This document shows, one piece after another, positions 1 through 64,000 of a DNA stretch of 64,000 nucleotides. Every line of letters begins with the position of its first letter. The first letter of the stretch is position 1. This DNA is from Psammoneis japonica (taxonomy: Eukaryota): positions 62,001 through 126,000 of the forward strand of contig QPGO01000090.1 in assembly GCA_008632985.1 (NCBI GenBank), in the 5' to 3' direction. The notes below the pieces were generated by a model. The model was not told the DNA's origin. It saw only the letters and a list, made by a program, of their open reading frames with translations, and did not search any database. The position numbers and the translations under genes were made by a program.

Positions 1-1649
1 CGGAAAAGATCTTTTTGGAACAATTCATTTTGCTTCATCAAAACGAAGCTGCTGCGATCGTTGTTTTGTTCTTCCAAAACTCAAGAGTACAGTGAATGGC
101 GCAAGCAGTCGGCATATGGCGCAAGCAGTCGGCATTATCAAGCGTCACAACAAAGAATGACTGCCATGGCGACAAAGCTTCCAAAGTTGCGCAAGCTGCT
201 ACAACCAAAAGATAGAGCTAGCCGGTGGCGCTTGGTCGAAAGTAACATAGGCACTAAGTGCTAAGCGCTTATCTTTGGTTTGACCTTTATTTTGTAATAG
301 CCATGCACTAAATTGATAGGTCCTCTTGATAATACTGAATGGATCCACTGCAGACAGTCTGCATTGTGATGTTTTCAATGGATAGCAACACTATCTAACT
401 CTTTCCAGCCTCTTGCTCCTTCAAAAGCTTCCTGTATTCATAAACTCTCAGGTCTCGCCGTTCCATGGCGAACTTCCATTCGTCACGAAGGATTTGACGT
501 TCCTAGTAATGAAGAGAAGCAATGTGAAAGTAGACAGGAGGTTAGATTCAATCGAGAAATTAAGAACTCTCTCCACAGTATCCAACGAATGACACTAACT
601 TCAAAACGACGGTGAATCCGTTGGCTCGGTCGACTACAACGCAACTGTCCCTTGACTGCAAATAAAAACGACAACTAACATCAAAGATACCGCGTCTTTT
701 GCTTGACAACCCCACTGATGAAGTTCACTTCCGTAGGTGGCACAGGTTATGATTCCCAGTCATCACCGACGCACGCGAAAAGAACATACCGTTCCATATG
801 CGACTCTGTGGACTCCCCACATCAATCCAGCTACCGCATTGAAGGCTCCTGCGATAATAAGCAGCGATGGGACTGGTTGCCACGGCATGGTTGTTTGTTT
901 CAGCAAGCAGCGGCGACGACGCAAACAATCACAACGTCAAGAGCGCGATGTTGTGGTGCTTTGCGCGTTCCTTCGCTCAATGCAAATCAACGCGCGAGTG
1001 AACGCGCGAAATAGGAATCGCAAAATTTTCTTTCGATGACGAATGCTTGATGACGCATCATGACGTCGGAACAGCTGCCACGTCGAGGCTAAATTATTCG
1101 CAATAAATTCTGATTCCGCGGAACTCCCTTCGTAGATTTCTACAGGAAGTACTAGAATACTGAAAAATGAAGTGAAAAATGACGTATGTAGAATCTAGTG
1201 GATGCAGTAGATTTGAAGACCCCACGTCCGAATTATACTGAATCCTACGAACCGCGTGAAACACAGTAATTTCTCTACATGCGTGATTTTAGTATGTTTT
1301 GCACGGGCGACCGTACCACCTCTACGTGAATTTTCCCGTAGAAGGGTACCAATTCCAAAACCGCCTTCTCACCTCCGACTCAGCTCGGACGACTGCCATT
1401 TTCCCACTTCCACACCCTTGCAAACAGCCGAATTTGCATTGAAAACCATCACTTTGCTATCAAACCACACAATCCTTCTGTTGCTTTTGCTCATTCGACA
1501 GCTAATAGTATCTGCTGCAACGTCTCAATTCTCCGCATCATCTATTCTTCATTCCAAAGACTGGTTTTCGCAAAAGTCACCGAAACACACTAGTATTTCC
1601 TCATCGCTCATCGCGCATTGCCATCAAACAACTTGATACAACTACCACA

Positions 1650-3113
1650 ATGATTATTGACTCTAACCCTCAAAACAGTGCTGAACAGCACGAAAAGGTC
1701 TGCATCATCGGAAGCGGTAACTGGGGTTCTGCAATCGCTACCCTCGTGGGTCCGAATTGTGAGAAACTTCCAAACTGCGAAGACCGAGTAAACATGTGGG
1801 TCTTTGAAGAAACAGTCCAACTCGAAGACGGCTCATCCCACAAGCTCACAGAAGTCATCAACACACGGCACGAGAACGTCAAGTACTTGCCAGGCATTAC
1901 GCTCCCCGAGAACGTTATTGCCGTCCCCGATCTGAAGGAAGCATGCGAGGGCGCCACGTTGCTAATCTTTGTCCTTCCTCACCAATTCCTACCAAAACTC
2001 CTCCCTACCGTTCGACAAGCCGCTCATCCATCCTGCCGAGGAGTGAGTCTCATCAAGGGTCTTGGTAAGTGCCACACAAAGAAAACATCGTTTCGTTGGT
2101 ACCAAGCATCGTTTTGCATCGGATCGTTTTTTCCATGCGCCATCCGATCCAATGATGTTCAATTTGCCACCTACATACTGATTCCTACGTAGACGCCACG
2201 TACTTATGACTCCCGGGACATGCGCGCCACAAAATGTCTTTGGTCGCGCAACAGCTGTTCAGCCCACCCCATCATTTTTTTGCCCTCCACTTTTTTCTCA
2301 CACTCGGTTGTCACCTTCCACCATATCTTCACAGACTTTTGTCCTGAGACCAAGCTTCCTCAGCACATTTCCAAATCCATCGAGGAAGCCATGGGCGACG
2401 GCTTTCAATGCGGTGTCTTGATGGGCGCCAACGTTGCCAACGAAGTTGCTCAAGGCCAAATGTGCGAGAGTACTCTGGCATCCAACTTTGGTCCTCCCGC
2501 CGATGAGCTTACCCGACTCGTCTTTGACTCGCCGCCGTCCTTTCGCGTTCAGCACGTGACGGACGTTGCTGGTGCCGAGACATGCGGAGCTCTCAAGAAT
2601 GTGATTGCGCTCGGAGCGGGCTTTATCGATGGTCTTGGAATCGGTTCCAATACCAAGGCAGCCTTGCTTAGAGTGGGCCTCGGCGAGATGGCCAAGTTTT
2701 GTCACATGTTTTTTGAAGGAGTCCAAGACGAAACCTTTATGCAATCATGCGGTATGGCCGATCTCATCACCACATGCTACGGCGGACGCAACCGCAAATG
2801 TGCCGAAGCCTTTGCTCGTGAATTTGCCGAGTCTGGTGAGAACCTTAATCCTCAAGCAGAGGACGCTCCCCTTGATCTTGAAGACTTGTGCGAGAGTCGA
2901 TGGGCCAAGATTGAATCTGACCTATTGAACGGACAAAAGCTTCAAGGTACACTCACCGCTAAAGAAGTTCATGCTCTCCTCGAATCGCGAGACATGTTGG
3001 GCTACTTCCCGCTTATCAATACCATTTACGAGATTGCCTTCAAGGGCAAGCCCATCAACACCATTGTTGAGGGCATTGTTGATGTCAAGCCACGCCTTCC
3101 CTCAAGCTTGTGA
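1650..3113 (+). CDS. GPD1: NAD-dependent glycerol-3-phosphate dehydrogenase, 2 exons (1650-2064, 2335-3113)
   Basis: [11 protein letters not shown]ossmann motif, [33 protein letters not shown] and NGQKLQG. Removing the intron 2065-2334 (GTAAGT..ACAG) joins KGL-D-FCPET in frame. Confidence 0.96.
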
Positions 3114-3833
3114 ACAAGGTTGAGAGCTATCCTTCCTGTATATCTTCTTATAAATTTTCTCTTCAAGCCTACCAAGACTATTTCGCCATTGTACTGTACT
3201 GTGACAACGACCAAGTTCTTCGTTTTACGCCCAACAGCTTCAAGACTTGTGTCGTCAACTTATATATTTGCTACCAATGCTGTGTACAACCGTTATCTTT
3301 CCCATGAACAAGTTGGCGCATTGTGCATCCACCACCGTCGCCTAAACTGCCTCTATGGGTTCATGCAACGTAACTGCTAGACAAAGCCATTATCGGCACT
3401 TCATTTTTCCTATCATCAACATTAAGTTTTGCGTTCGAAAGAATTCTGAATGTCACGCATTGCGATTTGGGCTCTATATACGGTAGCAACAGGTGCTATG
3501 ACGATTTTTCGGTTGCTTCGTTGTGCGGGTAGACAGTTTGACATGAATGGATGAGACGAGCAGGCTTAATATAGATATACTCGTTGAAGGCTCTCAAATA
3601 AACTATACAACTCGGTGGCGTTGGACTGCTTGATACCATCCCTGCAGATTTCTTGTGCTCAGAGCGCTTTTCGAGCCAGGAATCAACAATGCTTCGTAAG
3701 TCTACGGCACACTAGCAATGGGTAAATAATTTGTTTTGTGTTCTAAAAGCACTTTATGCATTGTATATCGTTCTGATAATAGCAGTGCGTTACGAGCAAA
3801 CCAAAAATGCTCCTTCTTGCATCTAACGCAACT

Positions 3834-5025
3834 CTATATCTCACCAATCTCACAATCCTCCGTCGCCATGTACAAACCTTCCTCGTCCGTGACAATCCTG
3901 TCAGGATCTTGATGGATAGGAGAAGATGCCATGGCATCCGAGAAAAAGTCCGACGCTTCAAAATGAATCGTATCGTGTGGATGCTTGGTGCTAAAGGGAG
4001 TTTCCAATCCCGTAGAGACGGTTGTAACCGTGCCATCCAAATTCTTGTGTTCCTACAAGAGGGAGAGCAATGCGGTAGCGTGTGAGCAAACAAATGCGGA
4101 TAGTAACGAGCAACCCCGAAACAAAATCACAACAATCCAATCAACTTACACCACTTCGACTTCTGCTTCTCGATCTCAAATCACGAGACAACGGAGGAGC
4201 TCGTCCGTCCGCCTCCTCCTTGGCAACTTCATTGCTCCAGTACAGGGCCTCGTTGCGCCTCCAATTGCTTTCAAACGTGCTTCTCGAGCTTTTTGACGAT
4301 TTGGTAGAACGGGTCATTTTGCTCATGGCCGACGTGTTGCTTCGTCCACGAGGCAGCTCCTTCTTCTTCTTCTTTTCGAGCTGTTTCGCAGCCTCTTCAA
4401 AGCTATCCGAGGTCAAATCCGAGCCCACGTGAAGCACGGTAATTTGTTGCTTCTTTTCCTCAACTCTCGCCATTTCATCTAGCGTATGCGCGGATATAGC
4501 CGAAATACCATCGTCAAAGGTACCGGCATTGTCAATTCCGGATGATTCAGGGATAATCTCCTTGATCAGTGCTGGAGTTTTAAAATAGTGATGTTGCTTT
4601 TTTGGTGGAGCTGATACCGGAAAGGGTTTGCCAAGAGAGTTCTTTGCTGCTTGAGACTCACGAGGAGGAGATCGTCGTCGTTGTTGTTCTTGTGTTGACG
4701 ATTCCGGCAAAGGAGACGCTCGTGGCGACGTTGTTCTTGTTGTTATTGTAGTTTTCCTGTAGTGACTAGACCGACTGGCCTGAACAATGCTACTTTGTGA
4801 TTGTGACGCACGAAACGGACCTGTTGTACAGGAACCAAAGATTCGAGTCATTACCCCGTCAAACACCCCATCGGCTGGATCCTCATGCGTTGTAGATGCA
4901 GTCTCAAACGATCCTTCCTCCCGAGTGATGGAACGAAGCTGCGACCATACGCCATGGAATTTCTCACGGGCCGAAGCCGCCATGGTGGAAGTATCAACCT
5001 GTTCCATTTTCATAGTTTGCAACAT
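3834..5025 (-). CDS. Hypothetical low-complexity Ser/Thr/Arg-rich protein, 2 exons (5025-4150, 4052-3834)
   Basis: The 294-aa ORF ends at a GTAAGT donor (4149). A polypyrimidine+TAG acceptor (4053) joins in phase 0 to EHKNLDGTVTT...EIGEI*. No recognisable domain. Confidence 0.7.
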
Positions 5026-5588
5026 ACTCTAATTGTTTGAGTTTTTTATTGTAATGGGAGTTGACTTTCAACTCCTCTTGAGAATGACAAAACTCTCGCT
5101 ATATAAAAATGGACTGATCGTGTTCAGCTACAAGGTTTAGTGGGTCGAAGGAGGTTAGCGATGTCACAACTTTTCATCACTCCACACGAGCCGTGTGAAG
5201 CATCGCACAAACATGGTTACTGCCAGAAGTGAATATGTTCATTTACAACACGAAATTTTACTTGCTTAACAAAAAATCTATGTAGATATACGTGAGGTTT
5301 CTTTTCAATAATTAAATTACTACCCAACGGATGCGTCTTATCGCCGTCGAGTCCCGTATAGAATGTTAATTTAATAATTAGAAGACGAATATATTTTGTG
5401 TGCTTTCATTTTATCTTTAGCCCTAAGAGTAAATATGTATATTACCTCTAATTAGATCGCCGTCTCACCAGGTTCGATTTTTGGCGGGAACACTTGAATA
5501 CTCTATTAAGCTACGTATATATATTCCATGTACGTTGAGCGAAGGAAAGTTCCAACCGGTTCCAAGCCTTCACTTTTTTTCCACGACC

Positions 5589-6413
5589 ATGGTTTCGCTC
5601 AAATTTTTGCTCTCTATCGTTTGCTTGACAGCGCTTGTAAGCGCGACCAATGCCTTTTCGGTTGCAAGCGTAAAACATGCCATTCATCATCTGCAGGCAT
5701 CGCCTCCAAAAGACACTGTCCAAGACCTTGCCAATCAAGTGATTCGGCGTCGCGACGGCGGCGAGATTTTGGCGCATTGTGTCAAGCCAAAAACCACCAA
5801 AAGAACGAAACCAGCCGTGCTCCTTTTGATTCATGAATTCTTTGGATTGTCACGTTCCATTTGTGACAAGGCACAGGGTCTGGCTGACGATTTGGATTGT
5901 GTCGTTGTCGCGCCCGACACGTTTCGGGGCGAATCGTCCACGTTTATTCCAAAATGCATTTGGCTGGCTCTGACGACGCCACAAGACCGAGTCAATGGTG
6001 ATTTGGATGACGTAGTGTCGTGGATAGAAAGCGAAATGGATGTTTCAAACATGGCAATCATGGGATTTTGTTATGGAGGTGGCAAGGCGATTCGATACAC
6101 GACGGAACGTCAACCCGACCTGCCGACCGTGGTTTGCTACGGAAAGCCCGTGACGGATGTTGAGGCGCTTTCGAAACTATCCAAACCAGTCTTGGGGATT
6201 TTTGGCGCAAATGATGTGCAGTTTCCACCATCCATGTTGGAGTCCTTTCGCATTGCCTTGGATCAAGCCAAGGTCGAATCGGATGTCGTCGTGTACGATG
6301 GCGTGGGACACGCGTTTTGGACCGACATGGAGCAGATTCGTCGTGGAGATGAACCCCAAACGCAAGCATACCAGCAAATCACAACTTTTCTCAAGAAGCA
6401 ATTCAATGCCTAA
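5589..6413 (+). CDS. Dienelactone hydrolase family protein, probably plastid-targeted
   Basis: LLIHEFFGL, GFCYGG nucleophile motif, FGANDV and YDGVGHAF. Signal peptide ends TNA-FSV (ASAFAP-like). Confidence 0.92.
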   Translation: MVSLKFLLSIVCLTALVSATNAFSVASVKHAIHHLQASPPKDTVQDLANQVIRRRDGGEILAHCVKPKTTKRTKPAVLLLIHEFFGLSRSICDKAQGLADDLDCVVVAPDTFRGESSTFIPKCIWLALTTPQDRVNGDLDDVVSWIESEMDVSNMAIMGFCYGGGKAIRYTTERQPDLPTVVCYGKPVTDVEALSKLSKPVLGIFGANDVQFPPSMLESFRIALDQAKVESDVVVYDGVGHAFWTDMEQIRRGDEPQTQAYQQITTFLKKQFNA

Positions 6414-6515
6414 TGCAATGAATGATTTTTGAATTTGGTTCATGGGCAGCCCTCCGTTTTGGAAGTTAGGCTGCAGTGAGAGAATGGAATTCATGGGTAT
6501 AGACGTCTGCAGCAG

Positions 6516-7170
6516 TTGACTGCGGAGCACAGTGATACCGGTATTGTTTTCGGTACTCAGAAGAAGAAGAAGAAGCGTACAAAAATTGATCACAAAGACA
6601 GTCTGGACCCAACAATGGACAGTGTCGACGAGCAGCATCAACTACCGCTTTCGGAGCTATTTCTCAAGACTCTCGACTATCTTCCCTTTCATGATGTGAG
6701 ATCTGTGCTCTCAACATGCAAGAGTAGCCAGTCACTTCCCCGAGCTCATAAAGGCCCTCCGCATTCTTCGTCCCCATCGCAGCTTCACACACTCGTTGGC
6801 ACGACAATGACACTGCAATAGTGTGGAGATAGTCTGTCTTTTGTATTCTTCCATTCTTTCAATCTTTTTTTTTTCAGATACAGGAACTCGAAAACGGAGA
6901 CAAACTCAAGGGTGTCGTTTCTGGATATGGAAGCCCCTCTGGGTTCGTCTATTCGTTTTCCGACATCCCCGAGGATTCCGGTGCCCTGATTCGTGTCCTT
7001 GTGCAGACTTTTTCTGGCGCATTTCAGGCCGGTTTATTGTCACAAGATCTAAGTAGATGGGTTGGTAGCGTTTGAGAATGGGGACTTTAAAAGTTATGGT
7101 TGCGAGCCTATACCAGGTGAGGGAAGCCCCTGCAAGCTCTGCCGCACCGTATACTTCCCCTAAGAATGGT
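6516..7170 (+). pseudogene. Disrupted gene with possible F-box-like N-terminus; TpA-intact paralogue of 18580-19260
   Basis: LPLSELFLKTLDYLPFHDVRSVLSTCK resembles an F-box. The frame breaks afterwards. Aligns by eye with 18580-19260. Confidence 0.4.
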
Positions 7171-7847
7171 TCGCTCAACGCACCAAACTCTCGAGAGAGA
7201 TCGTGCATGCAAGTATTGCGTTCGAAACAAGCGTCGTTTCTATGCCATCTCACGCAGACCTGGAGGAGACTCTGTATTTCACGAAAACAAGCCGCTTGTT
7301 TGTCTTCAAGTACTCACTTGTCAAGTGGCACCCAATTGTTTTAGACTGCCTCGGCTCTGGGACAAAATCTATCTGGAATTCAAGAAAGAGAAAAGAGTCC
7401 ATCAGCATTATGTCTACCATTGGGGGGGGGGATACGTTAGAGGCAATTCGATTGTTAGTGACTACTAGGTACGGCTGCCGTTACCATGCAACTTCTTTTA
7501 TCTGTGGTGAGGATGTAAGCCAGGACCGATTCTTCCTTGATCTGGACGTGTTCGAAGAAGTCAAGAAAGATATCTTCGCGTCAGGCTCGGTCGGCGGGGA
7601 AAGATCTCTGTAGTTGGGGTCTTTTAAGTTCTTCATTTCAAATTCACTCTAAGAATAAGACATGTGGGTGGGGAGAATGGAAGCTCATTTGAAACTAGTA
7701 GAGTAGTAGTTTTCTAAACCAGTACGTCGTACGGAACCAAAACTCGGCGGATTCGCTGGAAGCGCGAGGCTTCTTACTCGGCACCCAGCCTTTGCTGTGG
7801 TTGTAGCGTTTGACAGACAAATGCGGCTACGGTGCTTGCGTTGACCG

Positions 7848-7852
<5 letters not shown>

Positions 7853-7880
<28 letters not shown>
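7853..7880. repeat. (CT)14 microsatellite
   Basis: Directly visible. Confidence 0.95.
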
Positions 7881-7884
<4 letters not shown>

Positions 7885-8330
7885 GACAACCAAGAGGCAA
7901 GTCTAAATGCGTTTCGTCCAGACAGGAACGACGTCAGAATCGTGGATGTTCGCCACCTTTCTCCTTTATTTGTCTTCACATTCGAGAGAAGATGAACGCA
8001 TGGTGCCACCTCGGTGCAAGCACGGATTGCAGAGTCGCCAATGAGGGATTGCAGCTCTATCTGAAAAAGCAATGCCTGTTACGCACGTGTCTGCAAAATT
8101 CTAGAGGGTGTAGCAAATTTGTTGTTTTGTGGAGTGAGTCCCACCGTACACTAAATCAAAGAAAAAAGACGACTTGGAAGATCTTTCCCGAAAGTGATGC
8201 AAAAGATCGTAATCTTATATCATGTGATACTTAAAAACCCAGCCTTTGCTACTCGCTTTACACAAGACGATACTGATGTTCGTCGCACCGAATCGGCCTT
8301 ATCAATGTCATCAATATCCGCAGGTGCGAC

Positions 8331-9684
8331 TCAAAATTTCTTGATCAGCTCGTTGATCTTGTCTTGATCTTTCCGCCAAGTCGCCAAGTTTCCACACTGC
8401 TTCTTGGGCTCCTTCCAGTCGTTCAGCTGGCACTCTCTGGAGCAATAGCAAACGACCTTGCATCTCCCGCACTTCTTCAGATCCTTGGGTGGCTTGAAGC
8501 ATGACAAATTGTTGCAACACTGAAAGCTCACGTCACCGCTGTACTCATACTCTCCGGGCTGCGCAAAGCCTCCAAACCGATTGTTGAAACCCTTGTCCAA
8601 ACCTTCTACAAGATCATCTTTGATAGCCCGATAAATCTCTAAACGCTCCTGGTACTTGTTAGGGGTGCTGAGGTGGAAGCCGCTCTCCACACATTTCTTC
8701 TCAAATTCAATGACAAAGTGTCCATGCCCCTTGCCGAAATGTACTTCTTCATCACACAAAGCAAAGATAAGCCTCTGATCTTCAGCTGCTCGGCTGCTAT
8801 CCCACTCAGAATCGTACGGCTCCCGAATCTGTTTCACCACACGTTTCGCTTCACGAATCCTAGCATGTTGGGTCTTGTCTGCGTACGTGATGGGTTCGAT
8901 AGAGCCCATCTGAATAGCGCTTTCTTCTCGAGTGATATGGATGTCGCGAACTGTCACGAAAAACATCGTGAGCGCTTCCGCCCATTTGATGTAATCATAA
9001 GAGTTCCAGCAAAAATTAATTTGGCTCATGCGGGGATGTTCCGCAAACGCGGCATCACACAAGAGTCTCCAACGGAAGCCGTAATTCTTCTCGTCCTCTG
9101 TCAGCGGACGGATAGGACTACGCCGGTCTTCTGAGCACGGTCCACCTCCGAACAATCCCAAGAAGAGTTTGATTTCTTTACCAAAGTCTAATTCTTTTTC
9201 TGGCACGATGAAATCTTCATTGTTGCCCGAGTGCTTTTTTCCAACTTCTTCATTCGCCTTCGAGAAACTTCCTCCAGTAACGCTAGTTGATCCATTTCCT
9301 CTTTAGTTCGCATAAGGCTTTGTGATTCATCAGGAGGGTTCTTTATGTAATACTCTTCTATTAGATCTTCTCCGACATCGCGATCATAAATGTCGTCCAT
9401 TTCGATCTCAAGCTCAGTTGAAATATAGCGCACGACACCCAGATACGCCGCATAATGTTCAGTTGTATTAGGAGGAAGTGGCTCATCTGGGCACAGCAGG
9501 CCAACAGCCACCTGTGACACCAAGAAAATTCTCTGCTGGGACTGAGCCTCACAAATAGTGGCAGGTCCTCGGGAGTGTCATCGCAGGAGGCTTCGGCAGC
9601 ATCGGAGTAATGACAGCATCCCGCGGCAAAGAGACGTGCTGCGGCCCCTGTCAGTTTGGCGGGAAAGCGTTTGTTCCTCGCCAT
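8331..9684 (-). pseudogene. MYND zinc-finger protein gene with two apparent 1-bp frameshifts (pseudogene or assembly error)
   Basis: C-terminal C..C...KKCGRCKVVCYCSRECQLNDWKEPKKQC MYND motif. Three overlapping ORFs (9684-9361, 9523-9188, 9206-8331) join through single-base shifts near 9525 and at the T6 run near 9235. Confidence 0.75.
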
Positions 9685-12600
9685 TGCTCGTTGGATTCTC
9701 GTAGAATGGGCAGAAGCGTCGCAGCTCAGAATCTACAGCTCGGCTCGGGGCTGTTCGTCACGCTGAATACTGAATACACTATCAACCATGCAATGAACAG
9801 AGAACAAACAACTTGTAAACTTGTTTAGTAGTCAGGTGAGGATTTTGCGGGGTGTGGCGCTGTTGACAATAAGCCCCCCCGCCAGTTTCAGCAATGCTGC
9901 TGTCTGTCTGTATTCAAGCACCTGCGACACGGCCCCCACCCAGTCCCCCTTGTGCAAAAAAATCCGTTGATGCGACAACAGCCGTCGCGCCATAATTTTT
10001 TCACTTCATCGATGGTTTTCCTTTCAACAAGAGCGTTGGTCAAGAGAAGCCTCCTGCGTGTTGTCGTTGTCATACCTGCACTCGAAGCAATGCTTGTAAA
10101 GATGGTCAAGTCCTTCACACGACTTAAGAAGTTGAAGCAAAGCACATCTCAAAGTCAGTGCCCCCCCTTTGAACAAGTGCGAAAGAGGAGGGTGTGATGC
10201 TGAATGATGTGCTGGAAAGCAAAAGGAAGTTGACAAAGCCAGTCGATTCAAATGGAGGTGTGATCAACTTAAGAAAAGCAAAAAAATCATGAAAGAATTA
10301 AAGCTTGAGTTGACTTAGATCAAAAACATGCAAATGGCACACATCAAAGGGCCAGGGCACAAGAAGAGGGGCTGCAACGAAACTCGCCACACGAGCCCAG
10401 ATGCTTCAAGGTGCAAGTCATCAGAGAAAGTTTGACTCAGGTTCTGAAAAAGGTTGAGCCAGATTTCCTTTTAGCACTGCCACAGGGCTGCAGAAACAAC
10501 CTTGTCAAGAAGAGTGCTTTGAGCAATTGCTTTTCTCTGCATCACACAAGAAGCATTTTTTGATGCTCCCGAGTCTTTGGCAGATTGCAGCACCTCCACA
10601 AGCAATCTCAACTCAGTTGGGGATGCCCCAGCATTGAGCCCAAGGATGCATTGAAGCCTGTGTTGTGTGAAAAAATGACTGAGTTGAGTGTGAAAAAGAA
10701 AAACAAATGACCCCCACTGTCATGCTGATGTGGAGCACCAGCAGCAAAAAGAGCAACTTCTTGCTGCTGGACCACATTAAAGTGCCAACTCATCCAACTG
10801 TGGTGCCACAGGAGTTTGTTCATTCACAATGCCCTTGCATGCACCCAAACATCAACAGCACAGCAAACAGTTGGCGGTGGTGACCAATGTGCTTCTTGGT
10901 GTCATGGCCCTTCCCTCATGTGAGCACTGCATTTGCAACACCTCTGTCAGGTGGGGATGTGGATGAAACCTCTGACCCAGTGCACAGGTCTGCCCAAGGC
11001 TTCACTTTTCTTTGCTTGATGAGGTGGGAACTGAGCATGCACCTGGATCAGGTTGGAAGTGCTTTTCTTGCTCAGCGGCAGAGTTTTTGAGCACACAAGA
11101 GCTGAGCACAGCAGCACAAGATTTGCAAGCAGCACTGCACCTGTTTTCTCAGAATGAATGGTGACAGGAGGGTTGGGAGCATGGAATTGACACAAGTGCT
11201 CAAACTGCAGCAAGCTTGTGAAATTGTGCAATGGTTTGCTTCTGCGTGTTGTGTCAAAGGCTGTCAAACACCAACTTCCTGATGGGATCATTTGTGCAGT
11301 TCCGAGAAGCCATTTTTCTTTTTGCCTCACAAAGAGGTGAGCAGCAGTGACAGTGAACTGGCAGGTCACAGAGAGCCAGACAATGGAAAAGCCCTTTTCA
11401 TCAATCTTCCCAGTCAAAGCACAAGCTGCCTCAACACATTTCTGACTTTTCACAAGGGCAAGTTGTCCTTGGGTAAATTTCACAATCTGTTGGCCTGTTT
11501 TGGAGATGAGGGTTTGCAACAAACAATGCTTGTCAACAGTTTGAACCTCCATGGTGTGACACAACCTCAAGCAGCTAAAGCCCAAAGGATCGACAAAGTG
11601 AGGGACAGATGCAGTGGGGTGATGGACAAATGGGCCTTTGTTGAGGGGGGTGGGTGAAGAGAAGTGTGGTGTGTGTGTGACTCCAAGGTGCTGGACAGGG
11701 CGGCAGCTTGGTGGAGAGGGCATGGAGGAGCTTGTGGTTGAGTTTTGGGGCATGCCATGCAAGTGGTCTGCTGGAGACTTGGTGATGGCACAGCTGGTGC
11801 CACAATGGAGCGCAGTGTGCAAAAACTTGTTGTTGCTCCAAACTGCTGCATCAGATGGAAACATGCCTTGTGAGGAGCATTTCTTGTGAAAGAGAATGCA
11901 TCAAAGCAGGTGAGTGGGGGGAAGAGAAACTGAGTTCCAGGGTGGATGGGGGGGAAGCTTCTGCTGGCAACTTGCTGGAAGAAGAGCCAAATGAGAGTTG
12001 TTGGCAGCCAAAGCAGGCAACAATCAAGAGAGCCCAGGTGACAAACAGCAAGAACAGAGTGATGTGCTTTTTGTGGTTGAGGCAGCCAGAGTCACAGTGG
12101 GCCCATGTGCTTTTTTGCCGTTTCCCTGGAGCCCCCTCTTTGTGAGCACAGACAAGCCTCTGAAGGAGCTTGAGGAGGAGGAAAGAGCTTCCAAACAGTT
12201 GCATCAATGGCCATGCATGCACAGCAGAAGGGAAAAGCACATTGTGGCAAAAGTTTGAGCTGGGCACCTGGGCTCATCATGATCTTTGGGGCACTTTGCT
12301 GCTCTTTCTCACTGTGTGCTTTAGTCCAGCCATCAGGCATGCCATTGGCCAAGTCACAGCTGCAAAAATCTGAAAGGTGCAAGCGGCAAAGGACTCTAAA
12401 AATGGGAAAGGATCAAAAATGGAAGTGGGAGAAAAAAGTGCTTCTTCTGACAAGGTGCACAAAGCTCAGACCTTGTTTTCTTTGCACATGGTCCTTCTTC
12501 TTGGAAGCAACAGTGTCAGCAGCATTTGCCACTTTTGCTCCTCATGCCAGGCAGCCACAAGCAAATCTGTTTTGATGACAGCTCATTTGGATGTGATGAT

Positions 12601-13618
12601 TCCACCATGAATGTCAAGGAATGGAATCTCTCGAGCCCCAAATGACTCAAGAGACAGTGGTGGGGAGAAAAGAAGAACCCGCCAGCACCCTGCACCTTTG
12701 CGCTGGCATGTGATTTGAAGCAAATGAATCTGCACAGCCACAGCATCATAAAGAACACAGCTCATGCCAAGGCAACCACACAGTCTTTCACAAAGCAGGA
12801 GCATGTGATGGAGAGGAGCACCCAATGTCTGGAATGCAAAACAACAACTTGTGCATCTGAAGTGGACTGCATGCAATGTCGTCACTTGTTGAACAAGCTA
12901 CACTCCCAAGCTCCTTTGTTTTTGAGAAAGAACAAGAGCGCAGATGAGGCATGCTGAGAGTCTCGCTGTGTTGAACAGCAAAAGCAATGATCAAAAGAAG
13001 AAAGAAGAGATGGAAAGAGCTGTGGTGAGCCAATCATGCAGTGTGGGTGCAGGCAGAGAAAGGCAGTCCACAGAAGAATTGCACTCAAATTTGGAAAAAC
13101 TGGCAACAACAGTTTGGAGTTAGAGCACAAGTGCTGTTGTTCCAAGTCCTGCCTGCAGCCTTGTGATGCATGTTGTTTGATCTGGCATGTTTGCTCATTG
13201 CAAAGATTGTGGCACAGCAAGACATGGCAACTGTGGTGCAACAGAGAACACCAGGTCAAATGCAAAGGGTGTTAAGTTTGGCAGCAACAAGAAAAAAATG
13301 CAAGCAGAAAGGCAAAGGCAGGGGCAACAAGAAACCACAACTGGCACAAAAGTTGGTGAAAACACAAGTGCTGGCTGAGCTGTCAAGCAACAATGAAGAC
13401 AACAAGGAGGAAGAGGAACAATGCAAGAGTGCCACAAACCCACTGGAGGCTGCTGTTCAAATGACAACAACAGCATGTTGCAGAGCCAGCCCAGCCCAAG
13501 TGGTGCTTGCAACTGTCCTGGCACATGAAGCCAATCCTGGCCAGCAAACAACATCACAGCAACCAGCAAACAGGGCAGCAAAAAATTAGAGATGACTGGC
13601 TTCTGAGCACGTGGTGCA

Positions 13619-14100
13619 CCTTGTCACTCAGCAAATTCTGATTTTTGTCTCAGCAAAGGCAATGACAACATTTTCAACAGGAATCGTTCGAAAATGTCGT
13701 GTGGGTCATAATTGACATTTTGCACGAGGAAAACCACCACAAAATCGCGCAGAAATGTGCACAATGTCACGCGAGAGAGTGATCAGAGCTGATGACTTTT
13801 CGGGAACTGAGTTGAAATGCCATCTGATTGACGGCGTTGGCCTTCACCATGTGAATCAAAATGCCGTCAATCAGACAGCATTTCAATTGATTTCCTGAGA
13901 AATTGACACTCGTGTGCGGATGGATGGACAGACTGACGACAATTGTTTTTAGTGCTCTCCTGCACAATTTCTGCGTGGTGACTCTCAGGACCCGAATGAC
14001 TCCCATTGGCAAATCCACTGCCTGCAATCTAAAAAAAGGATCTTCAAAAGTTGTGATGACAAAATCAGCATTTTTGTTTGTCAGGCATTTGGTGACAAGG
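13619..14100. mobile_element. Fold-back MITE-like element, about 480 bp
   Basis: Ends CCTTGTCAC..GTGACAAGG with subterminal inverted match (CTGATTTT..GTC). Central hairpin about 13800-13900 (GTTGAAATGC.ATCTGATTGACGGC / GCCGTCAATCAGAC.GCATTTCAA). No clear TSD. Confidence 0.65.
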
Positions 14101-15567
14101 GACAGGGGGTTCCTTGAAGCACAAACATTTTTGTAAAAAAAAATTGTTGTTCACCACAGTTAAAAGAGCAAAGTTTTGAACAACCAGCCATCTTTGATGG
14201 CGCAAAAATTGCACCTGTGAAAGGGGAAATTTTGCCATGAGATGGGTGCCCTTTGAGGCAATGTGCCATCTGATGTGGCTTCCATTGAGAAAGTTGGCAG
14301 TCCAAAAAATTGCTCATGCTGCCCACCAGCCACCAGCTCAGGCTTGCTTTGAGCCTGATCCTCCAAAGGAAGCCTCCCACTGGCCAGCGCTTGCTGCTTA
14401 AGAAGACCAGGGGCAGGAGAGTGATGCGTGAACCACTTTTTGAGCATCATGTCAGCATGGGCCCAGACTTCTCAGGTGACTCTGAGGTGGATCTGTTGCC
14501 TCCAAAGATCCCAAAGCTGTCAGATGCCACCATGGCTGCTCTGTCATCAAGCACATCAGCAATGTTTCTCTTTGCTCACAGCCCAAGCTTTGAACCAAAT
14601 TTGCCCCCTGCAGCACTGAGCCCAACTTCTTGGAGTTGGTGCCTGCTGCTGCAAGATGTGCCAAGCTTTTTGTGCATTTTTCAGAGGAAGCATTGACAAA
14701 AGATTTTTCTGAGTGTTGCCAGCAAGAGAGAGCACCTCATTTCTTGTTGCTTTTCCCATTTTTTCAAAGAACAAGAGCAGCAGCAGCCAACCAGCAACTG
14801 ACAGCAGCCACGTGCACTGATTTGCAATTCTTCAAACATTGTGGCTGTGCTGTGCTGTGCTGTGCTGTGCCATCATGCTCTGCCACACAAGAACCCAGCT
14901 TCAAATGACAGAACAAGAAGGTGCTCATTGGGGACCTTGGATTGAAGTGGCAATGTGGACAAAGTGCTGGGTGCACAAGAGCAAACCTTGGAGATCTCAA
15001 GCACAGCTGAGGCATCCTTGAAAGTCTTGGCTTGGCTGTGGCACTCAATTGTTTCGGTGGTGTAAACAACTGCAATGGTTGGAGGGGCTTCAATGGGTGG
15101 AAGGGTCGTTTCACCTTGTCAAACTGGTGCACTGAGGATGTTCATGCATGGGTGACTGCTTTGGACCACACAACTGCTGGAACAGAGAGCAGCTGCTGAG
15201 GTGACACAGGGTGAAAAGGTGCAGGGAATGATGTGGCACAGTGCAAAAAGGTGCAGCGAACAATGTGGAGAGCTGCCGGCTGCAACCAGAATGGTGTGCC
15301 ACCAACACAGATGCTCTGTCAGCACCAGTGTCCTGCTCTTTGCAACATGCAAAAGGTGAGCTGATGACACTGTCAGCATCCTTTCCAGAGAAGCCGTGGT
15401 GTTTGTTTGTGGTTGTCCAAGTGCAAAATGAGCAAGCTTTCTTGAGCAAAAGATTTGGGCTGAACTCAATTTTCCATGAATTTTTGTGCTGTGCATTTGC
15501 AGTCAGGCAGCTCCAGTTGCACTGAGAAAGCTCTTCATGAAATCAAACCAGTGCATTCTTGTTAGCT

Positions 15568-15945
15568 TCAAACAGTTGCAGGCTGCTGAGTGACCAACAA
15601 TCTTGTCTTGTGCAACTCTGTGAGGATCTCAGGTGTCACATCATGTTCTAAATTGTTTGCAAGCAAGACAGGCAAGTCATCAAACAACCAATGCCAGCCA
15701 TTGGACCCATCGAGTGTGTCCATGACAGGTGTTGCTCCCATGTTCAGGGCTTCCCAAGTGCGGCAGCAATCATGTGCACAACCAGATGGGGACAGAATGA
15801 ACTTAGATTGTCTTGATTCTTCAAAGCAGTTGTCCTCAGCTCCCATCTTGCAAGCATTCTTGACACACAGACCATCAAACTTCTTCAACACAGACTTTGT
15901 GGTGCTCAACTGATTGTCAAGCTCTTGGCAGTTAATCAACCACAA
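15568..15945 (-). pseudogene. Exostosin/GT47-like glycosyltransferase C-terminal remnant
   Basis: SKFILSPSG..HDCCRTWEALNMGATPV...LFDDLPVLL matches the family pattern SKFxLSPxGxGxDCYRxWEALxxGxIPV..LPVL, with Tyr converted to Cys. Confidence 0.7.
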
Positions 15946-16398
15946 GAAGCTGTGCTCTGTTTGGAGACCAAGGCTGCTTCAAATGCCCCCATTCCTTGCT
16001 CCTGGTGGCAGAACATGCACTGCGCCATCTGTTTGCACAATGTGCACTTGCTCTTTGTCACAACAGCCACACTGCAACATTTGTCAAGCATGTCATGCTG
16101 CATCCCCCACCTGTTGTGAGTTTCAAAGAGGAGCCAAAGGTGCGCCACTGGGGGCAATGTTGACAAAATGGCCAACAACTGCTGAGCCTCTCTTGAAGGA
16201 TCAGATGAGTGCGGCACCACACTTGCACTGAAAAAGCAGGGGAAGAAGCTGGAGAGGAGCAGTGCCATGACCCAAGCAACCTTGAAGGGCATGACATGGG
16301 CCAGCTGGCTTTTGGAAAAAAGATGATGCAAAGGCTGCAAGGAGGGTTTGGAGATGATGGCATGTTTGCCATGAGATCCATCATTTGGCCACATTTAA

Positions 16399-16920
16399 CA
16401 CGGGATCCACGGATGCACCAGGGGAATCTGCGAAACGCGGGATGAAAGGGGAAAGGGGCAAATGTGAATGGTGGAAAAGTGACATGCTGCTGTTTTACCT
16501 GGAGGGACCCTTTGGTCAGCCAAACACGCTTGTTGCCGATTTGACCTCGCAGGTCGTCTTTTGAGGTCGTTAATTTGAGAGAGCAGACGCGGTCTCTAGA
16601 AACAATTTTGTGCATTTCATCAGACCATTGACATTGTGCAAATCTGAAAACGACACACATGAAAAAGTGAATTTTCAACTTTGTGTGACCTTCACAGCCG
16701 TGCACATTGTGCAACGATCAATCCTCAAGACGCGTCCCGTCACAACATTTTGACACCCCCCACAAGACGGACCTGTGATGGTCAGATGAGAAATGTGCGT
16801 GTGTTCGGCTCACTGAAGGGACCCTTGAGGCACAATGACAGCCCCTCACTTTCCCACCATTCCCATTTGCCCCTTTCCCCTTTCATCCCACAATTCCCGG
16901 GTGCACCCATGGATCCCATG
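16399..16920. mobile_element. TTAA-flanked MITE with long imperfect TIRs (piggyBac-like)
   Basis: TTAA|CACGGGATCCACGGATGCACC ... GGTGCACCCATGGATCCCATG|TTAA. Arms stay complementary for well over 100 bp (GGGATGAAAGGGGAAAGGGGCAAATG). Confidence 0.8.
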
Positions 16921-18215
16921 TTAAAGCTGCACATCTGGAGTGGTGGTCTTTGTGCAACTTTCCAGCACTGCAGTGGAGAGAGATTTTTCTCAGCAACTGA
17001 GCACATTGTCAAGACAGCTCAGCAAAACACTTTGCACAATGGCATTTTTGTGGCATCATTTTTCTTGTTTGTGCAAGGGATGTGATGCAGCAGTGAAAGG
17101 CAATGGAGAAGCATCTTAAGTTGCACAGAGCATGTGTGAGGTGTGTTTTCTGCCTTTGTTTTGTTGCAGCAAAGCATGATTGCAGTGAGCCTGGTGCTGC
17201 ACCACACGCATCCTGCACAGTGTGCATTTTCTCTGTGCAATTGTGCACTCCATGACTGCAGATCCCTGCACTGCATGCTGTGCATTGAGCCTGTCCCTGG
17301 GAGCAGAAACAAGCCAAGGACAAAGTTTTCAACTCATGCACCATGCGACATCTCAGAGTGGGGGGATGTGAGAGTGTGTGTGGTGGCTGGTGCTCACCAC
17401 AGACAGCTTGGACACCACATTTTGACATGCAAGCACAAACCCATCATGCAGGTTCCACTCGTGTGACTCTGTGTGACATGGTGCAACAATCTGCAAGATC
17501 CATCATCCCAGCTGGTTGAGCATGCAGCCAGAAATGAAAGACACAATGACTGCACAAGAGCAGGCCCTCTGCTCTTGCTGGCTGCAGCAGCCAGGCTGCA
17601 ACTGGAGCTGCACTCTGGAGTTTTTGAGCAGATTTCCAAGCAACTGGCACTGCACCTCCTCACCCAAGTTGAAGCTCATTTTTTGGAGGGAAAACAAAAA
17701 GTGCAAGGATTGTCATGTGTCAGGTTGCTCAACAACGATGCTCACAGCAGCTTCTTGAAAATCCTTGGCTTTTAGAGCTGCAACCTGTGCCCACCTTCCT
17801 CACCCACCTGTGAAGCTCCCTGAGTGCCAAGGTGCACAAACCCACCATGATGCCTGATGTCCAAAAAATTGCTTGCATCAAAACATGTGCATCAGCTGTT
17901 CTCGTGGACTCTTGCACTCACAATCAATGGATGCCAGCAGACCTGTGGGCAGAGCACTGCAATGCAAAATTCAACATCCAATGAAAAGGGAGCCCAAATC
18001 ATGGGCAGAAAGATGAAAAATGTGTGTGGCGGTGTCAACAGCATTTAAAATTTGATGGAAAAGAACAGCGTCACAATGTTGCCCATGGCAAGGGTGGGTT
18101 GTTGGGGGCTGCAGTGTGAGAATGCAGCTCATGGGAATGGTGTCTGAACAAAGCTGTGTGCAGTGGATGAGGTGTGTTTTGCCAGCTCAAAAAGACATGT
18201 TCATCAACTCACATG

Positions 18216-18427
18216 NNNNNNNNNNNNNNNNNNNNNNNNNNNNNNNNNNNNNNNNNNNNNNNNNNNNNNNNNNNNNNNNNNNNNNNNNNNNNNNNNNNNN
18301 NNNNNNNNNNNNNNNNNNNNNNNNNNNNNNNNNNNNNNNNNNNNNNNNNNNNNNNNNNNNNNNNNNNNNNNNNNNNNNNNNNNNNNNNNNNNNNNNNNNN
18401 NNNNNNNNNNNNNNNNNNNNNNNNNNN
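18216..18427. other. Assembly gap (N run)
   Basis: 212 N. Confidence 1.
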
Positions 18428-18579
18428 GGGAAGATGGCCAGACAAAAAGGGGTGTGTGAAAGATTGTCCTGTCCAAGCCACACACAATTGAGTGTCTGCC
18501 TCCTGCTGCCCTCTGAAACATTCCAATGAAGTCATGCAAACTGCAGTGTGAGAAATCAATTCATGGGAACAACATCAGC

Positions 18580-19660
18580 CTGCAGTTGACTGTGGAGCAC
18601 AGTGATGCCTGCATTGGTTTTGATGCTCAAAAGAAGAAGAAGAAGAAGAAGCACACAAAAAGTGACCACAAAGATGGCCAGGACATGGTGGTGAACAACA
18701 TCAATGAGTGGCCTCAACTCTTGCTTTTCAGGCAAAGTTGTTTCTCCTCAAGACTCTCTGCTGTCTTCTGTTTCATGATGTGCAATCTGCACTCCCAACA
18801 TGATGCAATGGCCTCACAGCCAGCAACTTCCCGGAGCTTGCAAAGTGCAAAAGCCCTCCACATTCTTTGCCCTTCACAGCTTCACACACTCATTGGTGCA
18901 AAATTTCCCACATGCAATGTGGAGGAAGTCAATGAGTTGTGCCTGTTTCAAGACAAAATGCATCAAGAGCTTGTCTTTTGAACCCAAAAATGGACACATG
19001 CTCAAGGGTGTTGTTTTGGAAGCCCCTCTGGGTTTGCCTGTTTGCTTCCCACTGTTGCACCAAGGACTCCACTGTCCTGGTTCATGCCCTCTTTCAGACA
19101 TTTCATGGCACATTTCAGGCCAGCTCCTTGCTGTGAGATTTGGAAGTGGGTGGGTTGGCAGCATTTGAGAATGGGGACTTTTGGAGTTGTGGCTGCAATC
19201 CTGTCACTCTGTGAGCTCTGTTGCTCCACGACATGCAACAAGAGCTTTTCCCAAGAATGGCACACTGAGTTCAAATGGAAAAGGCAGCTTGGCAGATTTT
19301 TCCTGAATTTTGTGCAAAGCATTGGTGATCTCACATCATGTGATGTGCACAAAGCCCGCCTTTTGCTTTGATGCTCCATCTGAAAAAAGACGCTGACACT
19401 GGCTGCACCAAATTGGCTGCATCAGCATCCACAGGCATGACTCAAATTTTTTTGTCAGCTCATCAACCTTGGCTTGGACTTTCTGCCAAGTTGCCAAGTT
19501 TTTCTGTGCTGCTTCTTGCGCTCCTTGTTCCAGCCCTTCAGCTGGCCCTCTCTGGAGCACCGTCAAACAACCTTGCATCTCACACACTTCTTCAGATCCT
19601 TTGGCAAAGATGAGAAGCATGGAAAGTTGCTGCAATTTTGAAAGCTCACATTGCTGCTGC
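18580..19660. pseudogene. Hypermutated paralogous copy of 6510-8550 (F-box-like 5' part and MYND 3' end), lacking about 7170-8145
   Basis: Collinear matches such as GACTGTGGAGCACAGTGATGCC vs GACTGCGGAGCACAGTGATACC, and CCTTGCATCTCACACACTTCTTCAGATCC vs CCTTGCATCTCCCGCACTTCTTCAGATCC. Confidence 0.85.
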
Positions 19661-20584
19661 GCTCAAGCCAGTGCCATGGACAGCAAACACCTTTTCACCA
19701 CCGCCAGCTCTCTTGAGCAAGAGGACAAGGGGAGGCACTTGTGGTCTTGCGGCATCCTCTCATGCTGGCGCTGGTGCTCCTCCTGGCAGCGGGTGAGCTC
19801 CTCCTCCTCCTCCTTGTCCTCCACCCTCATTGCAGCACACACACACAAAAGCCAGGGGAAAAAGATGCACAAAGCTGTTTTCTTGTTGCAGAGCCGGCTC
19901 CAGTGAGAGTGGAAAACTTGTTGTGGCTGCTGTGAGTGGGGAGGAGCAGCAGCACTCATTTGTCTTCTCAGTGAGTTTGGCTCTTGTCAAAGAGCAAAGC
20001 ATTTTCCAGTGGGCAATGGGTGCAGATGGGTTGGTTGGAGGAAGTTTTGAAATGAAGAGGGGTGCAGGGGGCTTTGAAATGGAAGGGAAAAGGGGGTTGT
20101 CCAACGCACAATGCGATCTTGTTGACAGCAGGTCACGTGTTTCTTGGAAGAGGATTCTCGTTGCTGCTTTTTTTTTTGACAATCAGCAGTGCTCCAGCAG
20201 AGATTGTGGCTGCTGTGGACTGAGTGATGCAACTGCAGTTTCCAGCCAGAGGCCCCACATCATCATGTCATTTTGTTCATTTGCGCTCGATTGCACGCAC
20301 CTCAGGCACCTGGCTGGAGTCGTCAACTCCTCGTGCGCGTCAGTGGACGCATCACAACTTGAAGTTTGTCATGAACCCTCGACAGCTTCAGCCGACGCAG
20401 AACATCTTTCGTGGATTCTTTTGAACAAAAAGAAGAAACCAAGCACACAACGCATGTGCGAGCATTGCCGGCATCGCCGCTGCTGTCACCAAGCTGAGAT
20501 GACCGATGCCAAGCACAAGGCCGCTGTTGATTGTGCCCGCAAGGACGTTGAGGGGATGTTTGAGAACTCAAATCTGCAAGATGA

Positions 20585-23411
20585 GGCACGTTCCCACCCT
20601 GACAATTTCGGCCGTAAAACAAACACAATTTCGTTCTACACAAAATTGCTGTAGAAACTCTCGTACAAGAAAAATCGCACGTCTGTTTTCCATCCGCCAA
20701 TTTAGGCACGTTCCCACCCCGATAATTTCGGCCGTAAAATAAATGTAATTTCGTTCTACACAAAATTCCTGTAGAAACTCTCGTACAAGAAAAATCGCAC
20801 GTCTGTTTTCCATCCGCCAATTTACAGCCGAAATTATCAGCAAATTACGACGACAGGTGTCGGTCGTCGTAAATTCTCTCCCGTAAATATAATTTTCACG
20901 GTAAATTCGGCGTTTTGGGAGCTCGAACGTGCCACGTCACACAAGCCGCCCATTTTTTTCTTTCTCCGCTCCGCCCGATCGCACAACAACCATGATGGCT
21001 GCTGCCATGAACGGACCCGTTCATACACGAACGACCGTCCTGTCTACGAAGGTAAGAATGTAGAGACAGGTCAATAAGACTACGCTCGATACGATCAAGC
21101 TGTCACAATTTTGATTTTTCGTTGTTGTTATGGCTTATGACGACCGTGTCGACTAATGGTATTTTTGATGTCTTCGTTTCTCTTGTTCAGATTTCGCGTT
21201 GGGATTCTTCACAAACCATACGTCTACAGACTTGAGGCCGAATCCTCGTAGCAATATATTATGATCTGATGTTACATTGAGGTGGTTCTTTGGTGTGTGC
21301 TCAAGGTTACTTGATTGACGGTCAAGAGTCAAGAATGCAATATTTTGGTCACTTCAACAACAACAGGAAGGCTTGTTGTGATAGAATATGACTATGAAGA
21401 AGGCTGTGTGCACTTATTTCATCAATCTTGTCGGAAGTTAGGACAATGATGCCGGTGGGGGTCAATGTTTTGCGCAACATCGTCGGCATTGTGCCTCACA
21501 GTGCCTTACTCTACTGTCTGGAGGCCTTCTCTGCGACTTGCTCTTTGTTACTTTGCTCTTTGAAATGGATTTAGGCCAATGGTGAACTGCAAGAGTTGAC
21601 AATGGTGCCTTTTAGTACCTCACATTCTGTAGAAATTACATTTAGTAGTTTTACATGCTGTAGTCTCACTGCATGCCATTGTTTCGTGCGTCTTTCTGAT
21701 CTCTCTGCAACTCTTGCTAGTGGATTGAATGTTGGATATATTTCTTCTGACCTTCACTGGTGTTATCCTGAGTCTTGGGTTACCGTAGAGCAATCGCAAA
21801 ATGGACAACGATTGTCGCTGACAATGTTGTGGTGTCTCTCTAGCTAGCAGCTCTAGCCAGTGCTGTAGTAGCAGTGTAAACAGTGCTGTGGCGTGTAGCG
21901 TCCTCACCGAGCTCGACATGAGATTTTGATCTTTTTTACCGATCGAATTCGTTCCCAGCCTGACGCCCGTAAATACGTAAATTTGGCCAAATTATATTTA
22001 TTTTACGGCCGAAATTGTCAGGGTGGGAACGTGCCTTACAGCCGAAGTTGTCAGCAAATTACGACGACAGGTGTCGGTCGTCGTAAATTCTCTCCCGTAA
22101 ATATAATTTTCACGGTAAATTCGGCGTTTTGGGAGCTCGAACGTGCCACGTCACAAGTTCCCCATTTTCTTTCTCCGCGCCGATGTTCGCACAACAACCA
22201 TGATGGCTGCTGCCACAAACGGACACGTTCGTGCACGAACGACTGTCCTGTCTACGAAGGCAAGAAGGTGGAGACAGGTCAACAAGACTGCGCTTGACAC
22301 GATCAAGTTGTCAGAATTTTGATTTTGCGTTGTTGTTGCAGCCTGTGACGACCGTGTCGACTGACGGCATTTTTGATGTCTTCGTTTCTCTTGTTCAGAT
22401 TTCGCCTTGGGATTCTTCACATGCCACATGTCGATCGACTTGATGCCAAAACGAAATGGAAACACATGGTTTGATGTTGCGGCGACGCGGCTCTTTGATG
22501 TGTGTTCCGGGTTGTCCACTTCTGGGGCTTCGATTTGATTGAGGGTCAAGACCACACAAGGTTTGGGCATCGACGAAAAGAAGGCTCATGCTCCGTTGTA
22601 ATCGAACATGGTGGTGAACAAGGCCACGCGCACTTTTTTCATTGCTCTTGTCACAAGTTGGCACAACAAGACTGGCGGGGGTCAACTTTTTGCACAGCAG
22701 CTTCGGCAACGTGCCGTGCAGCACCTCGCTCTGTTGTTTGTTCTGTTTTCGTGATGCACCCAGATCACTTTGAAGCCATGGGGTTTGATCTTACATTTGC
22801 ATCAGTGTTTTTGCAATTGCATTGGAGTTTCAATGCTTGGTCTCGCCCTGCATCCTGTGACTCGGGGCTTCTCTGCTCGGTTGCCCCGCCGGTGCGGCGC
22901 ACAAAGTTTCTTTTTGCTCCGGGCTTTCCCATCGCCACTGCATTGCCCTGACCTTTGTCCAATGGAATTGCAGCAAAGGAGCGCCGTTGGACAACGTCGC
23001 GGTTGCCTTTTAGAAGCTGGGATGAAGTGCAACTTACACTGTGGCAGTGCTCCTGTCAACGTGACTGCGTGCCGCTGCAAAAAGAAAACACATTCGTCGT
23101 GCTTTTCTCTCTGCACTTTCACTTGACAGTGGATTGGATGCTTTTCTTCTGATCTTCACCAGTGCAATCATGAGTCTCAAGTGTGGGGCAATCGCAAAAT
23201 GGACAACGACTGTCACTGACAAGGTTCGTGCGTTCGATGCCTGTCCCACCAGTGGAGCTGTTAGCAGCAGCGTTCTCACCGAGCTCGAGATGTGATTTTG
23301 ATCTTTTTCATGTACGGTTCGAATTCATTCCCAGCCTGACGCCCGTAAACACGTAAATTTGGCCAAATTGTGTTTATTTTACGGGCGAAATTATCAGGGT
23401 GGGAACGTGCC
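20585..23411. mobile_element. PIF/Harbinger-type non-autonomous element (outer copy, about 1.49 kb of own sequence)
   Basis: TIR GGCACGTTCCCACCC.GA.AATTTCG..CGTAAAA at both ends. 3-bp TSD is TGA on the left (mutated) and TAA on the right. Confidence 0.88.
20705..22035. mobile_element. PIF/Harbinger-type non-autonomous element (inner copy nested in a relative)
   Basis: Same TIRs with a perfect TTA TSD (20702-20704, 22036-22038). The outer element resumes at CAGCCGAA after it. Confidence 0.92.
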
Positions 23412-24994
23412 TAAGTCTGACGAATTCCCGAAATTTACCAAGCAAGAGCTCAAACTCGGAAAGATCCTTGGCAAGGATGGCGTTTTCACCGTAAACGAGG
23501 TACGCGCCTTTTTGGTGGGAGGGGTCAAACAGGAAAAAACCAAAAGGGGCAAGGAGGATGAGCAAGTGACGGATGGTGAGAGGGAAGGTCGCGATTTCAT
23601 TGCGAAACACTGCCTTCGTACGGTGGCAATGCACGTTCTTATGCTGTCAAGTACCTTGCAAAGGACAGGATCGGAGACGACCTGGGTTTGTACATTCAGG
23701 TCATCAAGGACCTAGCTATCGAAACGCGTTTCTTATCAAGCATTGTACATCCTAACATTATCAAGTTGAGAGCCACGTCGAATCTAGATCGCTTTGAAAA
23801 AGATTACTTCATCGTGATGGATAAGCTTTATGATACCTTGGACAAGCGTCTTGCCAAGTGGCAAAAGATCAACAAGGGAACCCAAGGCTTGGTTGGAAAG
23901 CTTGCACATCGAAACGGGAAAAAGGCGATCAAACTCATGCAGGATCGACTTGTTGCTGCTTTTGACCTCAGTGCCGCAATCGAGCATCTACACGAGCACA
24001 GGTGATGTATCTGAGAATTGAGTGCCTTCACATTCTGCTGCCCGCTACTAGCTAGTAGCCCCCTCTAACCTGCTTCTTATTCCACCTATTATATTTGACT
24101 GCGCAGAATAATTTACCGTGACATTAAGCCAGAAAACGTCGGTTTTGATGTGAGAGGCGACATTAAGGTTTTCGATTTTGGCCTTGCCAAAGAGATTCAT
24201 CCTGAAATGAGGGTGAGAACAGCGACACATACAAGTTGACGGGTTACACCGGTTCCATTCGATACATGGCTCCTGAGGTAGCCCTCTGCAAGCCTTACAA
24301 TTTTGTGGTGGATACCTACAGCTTCTCTATTCTGCTATGGGAAATTTTGGCCTTGGAAAAACCTTTTGCTGCATACTTGATGTCGAGCTTTGCTACCAAG
24401 GTGCACAATGGAGGAAAGAGGCCCTTCATCAAGGAGGAGTGGCCTGTGCCCATCAAGAATCTCCTCGCAAATGGTTGGTCAGAGGACATTTCGGAACGTC
24501 CTCAAATGGGGGATGTTACCCAGATTCTCAAGAGTGAACTTGTCCGTGTGCATTTCGGTGAAGACACGGGACAACTTGAACACGAACGCAGGCGCTCAAC
24601 CTTTGTCTTTGAAAAGGGACAGTGAGTATCCTTTTCTGAACGCTTTCTAACTGCATTTCAGAGTTTTGTGTATGTACACCCCTATTCCTAGGAGAAAAGC
24701 CTTTCGAATCAATCACTGCGGCTTGGTTTACACATCGAGGGTGCTACACGACTTCAGCCAAGTAGATGGGTTTCCTTTGCATTTTTTCAATCCGTTATAT
24801 TTTCACATGTACGTGTACTCCAAATCCATGTTAGTTACAAAAGTAACCGAGATTTCTTCTCTTTCTATTTATGTATCTTTGCATGCCTATTGCTTCTCTG
24901 CAAAAGTCTTTCAAAACACACAGTCGCTTGGTTTGTATTACGATAGCGAGCGACACACTCTTTGTCTCTTACCACAACAAAAGACTTGTGTTAC

Positions 24995-25867
24995 TCAAAA
25001 CAACTTGGGAAGCAACATTCCGGTCTGTTTCTTCCACTCGTTGTATTCTGGATACCGCGACAGAGACTTTTCCTTGGTTGGTATGGTAACGAGGCAGGAA
25101 ACCGTCACAAGATACGCAATGGGGACCCACGAAAGGGGTTTCTTGTACCCCGCCACGACAATCATGGCCAACCACATTAGATATTCACCCAAATAGCTTG
25201 GATGACGGATCCGTGAGAAGAATCCTTCCGTAATGAGACCAGAACCGGCGTATTTTAACGTGAAGAACTTTTGTGCATCCGCCGCATAATGAAAGAATCC
25301 GCCAATGACAAACAGAAAGGATGATAGAAAGGTCTCGTACACGGTCAGGGGTTCTTCGTTCTTGACGGCAAGGTAGGGGTACAAAAAGTACAACGACACA
25401 AAGGCAGCACCCGTCAAGACGAAACCCAATCCACCTTGATTATCAGGTGCATTGTAAAATTGCTTGTCCCAAAAGATGTACGACTTGATCACCCAAAGCA
25501 CACCGTATCCCCCAAACATGCCAGCCATGAGACCGGCACGTGGTGTGTACGAATCAAAAGCCACCATGAGACCGAGGGCTAACGGAAGCCAAACCGCCTT
25601 GTGAAATTCAAGCATGCGTCCTACAGAGTATTTTCCATGAGGCAGCACGGCCTTGCCCATGGGGTCTTGTTTAAGACGACGACCAAACGCACCACCGCGA
25701 GGCACCAGTGTCACACGAACCGATGATGATTCTTTTTCTCCATGGAGTGAAAATGATGCCAATTGAGAGAGCGGCTGTGTTGGAGACATTCGGGCTGCCA
25801 CAGAATCATGAATGCAATAAAATGTCAGCAGCGCCACGATGGACGAAAGGAATGGATGACTCCTCAT
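24995..25867 (-). CDS. DUF1295 / steroid 5-alpha-reductase-like membrane protein with signal peptide
   Basis: ADAQKFFTLK..GLITEGFFSRIRHPSYLGEYL, KEKSLSRYPEY..WKKQT and several hydrophobic segments. Likely start MRSHPFLSSIVALL. Confidence 0.85.
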   Translation of the reverse strand: MRSHPFLSSIVALLTFYCIHDSVAARMSPTQPLSQLASFSLHGEKESSSVRVTLVPRGGAFGRRLKQDPMGKAVLPHGKYSVGRMLEFHKAVWLPLALGLMVAFDSYTPRAGLMAGMFGGYGVLWVIKSYIFWDKQFYNAPDNQGGLGFVLTGAAFVSLYFLYPYLAVKNEEPLTVYETFLSSFLFVIGGFFHYAADAQKFFTLKYAGSGLITEGFFSRIRHPSYLGEYLMWLAMIVVAGYKKPLSWVPIAYLVTVSCLVTIPTKEKSLSRYPEYNEWKKQTGMLLPKLF

Positions 25868-26049
25868 GGTTTCCACGCAGTTCGATTGTTGTGTGTTGTG
25901 TGTCACTGTGTCACGCTTTCGAAAAGAGGAGAAGATCGCAAAGTCAAAAGATTCAAGATCGGAGCGAGATCGGACATCGGGTGTGCGCATGCATAGCTAT
26001 GCTCGCGTTCGTTTGTGTGCAGATGATGAACGGATGAATAACAGACGAA

Positions 26050-29000
26050 CGAAGTGTCAGTTGAATGAACGAACAATGACATGTGTGTGATTGTGTGGTG
26101 TAATCGGAGACACTGCTTCTTTCCACTCGGCAAAAATGTTCATCACCTCTTCCTTGATTTGTGTTGCCATTTTGATTGACATCTCCCTTCCTGAACTGCA
26201 TTGGTTGCTCTGACCATTCTTCGCCCGCTTTGGATGGGAGAGGGCCAACCGGTGAACCAATCCTAAGATCTCAAAGAGGTGTGTTCTTCATGGCAAGTCA
26301 TTTGGACATTTTGTGCATGACAGTTCAACAAATGACAAATCAGGTTGCTGCTGACATGTCCTTGAGTGCCACATGCACTTTTCTTTTTTTGTTGTCGTTT
26401 TTGAACGCACCGGGAGTGACAAAGTTTGTCACAACATCATCATTTGCCCATGTGCCAAACAGCTTTTGGTTTGTTGCTGCAATTGCACTGTTTGTTGGGA
26501 TGCATTTGCAGATGGAAGAAGCCCTCAAAGACTGCAACAAAGGCTTGTTGCTGCAACCAACTTGTTTCAAGGCCCAGCTTTGTCGTTTCTCCATCTGCCT
26601 GCTGCAAACAACAATTGGAGAAACATGACTGCACACTTGAGGATGCTCTGATGGTCGTCAGAAAGCCAGGTTAGTCTGAACTCAAAAATTCAACCACTTC
26701 CTGATTGGAACAACTGAGCAAGGAACAGTTTGAGAAACTCTGGCAGGAAACAACAATGGGGCAGCTCAAGGATCTTGGCAACTCTGTTTTGGGCAACTTT
26801 GAGCTCTCTCTTTTTGGGATCTTTGTCCCAACACCAGATCCTGCAGCACATCATTCAATCAAAATGACAAGTGGAGCCAGGTGTTTAAATCAAAGCTCAT
26901 TTCAATCCATGTGTTCTTTTGAGTGGGTGGATGGCATGGATGTCAAAGCAAAGGATTGCAAAGAGAGTCTCTTCTGTGATTCATGCAAGCCACCCAACAG
27001 AAAATGCAACAGCCTCTTTCTCAGGAATGCCACATCACTCCAGAGCACACCACCATTTCTGGAGTGTAAAAACACAAAGAGTCACTCTTTTTGTGAGACC
27101 CAGTCACTGCCAGAGTGGGTCACTTGAATCTTGCAGTTGTTGAACAAGTGTCAGAACGTTGGCTGTGTGGTGCAATTGGAGGCACTGCTTCTTTCCACTT
27201 GGTTGAAATGTTTGTCCCCTGTTCCTCAATCTGTGTCACCACTTTGATTGAAGGACCAACAGGTGAACTGACATGCAATCTCAAAGAGTGGAAACTGTGC
27301 AATGTTCATGGTCAGTCAATCAGAGATGTCTTGTGTGACAGTTCAACAAAAGACAAATCAGGTCTCTGTCTGCACATTCTTGAGTGCCATGTGCAACTTG
27401 GTTTTTTGCAGCGCCATTTTCAAATGCACTGGAGCAAGAAAGTTTGTTGTGGCATCATTCAATGACAAAGACATTGCAAAATCAATCAATGTGGGAATGC
27501 CATCATCATGTTCTTGGTCAATGTTGACTTGCACTTTGAGCTCTTGTCCTTGTTGAGGCCATGCTTTGTGCTTGACTCCATCATCATTGTCATCATCAGC
27601 AGTGTTCTCAGGCAAAATGCAAAAAATGCAGGCTGTCCTTTCCAAAATGGCTCTGACACCACCCTCCAGCCACTCTGCAAATTTCAAGCTCTGTTCTTGT
27701 TGCACTGAATTGGTGGGGCAAGAGAAAAGGGCAAACAGGAGTCAGTCTTTTTCAGGAGACAAACTTGCCAGTCCAGTGAATGGGGGGAGTGCCACACAGC
27801 CCAAAGATCTTGAAAACTGACAACCAACAGCAAAATTCAGGTGTCATGTGAGCTTGCCACAAAGGAGGTCAAAGCATGCCAAACAAAGATGGCTGAGGGA
27901 GCTGAGTTCCAGGGTGGGGTTAGAGAGGGAGCAGGTGCTGTTGAGAATCAGCAGCTGAGGCTGCTTCTGCTGCTGAGCAAGCCCACCACAAGGTGACCAG
28001 CAGCAAAGCAGAGCAACTTGGGCCAATCTGTGTGGCAGCTGAGAAGTGGTGAGCAGCCTCAGCAGGTTTGTGAGCTGTTTTGTTGCTGCCTTGAACCTTT
28101 CTCTCTTTGTGCTCAAATTGTCACTGTGCACCCCTGCAAGTGAGTTAACACATGCATCCCAAAAGCAAGTGGGAAAGAAAAGAGGGGCTCAGAGCAGCTG
28201 CACCATGATGCACAATCTCAGAGGGGGGGGGGGGGGGGGCAGGTGAGGCAGCAAACAGGCCCAGTGCAGGTTTGAGTTGGATGCATGCATCTGCAGGGTG
28301 CTGCAATTTCTTGCCTGGCACCAGCAGGTGTCAGAAGCTGTGTGCAGCAAAGGTCATGGAAGACAAAAAGATGAGCTTGTGGTGGCTGGAAGTGCCTCAA
28401 AGCAGGCACCATGTGAGTGCCAGATGAGCTGGTTGAGGCCAATGGGAAAGAGAAGGGTTCAAGCAGTGTCGGGGAAGGCTTGAGCCAGGTGCAATGCTGG
28501 CACAACAGAGAAATGTGTCCACTGAGCCAGCTCAAAAAAAAACTGACAAATCTGGTGAATGTCACCAGAAAGGTGGTGCACAGCAATGCTGGGTGTCAAC
28601 ATGTTTTTTGTGTGTGCCAACTTCACTCTTGTCAGCCATCTCTCTTTGCCTTTTGGCTGCGACTTTTTTGTGGCAACTTTTCCAACATTTCCAACAAAGC
28701 ATTGGCTGCTTGTAAGCTGCTTTTTGAAAGTGGGCTTTCATCAGTGATGATGGTGACAACGCAGAGGAAAAGAGCAGTTGTGGTGAGAAGTTCCTGATGA
28801 AGCAACCACCACAGCCATTAACACACACATGGACAAAGATGGAAAAAGCTGGCACATGCCAAGTGCAGAAGAGCTGTGCACTCAAAAAGATGGAAAGTTC
28901 CAGTGGTGACAGTTTGGAGATGGGCTGCAAGCATTGCAGGTTAAAAATTCACCCACAGTCAAATGAAACATTTGCTCTGTCTGAAAATTGTTGAGATGGT

Positions 29001-29480
29001 CATCAGCTTTGTGAGTTGTTTTGTGAACCTTTTTGTGGGGTGGTTCTACCTGGGTCATCAGGGTGCCCACTCCTGCCTCAGTGTGATTGCAACCAAGGTT
29101 GGATCTTGTGCGAGAAGAATCTTGCATGGATGCAAACCATCTTGACAAATGTCTTGGGAACTGCAGTGCACTTTGCAATGAAAGGCAGCCAAAATTGGCA
29201 AAAAAGATGTTCGAACTGTGGCAACAGACCAATGTGTTTATCGTGTTTTAGCCTGAACCCTTTCAGGGAACATTTGTGCTGGTTGTGTGGAAGGACGTGG
29301 CACTGTTTCGAATGCAGAAGAGAAGACACAAGCTTGGCTGGAATATCAAGAAGTGACCTCCTTACAGATTGCAATGTTGGTTGTCAATCATGGATGTGTG
29401 GGAAAGGGAAATGCAACGGAAAATTGAGCAGAGAAGAAGAAATGGCGTGTCCAGACTGCCGTTGCATTCGCTGAAGAAGA
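26050..29480. pseudogene. Hypermutated block 2: decayed gene(s) with an internal duplication (26090-26430 ~ 27160-27460) and a Cys-rich 3' remnant ending at 29474
   Basis: TA and CG depleted. Duplicated segment CACTGCTTCTTTCCACT...GACAGTTCAACAAA.GACAAATCAGG. CxxC clusters in ORF 29016-29474. No TE motif recognised. Confidence 0.55.
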
Positions 29481-29485
29481 GAAAG

Positions 29486-30742
29486 CTAGAAGCTACATTC
29501 AAGCAACCTCCAGAGAATGTGTTTCAGATGCTTTTCTTTTGAAGAGCAGTGTAAAAAGATGTAATGATAGACACAAATTTTGAATTTTCGCCCTGCATTA
29601 ATGCTGCTTCCCGTCTTGTTGTGGATTTCAGAGACTCCGTCTGGAAGCACCTGTCGAACGTTGATGTTTACTCGATGCTGAGAAAGATAGACCGCTAGCG
29701 CCTCTCTTTCGGAATCTGGCACCAGGCATGTTGACATGGCGGCATCATTTCTTGGACTCACATTCTGTCGGTCCTCTGAAGAGGTACATTCATTATTTGT
29801 TAAAGTAAACTCTTTGGAAACACTGGGGATGGGTACAGCTGCAGGTATCACTCTTGCCATCCCATGAAAACACAATCGGCTTTTCCCTCCCATCATCATG
29901 ACATCTCCAGGACGAACCAAGATTGGAACAACCGGATCTTGTTTTGATTGGCCGCCCAAGAGAAACACTGCTGCTAGCCCCAGACTCATGGACACGACGG
30001 GCTTGTCTAACGCGTACTCCAAATCATCCTGATGACCACCCATGATGGACTTGCAGTGGTAGAAGTTCACAATGCATGCAGACGAAGTAAACTTGAGTGC
30101 TGATGGTTTGGAGGACGGATTTGTATGCCATAGCGACGTCAGTGCAAAGGATGACGCCAATCGAGCTAGATACTGGGGCACTGGAGATTTGGCCTCTTCT
30201 CGATAAGCTCGAGCTGTCCAATCATAATGATATCCCATTGTCGACCACGAAAGTTTGTCAAAACTTCGATACTTCTTCTTTTTCTTCTGTTTGCCGTTTC
30301 TATTTTTCCGACTTTTGTCGTCGTTTCTAGTGACCGACGACGACACGTTTTGCTGCTTCCAGAGTTCCCACATGGAATCATCCGTGTTATTTTCTTCCAC
30401 ATGTTCTCGTGGCGGCATGAGATCAATGTTCGTTCTGTGTGGTTTATCGCAATATTGGGAAACAGAAAGATATGCGAGCTCCATTTGAACTGATTCAGAG
30501 AGCGCTTGAGGTGCGTAGAGAAAATCCGGAGCAGAAGATATGCCATACAGGGGTCCAATGTATTGTTCCGGATGGATCGGTTCAATGGCTTCTACTTCGA
30601 AGATTCGGTCATCTTCTCGTGGATTGGAAAAATCTGCAAGCTCCGTCAAGTCGTCAATCCGATTGGGCGAAGCTCCTTGTCGACGGTGTCTCTGTTGTGC
30701 CCGTTTGAACACGGATGTCCCGCCATCTGCACTTGTTGCCAT
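29486..30742 (-). CDS. ALKBH1: AlkB-family 2OG-Fe(II) dioxygenase, ALKBH1-like
   Basis: LSWSTMGYHYDW, IVNFY...GGHQDDLE (HxD), SMSLG..AVFLLGG, GDV..MGGKSRLCFHG and RVNINVRQV. The extreme C-terminus is uncertain. Confidence 0.88.
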   Translation of the reverse strand: MATSADGGTSVFKRAQQRHRRQGASPNRIDDLTELADFSNPREDDRIFEVEAIEPIHPEQYIGPLYGISSAPDFLYAPQALSESVQMELAYLSVSQYCDKPHRTNIDLMPPREHVEENNTDDSMWELWKQQNVSSSVTRNDDKSRKNRNGKQKKKKKYRSFDKLSWSTMGYHYDWTARAYREEAKSPVPQYLARLASSFALTSLWHTNPSSKPSALKFTSSACIVNFYHCKSIMGGHQDDLEYALDKPVVSMSLGLAAVFLLGGQSKQDPVVPILVRPGDVMMMGGKSRLCFHGMARVIPAAVPIPSVSKEFTLTNNECTSSEDRQNVSPRNDAAMSTCLVPDSEREALAVYLSQHRVNINVRQVLPDGVSEIHNKTGSSINAGRKFKICVYHYIFLHCSSKEKHLKHILWRLLECSF

Positions 30743-31178
30743 TATTCCGAGCTAGTCCTGACAACTTTGTCCGCCTACACGTCGCCGCGACGGGATATCG
30801 ACGTCATTGTCTTTTGTCTATTCCACTTGGTTGTGTCGTTTATTGTGTTTCAAAAATACAATGAATGCGAGAGGGCGGGCCAGGGACATAAACATCCCTG
30901 GGGCGGGCGGGGTTGAAGAATCTGTCAGTCGGGCCGTCTTCCCGCCAAAACGTGCGTCCATCGTCAGTGTCGGAGGGAGAAATTCAAAACTCAAAAACAC
31001 GTACGTCGTGAAATCTACGTCGCTCTCCGTACATTCATTCGAAGCGGCAAGTTGAAGTATGGACGCCCCTTCATTCATCACCGATCGTTCAAAAAGAAAA
31101 GGCAAAACCATCAACAACTGAAGTCGTTGTTGGCAACGTAACTTTCCTCCCTATTACTTCCAACCCCTTCTTTTCAGG

Positions 31179-32221
31179 ATGAGAGTCACTACAGTCGCAC
31201 TTGGAGTCGTCCTCCTTTCTACGGGCGTCTCATCGTTTGTTCCCGTGTCACATCGACATGCTGTGCCTCGTGCATTTGTCTTGAATGCCAAGAAGAAGAA
31301 AAAGAACAAAAAGAAAAAAGCCAAGGTTCAAAAGTCGTATGCAGAGCTGCTTGGACGCACAGATACAAGTCAGGATGGTGAGAACGACACAAAGGAACTG
31401 CATGATTTAGCTTTTCAGTGAAGGAGTCTAACGGATAAAAATTGATTTGACTGTTTTCTACAGAAGGAACTACAACAATGGTCCTGGAACCACCGGCTGT
31501 AGAGGAAACTGTCGCCGAGGCAGCGCCAGTTGCAGAAGAACCTGTTGTCGAGGAACCAGTCGCAGAGGAAGCACTCGTCGTTGAGGAACCAGTTGCGGAG
31601 GAATCGCCTGTTGTGGAGGAGGAACCCGCCGTCGAAGAACCTGTTGCGGAAGAAACACCTGCTATTGAGGAGCCGGTCATTGAGGAGGAGCCCGTCATTG
31701 AAGAACCTGTTGCAGAGGCCGCTCCTGTTGTTCAGGAACCGGTTGTAGAAGAACCTGTTGCAGAAGAAACACCTGTTATTGAGGAGCCAGTCGCAGAGGA
31801 ATTGCCAGTTGTGGAGGAGGAACCTGCCGTTGAAGAACCTGTTGCTGAGGCTGCCCCAGTAGTTGAGGAACCGGTTGTAGAAGAACCTGTTGCCGAGGAG
31901 ACACCTGTTGCCGAGGAGCCAGTTGTGGAGGAGGAACCTGCCGTTGAAGAACCTGTTGCTGCGGTTGCCCCTGCAGTCGAGGAACCGGTTGCCGAAGAAG
32001 CTGCTGTTGTCGAGGAAGAACCTGTCGAGGAGCCTGCTCCTGCAGAAACTGGACCAAAGTTACAAGATGCATCTGTTTACGAATCGATGGGGGTAGAGGA
32101 GCGTGCATTTAGCATTTTGGCCGACCTTGGGATGGTTGGGCTCAACACTGACCCAGAAGATTCTTCGTATGACAACTCCAAAGATGACGAGCTTGTGGCG
32201 GATATTATCTACGAAGAATAA
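31179..32221 (+). CDS. Plastid-targeted protein with poly-Lys patch, long acidic EEPV(A/V)EE repeats and a short C-terminal domain; 2 exons (31179-31377, 31464-32221)
   Basis: Signal peptide ending VSS-FVP. The intron 31378-31463 (GTGAGA..ACAG) joins SQD-E-GTTTMVLEPP in frame. Confidence 0.85.
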
Positions 32222-32382
32222 AGCCACCCTTTTGAGTATCCAAGATTTGTATATCCAAGTCTTCTCTTCTACACGAAATCAGCTTTTAAAAGCACACAGC
32301 GCTACAACTATTCTTTAACAGGAGAGAGTGTAGCATAAAGTAGGGTCTGTTTTATAATCCAAACCGATAGTTTATTGGGCTT

Positions 32383-33395
32383 TTAATCTTTGATGCCGAC
32401 AAGGAGATCGGCATTTGCGTCGCCTTCCCTTAGCGGATCGAAAATCGAACTCAGCGTAACCTTTCGGCTTCCAAGATCAGGAACTTTGGCGTCAGCGCCC
32501 TCTCCGTAAAAGTCTTCGGCTTCAGTGCTGGAAGTGTAGGTGATGACGCATTTCATTCCCTGTCGAACAACAACGCCAATCATCAGGTCATCGTGAAAAG
32601 TTGATGAAACTAAACGTCCACAAATGTATGACTTACCGCGCCCTTTGCAGCTTTCAGACCAATCATACTGTCCTCGATAACCACACAACGACTTGCGTCG
32701 ATGTTTATTCGCTCAGCTGCTGTAACATATATCATTGGGTCGGGTTTGAGCTTTGATACATCGTTTCCAAGAATGCAAACATCAAGTTTCTTTCTCCTGT
32801 CTTCGCCCAAAGCAACGTCCAAGACCTTAGTTACGGCTTCTTTTGTTGAAGCCGAGCACACTCCAACGGCAATGGATTGATCATTGATTGCCTCGTCCAT
32901 CAATTCCAATACACCTGGACGCGGAACCGCCTTTTCAGCAATCAGCTCCTTGTACAGCTCCGTTTTGTGCGCCTGGAGCGAATCCACAAGGTTTTGCTGT
33001 TCTTCGGGGGTCACTGGGGCCGGTTTGTCCCCGGATAAAGGGAACGCCTTGGTTATATTACGGAAATGGAAAAACATTTTACCCTTGCCTCCTCCCACAG
33101 TATTTTGCAACACATCATAATATTCCACCGACCATTCAACAGGGTTTCCGTCAATCGTCAGGTCCGCAGCTTTAAAGGCCGCATTATAAGCTAGTCGATG
33201 GAGTTCTTCTGTTTCGATGATGACACCATCGCAATCGAAGATTAGCGCGTACTCGAACCCACTTTCAGCTGTTGCCTGCGTCGAAGTCTGTCTCGAGACG
33301 AACGATGGTGAACTACTAGCACGAGGGGCAAAAGCATGCGCGCTAGCAATCAGTGTGACAAGTAGGCACGTTGCGAATAGGGTGACTGAGTTCAT
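32383..33395 (-). CDS. cbbY: CbbY-like HAD-superfamily phosphatase, plastid-targeted; 2 exons (33395-32637, 32559-32383)
   Basis: AHA-FAP targeting motif, LIFDCDGV..ETEELHRLAYNAAF, VGGGK, PRPGV, KPDP.IY and VIEDS.IGL.AAKGA|GMKC. Intron 32560-32636. Confidence 0.92.
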
Positions 33396-33869
33396 TGTTA
33401 CAAAGGTGGCGTTTGGCTAGAGGTGCAGACAAGTTACTATCGACGACGATAGCGACGCAAATTTCCAAATTGAAAATGTGAGGAACACGTCACAGGTCAC
33501 AGCGTCGAAAGACAGTGCGTGCGTGCAACGGACGAACTCAGAACGGTGACGAGGGCAAGGCGCGCGCATGACGGACTGACCCTACGGTAGCTGATGAGAT
33601 AGATCTATCTCTCTCTACTCTCTAGAGAGTACGGTAAGTAAGTAGAGTCTACTCTAGTCTCTCTACTCTAGAGCCTAACAAGCAAGCTTAATGCTGCCAT
33701 GGTAAAGCTCAGCTCAATTGAATTCGGATTTGGAGTATCAGAGGTTTCCTTGATAGTGTTGAGTTATAATCAATAGCGATTTCTCGGGTTTGTCATTATT
33801 ATGAGTTCGAGCTAAAACGATTGGTCGACCGAGCAGAATTAATAGGGAGCGCTGTCTTCACTGCTCTGT

Positions 33870-35303
33870 CTAACTCATACCTTCCAGAGACATGGTGTAC
33901 TGCGTAATGAAAAAGATAGATACGATACCGCTCATCAGGGAAGCAAACTTTTTCCATTTGTGCTCTGGTTCTTCCCACTCTTCAGGGATTACTTCTGTCG
34001 CGCCCACGTACACAAAAGTTCCAGCTACGACTGCAAGCATGACTGCATCTACAATGGGTGCAGCAAACTCATTCACCGCCATCCCCAGCGCAACCCCAAT
34101 TGGACCCATAGCGCTAAATATAGACAAAAACTGAATAATATCATTCTTGGACATGCCAGACTTCAGAAACGCCACCAGCAGCGCGATAGATTCGGCAGGC
34201 TGTAACGAGAAAGGGAGATCAGAAGTTGATGCTGAGAATCAATGCAATTCGCAAAACACAATGGATATACAAAGGAAGGAAAAGCATACCTGATGAAGCG
34301 CAATTGATAGAGTCAAGAGGGCGGCATCACCAAACGAGTCTGCCAAGCCCAGTGCCGCCATCTCCAGGACACTATGAACGGCCAGTGCACCCAGCAAGAT
34401 GACGGCGCTGCGGCTGCTACTTTTGGTTTCGCCATTTCCCTGTTGTTTGGCTTCTCCGTTTACAGCAGTCTGCCCACCTTCTTCCATTTCATGCAAGGCC
34501 CCGTGTGCATCAAACGCAACCTTTTCAACAAAGAAAATCAAAAGGTAGCCGCCCAAAACCAACATGTACGGCATGACCTCATTGTACCCGTGAAATCCAT
34601 GAACGCACTCTGGAATTAAATGACCAAAGGCAAGAGACAGAAACACTCCACCCGAAAAGGCATTCGCTAAAGACAAGGCCAGTTTGTTCTCCGTCATTTT
34701 CTTGCTTCGAAGAGGAACCAACCAACAGAAGACATTGATGGCGGTCAAGAAAGCTTGGAAAAGAACCTTCCAAAGATTCAACGGAAGACCATAAGGTGCT
34801 GGTGCATGTGTATGACCACTGCCAACAGAAGATGCCACGGTCTCTGCCGCCTCTTTTACTGGTACGTGTCCTCCACGAGGTATACTATGACACTTTTTAA
34901 TGATTTGCTCGCGGTCCATACAGTTGGAGCATTCCAGACAACAATCCTCTGCAAAGCGCTTTGCCGTACTGATTCGTCGTGCCAATCGATTTCTAGGATA
35001 TAGTCGAGCAGGAGGCAAACTGGGTGTGGCTAAACATGACTTTTCTCCCGGAGTAATCGCATCAGCGGTTTCACAGTCGTTTTCTGCTTGTGCCCGTCGG
35101 GCTGCTCGAGCAAATGGACTATCTTCATAGGGCACTCCGCGACTCCCTCTTGCCCAGTGATCATGAGACCATGATTGATAGGTAGACCAAAAGGTAACTG
35201 CGTTTGACAACGAGACACTCTCGGCAAGAAGTATCAATCCGAGTGTCAGAATACCTTTTGTATGTAGATCTGTCGGCTGTTTTCGATGACAATGTCGAGC
35301 CAT
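33870..35303 (-). CDS. ZIP-family zinc/iron transporter; 2 exons (35303-34290, 34199-33870)
   Basis: ANAFSGGVFLSLAFGHLIPE, ALAVHSVLE, IALHQ|PAESIAL and AGTFVYVGATEVIPEE. Intron 34200-34289. Confidence 0.92.
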
Positions 35304-36096
35304 GGCGTTTGAAGTTCTACTCTTCTTTTTTTCTAGTGACTGAAACTGTCTCAATTCTTCTCAAGGCAACACAATCTGTGCCTTCATGCACTGAGCACGT
35401 TGAAAATGTTTCAAGTTCATGAGCAATGAGCAACGAGCAGCTCACAGCACGACGAGAGTGTTCTATTCTCGCGGTGATGCTGATACCGCCGCGTGTAGAA
35501 ACCTACGGAGAAGTACGTACGTGAGCTTGGAGGGAGAAACGAGAGAGGGACGGACGCCGTAAGGACCGCAGTCGCTCGGTCGTAGCATGAATCTACCGTA
35601 TGAGACGTCGAACGTGTTGTAGAAGTCATTGGGCACAGGCAATGGACTCCAGAGCTCATTGGTGATGTCACACCAGGCGATCCAACCAGATTTGCAGGGT
35701 GTGGCTGCCAGGTGCGTCCAGGAACCTCCGAATTGACTCCGGGTCAAACTCTCGTGTTTCATCAATGCATCTTACAAAATGTCCTCTTCACCTTTGGGTG
35801 ATCTGCCAAGCCCAAAGAAACAGATTTGCCAAATTGGGGGGAGCGACACAGCCAGTCAACACCTCTTCCATTGACTTGCAGTTGTGCAAACCATCTGGGA
35901 TTGGGTGCAGGGCTTCAGGCCAAGGAGCCAGCAAGAGAAACTTTTTTGAACCACTCCGCCATGGCATTGAATGACGCTGACTGCCCTGTGGCGCCAATGC
36001 CAATCTAGAACAACAGTCAGAGCTTCTGCAAATTCACTGCTCTTCCCAGAAAATTGCCAAAGGCAGAGGCAAACTCTTGCAGGTTGAGACAGGAGG

Positions 36097-39000
36097 TGTT
36101 GAACCGGCAAGTCAATGTTGCCAAAAGGGAACCCGCAAGGCTTCTTGCGCGCCACTCATTGCACTTGCCCTGGTTGCTTTGGCAGCCATGCTTTGAATGG
36201 AAGTTGTTGACACAAACTTCAAACTCACAGTGCACCGGGCACCCAGCAATGCCGCAACACAAGTTGTGCAAGCCAGGTGATTCACTCCAAAGAGCGAGAC
36301 AAACTGAAAGGTGAGCAAGATTGGTGATGATGAAATGCCAAGCACAAAAAGTCACCAAATCTGTCACATCAGGATCTTCAACATCTTCTCTTCAACATGT
36401 CTGGGTTCTCTGTGTTCCCGCTGTCCACAAATGCTCTCCAACACACTCCTGCCACTCTCAACAATGTTTTTCTTTGTCTTGGGGGATGACATGCCCTCAG
36501 TTGCCTGCTTGCGGTTGTCCTTCAAATCAGCAACAGTGTGTCACATCATGAGCACAATCCACAAAATGCTCCACACGGTTGCGGCAAAATCTCTCCTTGT
36601 CAACTTGCTGTCCTGGTCCTTGGCCAGGTCCACAACCCAACTGCTGATCACCTTGGGGGTCAAATCAAAAAATGCCATTTGCTTGCAAAACTGCTTGTGT
36701 GTGATTTCCATGCAGGGAAAAATCATGGTGTGGAAGAACAGCGCCAACCTCTGTGCATCACAAATGATGCCATCGTTGTCCCTCACAAGTTTGTAAGGGG
36801 TCAACATGATGTCATGGCTGGGAGTCTTGATGAGCTTCACAAGGGCGTCACATGCCCCACTCTTGTCCATGCCACAGGTGGGCAAACAAATGTTCATCCT
36901 TTTTCACAAGTCACGAGTGTCACTCTTGCTCAAGGCCAACTGCAAATCATGCCCTTCAATTGGGAAACATTCTCACCTCTGTGGGGTTCTTCATCACCTT
37001 GTCACCATGCAGACAACAACACATTCTGCCTTGTCTTGAGGCCCAGCTCCCCCAACAACTTGCCAATGTTCTTTGGTCTTGTGAGCTTCATCAGCTCAAT
37101 GCTTTGTCTCAGATGTTCCCATTGGATCATCACGAATGGAGAACATCAGCACAGCAGCGGACATGCTGTGCTCTTTTGTTTCAAAGTCCCACTGTGCCAT
37201 CTCTTCATGCACTTCTGTGATCAACTTGCACTTGCCCAGCCATGAGCCCTTCCACAGCCCTGATGGCTCCAGCTCCCCCCTGCAGGAAGGCACTGTTGTG
37301 TTCTTGGGGTTTTCAGCTTGCATCTGGTCACAATGCAGCCAAACACCTCCTGCAGGTCCAAGGTGTCTTTGCAGAGGTGCAGATCACAAGTCAGTGTTTT
37401 TTGCCTGCTCTTGTTCCATCTTGTTGACCCCTCCATTGGTCTGTTGCAGTCTTCATCTGTCACTCATTTCTTGCACCCTTGGTTTGCTCAAACCTGGAAT
37501 TTCTTGTCCAGTTCAGGTGCTTGAGAGAGAACAGACCAACTTTCCTCAATCTTCATTCCCAGGTGCTCTGACTCATGTGCATGATGCTGCAACAGTGGGG
37601 TGCACATCCATGTGGCCTCTCTTGGATGCAAACAACTCCTTGGCTGCCCATGTGTGGGATGTCTGTGCTTTCTCTGTTGGCAGTCCATTGCCACTGGTGT
37701 CAAAAGGGTTCTCGCCTGCTGGCACGATGGCAGCATCTGCACTCTCAGTCTTTTCTGGGAACTGATCAATCATCTTGTGAGCACAGTTGGTCATGTCAAC
37801 CTTCACCTTGCTCTTGCAGCTGAAGTCCAGTGTCAAGCCAAGACAGTCACATCTTTTCCCTTGTGTGGCAACAACTTTGCCATGGCTTCCACACATCTTG
37901 CAAGCAAGCTCAAAAACTTGTTGTTTGCTTTTGCATTCTCAAAGCTCACTGTCATGTCATCCACATGGAATTGGACAGTGTGCTGTTTGCCATTGACTGT
38001 TCAAGAGCAATGCATGGATCACATGGGTTGAACTCAAACCATGTCTTTTTTCAAGTCTTTGTGAAATTGCTTGCATCCCAGCAGAGCCACAGTCAGCATG
38101 CCGCAGATGGCTCCAATTGTGACTTGGATGTGAAGGACTCTCTTGCATTTCTCCAGGACCACACATGTGGCCCATGTGGGTTGGGATCAATGCTTGCCAG
38201 CATGTTGACCAACACTCATGTGATCTTCATCACAATCTGGTCTTTGCCTTCCTCAGGCTCTGGCATCATTGTCTGTGCACTGAATGCATTTGATGTGTTG
38301 GCACTCATGACATTGCACTTTTCATTGGTCTCAATGACAGTCATCACAAATGTTCCTTCCAAGGATGCTGTCAGGCTTGTCTTTGTGCAGCCATTCTCGG
38401 GTTTTGGTTTCCCACTGCAAACCATTTGTCCTTTGATTTGACCATGTTGCTTCTCAGTTGGGAACATCAAGGCTGCCATTGCCTTGGTCCTTTCAGTTGG
38501 GGCAGTCATGTCCTTGACTGAAGCTGGTGCAAAGCACACTCCATTGTGCAGTTGTTTCATCTGTTTCTCTGAGGCATCATGCCCCTCTGGCCAAGTTCTT
38601 CAAGGCCTTTGTGTGACAACTGTTGTTGTGCAAAAGATGCACTCTTTCTACTTTGGAGTCAGTCACTGGCACTGCACATGAAGCATGCAAGTGCCATTGC
38701 TGTCTCCATTTCACATTCAATGTTGTCCTCTGGATTGGGGCTCACATTTGCACATGGATGGTGGCAGTGCTTGAGCCCATTTTGCTCTTTTGTTGCTTTT
38801 GCAATGTCTTCCACACATGCAAATCAAACTTTCTTTTCTCTGTGTTCATGCAATTTCATGGTGAAGGATGTGATGGATGCCTTTCCACTTCTGGCAGTTC
38901 TGCTCAGCACAACTCTTGCCTCTTCCCCCAATCTGAAATCATTCTTCTTCCCATCTGTTGTCTTTCTGGGAATTGTTGTCCTCTTTGAACTCTTTGTCAT

Positions 39001-42000
39001 TGCAGTGTTAACATCTTGTTCTCTTCTTTGGCTTCTTGTTCATCTTGGATCTTGTGCTGTTTGTTGATTGGGGCTTGATCTTTTGTCAGCCAGTGTGTCA
39101 TTTGCTTCTTCACATTCGCCATCATCTGAGTCAGGTGTTCATCTCTGCAGTCTTCATCTTCTGACTCCTTTGTTGCATGGTTTGCATCATCATGCTCATC
39201 TTCTTTTTTTTGTCCTTGCTTTTGCTGTCACTTTCATTGTTGTCTGCTCCTGCAGTCCAAACAGCATTGTGCAGATCATCCCCATGCTTTCCTGTGAATT
39301 TGAGTTCTTTGATGCCTTGCTTTGCAGCCTTCTTCTTGTCAGCCAGCATGTGCAAGGGAATGGGGGTGCACTTGCAGGGGTTCAGAAGTTTGCCCATGTG
39401 CAGGTTCACAGCACAGTGTCCACCCTGGGGCAAATCAAAACATGGTTGCAGGCACATGCTGTCAATGCCATGTGCTTCCATGGTGTTTGTTGGGTTGTTC
39501 TCAATGTGGGAAATTGCAAATTCCCCAAACTTGAGCTCAAAGTGTTTGTCACTGTCAAGGTTTTTTCATTGCAGCCACAAAAGTGTGTGAGCTGCAAGTG
39601 TTGGAAAACCCTTCCTTTTGCCGGCGCGCAGGTGCACATTTGACATGATGGTGTTCTGGACAACAGCATGCTTGCACATCAACTTGGGTGTCATCTTTTG
39701 TGGCATGTCGTGTGCAGCAGCCAGACTTTGCTCCTTGATGGTCTGCATGCTCTGCTTGACTTTTGGAACATTGTCTTTTGCAATTGCAGACATGAGTTTG
39801 AGATTCACGCCATTCATGACTTTTGCAAGCATGTCCTCAAACTTGGGATCACACTCAATGAAGAAGTCAACCTTGAACAGGGCCATGTTGTGCTGTCAGA
39901 GAATCATGTCCAAAGCTTTGCACAAATCTTTGTGCTTCTCGGACCTCAGTTTTGCACTTGGTTGGCACTTGATCATCTTGTCAATCACACACAGCAGCTC
40001 AAGGGTGCCACACACTTCCACAATGTCAATGCAGAGGATCACACCTTCTTGCTGCTTCTCACAAATCTCACAGGTTGAATTGCCACAATGTCCTTCCTCT
40101 CATGGGAATGGCGCACATGCTTGGTCTTGCCTTTCAGTGCATCTGTTGGTGGACCCCAAATGGTCACCATCCTGTCCATGTCTTCAGGTGTGATGGACAA
40201 GTTCTTCACCTGGTTGGATCACAAAAACAGGTTGAAATCCTTTGCAGTGGGTGTTCCCAGCCTTGCAGTGCAGTCTGAGCACCTTGTTCAGTGCACCACA
40301 GTTCCTCATGCACTCATGTGCTTCTTGTGAGTCTTTTTCACAGCCTTCTTGTCCTTCAACAGCATGCTCACACATGCAACTCACTTTCTTGGACCTCTTT
40401 CATGCAGTCAAAGAACTTCTGACTTTATGATGTGTGCAAAGGCATGCTGTCCAATGTCCTTCACTTCAAACACCGTGACTCACTTGCCAGTCTTCTTGTC
40501 CAGCAGTTGCAGCTTGTCTGCCACTCTGTTGTTGCATGCTGCATGGTGCTTGCTCTTCACATCCTTTGGACTGAGGATGTTTGCTGTTGCATTCTGTGAT
40601 CCAAGCTTTCCATCTCCCCATCTGGGCATGGTGCAGTCCTTCTTGTCCAAAACACACACCCCTGCACTGGCAGACAGACAAATCTTGATCTTTTCCAGTT
40701 GCACACTGCACACAGTGCACTGATCTTCAGCTTGCTGCCATGCTGAGGGTGGAGTCATTGTCAAAGATGTTCTCATCTGACTCAATGCCGGCCTGTCCCA
40801 GCTCCAGGTGCTCTGAGTGGGTTCGATTCCCATCATTTGGCAATTTGTGCATTTGGCGCAATTGGCTTTTTCCAAATCCGTTTTTTGCCAAATCGAAGGG
40901 TGAGTGTGCACTTCACATGTGTTTTCGGGTGTACACTCACCTTTCGATTTTCGAAACGATCAAAATTGAAGGAGTTAATTGTGCTAAACTGCGCAGAAAA
41001 TCGGCCTCTCGCGTGATGAAAAGCGGATCACCTGGAGCTGGAACAGGCCTGCCTGTGTCAGCTTGGCTCCTGGTGTTTCCTTGTCTGGCTGCAACCCATG
41101 CAGGCCATGCAATGCTCTTCTTGCTCCAGCTGGAGTGGGTGGATTGATCAGATCTGGTGGTGTGTTGACACTGACACTGTCACCATCTGCCAACAAATTG
41201 TGCTCATCTCTTGTCTGCATTTGACTCTGTCCCCTGGCATCTGGTTTCTTTCCAGCACCACAGTGTTGCCTTGATTGCCACTCTGGGCATGACTCTGGTC
41301 CTTCCAGTTGCAGACTTCTCTCTGGACCCATTGTTGTTGCTGTTCCTGTTGTTGGAATGCTTGCAACTCCTCTTGTCTCATCACTTGCAAGGGGGTCATC
41401 ATTTTTTGAATGACTCGGTGGTGCATTCATTGCCTTCTCCAGGATCTTTAGACACATGTTCTTGCCCAGGCTGCAATCTGTTACAAAGCTCTTCTTTGGG
41501 CTCTTGCAGAAGCAGTTCTCACTGTCCTCCATGAACAGGTGCACAGTCCATGTCTCCAACACTGCCACCTTTGGCACTTCTCTTTCTGCTGCAGAGGTGC
41601 AATCCTTGCACCCCTTGGCATTGTTGACAAATCCATCTGGCATTCTGTTTCCCGGGTCATTGCTTGCAGCATCTTGCCAATTTTTGAACCTTGACAAGCA
41701 ATCATTCAGCGGCTCATTCTCTTGCTGCTTCACTTCCAACATGTGCTTCAGTGACTTGGCAATTGTGTGGAACAGATGTCAACCTCTCATGGAATCAAAC
41801 GCAAGGGGTTAGATCAGCTTCAACGACTCAGTTGGTTGTCCCCAATGCTCTGGTGACTGGGATCAGAGTGCAGCACTCTCTGCTTCATCAGCTTGGTGCA
41901 GCAAATGTCCGTGATCATGGCAAGTGCTGCAGTCTTGTTTTCTTCAAGCTTCCTCACTTTTTCTCTTTGCAGTTGTGTGGCATGGCCTTGTGCTGGCATT

Positions 42001-42826
42001 CCAGCTCTTTTTCTTTTTGCAACCTGTTTTCCAACTTGGTTTGGCAGTCTTCATCTGACACAGCCAGTGTTGGCACATCTGGCATGCCTGATGCAGGCTT
42101 TTCAGAGTCAAAATCCTTGCACTGCATGTCTTCCAAAGATCTTGCTGGATGCAATCCCTGATCACACTTCTTCTGCATGTTGTTGACAATCTTTTCCTTG
42201 ACATGTTTGTGTGTTGTGTTGTGAGCCTTGTCACTCAGTGATGAAAGATGAAACTTCATCTCAGGCTGAAATCTTTTCTTTGATTTGGTCTTCTTGTTTA
42301 TCTTGCAGCAGGAAGACTTGTGGCCTTTGTCACCTCTACCTCAGTTGCAACCTTGGCCTCTGCCATTTGATCTGCCTCCTCCTCTGCCACTCACAAATTG
42401 GAGTTCCAATGTTGGACAACTGCACATGGAAGTCAGTGTCTGCAAGCTCCAAACACAGTGCTGGCAACTCTCTGGAGTGAATGTTAAACCGGCAATTCAA
42501 TGTCACTGAAAGGAAATCCTGCAAGGCTTCCTGTGCCACTCATCACACTTGCCCTGGTCACTTTGGCAGCTGTGGTTTGCCTGGAAGTTGTGGACACAAA
42601 CTTGAGACTCAAAATGTGGGGTGGGCACCCAGTGACACCACAACACAATTTTGTGTGAGCCAGATGACTCACTCCAAAGAGTGAGACAAACTGAGAGGTG
42701 AGTGAGATTGACAACAATGAAATTTCAAGTGCAAAGAGTCACCAAGTCCACCACATGAGGACATTCAACATCTTCTCTTCAACGTGTCTGGGTTCTCTGT
42801 GTTCCTGCAATCCAGATGCTCCAACA
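36097..42826 (-). mobile_element. Degenerate Ty1/Copia LTR retrotransposon; LTRs 42482-42826 and 36097-36443
   Basis: About 345-bp direct repeats TGTT..AACA, with PPT-like GGCAGGAGTG before the 3' LTR. Minus-strand order is gag, integrase (IECDPKF..NVPKVKQSMQTIKEQ), RT (GKQHTVQFHVDD, LGLTLDF, ASKRG..DVHPTVA). Confidence 0.85.
40790..41049. mobile_element. 260-bp MITE inserted in the Copia element
   Basis: TIR GGCCTGTYCCAGCTCCAGGTG, flanked by TGCC on both sides. Internal hairpin AAATCGAAGGGTGAGTGT..ACACTCACCTTTCGATTT. Confidence 0.8.
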
Positions 42827-44523
42827 GGACAATCCTGGCTCTCACAGAGAGAAGCACTGTGTGACCCAAAGCTTCTAAAAGGACTGTTGCTGATGATGAA
42901 TGATCCCTGGCATCAGTGAAACCTGGCACTTTCCAGGTTGCTCTTTGTTTGCAGCAGCTCCACAAGCAGATTTTGAGCAATGGCTCTGTCCTTGTTGTTG
43001 CTCCCATTGACAAACTGAGTGATGTCTAAAAACAGCTCAAATGTGAGCATTTTCCTTGAGTGCATCTGCCAGATCAGAAGCATCTTGATTTGCAAACTCA
43101 AAGTCCAGCCAGCCCAGTTTTGCATTTGTTGTGGATGGCTTGTTTTCACAAACTGAGATGAAAACAAAGGCAATTTCTTCTTCTGTCATGGGCTGCTCTG
43201 ATGCTGCCAAATCATCATCAATGGCAGAGACATCAGAGTTTTTGCTCCATGCTGGTGACCAGATCTCATGTTTGTCAAGAGACACATGCACCCTGCTTTG
43301 CAGAGTTTTCTGTTGGTGTTGCTGTGCATTGGGCATTTCTCATTTCTCCATTCAGAGCATTTTTTCAAACTGCAGCTGAAAGCATGGCAGCACAACCACA
43401 ATGGCATGAAGTGTGCCACGTTGCATGAAAGGTCTCTGTCCATCCAAGAGACTCTCAGCACAGGTGCAATGGAATTTTTTGTTGGCGCTCTCTTTGTCAC
43501 TCACAAAGGGTGCCCTCTTCCTCAACTGCCTTGACATGATGGTCTTGGCAGCCCACAAATGTGTGGCACACAGCTCGTGCACTTGGAGAAAGAAGTGTGC
43601 AAAGAACATTGCCTTGCTGCACTTTTCCACAGCTTGCAAATGTTCATTCCACCACCAGATTTTGTGGTGCAGATCAGAGACCAATGAGAGAGAGTGGTCT
43701 GAGACTCACCCCCCTGCTCACACAGGGGCTTTTCACTCATGAACTGCTTCCATGTTGAATGACTGATGTGGGAGCAGTGCCGTGTGCTGCAAATCACCAG
43801 ATCAAGCCACTGCCAGCTCACTTCTTTTTTTTTTCATCAATGACACTTTGCTTGTTGATGAGCAAAGAACAAGTTTGCCTGCAGCCCCTGCTGCCCATCC
43901 TTGTGGCTCTCCTGCAGGAGCTTCATCTCCAGGTTCCCCAAAGACACACAAGCTCCTGCATGAGGTCTAGTTCCTTGCAGCTTGTGCAACAACCAACTGG
44001 AAAGCTTTGCAGAGTGTCCACCAGCCACAACAGAGAAGAACAAGGGAGCAAGCAACAGAGGGCAATTGTCAGGCAATCAGACCAGCACAGCCCAAATGAG
44101 GTCTGAGCCTCCATGAACAGGTGAGGCAATGACCCATGCACAAAAACAGCTGCAGCTGCAATGTGGCAAACATCAAGATCATCTGAGCAGCCAAGGACCC
44201 ATGGCCCTTGTCACAAAAATCAACCAGATGGATGATGCCATTGCATCAGCTCCATTCTTGCCAACATGCATCAGCTCCATTCTTGCCAACATGGGCTTTT
44301 AGAACAAAGAGATGTCAACAGCTCTGACAAAGTGAGCCACTCACACTGCAGTCACTGGAAATTGGATGACAAAGAATGGAAGCTGTTGATGTGGCAACCA
44401 GCCAGATTTCCAGAATTTTGACATTGTTCTGCAGCACCACCCTCTGTTTCAGCAGTGGCAGCAGTCTTTGCCAAATGGTCTGTCTGGCAACAGCATGGCT
44501 GCATTTGCTCACAACTGACAAAA

Positions 44524-47500
44524 TGCAGCATGTGTCATGCTGGCACATGGTGCAGACCATGCATGTCCCAGGGTGGCACACACCGCAGCAGTGATGGCAT
44601 GCCCCATGGAAACACAGGGGGGCTCTGTGATTCCATGGCTCAGCAAGAAGTTTGAGCAGTGAGTGTCCATGCACACAGTGTGTGCATGTTGTTGAGAGGC
44701 CATCAATGCAAGCATGATGCAGCACAAAGGCAGCACATGCATGTGCTCATGATGATGCACAAAATGTGGGTTGGAGAAACTGACACATGGCTGATCACAC
44801 ATCAGCCAACAGGGAACTGTGTGACTCCCCATTCACACAATTCCACTTTTCTAGACAAAATCTAATCTCACAATTTTCAAAAACCAACTTTTAAACAACC
44901 CACTGTTTTTTGTTGCCTGACAGTGCACAAGGCATGGCAATGTTGTCTTGCAAGTGTGCAAAGGTTGTGTTGTCAGTTTGACTGCTGACATGCCAACCAA
45001 CCATGAAGAAGCAGAGTGCACTGCCAATTCCATTGAAACATCTAGAAAAGAAGGTGCTGTCAAAAGGAAAGCACCACATGCATGAGCTGAGGAACTTGCC
45101 AACAGATGCTGGCAGCCCCATGCATGAACTTGGTGTTCTGCCCTTCTCTGCATGTGCAGAGCACCTGTCATTCTTGCACAACACTGAACATGCAGTGTTG
45201 GGTGGTGGGGCAACAGAGACAATGTGTCGTTCAAGGCATGTGTTGCCAAAGTTGTGAGAAAGCATCTTCCCATGGAGGGTGGCGCTGTTGCAGAAGGATC
45301 ATTTGCAACATTTCATGCACAAGCCAGTCAACATGAAAACTCATGATTGTGTCGCAAGGGCCATTGAATTCAATGGCTGTGCAATGTTGTTTCTGCCCAG
45401 TGACAGAAGATGGGGCAATGCCTGCATTGCCACCAGATGATGAGCTGGTTGACTTGTTTGAACTTGGAGTGCCAATGCATGGCATGGGGAGATCATCTTT
45501 CAGGACCACAATGCATTGGCACATGGCATTGCCCAATTTGTCTCATTCTGCAAGTGTGCCAAGCAAGTGGAGCTCACCAAAGGTGAGCAGGAGAGTCGTG
45601 TCAAGGTTCCTGGGAAGCAGGGTTGCAAAACAGACAATTGTTGGTGGTGTTTGATTGTGGGTTGAGAGAAATCCCTTAAATGCTGCATTGCATGGTGCCA
45701 ATGTCATGCAAGAGTGTTGCAGTTTGAAGTGTCAGGTGAAATGTCTCAGTGCATCCCAGTTGAACAGTTGTGCTGAGCTGTCTGCATGGAAGCCCTGCAA
45801 TGATGATGAACTTCTTGGTGCAGCCACTGAAGCCAAGGTCAAAGACATCCTCAAGTCCCACAAGGCAAAACGCAAGGCATGCAAAGAAGAGTTGAGTCAC
45901 TTCCATGACTTTTCCTCAAGTGACTCAGATGTTGCATCTGACAATGACAACATCATCTGAAAAGCTGGCCAATGCAAGTCAGATGGGTTTGTCACATTGG
46001 ATGAATGTGCTGATCACAATGTGCCCTGTTGCTGTGCTCACATTGCAGGCCAATCTAATTGGTGCACCAAACACACCCATTTGACACCGACCTTGTTTGT
46101 GGCTGTGAATGCCAAACATGGCAAAGGCAAAACTGAGGCAATTGAGGCACTGCTGGACAGCAGTGCCAGCAGTGAGCTGTTGCACTGCAGCACGCAGTTT
46201 TGAAAGGCGTGCAGTTGTTCCATTGAGTTTCAGTTGCAAAAATTGTCCACAACTGCAGAACTCACATGTGATGTCCAAATGCACAACACATGCCAGAATC
46301 CCAGGGTGTGACATTGCATTCTCAGAACAGCTGTCAAATGGCCAAAGGCTTGTGGTGAAATGCCAGTGAGGGATGCAGAAGTTGCAGCAGAGACATCCTT
46401 CTTCTTCCATCAAGATCTGGAGCCTCTGTTGATGGAGTGACAGAATTTTGAAAATTTTGGGTGCAAAATGCACACCAGCATGCCTTGCAGAGACAACCTG
46501 AGGGAGCACAAGGGCTTGACAGTGACCAGCAAGCAAAGCTGCTGAGGCTGTTGGAACAATGTGAGCTCTCATTTTGATGGCACACCAGGTGAATGGAAAG
46601 GAGGCAAGCCACACCACACCCAACCAAAGAGGACACTTGTGAGCCACATCATGGATGTCTGTGCAAAGTCTCAAGGGCACATGAAGCCACACTCTCAAGG
46701 GCACATGAAGCCACACTCTCAAGGGCACATGAAGCCACACCACACAAAGAAACAGCATGCCTGTGCAAGACTGGCATCCTCAAACATGTTGGCCATTCAC
46801 AGCAGGTCACTCCATCATTTGTCATGCCAAAGAAGGTTTCAAAGGCATGATTTGTTGATGATTTCAGGGATCCACACAAAAGGATCAAAAGATTGCCTTG
46901 TCCAATTCTCCACATCCAAGACATGCTTTCAAAGCTTGAGGGCTTCATGTGGGTGCAACATCATGACAGGATTTAAGTGCAGGACATTGCCACAACACTT
47001 GGCTTGGTCACCTGACAGTGGCAGCTGAAAGCTGTGCATGCTTGTCTTTCCATGGTAGAGAAAGTGCAAGATGCAGGTCCTGCCAACAGGCTCGTGCAAC
47101 TCTCACCTGACATTTTTCAGGAAAAGTTGTCAGAGTCATTCAAAGAATGTTTCATTTGCACATGCGCACAACTCAGATGATCTTCTTGCAGTTGCTGAGG
47201 GCACTTGTGAAGACCAGTTGGAGAAACTGGTGGTCATCACACTGCAGCACATGCATGATGCTGGGCTTGAGGTCAGTGCAAGAAAATCATGCTTTTGTCA
47301 AACCTGGTTGTGGAGAGCACTTGGGCCATTTGGTCACTGGGACAGATCATGCTCAACACCTTCCAAAGCCCACTGACAAAAGGCAGCTGTGCTTGTTTCA
47401 ATTTGTGGGTGTGGTCAACTGCCATTGCAATGCTTGGCCAAGACATTCTGAAATTTTAGCTCTGCATGCAAGACTCACAGACGGGACTTCTAAATGATGG

Positions 47501-49353
47501 GAATGGACATCTGTTGAAGACGAGGTGCTTGAAACCATGAAAAGAGCATTGTCAGATGATGTCTCATCAGGGCACCCAGATTTTTACAAACCATTTGAAG
47601 TCCACGCTGATGCCTCCAAATGTCAACTCAGAGCAGCACCGTCCCAAGAAAACAAACCCGTTGCCTTTTGCAGTGGCTTGACAGTGCACAATTAAACTGC
47701 ACAATGACAGAGAGAGAATTGCACACCATCTTGGAGACCTTGAATAAATTTCAAACAATGCACCTTGGTCAGTGCACAATTGTGCATGCTGATCATAAAA
47801 ACCTCATGTGTGACGTGTTTGTTGACACCACAAGTGTCATGCATTGCCAGCTGGCATGCAAAGAAGAATGCAGCCTGGAACTCTGGTGCATCAAGGGTTG
47901 CCATGACCTCAAACCTCATTGCAGATGCCCTGAGTCACCTGGCACCAAAACTTGGTTTGGAGTCCAAGTGTGGTCTGACAGTCTTAGAAACACCAGGCAC
48001 ATGTCCTCCCCTGCACAAAGCATTTGCTTTGCATGCACTGGCTCCACCTGCAAGCTTTAGAAAAATGCAAATTGTGGGGGAGATGTGCCATGACAGCTGA
48101 CATGCTGTCAGGACAAAATGGTTGTGCCAGAGGCATTGAGACAACCTCCATTTGAGTGGCACTGGAAGCAGCTGTGCCGCCACCCTGGCAAGACACAAAC
48201 AGAAATGTCTGTTGCCCAGCACTTCTGCTGGCCTGGCATGAGAGCTGCAGTGTGCTCTAAATGTGTTGAGTGTGGTCAATGCCAAAAGACAAATGCCAGA
48301 CACATCACTGTGGGAAGTTTTGCCAGAAATGGTGGCTGAGACAGCCAAGATCAAGCAATGTGGAAAGGACACTTTGCAGCTTGTTTGGGCAGCAACCATG
48401 ATCAACCCAGTGACAGGATGGTTTGAGATCAAAGAAGCAACCAATGGACAAGCACATGTTCCAGCAAATTGTGTGGAACAGACATGTGGCTGTGCAGGTG
48501 CCTGTGGCCAAGCAAGGCGATTTGTGACCATGGCACTGAATTTGTGGCCAAACTCAGTTGCATGATCAAGAGTGACTTTGACGTTGCCCAGAAACCAAAA
48601 AGCAGAAGAAATCCACAGACAAATGCCATGGTGGAGTGCATGCACACCAGATTCTTCTTGGAAACATGGTGCACTCATTTCAGTGCAGGATGTGGAGCAG
48701 GACAAGAGCAACCCATGGAGTGGCACTCCATTGGCTTTTGGTCTTTGGATGTGATGCAGTGGAGCTGATCTGCTCAAACAACAAATGCAAGAACATGAAA
48801 AGCAAAAGGAGTGCCAACATGCTGTTGGGTGAACTGGCACTTGTCAAACAATGACAAAAGACAAAATGCAGAGCTGACTGTCATGCAGATTCAGCCAAAA
48901 TTGTCTGCATGAATGACAACGGCACTTTTTGCATGCAAGATGCTGGTGCACTGACAGGTGCACACAATCTCTGTGGCAGATTGTGCTCCCTGGCTGCAGC
49001 GGGGCATCTTGATGCTCATTGTCCTGGGTCATGGGGGAGCATTGTGGTGTGTGTTGCACTGGCATGCAGTGCAGACTGTGCACATCCCAGGGTGGCATGC
49101 ACTGGAGCAGTGATGGTGTGCACTGTGGAAAAAGCACAGGGTGCTCTGTGTTTCTAAAACTTTGTGCCATGTGGTGTGCTGACAGGACCCACCACCAGTG
49201 CAAGCATGATCCAAAATGCCAGCTGATGGTGAATTTGTGCGACCCCCACATTCACACTGTTCAACTTCTCCATGCAGCAAACTGGTCTCATAATTGTCAC
49301 AAAATGGCTTTTGAAAACTCCCTGTTTTTTGCTGCCTGACATCACACAAGGCA
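44524..49353 (+). mobile_element. Degenerate Ty3/Gypsy LTR retrotransposon; LTRs about 44524-44934 and 49043-49353
   Basis: Protease ALLDSSAS, RT (FDGTPGEW, SDDLL..DAGLEVSARKS), RNase H (KPFEVHADAS..TERE..DHKNL) and integrase (HPG..HFCWPGM..C..CQK, TGWFEI, DHGTEF, NPQTNAMVE). GGGGGAG PPT before the 3' LTR, TG..CA ends, possible AAAA TSD. Confidence 0.88.
46669..46740 (+). repeat. 24-bp tandem repeat x3 within Gypsy RT
   Basis: TCTCAAGGGCACATGAAGCCACAC three times, identical. Confidence 0.95.
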
Positions 49354-49861
49354 AAAAAGAGTGGTTGGTTTGTTGGGGACCAAACTGAGGCAGATGACAG
49401 ACACAGATCAAGAAATCTTCATTCATTTCTCATTTCTTTTTTGCCAGCAACTCTTGCCATGATGATTCTGGTGTGTCAGAGGTTTCCCAGTGCCACAGCC
49501 ACCAACTGTCATCATTCATTGATTCAGTCATCAAGACCTCCTTGGGTTGTTGGCCTCGTGCACTTGGGTTCTTGAATGAACCAAAGCTGCAAGAAAGTGA
49601 GTGTGGCAGCAACAGAAAAGCAAGGGTTGGACATTGAGCTGCTTGTCTGGAAGCAGACTTGATCTAGATGATGGCGAGTTCCTTTCAACACAATGCAGGT
49701 CATGCTGGCATGAAAGCATTTTGGGTTCACCTTGTCTCTTGAAAATTGTTCTTATAAAATTCATGACATTTGTTGAAGACAGGCAATTTACAGTGAATGC
49801 AGTGATGGTTAGGATGCAATCCATCTCGAGTGCACCTCTGCGCAAACACAACACCAGCCAC

Positions 49862-51418
49862 TCAGATGCAGTGTGTCTCAGAGCTTGCCTGCATGAACAA
49901 CATCTGATTGAAGTTTCGAGGTGAATTGTGAAGCTCAGAATCAACTTTCGCAGGCACATCATCGGCAATTACAGCTGCGCTGCTCAAAACAGAATCAGGA
50001 GGATGTGCAGCCTTTTTCTTACGAAAACTCTTCAGAAAAGGCAGAATGCGCTCCGTCCGCTTCTTGTGATCGGCTTTTTCTGCCTGGATGGCCGCTTCGA
50101 TGATGGTCTGATTCTCTTGCAAGGAATCAACAACTTGACGAAGCTCCTGCAGTTGCAAACGGAGGTCCACTTCCTCAGTGTCAACCAGTTGGGCCACAAC
50201 AAGAGGCCCGGCGTCCTGGGCTTCTTCAAGAGAGTCTCTTTCACTTGTTTTCTGCTTTCTGCCCACTTTAATGTCAGCCTCAGCCTTGTGAGTGACGTCA
50301 CCAAGAATTTGGTGAATGGCCGGTGGATCCGGTTTCACATGACAAGGAACCGCACCCGCATCAGCCGGAGGATCCGGGCATGCAGAACGTGCACAAGGAT
50401 CCCTTAATTCAAGTGTTTTTGATGGAAGTGAAGCTGTTTTTCGTGTGCTTGTGGCAATCTTGTTGTCAACATCTGGTGGATCGGGACGAGTGGCTGCCTT
50501 CGACTTGTGCTCTGAGCCAAAGGCTCGCTGCAGCAAAAGTCTCCGAGGCCTGCGTGATGTCGATGCCTCGTTGTTGCCACCTTGGTGTTCATTTGTGTCT
50601 TCTCTGTTGCCCTGCAACAAAGAGTCATGATGCTCCTGCTGCATCATTGCCAGCACATCTGCAGTCTCTCGCAAGCAAAGATCTAGTGCAGCAGCAGTCA
50701 TGCTGCGACTGTCTCTCACAAGCGATGCAAGAACTGACGGCATCGACTGCGAGATGGAGTCGAGCTCGAAGGACGCACAAGCAGTTTGCTGTTCTTCGTT
50801 TCTTCCTGGGATGACAATGACACTGGGAGGTTCAGCTTCTGGGTCGTCTTCCCCTCTATCTTCATGCCGCGGAGATGGTGGCGCGTCGTGGATGTGATTT
50901 CTGTCCACCGCATTTGCGTTGAACTCGAAAGCACTTTCCCATGGAGCAATCGCAGAGGCTCCAGTCGGTGGGGAAGGCTTGGTGATTCCCCTCTTTTCAT
51001 TTTTTTCTCTTTCAGCAAGAGACCAAGCAACCACTCTTGACGCAGCTGCTTGATGCAAGTCGCACAGCAGGCCGGGACGCCTGTGGGTCTCATCCCAATC
51101 CACCAGTGGCACACTTGCAACTGCTGATCTTCTGTCCACCTCTTTCTCTTCGAAGGCATGTTCCTCCATGTCATTGCTCGCACCCGCTGAGGCGAGAATT
51201 CCAATTGCGATCCCCCCAATTTCTGATGGACTTTGCATTCTTGATGCTGCCGAACTGCCACATTTTGGCGGCGACAGAGCCTGAAGAATCATCACGTGTA
51301 GATTGCTTTTTGCTGTCTTGTTGTGAGAACTGTTCAGAACACAAAAGTTCACTAAAAGAAAGCAATTCATCTGCATCTTGTGAGTGGGCCGTGCTGCAAC
51401 CGCTTGACTCGGTGTCAC
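49862..51418 (-). CDS. Uninterrupted 518-codon host-type ORF with no tyrosine (TpA-erased, CpG-retaining); true start, stop and functionality uncertain
   Basis: Protein-like composition (PDPP motifs, coiled-coil-like LRLQLQELRQVVDSLQE) unlike the spurious ORFs nearby. No Y in the translation, and CG is abundant. Confidence 0.6.
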   Translation of the reverse strand: MTPSQAVAARPTHKMQMNCFLLVNFCVLNSSHNKTAKSNLHVMILQALSPPKCGSSAASRMQSPSEIGGIAIGILASAGASNDMEEHAFEEKEVDRRSAVASVPLVDWDETHRRPGLLCDLHQAAASRVVAWSLAEREKNEKRGITKPSPPTGASAIAPWESAFEFNANAVDRNHIHDAPPSPRHEDRGEDDPEAEPPSVIVIPGRNEEQQTACASFELDSISQSMPSVLASLVRDSRSMTAAALDLCLRETADVLAMMQQEHHDSLLQGNREDTNEHQGGNNEASTSRRPRRLLLQRAFGSEHKSKAATRPDPPDVDNKIATSTRKTASLPSKTLELRDPCARSACPDPPADAGAVPCHVKPDPPAIHQILGDVTHKAEADIKVGRKQKTSERDSLEEAQDAGPLVVAQLVDTEEVDLRLQLQELRQVVDSLQENQTIIEAAIQAEKADHKKRTERILPFLKSFRKKKAAHPPDSVLSSAAVIADDVPAKVDSELHNSPRNFNQMLFMQASSETHCI

Positions 51419-52990
51419 ACATCATCGTCATCCGTCATCCGCTGTCACAGTTTCTTTTTCTTCTCTGTCTTTTCAATTGATGTGGAACTGCAGCATTGCC
51501 GCCAAGTGCCAATCCTTGTCAGTGCCACAGCACTGTGTGCACAGTGCTGTACATTGCACGGTGTTAAGAGGGCGGTCCAGAGATCGCCTGGTGCACTTTT
51601 TACGTAGAAACTGCCAGAGAGCCAATCACGTACATTCCCACACAGACGCAGCACAAAACAGAAAGCATGGCACTCCATCACGCGACCTCACGACGACACC
51701 ACCTGACGACAACGCATCAAAATGGCGTTGTCCGCATCTTTCTGCAGCTCCTCTTTCACTTGCCCGATTGCTCCAAAAGGGCCAGGGGAAGCTAATGAGC
51801 TTTCTCTTATAACAGAGCAATGCAAACAAAAGTTGTTTTTTATTCCAAAATCTCAGAATACAGTGCAACCGATTGTCAAGGCGAACTCGCACGTTGGCGG
51901 CAACAACACCAGTTGATGTTCACTCTAGAACAACAATGGAGACGTGATGCCCCAACAAAATAAAGTCCACACCCCCATGATAAATTTTAAAGCTGGTTCT
52001 TCTTGTTGGCACACAATCTTTAGCTGCTTTTTAGAGTTTGTTGCATTGGCTGACAAATTGGGCAAGTGAGCCACACATTTCTAGCTTGCAAACTGCCTTG
52101 CAGCCAAAAGAAGCAATCTAAACCTTCAGAACAGCCATGATGCACTGGTCTGCCGAATCAAACTCCGCATCACCAAGTGGAGGCGGGGAGAACCATTGTC
52201 AAAAATGCGCTGTGATGGATCTGAGCTCTTGAGAGCTTGTCCAGCTTTTGACACCACAGCCCCAAATCACCACATTTATCATGAAGTCAGCCTGATGCTG
52301 TGTCTGTGACTTTGCCTCGTTTTGGAATTGCCACGGCCATCGCATTGCAGAATTGACATTCTTGACGAGGAAAAGTGTTTCTGGGACACCTTGCGACGAC
52401 GGAGACCCTGCAGAACAAAAGAACAATGTAGAAAGAGACAACACATGCAAGTCAAACGGGTGTTAATGTGTGAAGCCTCAACGAAACACACAGCACGAAT
52501 GGTGATGCATGAGGTCGGTCGTGATGCAACAGAAGCGACACTGTCAACGCGAACCTTCAGTGAGAATTTTCACCATCAGCTGCCCATGTGAACCTGTGTG
52601 CTCTCGAGCTTGTCACATGCCTTGTGCTGTGACGTAAGACATTCTGTTGAGAGTACACTGTAAAGTGCCTCAGAAACAACCGCATTTTTGAAATCGGCGA
52701 AACGCCATTGTCCGTGTTGTTTTGCGTGTCATTTTGCGTCGCGAGCCAGAAAACACTCCCAAAAACTGTTCTACAGGGCAAAATGCACTGAATCTACACA
52801 GATTTGGGTTGCACCAGGCCACGTAGAAAATGAACGGGCCAAGAACTGTGGTGCGCCCACTTGATGCGTAGAACATGGAACAGCTCTGCTTCACGACATC
52901 CGCGTTTGCTTTAGTCGTGGGTCTTGGCTTGGCGAGTAAATTCCGATGGAGAGGACGGACAGGCGAGAGGAGTGTGAGTCTTGCATGCGT

Positions 52991-55900
52991 GTGGCTGCGC
53001 CACCCAGTGGTCTACCTTTCACAGTCGCCCAGACTTGGACAGTGGGTGCACCAAGAGGCCAGGAGCAACAGGCTGGGACAGTTTGCCAATTGGTCCCAAA
53101 CCTTGCATCCCAGGCCAAGTGAAAGCCCGGGAGTGGAGGAGGGTGGGTTGCAAAAACAATTGCTTCGACCTTCAGACAGCGCTGGTGTCGCAACCGAGGC
53201 AATGAGGTTCAACTGCCTTGTTGTTTTTCTCTCATTGGCTTCAGCTGGTGCATTGGACAGGTCATCTCGTGGGTGATGTGGTCTGAGTGTGCATCTGTTG
53301 TCTGCACGCTTCATCACTGCACCTGTTCCACGCAGACCTCGGTGGCTGCGCCGCCCCACCCAGTCTGGCTTTCACAGTTGCCTGGACTTGGATGGCAGGC
53401 ACGCCAGGCTGGGAGCAATGGGCTGGGACAGTCCACCAATTGGCCCCATTCCTTGCATCTCAGACCAAGCAAAAGCCCACTGCATCCAAAGGAAATTGAC
53501 TGGGGTGGGACAGGCAAAGTGCCTGTTGGGAGATTGTGCGCATCTTCAGCAGGGACTTGGCTCAGGATTGGAAGGGTTGAAGCAGGGATGGCAGAACCCG
53601 GGACAAGAGAAAAACTTCTGTGTGTCAGCATGTTGGTGGCAAAGCTGTGCATGAGGGGTTTGCCTGAGTGTGCAGGTCGCGAAGCATTTTGTCGGAGCAT
53701 CAGCGGCCGACAAGACGAGTCACATCAGGATCTTTGTTGGCACAAAGAAGTGCCATGGCACCACCAGCTTGGAGGCTGCGAGTGGAGGCATCATTGGGAG
53801 ATGAGCTGCAGGTGTTGAAGTTGGCCATGGCATTGAGACAGCTGGCATTGGTGATGTCACTCAAGGCGACATTGGCCCAGCGGTTGTTGCAACAAATGGC
53901 ATGCAGTGGCGTGTCGGAAGGAGCATTGTGCTCTCACAAATGCTTGACATGATGGTGCAAGGCCTGGATCAGACCAATTTTGGGGTTGGGAGTTGATCCA
54001 TGCCCAATCAATTCACCAGGAACTCTGTTCTTTTGCATGGTGAACAGAAGGGTGACAAAATTGGTGGTGCAAAGGTGTGAGAGCGGGGCAACAAGCAGAG
54101 TGTGGAGACGATGGGCGGCAATGTGAAAAGTGACATCTTGGAGTCAAAAGGGGTCACTGCAAGATTGTGCAGTGGTCTCGGCATGTTTGCCAGGATGGCA
54201 CAAGAAGAAGAAACCAATTTAGACCATGTCTGAGACAGCCAACACAAATGTGCCGGTGGTTTGCTTTGCCACAACATGCACTTGAGGAATCAGTGTCAAT
54301 GGTGCAGGCTTCATGTGTGTGGGCGGTGGATCCCAGTTGCACCACCCTTTGAGTTGCTGTGCCAGCCAACAGTTGAGGTTGCAATTGTCCACCAGGCAAT
54401 GGTCTTGGGACCCCAGGCTGGCAATTGTCTGGCTGACACCATGGAGGATGTCCTCCATGGCACAAGACTGGATGGCAACACTGCCAGGAACAATGCGTCC
54501 TTTGCAATGGTGGCAGCAAACACCATGAGGAATTGGGTGGGGTCTTCCATGTTGTCGAGGAAAGGGTCAATGCCCAAGGTTTTGCAATGGCAGGTCCAAA
54601 ATTCCCAGGCAGAATCATGGCGGGCGGCACATTCAGGAATGACACAGGATCTGGCCTCTGACTGCACAGTGCTGAGATCACGGAGGCAAGCATTGTGGGT
54701 CTCAGCCAGCAGAGTCACTGCGGCAGGGTCTGGGGATGTTGCTGTTCAAAATGAGACAGAAATGCAGTGTTGGAGAGGTTCCAGAGTCTGGAGGCATTGT
54801 TGGCAATCATGTTGGTCCAGCCCAAGATGTGATCCCACAGCACCAAGTGGCGGCAGTGGTGCTGGTGTGGTGCACTCAAGCAGAGGAGGTGCACGGCAGC
54901 ATTGCATGCAGTGAGCGAACCTTTTCATGACCGGGATGCTGCAGGCATGTTGTTGGTGAGCACACCTGCTGTGCATTCCCACACATTGTGCTGTTGCACA
55001 AGAATGTCTGGGTGTGCAATGGTGCCAGTGAGCTTGAAGTCACTGTTGGCAAGGTCGCCATGTGGGTCATCCCACAACACAACAAAGCATTCTTGGATGT
55101 TGTGGGGAAATGGCTCACACCATGCAAGAGGTTCACCATTGGGAGTGAACCATGTGCCACCCATTCCCGGTCCCACAGCGTCCACTGTGCCAACAGCAGA
55201 CAGCATGTTTTGCACAATTTTGGCAAGATGTGTGGGATGGGCAATGATGTCACAAGCCAACATTTTGATGCTGTCAAGCTGAGCACGCATGGCAGAGTCA
55301 ATGCAGATGTTGCAACAGGCTGAAGAGCCTGTGCCCACCAGGTGTGGCAATGACCACACTGTGGAGCTCCCCAAGGACTGTGTGCCAAGTTTTGACAGAC
55401 ACACAACAAATGTCACACAAGCTGTCAAAGACTTCCAGGAGATGCACAATTTGGTGTGAGGGCAATGCAATGATCTGTTGCAGGGTGTCAAACCAGTTCC
55501 TTGTGAGTCAAAGCAACCATTGGTGACAAGGGGTGCAAAATGTGTTGTCTGTGGTGATGGTGTGCATGACAACCGAGTGGGAGTGTGCTTGTTGTGACTG
55601 AGCCTCATGCCCGCAACAGTGAGGAAGATGCTCAAGCCACTGTTGATGTCTTGCTTGGGGATCAGCACTGCCCAGCCAAAAGCTGTTCATCAGGTGTTTG
55701 AACAACTCTGGTGTGAGAATGGGAGCATTGGCAATGGCACCAACCTGCTGAGCCCATTGGCCCAACAGAGCCTGGATGGAAGACACAGCTTCACCCTTGC
55801 CTGCCCCAGCCAGGGCATGCCACATCTCAGGTGATGCAGTGTCGTTGTTTGCCTCACACATGTGGCAGATGCTGGCAACTGTCTGGGGAAATTTTTCAGT

Positions 55901-56593
55901 TGGTGACTTGGGAGCATGTTCCACTGTGCAAGTGTCAGTGGCCTTGGTGCACTGCTGGGCAAACTTGGTGTGCATCACTTGGAGCATCTGTGTCAGGATG
56001 GTGTTTGCAGTGCCCATGTGGTTGGCAAGGGCTGGCAGGTCCTGCATCAACCACAACCATGCACAGTGGTTGAGATGAGCATCCTCTGCCAGTGCTGCAG
56101 GGGTGGCCACAGAGATGCTGGGTGGCAGATCAGGATTGCCAGCTGCATTGCCAGGATGGTGGGTGCAGGCCACACAAGCCCAGTCAAGGAGGGGGGTGCA
56201 GGCTTCTCCACACCCATCAGCAACAATGAGCTGCATCACACCCATCCAGAACTGCTGCAGGGTGAAGCTCTGATGATGGGCCACAACAAGGGACATGCAA
56301 GCAGGCAGAATCAGCATGAGGAAACAAGTGTGCACCTCTTTGACTTGTGCCACTCCATCAGCACAAGGTCCGAGACAGTCAGCACTGGCTGCCACAGCCT
56401 CTGATTGCAAAAACAATGGTTTTGACCTCAACAGTGGTGTCATGATCAAAACAATGAGGTTTGACTGCCTCATGGTTTTTCTCTCATTGGCTTCAGCCAG
56501 CGCATTTGACAGGTCATCTTGTTGGTGATGCAGTCCGAGTGCATCTGTTGTCTGCAAGCTTCATCACTGCACCTGCTCCACACAGACCTTGGT
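52991..56593 (-). mobile_element. Ngaro-type (DIRS order) tyrosine-recombinase retrotransposon, internally deleted and degenerate
   Basis: Split direct repeats A1(56593-56405)-ORFs-B1(53478-53342)-A2(53343-53148)-B2(53128-52991). Gag-like ORF 56557-55650, RNase H (DAVGPGMGGTWF..NSDFKL.G.IAH.DIL) and YR motifs IGFFFLCHPG, RSLQAGGAMALLCA and RLVGR..SDKMLR.LHTQA. Confidence 0.85.
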
Positions 56594-57741
56594 CATGCAG
56601 GCATTGCTGATCCAACTGAAATTGTGCAGCACACATCTGGTGTTTGTTGTTTTTTGCATCATTTCTGCAAGCGTTGCATTGCTGATGAATGATCAACAAA
56701 GTCTGATGAGCACAGTTAAAATTTCAAATTCAACAGATGTCAGACCTTCATTGACAAATTTAACATGGAATGGAGCAAAGTGACATCACCTCCTAAACCC
56801 CATTGGCCAAGCTGGATGACAACAACAATGGCAACAATGGCAGCTCTGATTCAACGCCCACAAAATCCCCTGCCAAAAGAGCATGAGTGGAGACTTGAAC
56901 ACTCACCCTTCACACTGAGAAGGAAGAACAAGCAAAGAGATTGAGAGTGGGAGGACATGCTGGAATTGCAACTTGGGGCCAACCTCTCAAGTGCAAATCT
57001 GTTCATGCTACAAACATGGTCAACAAATGTAAGAACAAGGGAGGACTCCCAACTTGCAGAATGACGAGCAACAGGAACTTGGATGTGAAGCCACAGAAAC
57101 TTCCAACCTTCCCAGAATCCAGTCCACTTCAGCCAAAAATCTGTCAATTCATCAACAAGACCCCTGATGCCACTGACAAACAAAACAAAGACAAGGCTGG
57201 CACTGAGGCCAACAAAGAAAACATTGCACATTGGCAGAGATGGTGAGGAGGTTTGAACTGCCACAGAGGGGAGTGCACAGTTGGAGGACAAGGAAAGCTC
57301 AGAGGGAGCTGTCATTCCGTCAATTGATGACACCAATGCCACACCCAACGACTTCAACTCAGATGCAGAATGGATCATGTGTGAAACGCATGGCAAGACA
57401 TGTCATCTTGGCGATGGTGCTGAACTGGATGGTGGGACATTGGACAACAAATCATGGCAAGAGCACTGGCATGCTGGCTGATGCCCTGCCCATTGCAACA
57501 ATGCAATGCACCAAATGGCTCAGTTGGAAAATGATTCATTGCAATGTTGGCAGAGCTGTTGCATGGAGTCACAACATGGAAGTGGAACTTGGAAAGGTTT
57601 GCAGTGTGTCAAATGGTCATTTTGCTGCAGCAGGGCTGCAATGTAGAAGGAGCCAAAGATGTCAAAACCTTGCTCAGCATGTGCATGGATGATTGGGACT
57701 TGGGTGAGAGCAAATGCTGGTCCAGTCAATGAAACAGCTGC

Positions 57742-58767
57742 TTGAAGCAAACCTCAAGACAGTTCAAAGGGAGGAGATGCCTGAACAGCACTTCAAGACA
57801 TTCAATGGATGGTGCTGCTCTCCAAGGGAACCCAAGAGGAGCAGTCAGGCACATCTCTGAATGCAAAAAAGGTGAAATCCTCTCACTGGATGATGCCAAA
57901 GAAAAAACCAATGACACAGTGTTTGAGGCACTTCAGAAGAAACATCCAAACCAGGGGTCCCAGATGAAGACCATTTTCACAAGTTCTGTGAGCTGCCTGA
58001 GCTTCAAAACATCCTCACTGCAAATGGCGCTGTCAAAACCGTTGCACAAAGACTGTCTGGGAGCACAGGACTTGGCAGATCTGATGCCAATGCAGCATCT
58101 GAATGGCTTCTCTGTCATGGAAAGGCCAGCGGAGTGCTCAGAGAAGTGACGCGCATGTTTGCAAATTGGCCAGGCGGCAAATGAGTTGCCCCCATTGGCT
58201 GCATGCTGTGCAATCATGGAGAAGTGACTTGTTGTGCTAGAAAAAAATCCGGGTGTGCATCAGGTTGGCACAGGGGAGGCATGGCAACAAGCTGCGGCCA
58301 AAGCCATTCTCCTGGTTGCTGGAGCAGAGGCCAAGGAAGCTTGTGGGACAGACCTGCTGTGTGCTGGACTGGAAGCAGGCATCAAAGGTGCCATCCATGC
58401 AATGAGTGTTCTCTGGAAGCAACACAAATTTGAAGATGGCTGCAGATTTCTTTTTGTCAATGCCTCCAATGGGTTCAACAAAGAGAACAGGATCCCAACG
58501 CCATGCAACATGAGGCACCTTTGGCCATCCAGTGCAAGGTTCACCTTCAACAGCTGCAAGTGTTGGAGCATCCTGATCATCCACGGGAACTTTGGAGCTG
58601 CCCTCATTTTGTTCAGCAAAGAAGGTGTCACGCAGGGTGACCCACTTGGTGTGGGAGCACATGGACTGGGACTTCTTCCACTGGTCCACAAGATGAATGA
58701 ACGTTTCAAGAATGCACTTGCCCCTTGGTGTGCTGATGACTCCACAGCAGTGAGCGGGAAAATTTGA
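57742..58767 (+). mobile_element. Non-LTR retrotransposon RT remnant, CRE-like clade
   Basis: PGVHQVGTGE, EACG..LCAGLEAGI.GAIHA, RHLWPS.ARFTFN, EGVTQGDPL and WCADD (=WYADD). Element boundaries not resolved. Confidence 0.82.
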
Positions 58768-59380
58768 CATCCTGCGTTTTTTCCCCCGAAGACATCAAGA
58801 TTTTAATGAACCTCAATGAGCTGCACCCACCAGCAATTGATTTTGCCCACAATCATTTCCCTCATGTAAAAAAAGCCAGCGGGCAAGTCCATTCAGCACA
58901 TCTTCTTGCCTCCCAGAAGCCAGAAAAACCCACAAAACACAACATGAGTTGAAAATTGAAAGTGCTTGTGATGCAGGAGAAAAGAAGAGAATTGAAGCTT
59001 GCAGCCAGGAGATTGGTTGCACACACAAACATTCCTGTGACCTGCACATGCAGAAGCTCTGCAGGCGACCCTCAGCATTGTTTGTAGAAAGCACTTTCTC
59101 ACGCAAACAATGTGTTGTGCCAGCAGTCACATGATGTCCTCCATTCTCCATCACAAAAAGCAAAAAATGAAGGAGGGGATGTTGCAGCTTTGTTTCTTTG
59201 TTCCACATCCTGAGTGAACTCAATGATCATTTTTTTTGTGATTTCCAAATTTTGTGCACTGATGAAACATTGTGTGAATGCATGACAGGGAACATTTTGC
59301 CAAGCAAATCACTGAACAATTTTGATGTTTAATCTTAACTCATGTGATGTCGCAGTTTTCTTTTTTTTGTGCTTCTTCAA

Positions 59381-59922
59381 GGCAATCGCAGAACCGCGCG
59401 AGAAATGAGAAGACGATTCGACTTTCTGAATTTTTTTTGCACTGTAAACTTCGTGCGCGCTACACGCATCATCGCTAAAAATCGGCGACATGACGATGGT
59501 GCGTTGTCGTAACGACGGCGATAAAAACGACGTGTCCTCGACTGTTTGGGCACCACAGACATTTAGTTCATTAAGTTTAAGAACGTGTTCAGTCATGAAA
59601 GTCCCCGGGAGAAGCCTCCGTTCGAAAGCAAAACGTCACACCAATGCCGAGCTCAATTTTTCGACCATCGTTTGGTTTGATGCATTCGATTGTGGAACGA
59701 CCAAGAGTTCGTCCGGGGGACTTTCTTGATGCACACGTGTTCTTAAGAGTGTCATTGACACAGTCGCTGAGTGCCAATTGTGAAGTCTTTCTCTAGGAGT
59801 GTCGCAAACTTGTCATCGTCATCGTCGGCATTGAACGGCAATTTGTCGCGCAAATCGCGAAAACACAGCACGGACCGTTGTCTTCCGACATTGAGCTGCT
59901 GCACGCGACTGCTGCGCACACC
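59381..59922. mobile_element. About 540-bp TTAA-flanked non-autonomous element, copy 1 (Kolobok-like termini)
   Basis: TCAA|GGCAATCGCAG...CACACC|TTAA. Collinear with 59951-60484. Confidence 0.7.
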
Positions 59923-59950
59923 TTAAAAAAAAACTTTCATCTTTTTTTAA

Positions 59951-60484
59951 GGCAATCGCAGAATGAAGGGGCAAAGGCACGACAATTTGATTTTTCAGGA
60001 TTTTCCACTGCACGAGAAACGCGCAGCGCGCTACGCGCCTCGTCGCCAACAATCGGCGACGTGACGGTGGTGCGTTGTCACAACGACAGCAATGACAGCG
60101 ACGTGCCCCAGAGTCTTTTGTCATCACAGACATTTAGTTTGTCATGTTTAAGAATGCATTCAGTCATGAAAGTCCCCGCGAGCAACCTCCATTAGAGCGC
60201 AAAACGTCACACCAATGAGGAGCTCTGTTTTTCGACCGTCGTTTTATGCACTCAATTGTCGAACGATCATGAGTTCGTCTGGGGGACTTTCTTTACACAC
60301 ATGTGTTCTGCATGGTGCAATTGATCAATGTGTTAAGTGCCCATTGCAAAGTCATCCTCTGTCAGCGTCTGAAAATTGTCATCATCACGTCGGCGTCGAC
60401 GGCAATTTGTCGCGCAAATCGCAAAAAATGCACGACTGTCGTCTGTCTGACATTGCGCCACTGTGCGCTCGTTGTGCACGTGCC
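59951..60484. mobile_element. About 535-bp TTAA-flanked non-autonomous element, copy 2 (Kolobok-like termini)
   Basis: TTAA|GGCAATCGCAGAA...TTGTGCACGTGCC|TTAA. Confidence 0.75.
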
Positions 60485-61879
60485 TTAAAACGAGTCCTCT
60501 TTTTTTGTGAATGCTGACATCACCCCCTTTTTAAAAATGGGCTTCTTAAAAAAAAAGCTGTGAAGGATCCACATGATGCACTCCATTCTTTGTGTTCACT
60601 TTCATGTGCCAACCTTCTCATGACAACACATTGCAGCATTGTTCTGAAAACGGCCCCGGTGTGAACTGCTGGGAAGCTTTCCAACTGTTGACTGAGTGCT
60701 GTTCTTGCAACAGCTGCAATGTTGAGCAGCAATTTTGCTCCTGTCACAACTCAAAGAGCACGTGAGTGATTGCAACCCTGGCGCAGCGCTTGCATTTGCT
60801 GCGCCACAATTCAATTCTTGTTGCTCAACTGTCTGACAACTTGTTCACCATGACAATGCCCCACCACAATTGCGAGGGTGCTCATGGAGGTGGAGGGGGC
60901 TCAGCCTTGTTGCCCATCCTTCTGTTGTCATCCTCTTTGTCTGAGGATGATGGGGATGTTGTTGGCAAGACATCTCTGGCAACCTCTTGCACTGCTGTTG
61001 GCTGTTTGTCTGAGTCATCAGCATTGTTGGATGATGACAGCAGCTCCCCTTTTGCTTCTTCAGGTCTGAATCTGCATTGTGCAACAAAAGGGATTCAAGG
61101 TGAGTGCAAGAAGATTCCTGCTGTGTCAACGGCTGCTTCTCATGTTGCTCCGGCTTCCAGGTTCTGCACACATGATTCTTCATTGTTAGATGACAGCCTT
61201 TTGGAGTCGCCTTTTGTGGGAAAGAAGCAGCATGCAACGGCCAAGTCTTCCACTTGTGCTGGCAATGAGCTGCTGTCATTAGATTGAGAAGATGACAGCA
61301 TCAGGGAGTCACCATTCCCTGGGTTGCACAGCACCAACAAGTGTTGTGCCAGCGGCAATGAACCATCTTCTTCAGATGAAGATGATGACAAAAGTGTTGC
61401 AGAGTCACCTTTTCACAAATCTCTTTAGCTGCGTCACATCTTGTGGCATCAGATGACTTGCTGAATTTGTCAAAGTGACACAAACACAGCAACATGAGGT
61501 TGCCATGCTCAATCTGTTCCAGCTTGGCAGCTTTGTCAGAGAATGAAACAAGTGCACCACTTTGCAGCTGAGGCAAGCAGTCTGTGCAACAAAGCAATGG
61601 CTTCTGTGGAGGGACATTTGGTGAGTTCTTGTCTCAACACTTGGCAACGTCAGCCAGAAAACTGTTGTAAAAGGCAGCACAGTCTCAACCTGTGTTGCTG
61701 TTGCTCACCATCTCAGCAACATTGAGCATCGCAAGGAGACGTGTGGTGTCTTGCCAACTCACATTGGTGCTGCAAGCTGGCACTGCATGTTGTGGTGACA
61801 CCAAAATCTTTGTGTGGAGAATCTTTGCAGAAGATTGACTGAATTTCTGGTGGCGCCAACACAGACAGAACAAGTCGTC

Positions 61880-62400
61880 TTGTGCCCAGAAGCACGCACA
61901 TGATTTGGGCCATTTGTTTTGTGCACAAATGCATCTTGAAGGAAGGGAACAGCTGACTGAGCTGCAGAATGCCAGGGAGGTCAGTTGTCTCATCCTCCAG
62001 CTTGTTCTTCCACTCCTCCAGATCTGCGTCCCGGAACTTCTTGCCAAATTTGATTGTGTTGTTCACAGCACACCTTGTCAAGCCAAGTTCTGACCGCATC
62101 TTTTCTTTTGACTCTCTGGCAATGTTGCAGACAGTGTCCTTTGATGGTTGTGCAATGTGATTGGCCATGTAAAATGATGCATCTGTCATCTCCACCAAAC
62201 TCTCCTTTGCAAACTCAGATGGCATCTTTTTGCCAGCTCTGAACTCATCAAGCAGATTCATTTGTGCCGTGCTGCAACAAGAACCACATGGCTTCCCTTT
62301 CACATGGAGACAATTTCCTGCAAAGGTCAAACAAAGAGAAAACGCATTCCAGGTCTGTGTGGGACCTCGCACTGCTGAACTGTGACATCAACAGTTTTTT
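61880..62400 (-). mobile_element. Possible Mutator/NOF-like transposase remnant
   Basis: PGILQLSQLFPSFKMHLCTKQ resembles the segment preceding the first catalytic Asp of MULE-like transposases. The catalytic motif itself was not seen. Confidence 0.3.
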
Positions 62401-64000
62401 GAATCGCATTGCATGTTGCGCATGCACATTTCTACGTGATTTTGGCAAAATTTTGCATCATTTTACAGCGCAGTTGTCAGGTGATCCATTCAACAACTTC
62501 TAATGTTTTTTCTTCTGTGCCATTCTCGACTGTCTTGTGAATGGCACAGGGCAGGCGCATCATCCAAAACTTTGAGTGCAAACAGGGATGGATGCACTGT
62601 TTCATGTCAAAGACAAACAATGTGTCCATTGACCATCAAAACCTGCTGCAAAAGATGTTGGACAACCATCAGATGAGGCAGCGCAATGTCCTTTGCTCCC
62701 AAAAAGAAAAAGTTGTGCTTGTGCTTCCTTCCCCTTTTGGCTTTTTCTCCAACATCATTTGGGAAAGGAAGCATGAAATGTTGGTCAAAAGTCAATGAAA
62801 CATGGCTCGGCATGTTGGGATGACCCTTGATCCACTCTCAAGATGAGCTTGACTGCCCTTGCTTGCCAGTTGTTTCAAATGACGGACCTGGCACATCTGC
62901 CCCAATCCATGTGCGCAGCTGCTGAAATGGGGCAGGAGTTGTGCGTGGCCCACATTGCTTGTGTTCCATGAGGGCACAAAGGTCATCATCAAGGAAGGTG
63001 CAAAGTTGCATTGGATTTGCTTCTTTAGGTGCCACTGGAGCCATTTGATTTTTCAGCAGCAGCGGAGCCAGCTGACAACCTTGGTCGGAGTCACGGAGCA
63101 CAATTTCAGGGAGAGTGACACATTGCAATCATCATCTGCAGTGGAAGACAAAGGCTCTGAATGAGGTTCTTGCAAATGGGACATTGCTGGTGAGTCCAAA
63201 AAATCAATGGCGTTGGTGTCATCATTGCGAGAGCTCCTTTCTTCCGTCAAGCCGCCCATGATCACTCTTCCTTTCAAGTCTGCAAAAAGCAAATGAACCA
63301 CTTTGTTGGTTGTTGACTCACAAAGATCATCACGGGAAAGGAGAGGAGGAGTTGTCACTGTGCACTGCTTGCTTGTGTGCAGCAGCAACAGGATTGATGG
63401 AAAACAACCAAGAGCTCTTTCCGTTGCAATGCTTTTCGAATGTAAAAACTCCCTCCGACATCCAACCTTTAAGATGCAACGAAAAAGGATTTCATTGGTC
63501 AATGAAGATGGAAGATCTTTTGTGAGACATTCAGCAGCTTGTCATGCATGTCACAATGTCAACATTTGAGTCACAAATGAGCTGTGTGATGCCACGTGTG
63601 AGGTTTGAAGCAACTGCATCATTCTCAACAAGGGTTTGTCAGAGGTTCTTGAGCACCTGAGTCAAGGCTGTGTCATCATTCTAGGGAGCTTTGGTTGTCT
63701 TGATGATGCAGATGTTGAGATGACATCATGCCACAAGGTTGGTTTGATGCTGCATCACATTGGCACAATTGTGAAGCCACCCTTTGTTTCCAAAGTGCTG
63801 GCTTCAAGTGATGGCAAAATGTGCCACTGTTTTGTCTTTGGGATGACCCGTGCAGAAGAAGATTGTCGCCATGGACTGTGGCTCTGCACAATTTGGAGTT
63901 TTGAGGGATGGTGAACCATTTGTTGCCAGCAAACTCCAGGTGCATCTCAAGGAGTTGGGAACACATCACATGCTTGTTGGTGGAGAAGCCAGCCCTGGAT

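What the first reader, a model, noticed from the sequence alone, without database searches (positions are those of the whole stretch)
49862..51418. A 518-codon intact ORF with zero tyrosines: a host gene recoded but not truncated
Seen: the ORF lies between the Gypsy and Ngaro elements, has no stop or frameshift, retains CG, has almost no TA, and encodes no Tyr. Cys and His sit where Tyr would be plausible (LLCDLHQ, PCARSACPDPP, VPCHVK). Genetic-code logic: TA>TG/CA turns TAY into Cys or His and can abolish TAG/TAA stops, but cannot create new stops. Inference: collateral mutagenesis of TE-adjacent genes yields full-length Tyr-free, possibly C-terminally extended proteins, which could be a source of novelty or a soft knockout.
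Basis: partly seen in the sequence, partly recalled or inferred. Interest (0 to 1): 0.75.

Follow-up and report, generated by a model that had tools for sequence, protein, structure and literature searches.

The report
Host gene stripped of TA steps
In a probable diatom, a single-copy host gene wedged between transposons has lost every tyrosine codon because a TA-erasing mutation process aimed at the transposons ran across it; its open frame is a by-product of that chemistry, and nothing yet shows that the altered protein is made.

Summary
Observation largely holds: the minus-strand frame 49862-51418 is open for 518 codons with no Tyr. It is a real host gene: 6 distant homologues and 3 paralogues. 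From Met61, TA steps are 6 against 44 expected and CG steps 62 against 79. The surviving TAs show the same flank bias as in the neighbouring dead transposons. The unmutated relatives all carry Tyr (0.8-2.3%), and a paralogue split by a young LTR element has lost TA for about 1.1-1.3 kb beside the insertion, so the loss goes by position. An open frame is expected without selection, and about 7% of residues change. Expression could not be tested. Best reading: a recently silenced gene in early decay, like RIP leakage in reverse. TpA hypermutation is in print for one chlorarachniophyte; this scan already found it, and its leakage into genes, elsewhere in this genome.

The parts
49862..51418 (-). 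Open frame of 518 codons, no Tyr (P0001); first about 60 codons probably non-coding
49862..51238 (-). Probable coding part from Met61, 458 codons; low-complexity protein of a small unnamed family
50609..50866 (-). Conserved core (about aa 185-270) shared with 6 homologues and 3 paralogues
50069..50215 (-). Second conserved motif with short predicted coiled-coil character, matches the C-terminal motif of P0003
   Evidence: 44% over 50 aa; weak coiled-coil Pfam hits below cut-off
51263..51266 (+). T run, one base longer in the read-set contig; decides whether the first 52 codons are in frame
50920..50921 (+). TG in the window, TA in the read-set contig (synonymous)
51157..51158 (+). CA in the window, CG in the read-set contig (synonymous)
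49800..51560 (.). Single-copy island with TA erased and CG mostly kept
44531..49353 (+). Old Gypsy-type LTR element, TA and CG both erased; LTR-like pair 44531-44934 / 49050-49353 (72-75%), RT, RNase H and integrase zinc-finger remnants at about 46880-48300
51563..52865 (.). 1.3-kb non-autonomous TIR element (MITE-like), 58 matches in the genome, about 20 near-full-length at 88-93%; partly TA-erased
52991..56593 (-). Ngaro-like element with split direct repeats, TA erased, CG largely lost
   Evidence: no Pfam hit; family name from recalled motif

Best explanation
An ordinary single-copy host gene was enclosed by transposons (Gypsy 0.5 kb beyond its stop; MITE 325 bp before its likely start, Ngaro-like element behind that) and fell inside the domain on which this genome's TpA mutator acts. 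Shown: TA loss in all codon phases and in the flanks, with the transposons' flank bias; position-dependent spread into a paralogue. The mutator prefers the A of 5'-TAY, which is the Tyr codon, so Tyr disappears first; A>G and T>C at TA cannot make a stop, so the frame stays open. Inferred: the domain is silent chromatin spreading from the elements, the chemistry is adenine deamination or an equivalent A:T>G:C step, and slower CG decay has begun. The gene is most likely silenced or dispensable and in early pseudogenisation; the open frame is a by-product.
For: TA 6 vs 44, lost in phases 1-2, 2-3 and 3-1 alike (0/12, 3/14, 3/18). Survivors in the ORF: 4 YTAR, 4 mixed, 0 RTAY, against 61/23/1 in erased transposons and 128/396/213 in host DNA. 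In 6 MITE copies YTAY went to TG 39 times and CA 17, RTAR to CA 42 and TG 12. All 6 homologues and the intact paralogue carry Tyr. Paralogue on C246 is split by a 6.9-kb LTR element with LTRs 92.5% alike and a 5-bp target duplication on both sides; TA is erased for about 1.1-1.3 kb of the 5' gene half and through the 3' half; about 12 of the LTR differences are TA-derived against about 3 CG-derived. Paralogue on C59 is TA- and CG-erased with a stop. Single copy by DNA, so no repeat pairing is needed. 122 of 191 TA-low/CG-kept 500-bp bins lie within 2 kb of an old erased bin, against 232 of 963 normal bins. With 82% TA and 25% CG loss, intact genes stay open in 15-77% of simulations. Gains are not biased to synonymous outcomes.
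Against: No orthologue closer than about 30-46% identity, so no site-by-site polarisation. The family is Tyr-poor (about 1% in the six homologues), so absence of Tyr alone has P 0.004-0.016. Only 8 surviving TAs, so the flank bias in the ORF alone is weak. 78% of CG is kept beside elements that lost nearly all CG, which could mean the gene stayed unmethylated and active until recently or still is. The adjacent MITE is less erased (26 of 69 TA columns kept) than the gene, so it is not clearly the source. The selection test is weak and confounded by an Ala/Pro-rich composition. Silencing itself was not measured.
Confidence: 0.68

Rival explanations
1. Same mutational cause, but the gene is still expressed and yields a working Tyr-free protein; a disordered protein tolerates 6-9% change.
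For: Frame open from Met61 in both the assembly and the read-set contig; CG largely kept; both conserved motifs recognisable; both differences between assembly and read-set contig in the ORF are synonymous (2 of 2).
Against: Openness is expected without selection; no Tyr spared; no synonymous bias; Arg conserved in 6 of 7 unmutated relatives is Cys at position 248; MITE in the likely promoter; the C246 paralogue is equally open for 373 codons although already broken by an insertion.
Confidence: 0.17
2. The sequence was moved here as transposon cargo or a displaced duplicate and was mutated as foreign or mobile DNA, not as a resident gene.
For: 3 of the 4 family members found in the genome are TA-erased in whole or part; it is about 150-300 residues shorter between its two motifs than P0002, P0003 and the C109 paralogue; the island has no other host gene.
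Against: No DNA-level source copy; paralogues are only about 23-29% identical; it lies outside the recognisable ends of all three neighbours; the C246 case is a resident gene with a clean insertion.
Confidence: 0.11
3. The protein is natively Tyr-free and TA-poor, or the ORF is a chance product of stop-codon loss or an assembly artefact.
For: Family is Tyr-poor; erased DNA does give spurious ORFs up to 454 codons in simulation; 8 of 21 TA-low long ORFs in the sample are Tyr-free, several in antisense or alternative frames.
Against: Homologues at E 7e-8 to 1e-3 and paralogues; TA loss at synonymous positions and in non-coding flanks; the read-set contig reproduces the erased sequence with 3 substitutions and 1 gap in 3371 bp.
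Confidence: 0.04

Closest known systems
TpA hypermutation of integrated NCLDV and virophage DNA in Bigelowiella natans (Mettrop et al., bioRxiv 10.64898/2026.01.13.699255; parts 1-3 of 5 read, term search)
   Same: A:T>G:C transitions at TpA giving TpG/CpA, regional, on single-copy DNA; that paper also lists 24 Pfams of likely host origin among TpA-depleted CDS.
   Different: Here a probable diatom, transposon blocks rather than viruses, near-saturation, a flank preference for TAY, and traceable spread into resident genes. The paper's main text has no occurrence of 'diatom', 'tyrosine', 'stop codon' or 'flank'. There the rate was measured; here it is read from footprints. Its supplements were not seen and may list host genes.
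[quoted passage not shown] AvrLm6 of Leptosphaeria maculans (PMC2973834; passages read)
   Same: A transposon-directed mutator overruns neighbouring single-copy genes over about a kilobase.
   Different: RIP is C>T (CpA>TpA) and put 4-6 premature stops in every affected AvrLm6 allele; this process removes TpA, cannot make stops, and removes Tyr. RIP's meiotic timing, repeat pairing and enzyme were not testable here.
CG methylation of diatom transposons by DNMT5a (PMC9998398; abstract only) and CpG decay
   Same: Explains the CG>TG/CA loss in the old flanking elements and probably the partial CG loss in the ORF (inference).
   Different: Does not explain TA loss, which runs ahead of CG loss.

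Membership tests
Bigelowiella-type TpA hypermutation | Transitions at TpA to TpG or CpA | tested here: met
   MITE copies: of 69 TA columns the window copy has 26 TA, 23 TG, 18 CA, 2 other; LTR pair on C246; ORF counts
Bigelowiella-type TpA hypermutation | Confined to regions, on single-copy as well as repeated DNA | tested here: met
   Block structure; ORF single copy
Bigelowiella-type TpA hypermutation | Target is integrated viral DNA | tested here: not met
   Target is a host gene beside LTR, TIR and Ngaro-like elements
Bigelowiella-type TpA hypermutation | Rate about 1000-fold raised, measured in mutation-accumulation lines | not testable with these tools
   Only one assembly and one DNA run
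RIP and its leakage | C>T at CpA, creating TpA and stops | tested here: not met
   TpA is lost, not gained
RIP and its leakage | Spread about 1 kb from repeats into single-copy genes | tested here: met
   C246 paralogue, about 1.1-1.3 kb; this island about 2 kb between two blocks
RIP and its leakage | Premeiotic timing and RID-type enzyme | not testable with these tools
   No data
Functional protein-coding gene | Homologues in other genomes | tested here: met
   6 hits, E 7e-8 to 1e-3, among 1.84 billion representatives
Functional protein-coding gene | Transcribed and translated | not testable with these tools
   No RNA holder listed
Functional protein-coding gene | Purifying selection since the TA loss | tested here: inconclusive
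   No synonymous bias by codon phase, low power
Ngaro retrotransposon (right neighbour) | Split direct repeats | tested here: met
   56405-56593 repeats at 53148-53343; 53342-53478 repeats at 52991-53128
Ngaro retrotransposon (right neighbour) | RT, RNase H and tyrosine recombinase domains | tested here: inconclusive
   0 Pfam hits in 3 frames; recombinase C-terminal motif recognised from memory

The most novel reading that the evidence does not exclude
A genome-defence mutator whose preferred target is the Tyr codon and which cannot create stops rewrites whole host genes next to transposons, some hundreds per genome, and some of them, this one included, stay expressed: a directional, stop-free diversifier that removes Tyr phospho-sites and adds Cys and His.
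Probability: 0.15. Interest if true: 0.78.

Novelty: new variant of a known kind. Interest (0 to 1): 0.5.

Why it matters
It shows what an A:T>G:C transposon-directed mutator does to a whole host gene: unlike RIP leakage it leaves an intact-looking frame, so gene callers will count such loci as genes, and Tyr-free long models become a cheap screen for them. One family gives three states in one genome (untouched, TA-erased and open, TA- and CG-erased with a stop), which orders the two decay processes. Spread into single-copy DNA argues for targeting by chromatin position. If any such gene is still expressed it would be a new route to protein variation; this locus does not show that.

Tried and rejected
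Word-index protein searches found nothing: whole protein, alignment A1, region 185-275; only lengths near the query were searched. ESM Atlas gave no usable hit for P0001 or P0003. Pfam: 4 weak hits below cut-off for P0001, none for the 6 homologues or 2 paralogues. Homologues carry no informative names. No RNA holder listed, which is no evidence on expression. No unerased allele was laid from the DNA run (one contig, flat depth 68), but contigs drop variants and ploidy at the locus is unknown. No remnant of the intact paralogue's N-terminal domain in the window. Better candidates are C214 (Tyr in 2 of 7, Phe in 1) and H264 (Tyr in 2 of 7); M226 faces Ile in 4 of 7 but Met in the intact paralogue. 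C-terminal extension: the first codon that could be a lost stop is Q505, so at most 14 residues; unprovable. No fold was predicted: the alignment is shallow and low-complexity. Literature searches with no diatom report of TpA hypermutation: (library lacks most subscription papers).

Full report
Observation. The frame is on the minus strand: 518 codons, no stop, no Tyr, ending in TGA at 49862-49864. The window alternates between gene-rich DNA with ordinary TA and CG and blocks where both are nearly gone and TG/CA are doubled. The ORF is in a third state, TA gone and CG mostly kept. It has 8 TA against 88 expected from positional composition, where nine host ORFs of the window have 233 against 524. 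Against 106 normal ORFs from elsewhere in the genome, the part from Met61 has 6 TA against 44 and 62 CG against 79: about 38 TA and 17 CG sites lost. Simulated erased DNA never gave an ORF of this length (0 of 1000 and 0 of 100). The genome is 91.4 Mb in 597 contigs; 'diatom' is my reading from gene style and from earlier notes of the scan, not a tool result.

Two corrections to the anatomy. The only DNA run that holds the locus has one contig over 48221-51590 with 3 substitutions and one extra T behind 51262. With that base the upstream frame meets two stops 9 codons earlier, so the open stretch is 475 codons and the likely coding part starts at Met61 (458 codons); no homologue aligns to the first 119 residues. 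Whether the assembly or the contig is right is open; the run may be the assembly's own sample. Second, the direct upstream neighbour is a 1.3-kb element with short inverted ends, 58 matches in the genome (40 of 179 candidates scored), 325 bp from Met61. Behind it lies an element with split direct repeats, Ngaro-like by a recalled motif but without Pfam hits. On the other side an old Gypsy element (RT, RNase H, integrase zinc finger) ends about 0.5 kb beyond the stop.

It is a host gene. A search of 1.84 billion representatives gave 6 homologues (E 7e-8 to 1e-3), unnamed, sharing a core at aa 185-270 and in part a PDPP motif and a C-terminal helical motif. They carry 2-10 Tyr each, 0.8-1.3%. 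The family is Tyr-poor, so zero Tyr alone has P 0.004-0.016; the strong evidence is the TA loss in all three codon phases and the flanks. The protein looks low-complexity with a short coiled-coil (inference); P0002, P0003 and the C246 paralogue end in a hydrophobic segment, this one and the C109 paralogue in a basic tail. Its molecular function is not established.

Three paralogues give a series. C109 is intact, 915 codons, 21 Tyr, normal TA. C246 is split by a 6.9-kb LTR element with 358-bp LTRs 92.5% alike and the same 5-bp target duplication on both sides; TA is erased from about 1.1-1.3 kb upstream of the insertion and through the 3' half, while CG is kept in the 5' half and in the element. 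Its LTRs differ by about 12 TA-derived events (8 CA/TG doublets, 4 single) against about 3 CG-derived and 4 others: TA loss is faster than CG loss and spreads by position. Its 5' half is open for 373 codons although the gene is already broken. C59 has lost both TA and CG and has a stop. The window's gene sits in the middle state.

Flank rule. Surviving TAs in 31 kb of erased transposon DNA are 61 YTAR, 23 mixed, 1 RTAY; host DNA has 128, 396, 213; the ORF has 4, 4, 0. The 800-kb sample repeats this. In six MITE copies YTAY went to TG 39 times and CA 17, RTAR to CA 42 and TG 12 (copies are related, so counts are not independent). The preferred target is thus the A of 5'-TAY, which in frame is the Tyr codon. 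Stops are TAR: of 105 normal ORFs 49 end in TGA, 31 in the refractory YTAR context and 25 in RTAR, which can be lost from the other strand. Read-through is therefore the minority outcome; here it could add at most 14 residues and is unproven.

Does the open frame mean function? No. With TA loss alone all 9 test genes stayed open in 300 of 300 runs; with 82% TA and 25% CG loss they stayed open in 15-77% and changed 6-9% of residues. The ORF keeps 4 CGA codons. By codon phase the gains fall on CA at 2-3 (47 vs 32) and TG at 3-1 (68 vs 50), not on the synonymous outcomes of TA loss (weak, composition confounds). In the core, 5 columns hold Tyr in at least one of 7 unmutated relatives; the ORF has Cys or His at 3 (214, 248, 264), but 248 is Arg in 6 of 7 and fits CG decay. 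Both substitutions between assembly and read-set contig in the ORF are of the signature types (TA/TG, CG/CA) with the assembly in the derived state: a hint of continuing decay, or of consensus error. By genetic-code logic (inference) TA loss can also remove an ATG preceded by T (10 of 105 first ATGs), splice signals and TATA-like elements, so absence of stops does not mean absence of knock-out.

How common. In four 200-kb blocks I chose from large contigs, 128 ORFs of at least 350 aa were found; 107 have normal TA and none is Tyr-free; 21 ORFs at 11 loci are TA-low and 8 of these are Tyr-free, several in alternative frames. Of 16 of the 21 scanned, 4 hit retroelement domains, 1 a PT repeat, 11 nothing; two or three look like host genes by eye. 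That extrapolates to some hundreds per genome, so this locus is one of a class.

Comparison. The mutation type matches TpA hypermutation in Bigelowiella natans (bioRxiv 10.64898/2026.01.13.699255; parts 1-3 of 5 read), which proposes an ADAT-like deaminase and notes host-type Pfams among TpA-poor CDS but does not treat leakage or Tyr loss (supplements not seen). The spread matches RIP leakage into AvrLm6 (PMC2973834, passages) with opposite chemistry and opposite effect on stops. Five searches found no diatom report. Earlier agents of this scan reported the process and its leakage on other DNA of this genome.

Verdict. A real host gene fully overrun by the TpA mutator; most likely silenced and decaying (0.68), possibly still working (0.17). 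New variant of a known kind; interest 0.5.

Noticed in passing
L004:1417-2538 and L008 (G000:C246:87743-94685): Paralogue split by a young LTR element with intact target duplication; TA erased in both gene halves near the insertion, CG kept. A 0.35-kb patch inside the element (93131-93485) keeps its TAs.
   Followed up: yes
window 51563-52865: Multicopy 1.3-kb TIR element; copies fall into a 88-93% and a 72-77% identity class, and keep 18-51 of 69 TA columns; flanks of several copies are TA-poor on one side only.
   Followed up: partly
L005:346-3093 (G000:C109): Intact 915-codon paralogue with an extra N-terminal globular-looking domain and no Pfam hit; it starts about 0.3 kb from an erased block yet is untouched.
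   Followed up: partly
L067:8786-9844, L080:6437-7630, L023:2873-3949: Further TA-erased long ORFs with 0-1 Tyr that look like host genes (a membrane-anchored protein, a Cys-rich repeat protein, an unknown); 1.5-4.6 kb from the nearest old erased block.
   Followed up: partly
window 52835-56000: The read-set contig differs from the assembly at 6 sites; the 5 shown outside the internal repeat are all CG/TG or CG/CA, whereas contigs over 44000-48231 differ at 1 site.
   Followed up: no
window 59438-60427: Tandem duplication of about 570 bp, copies 74-79% alike, TA-poor with CG partly kept.
   Followed up: no
window 56900-58900: Degenerate reverse-transcriptase-like reading frames on the plus strand beyond the Ngaro-like element (seen by eye in a six-frame print-out, not scored).
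   Followed up: no
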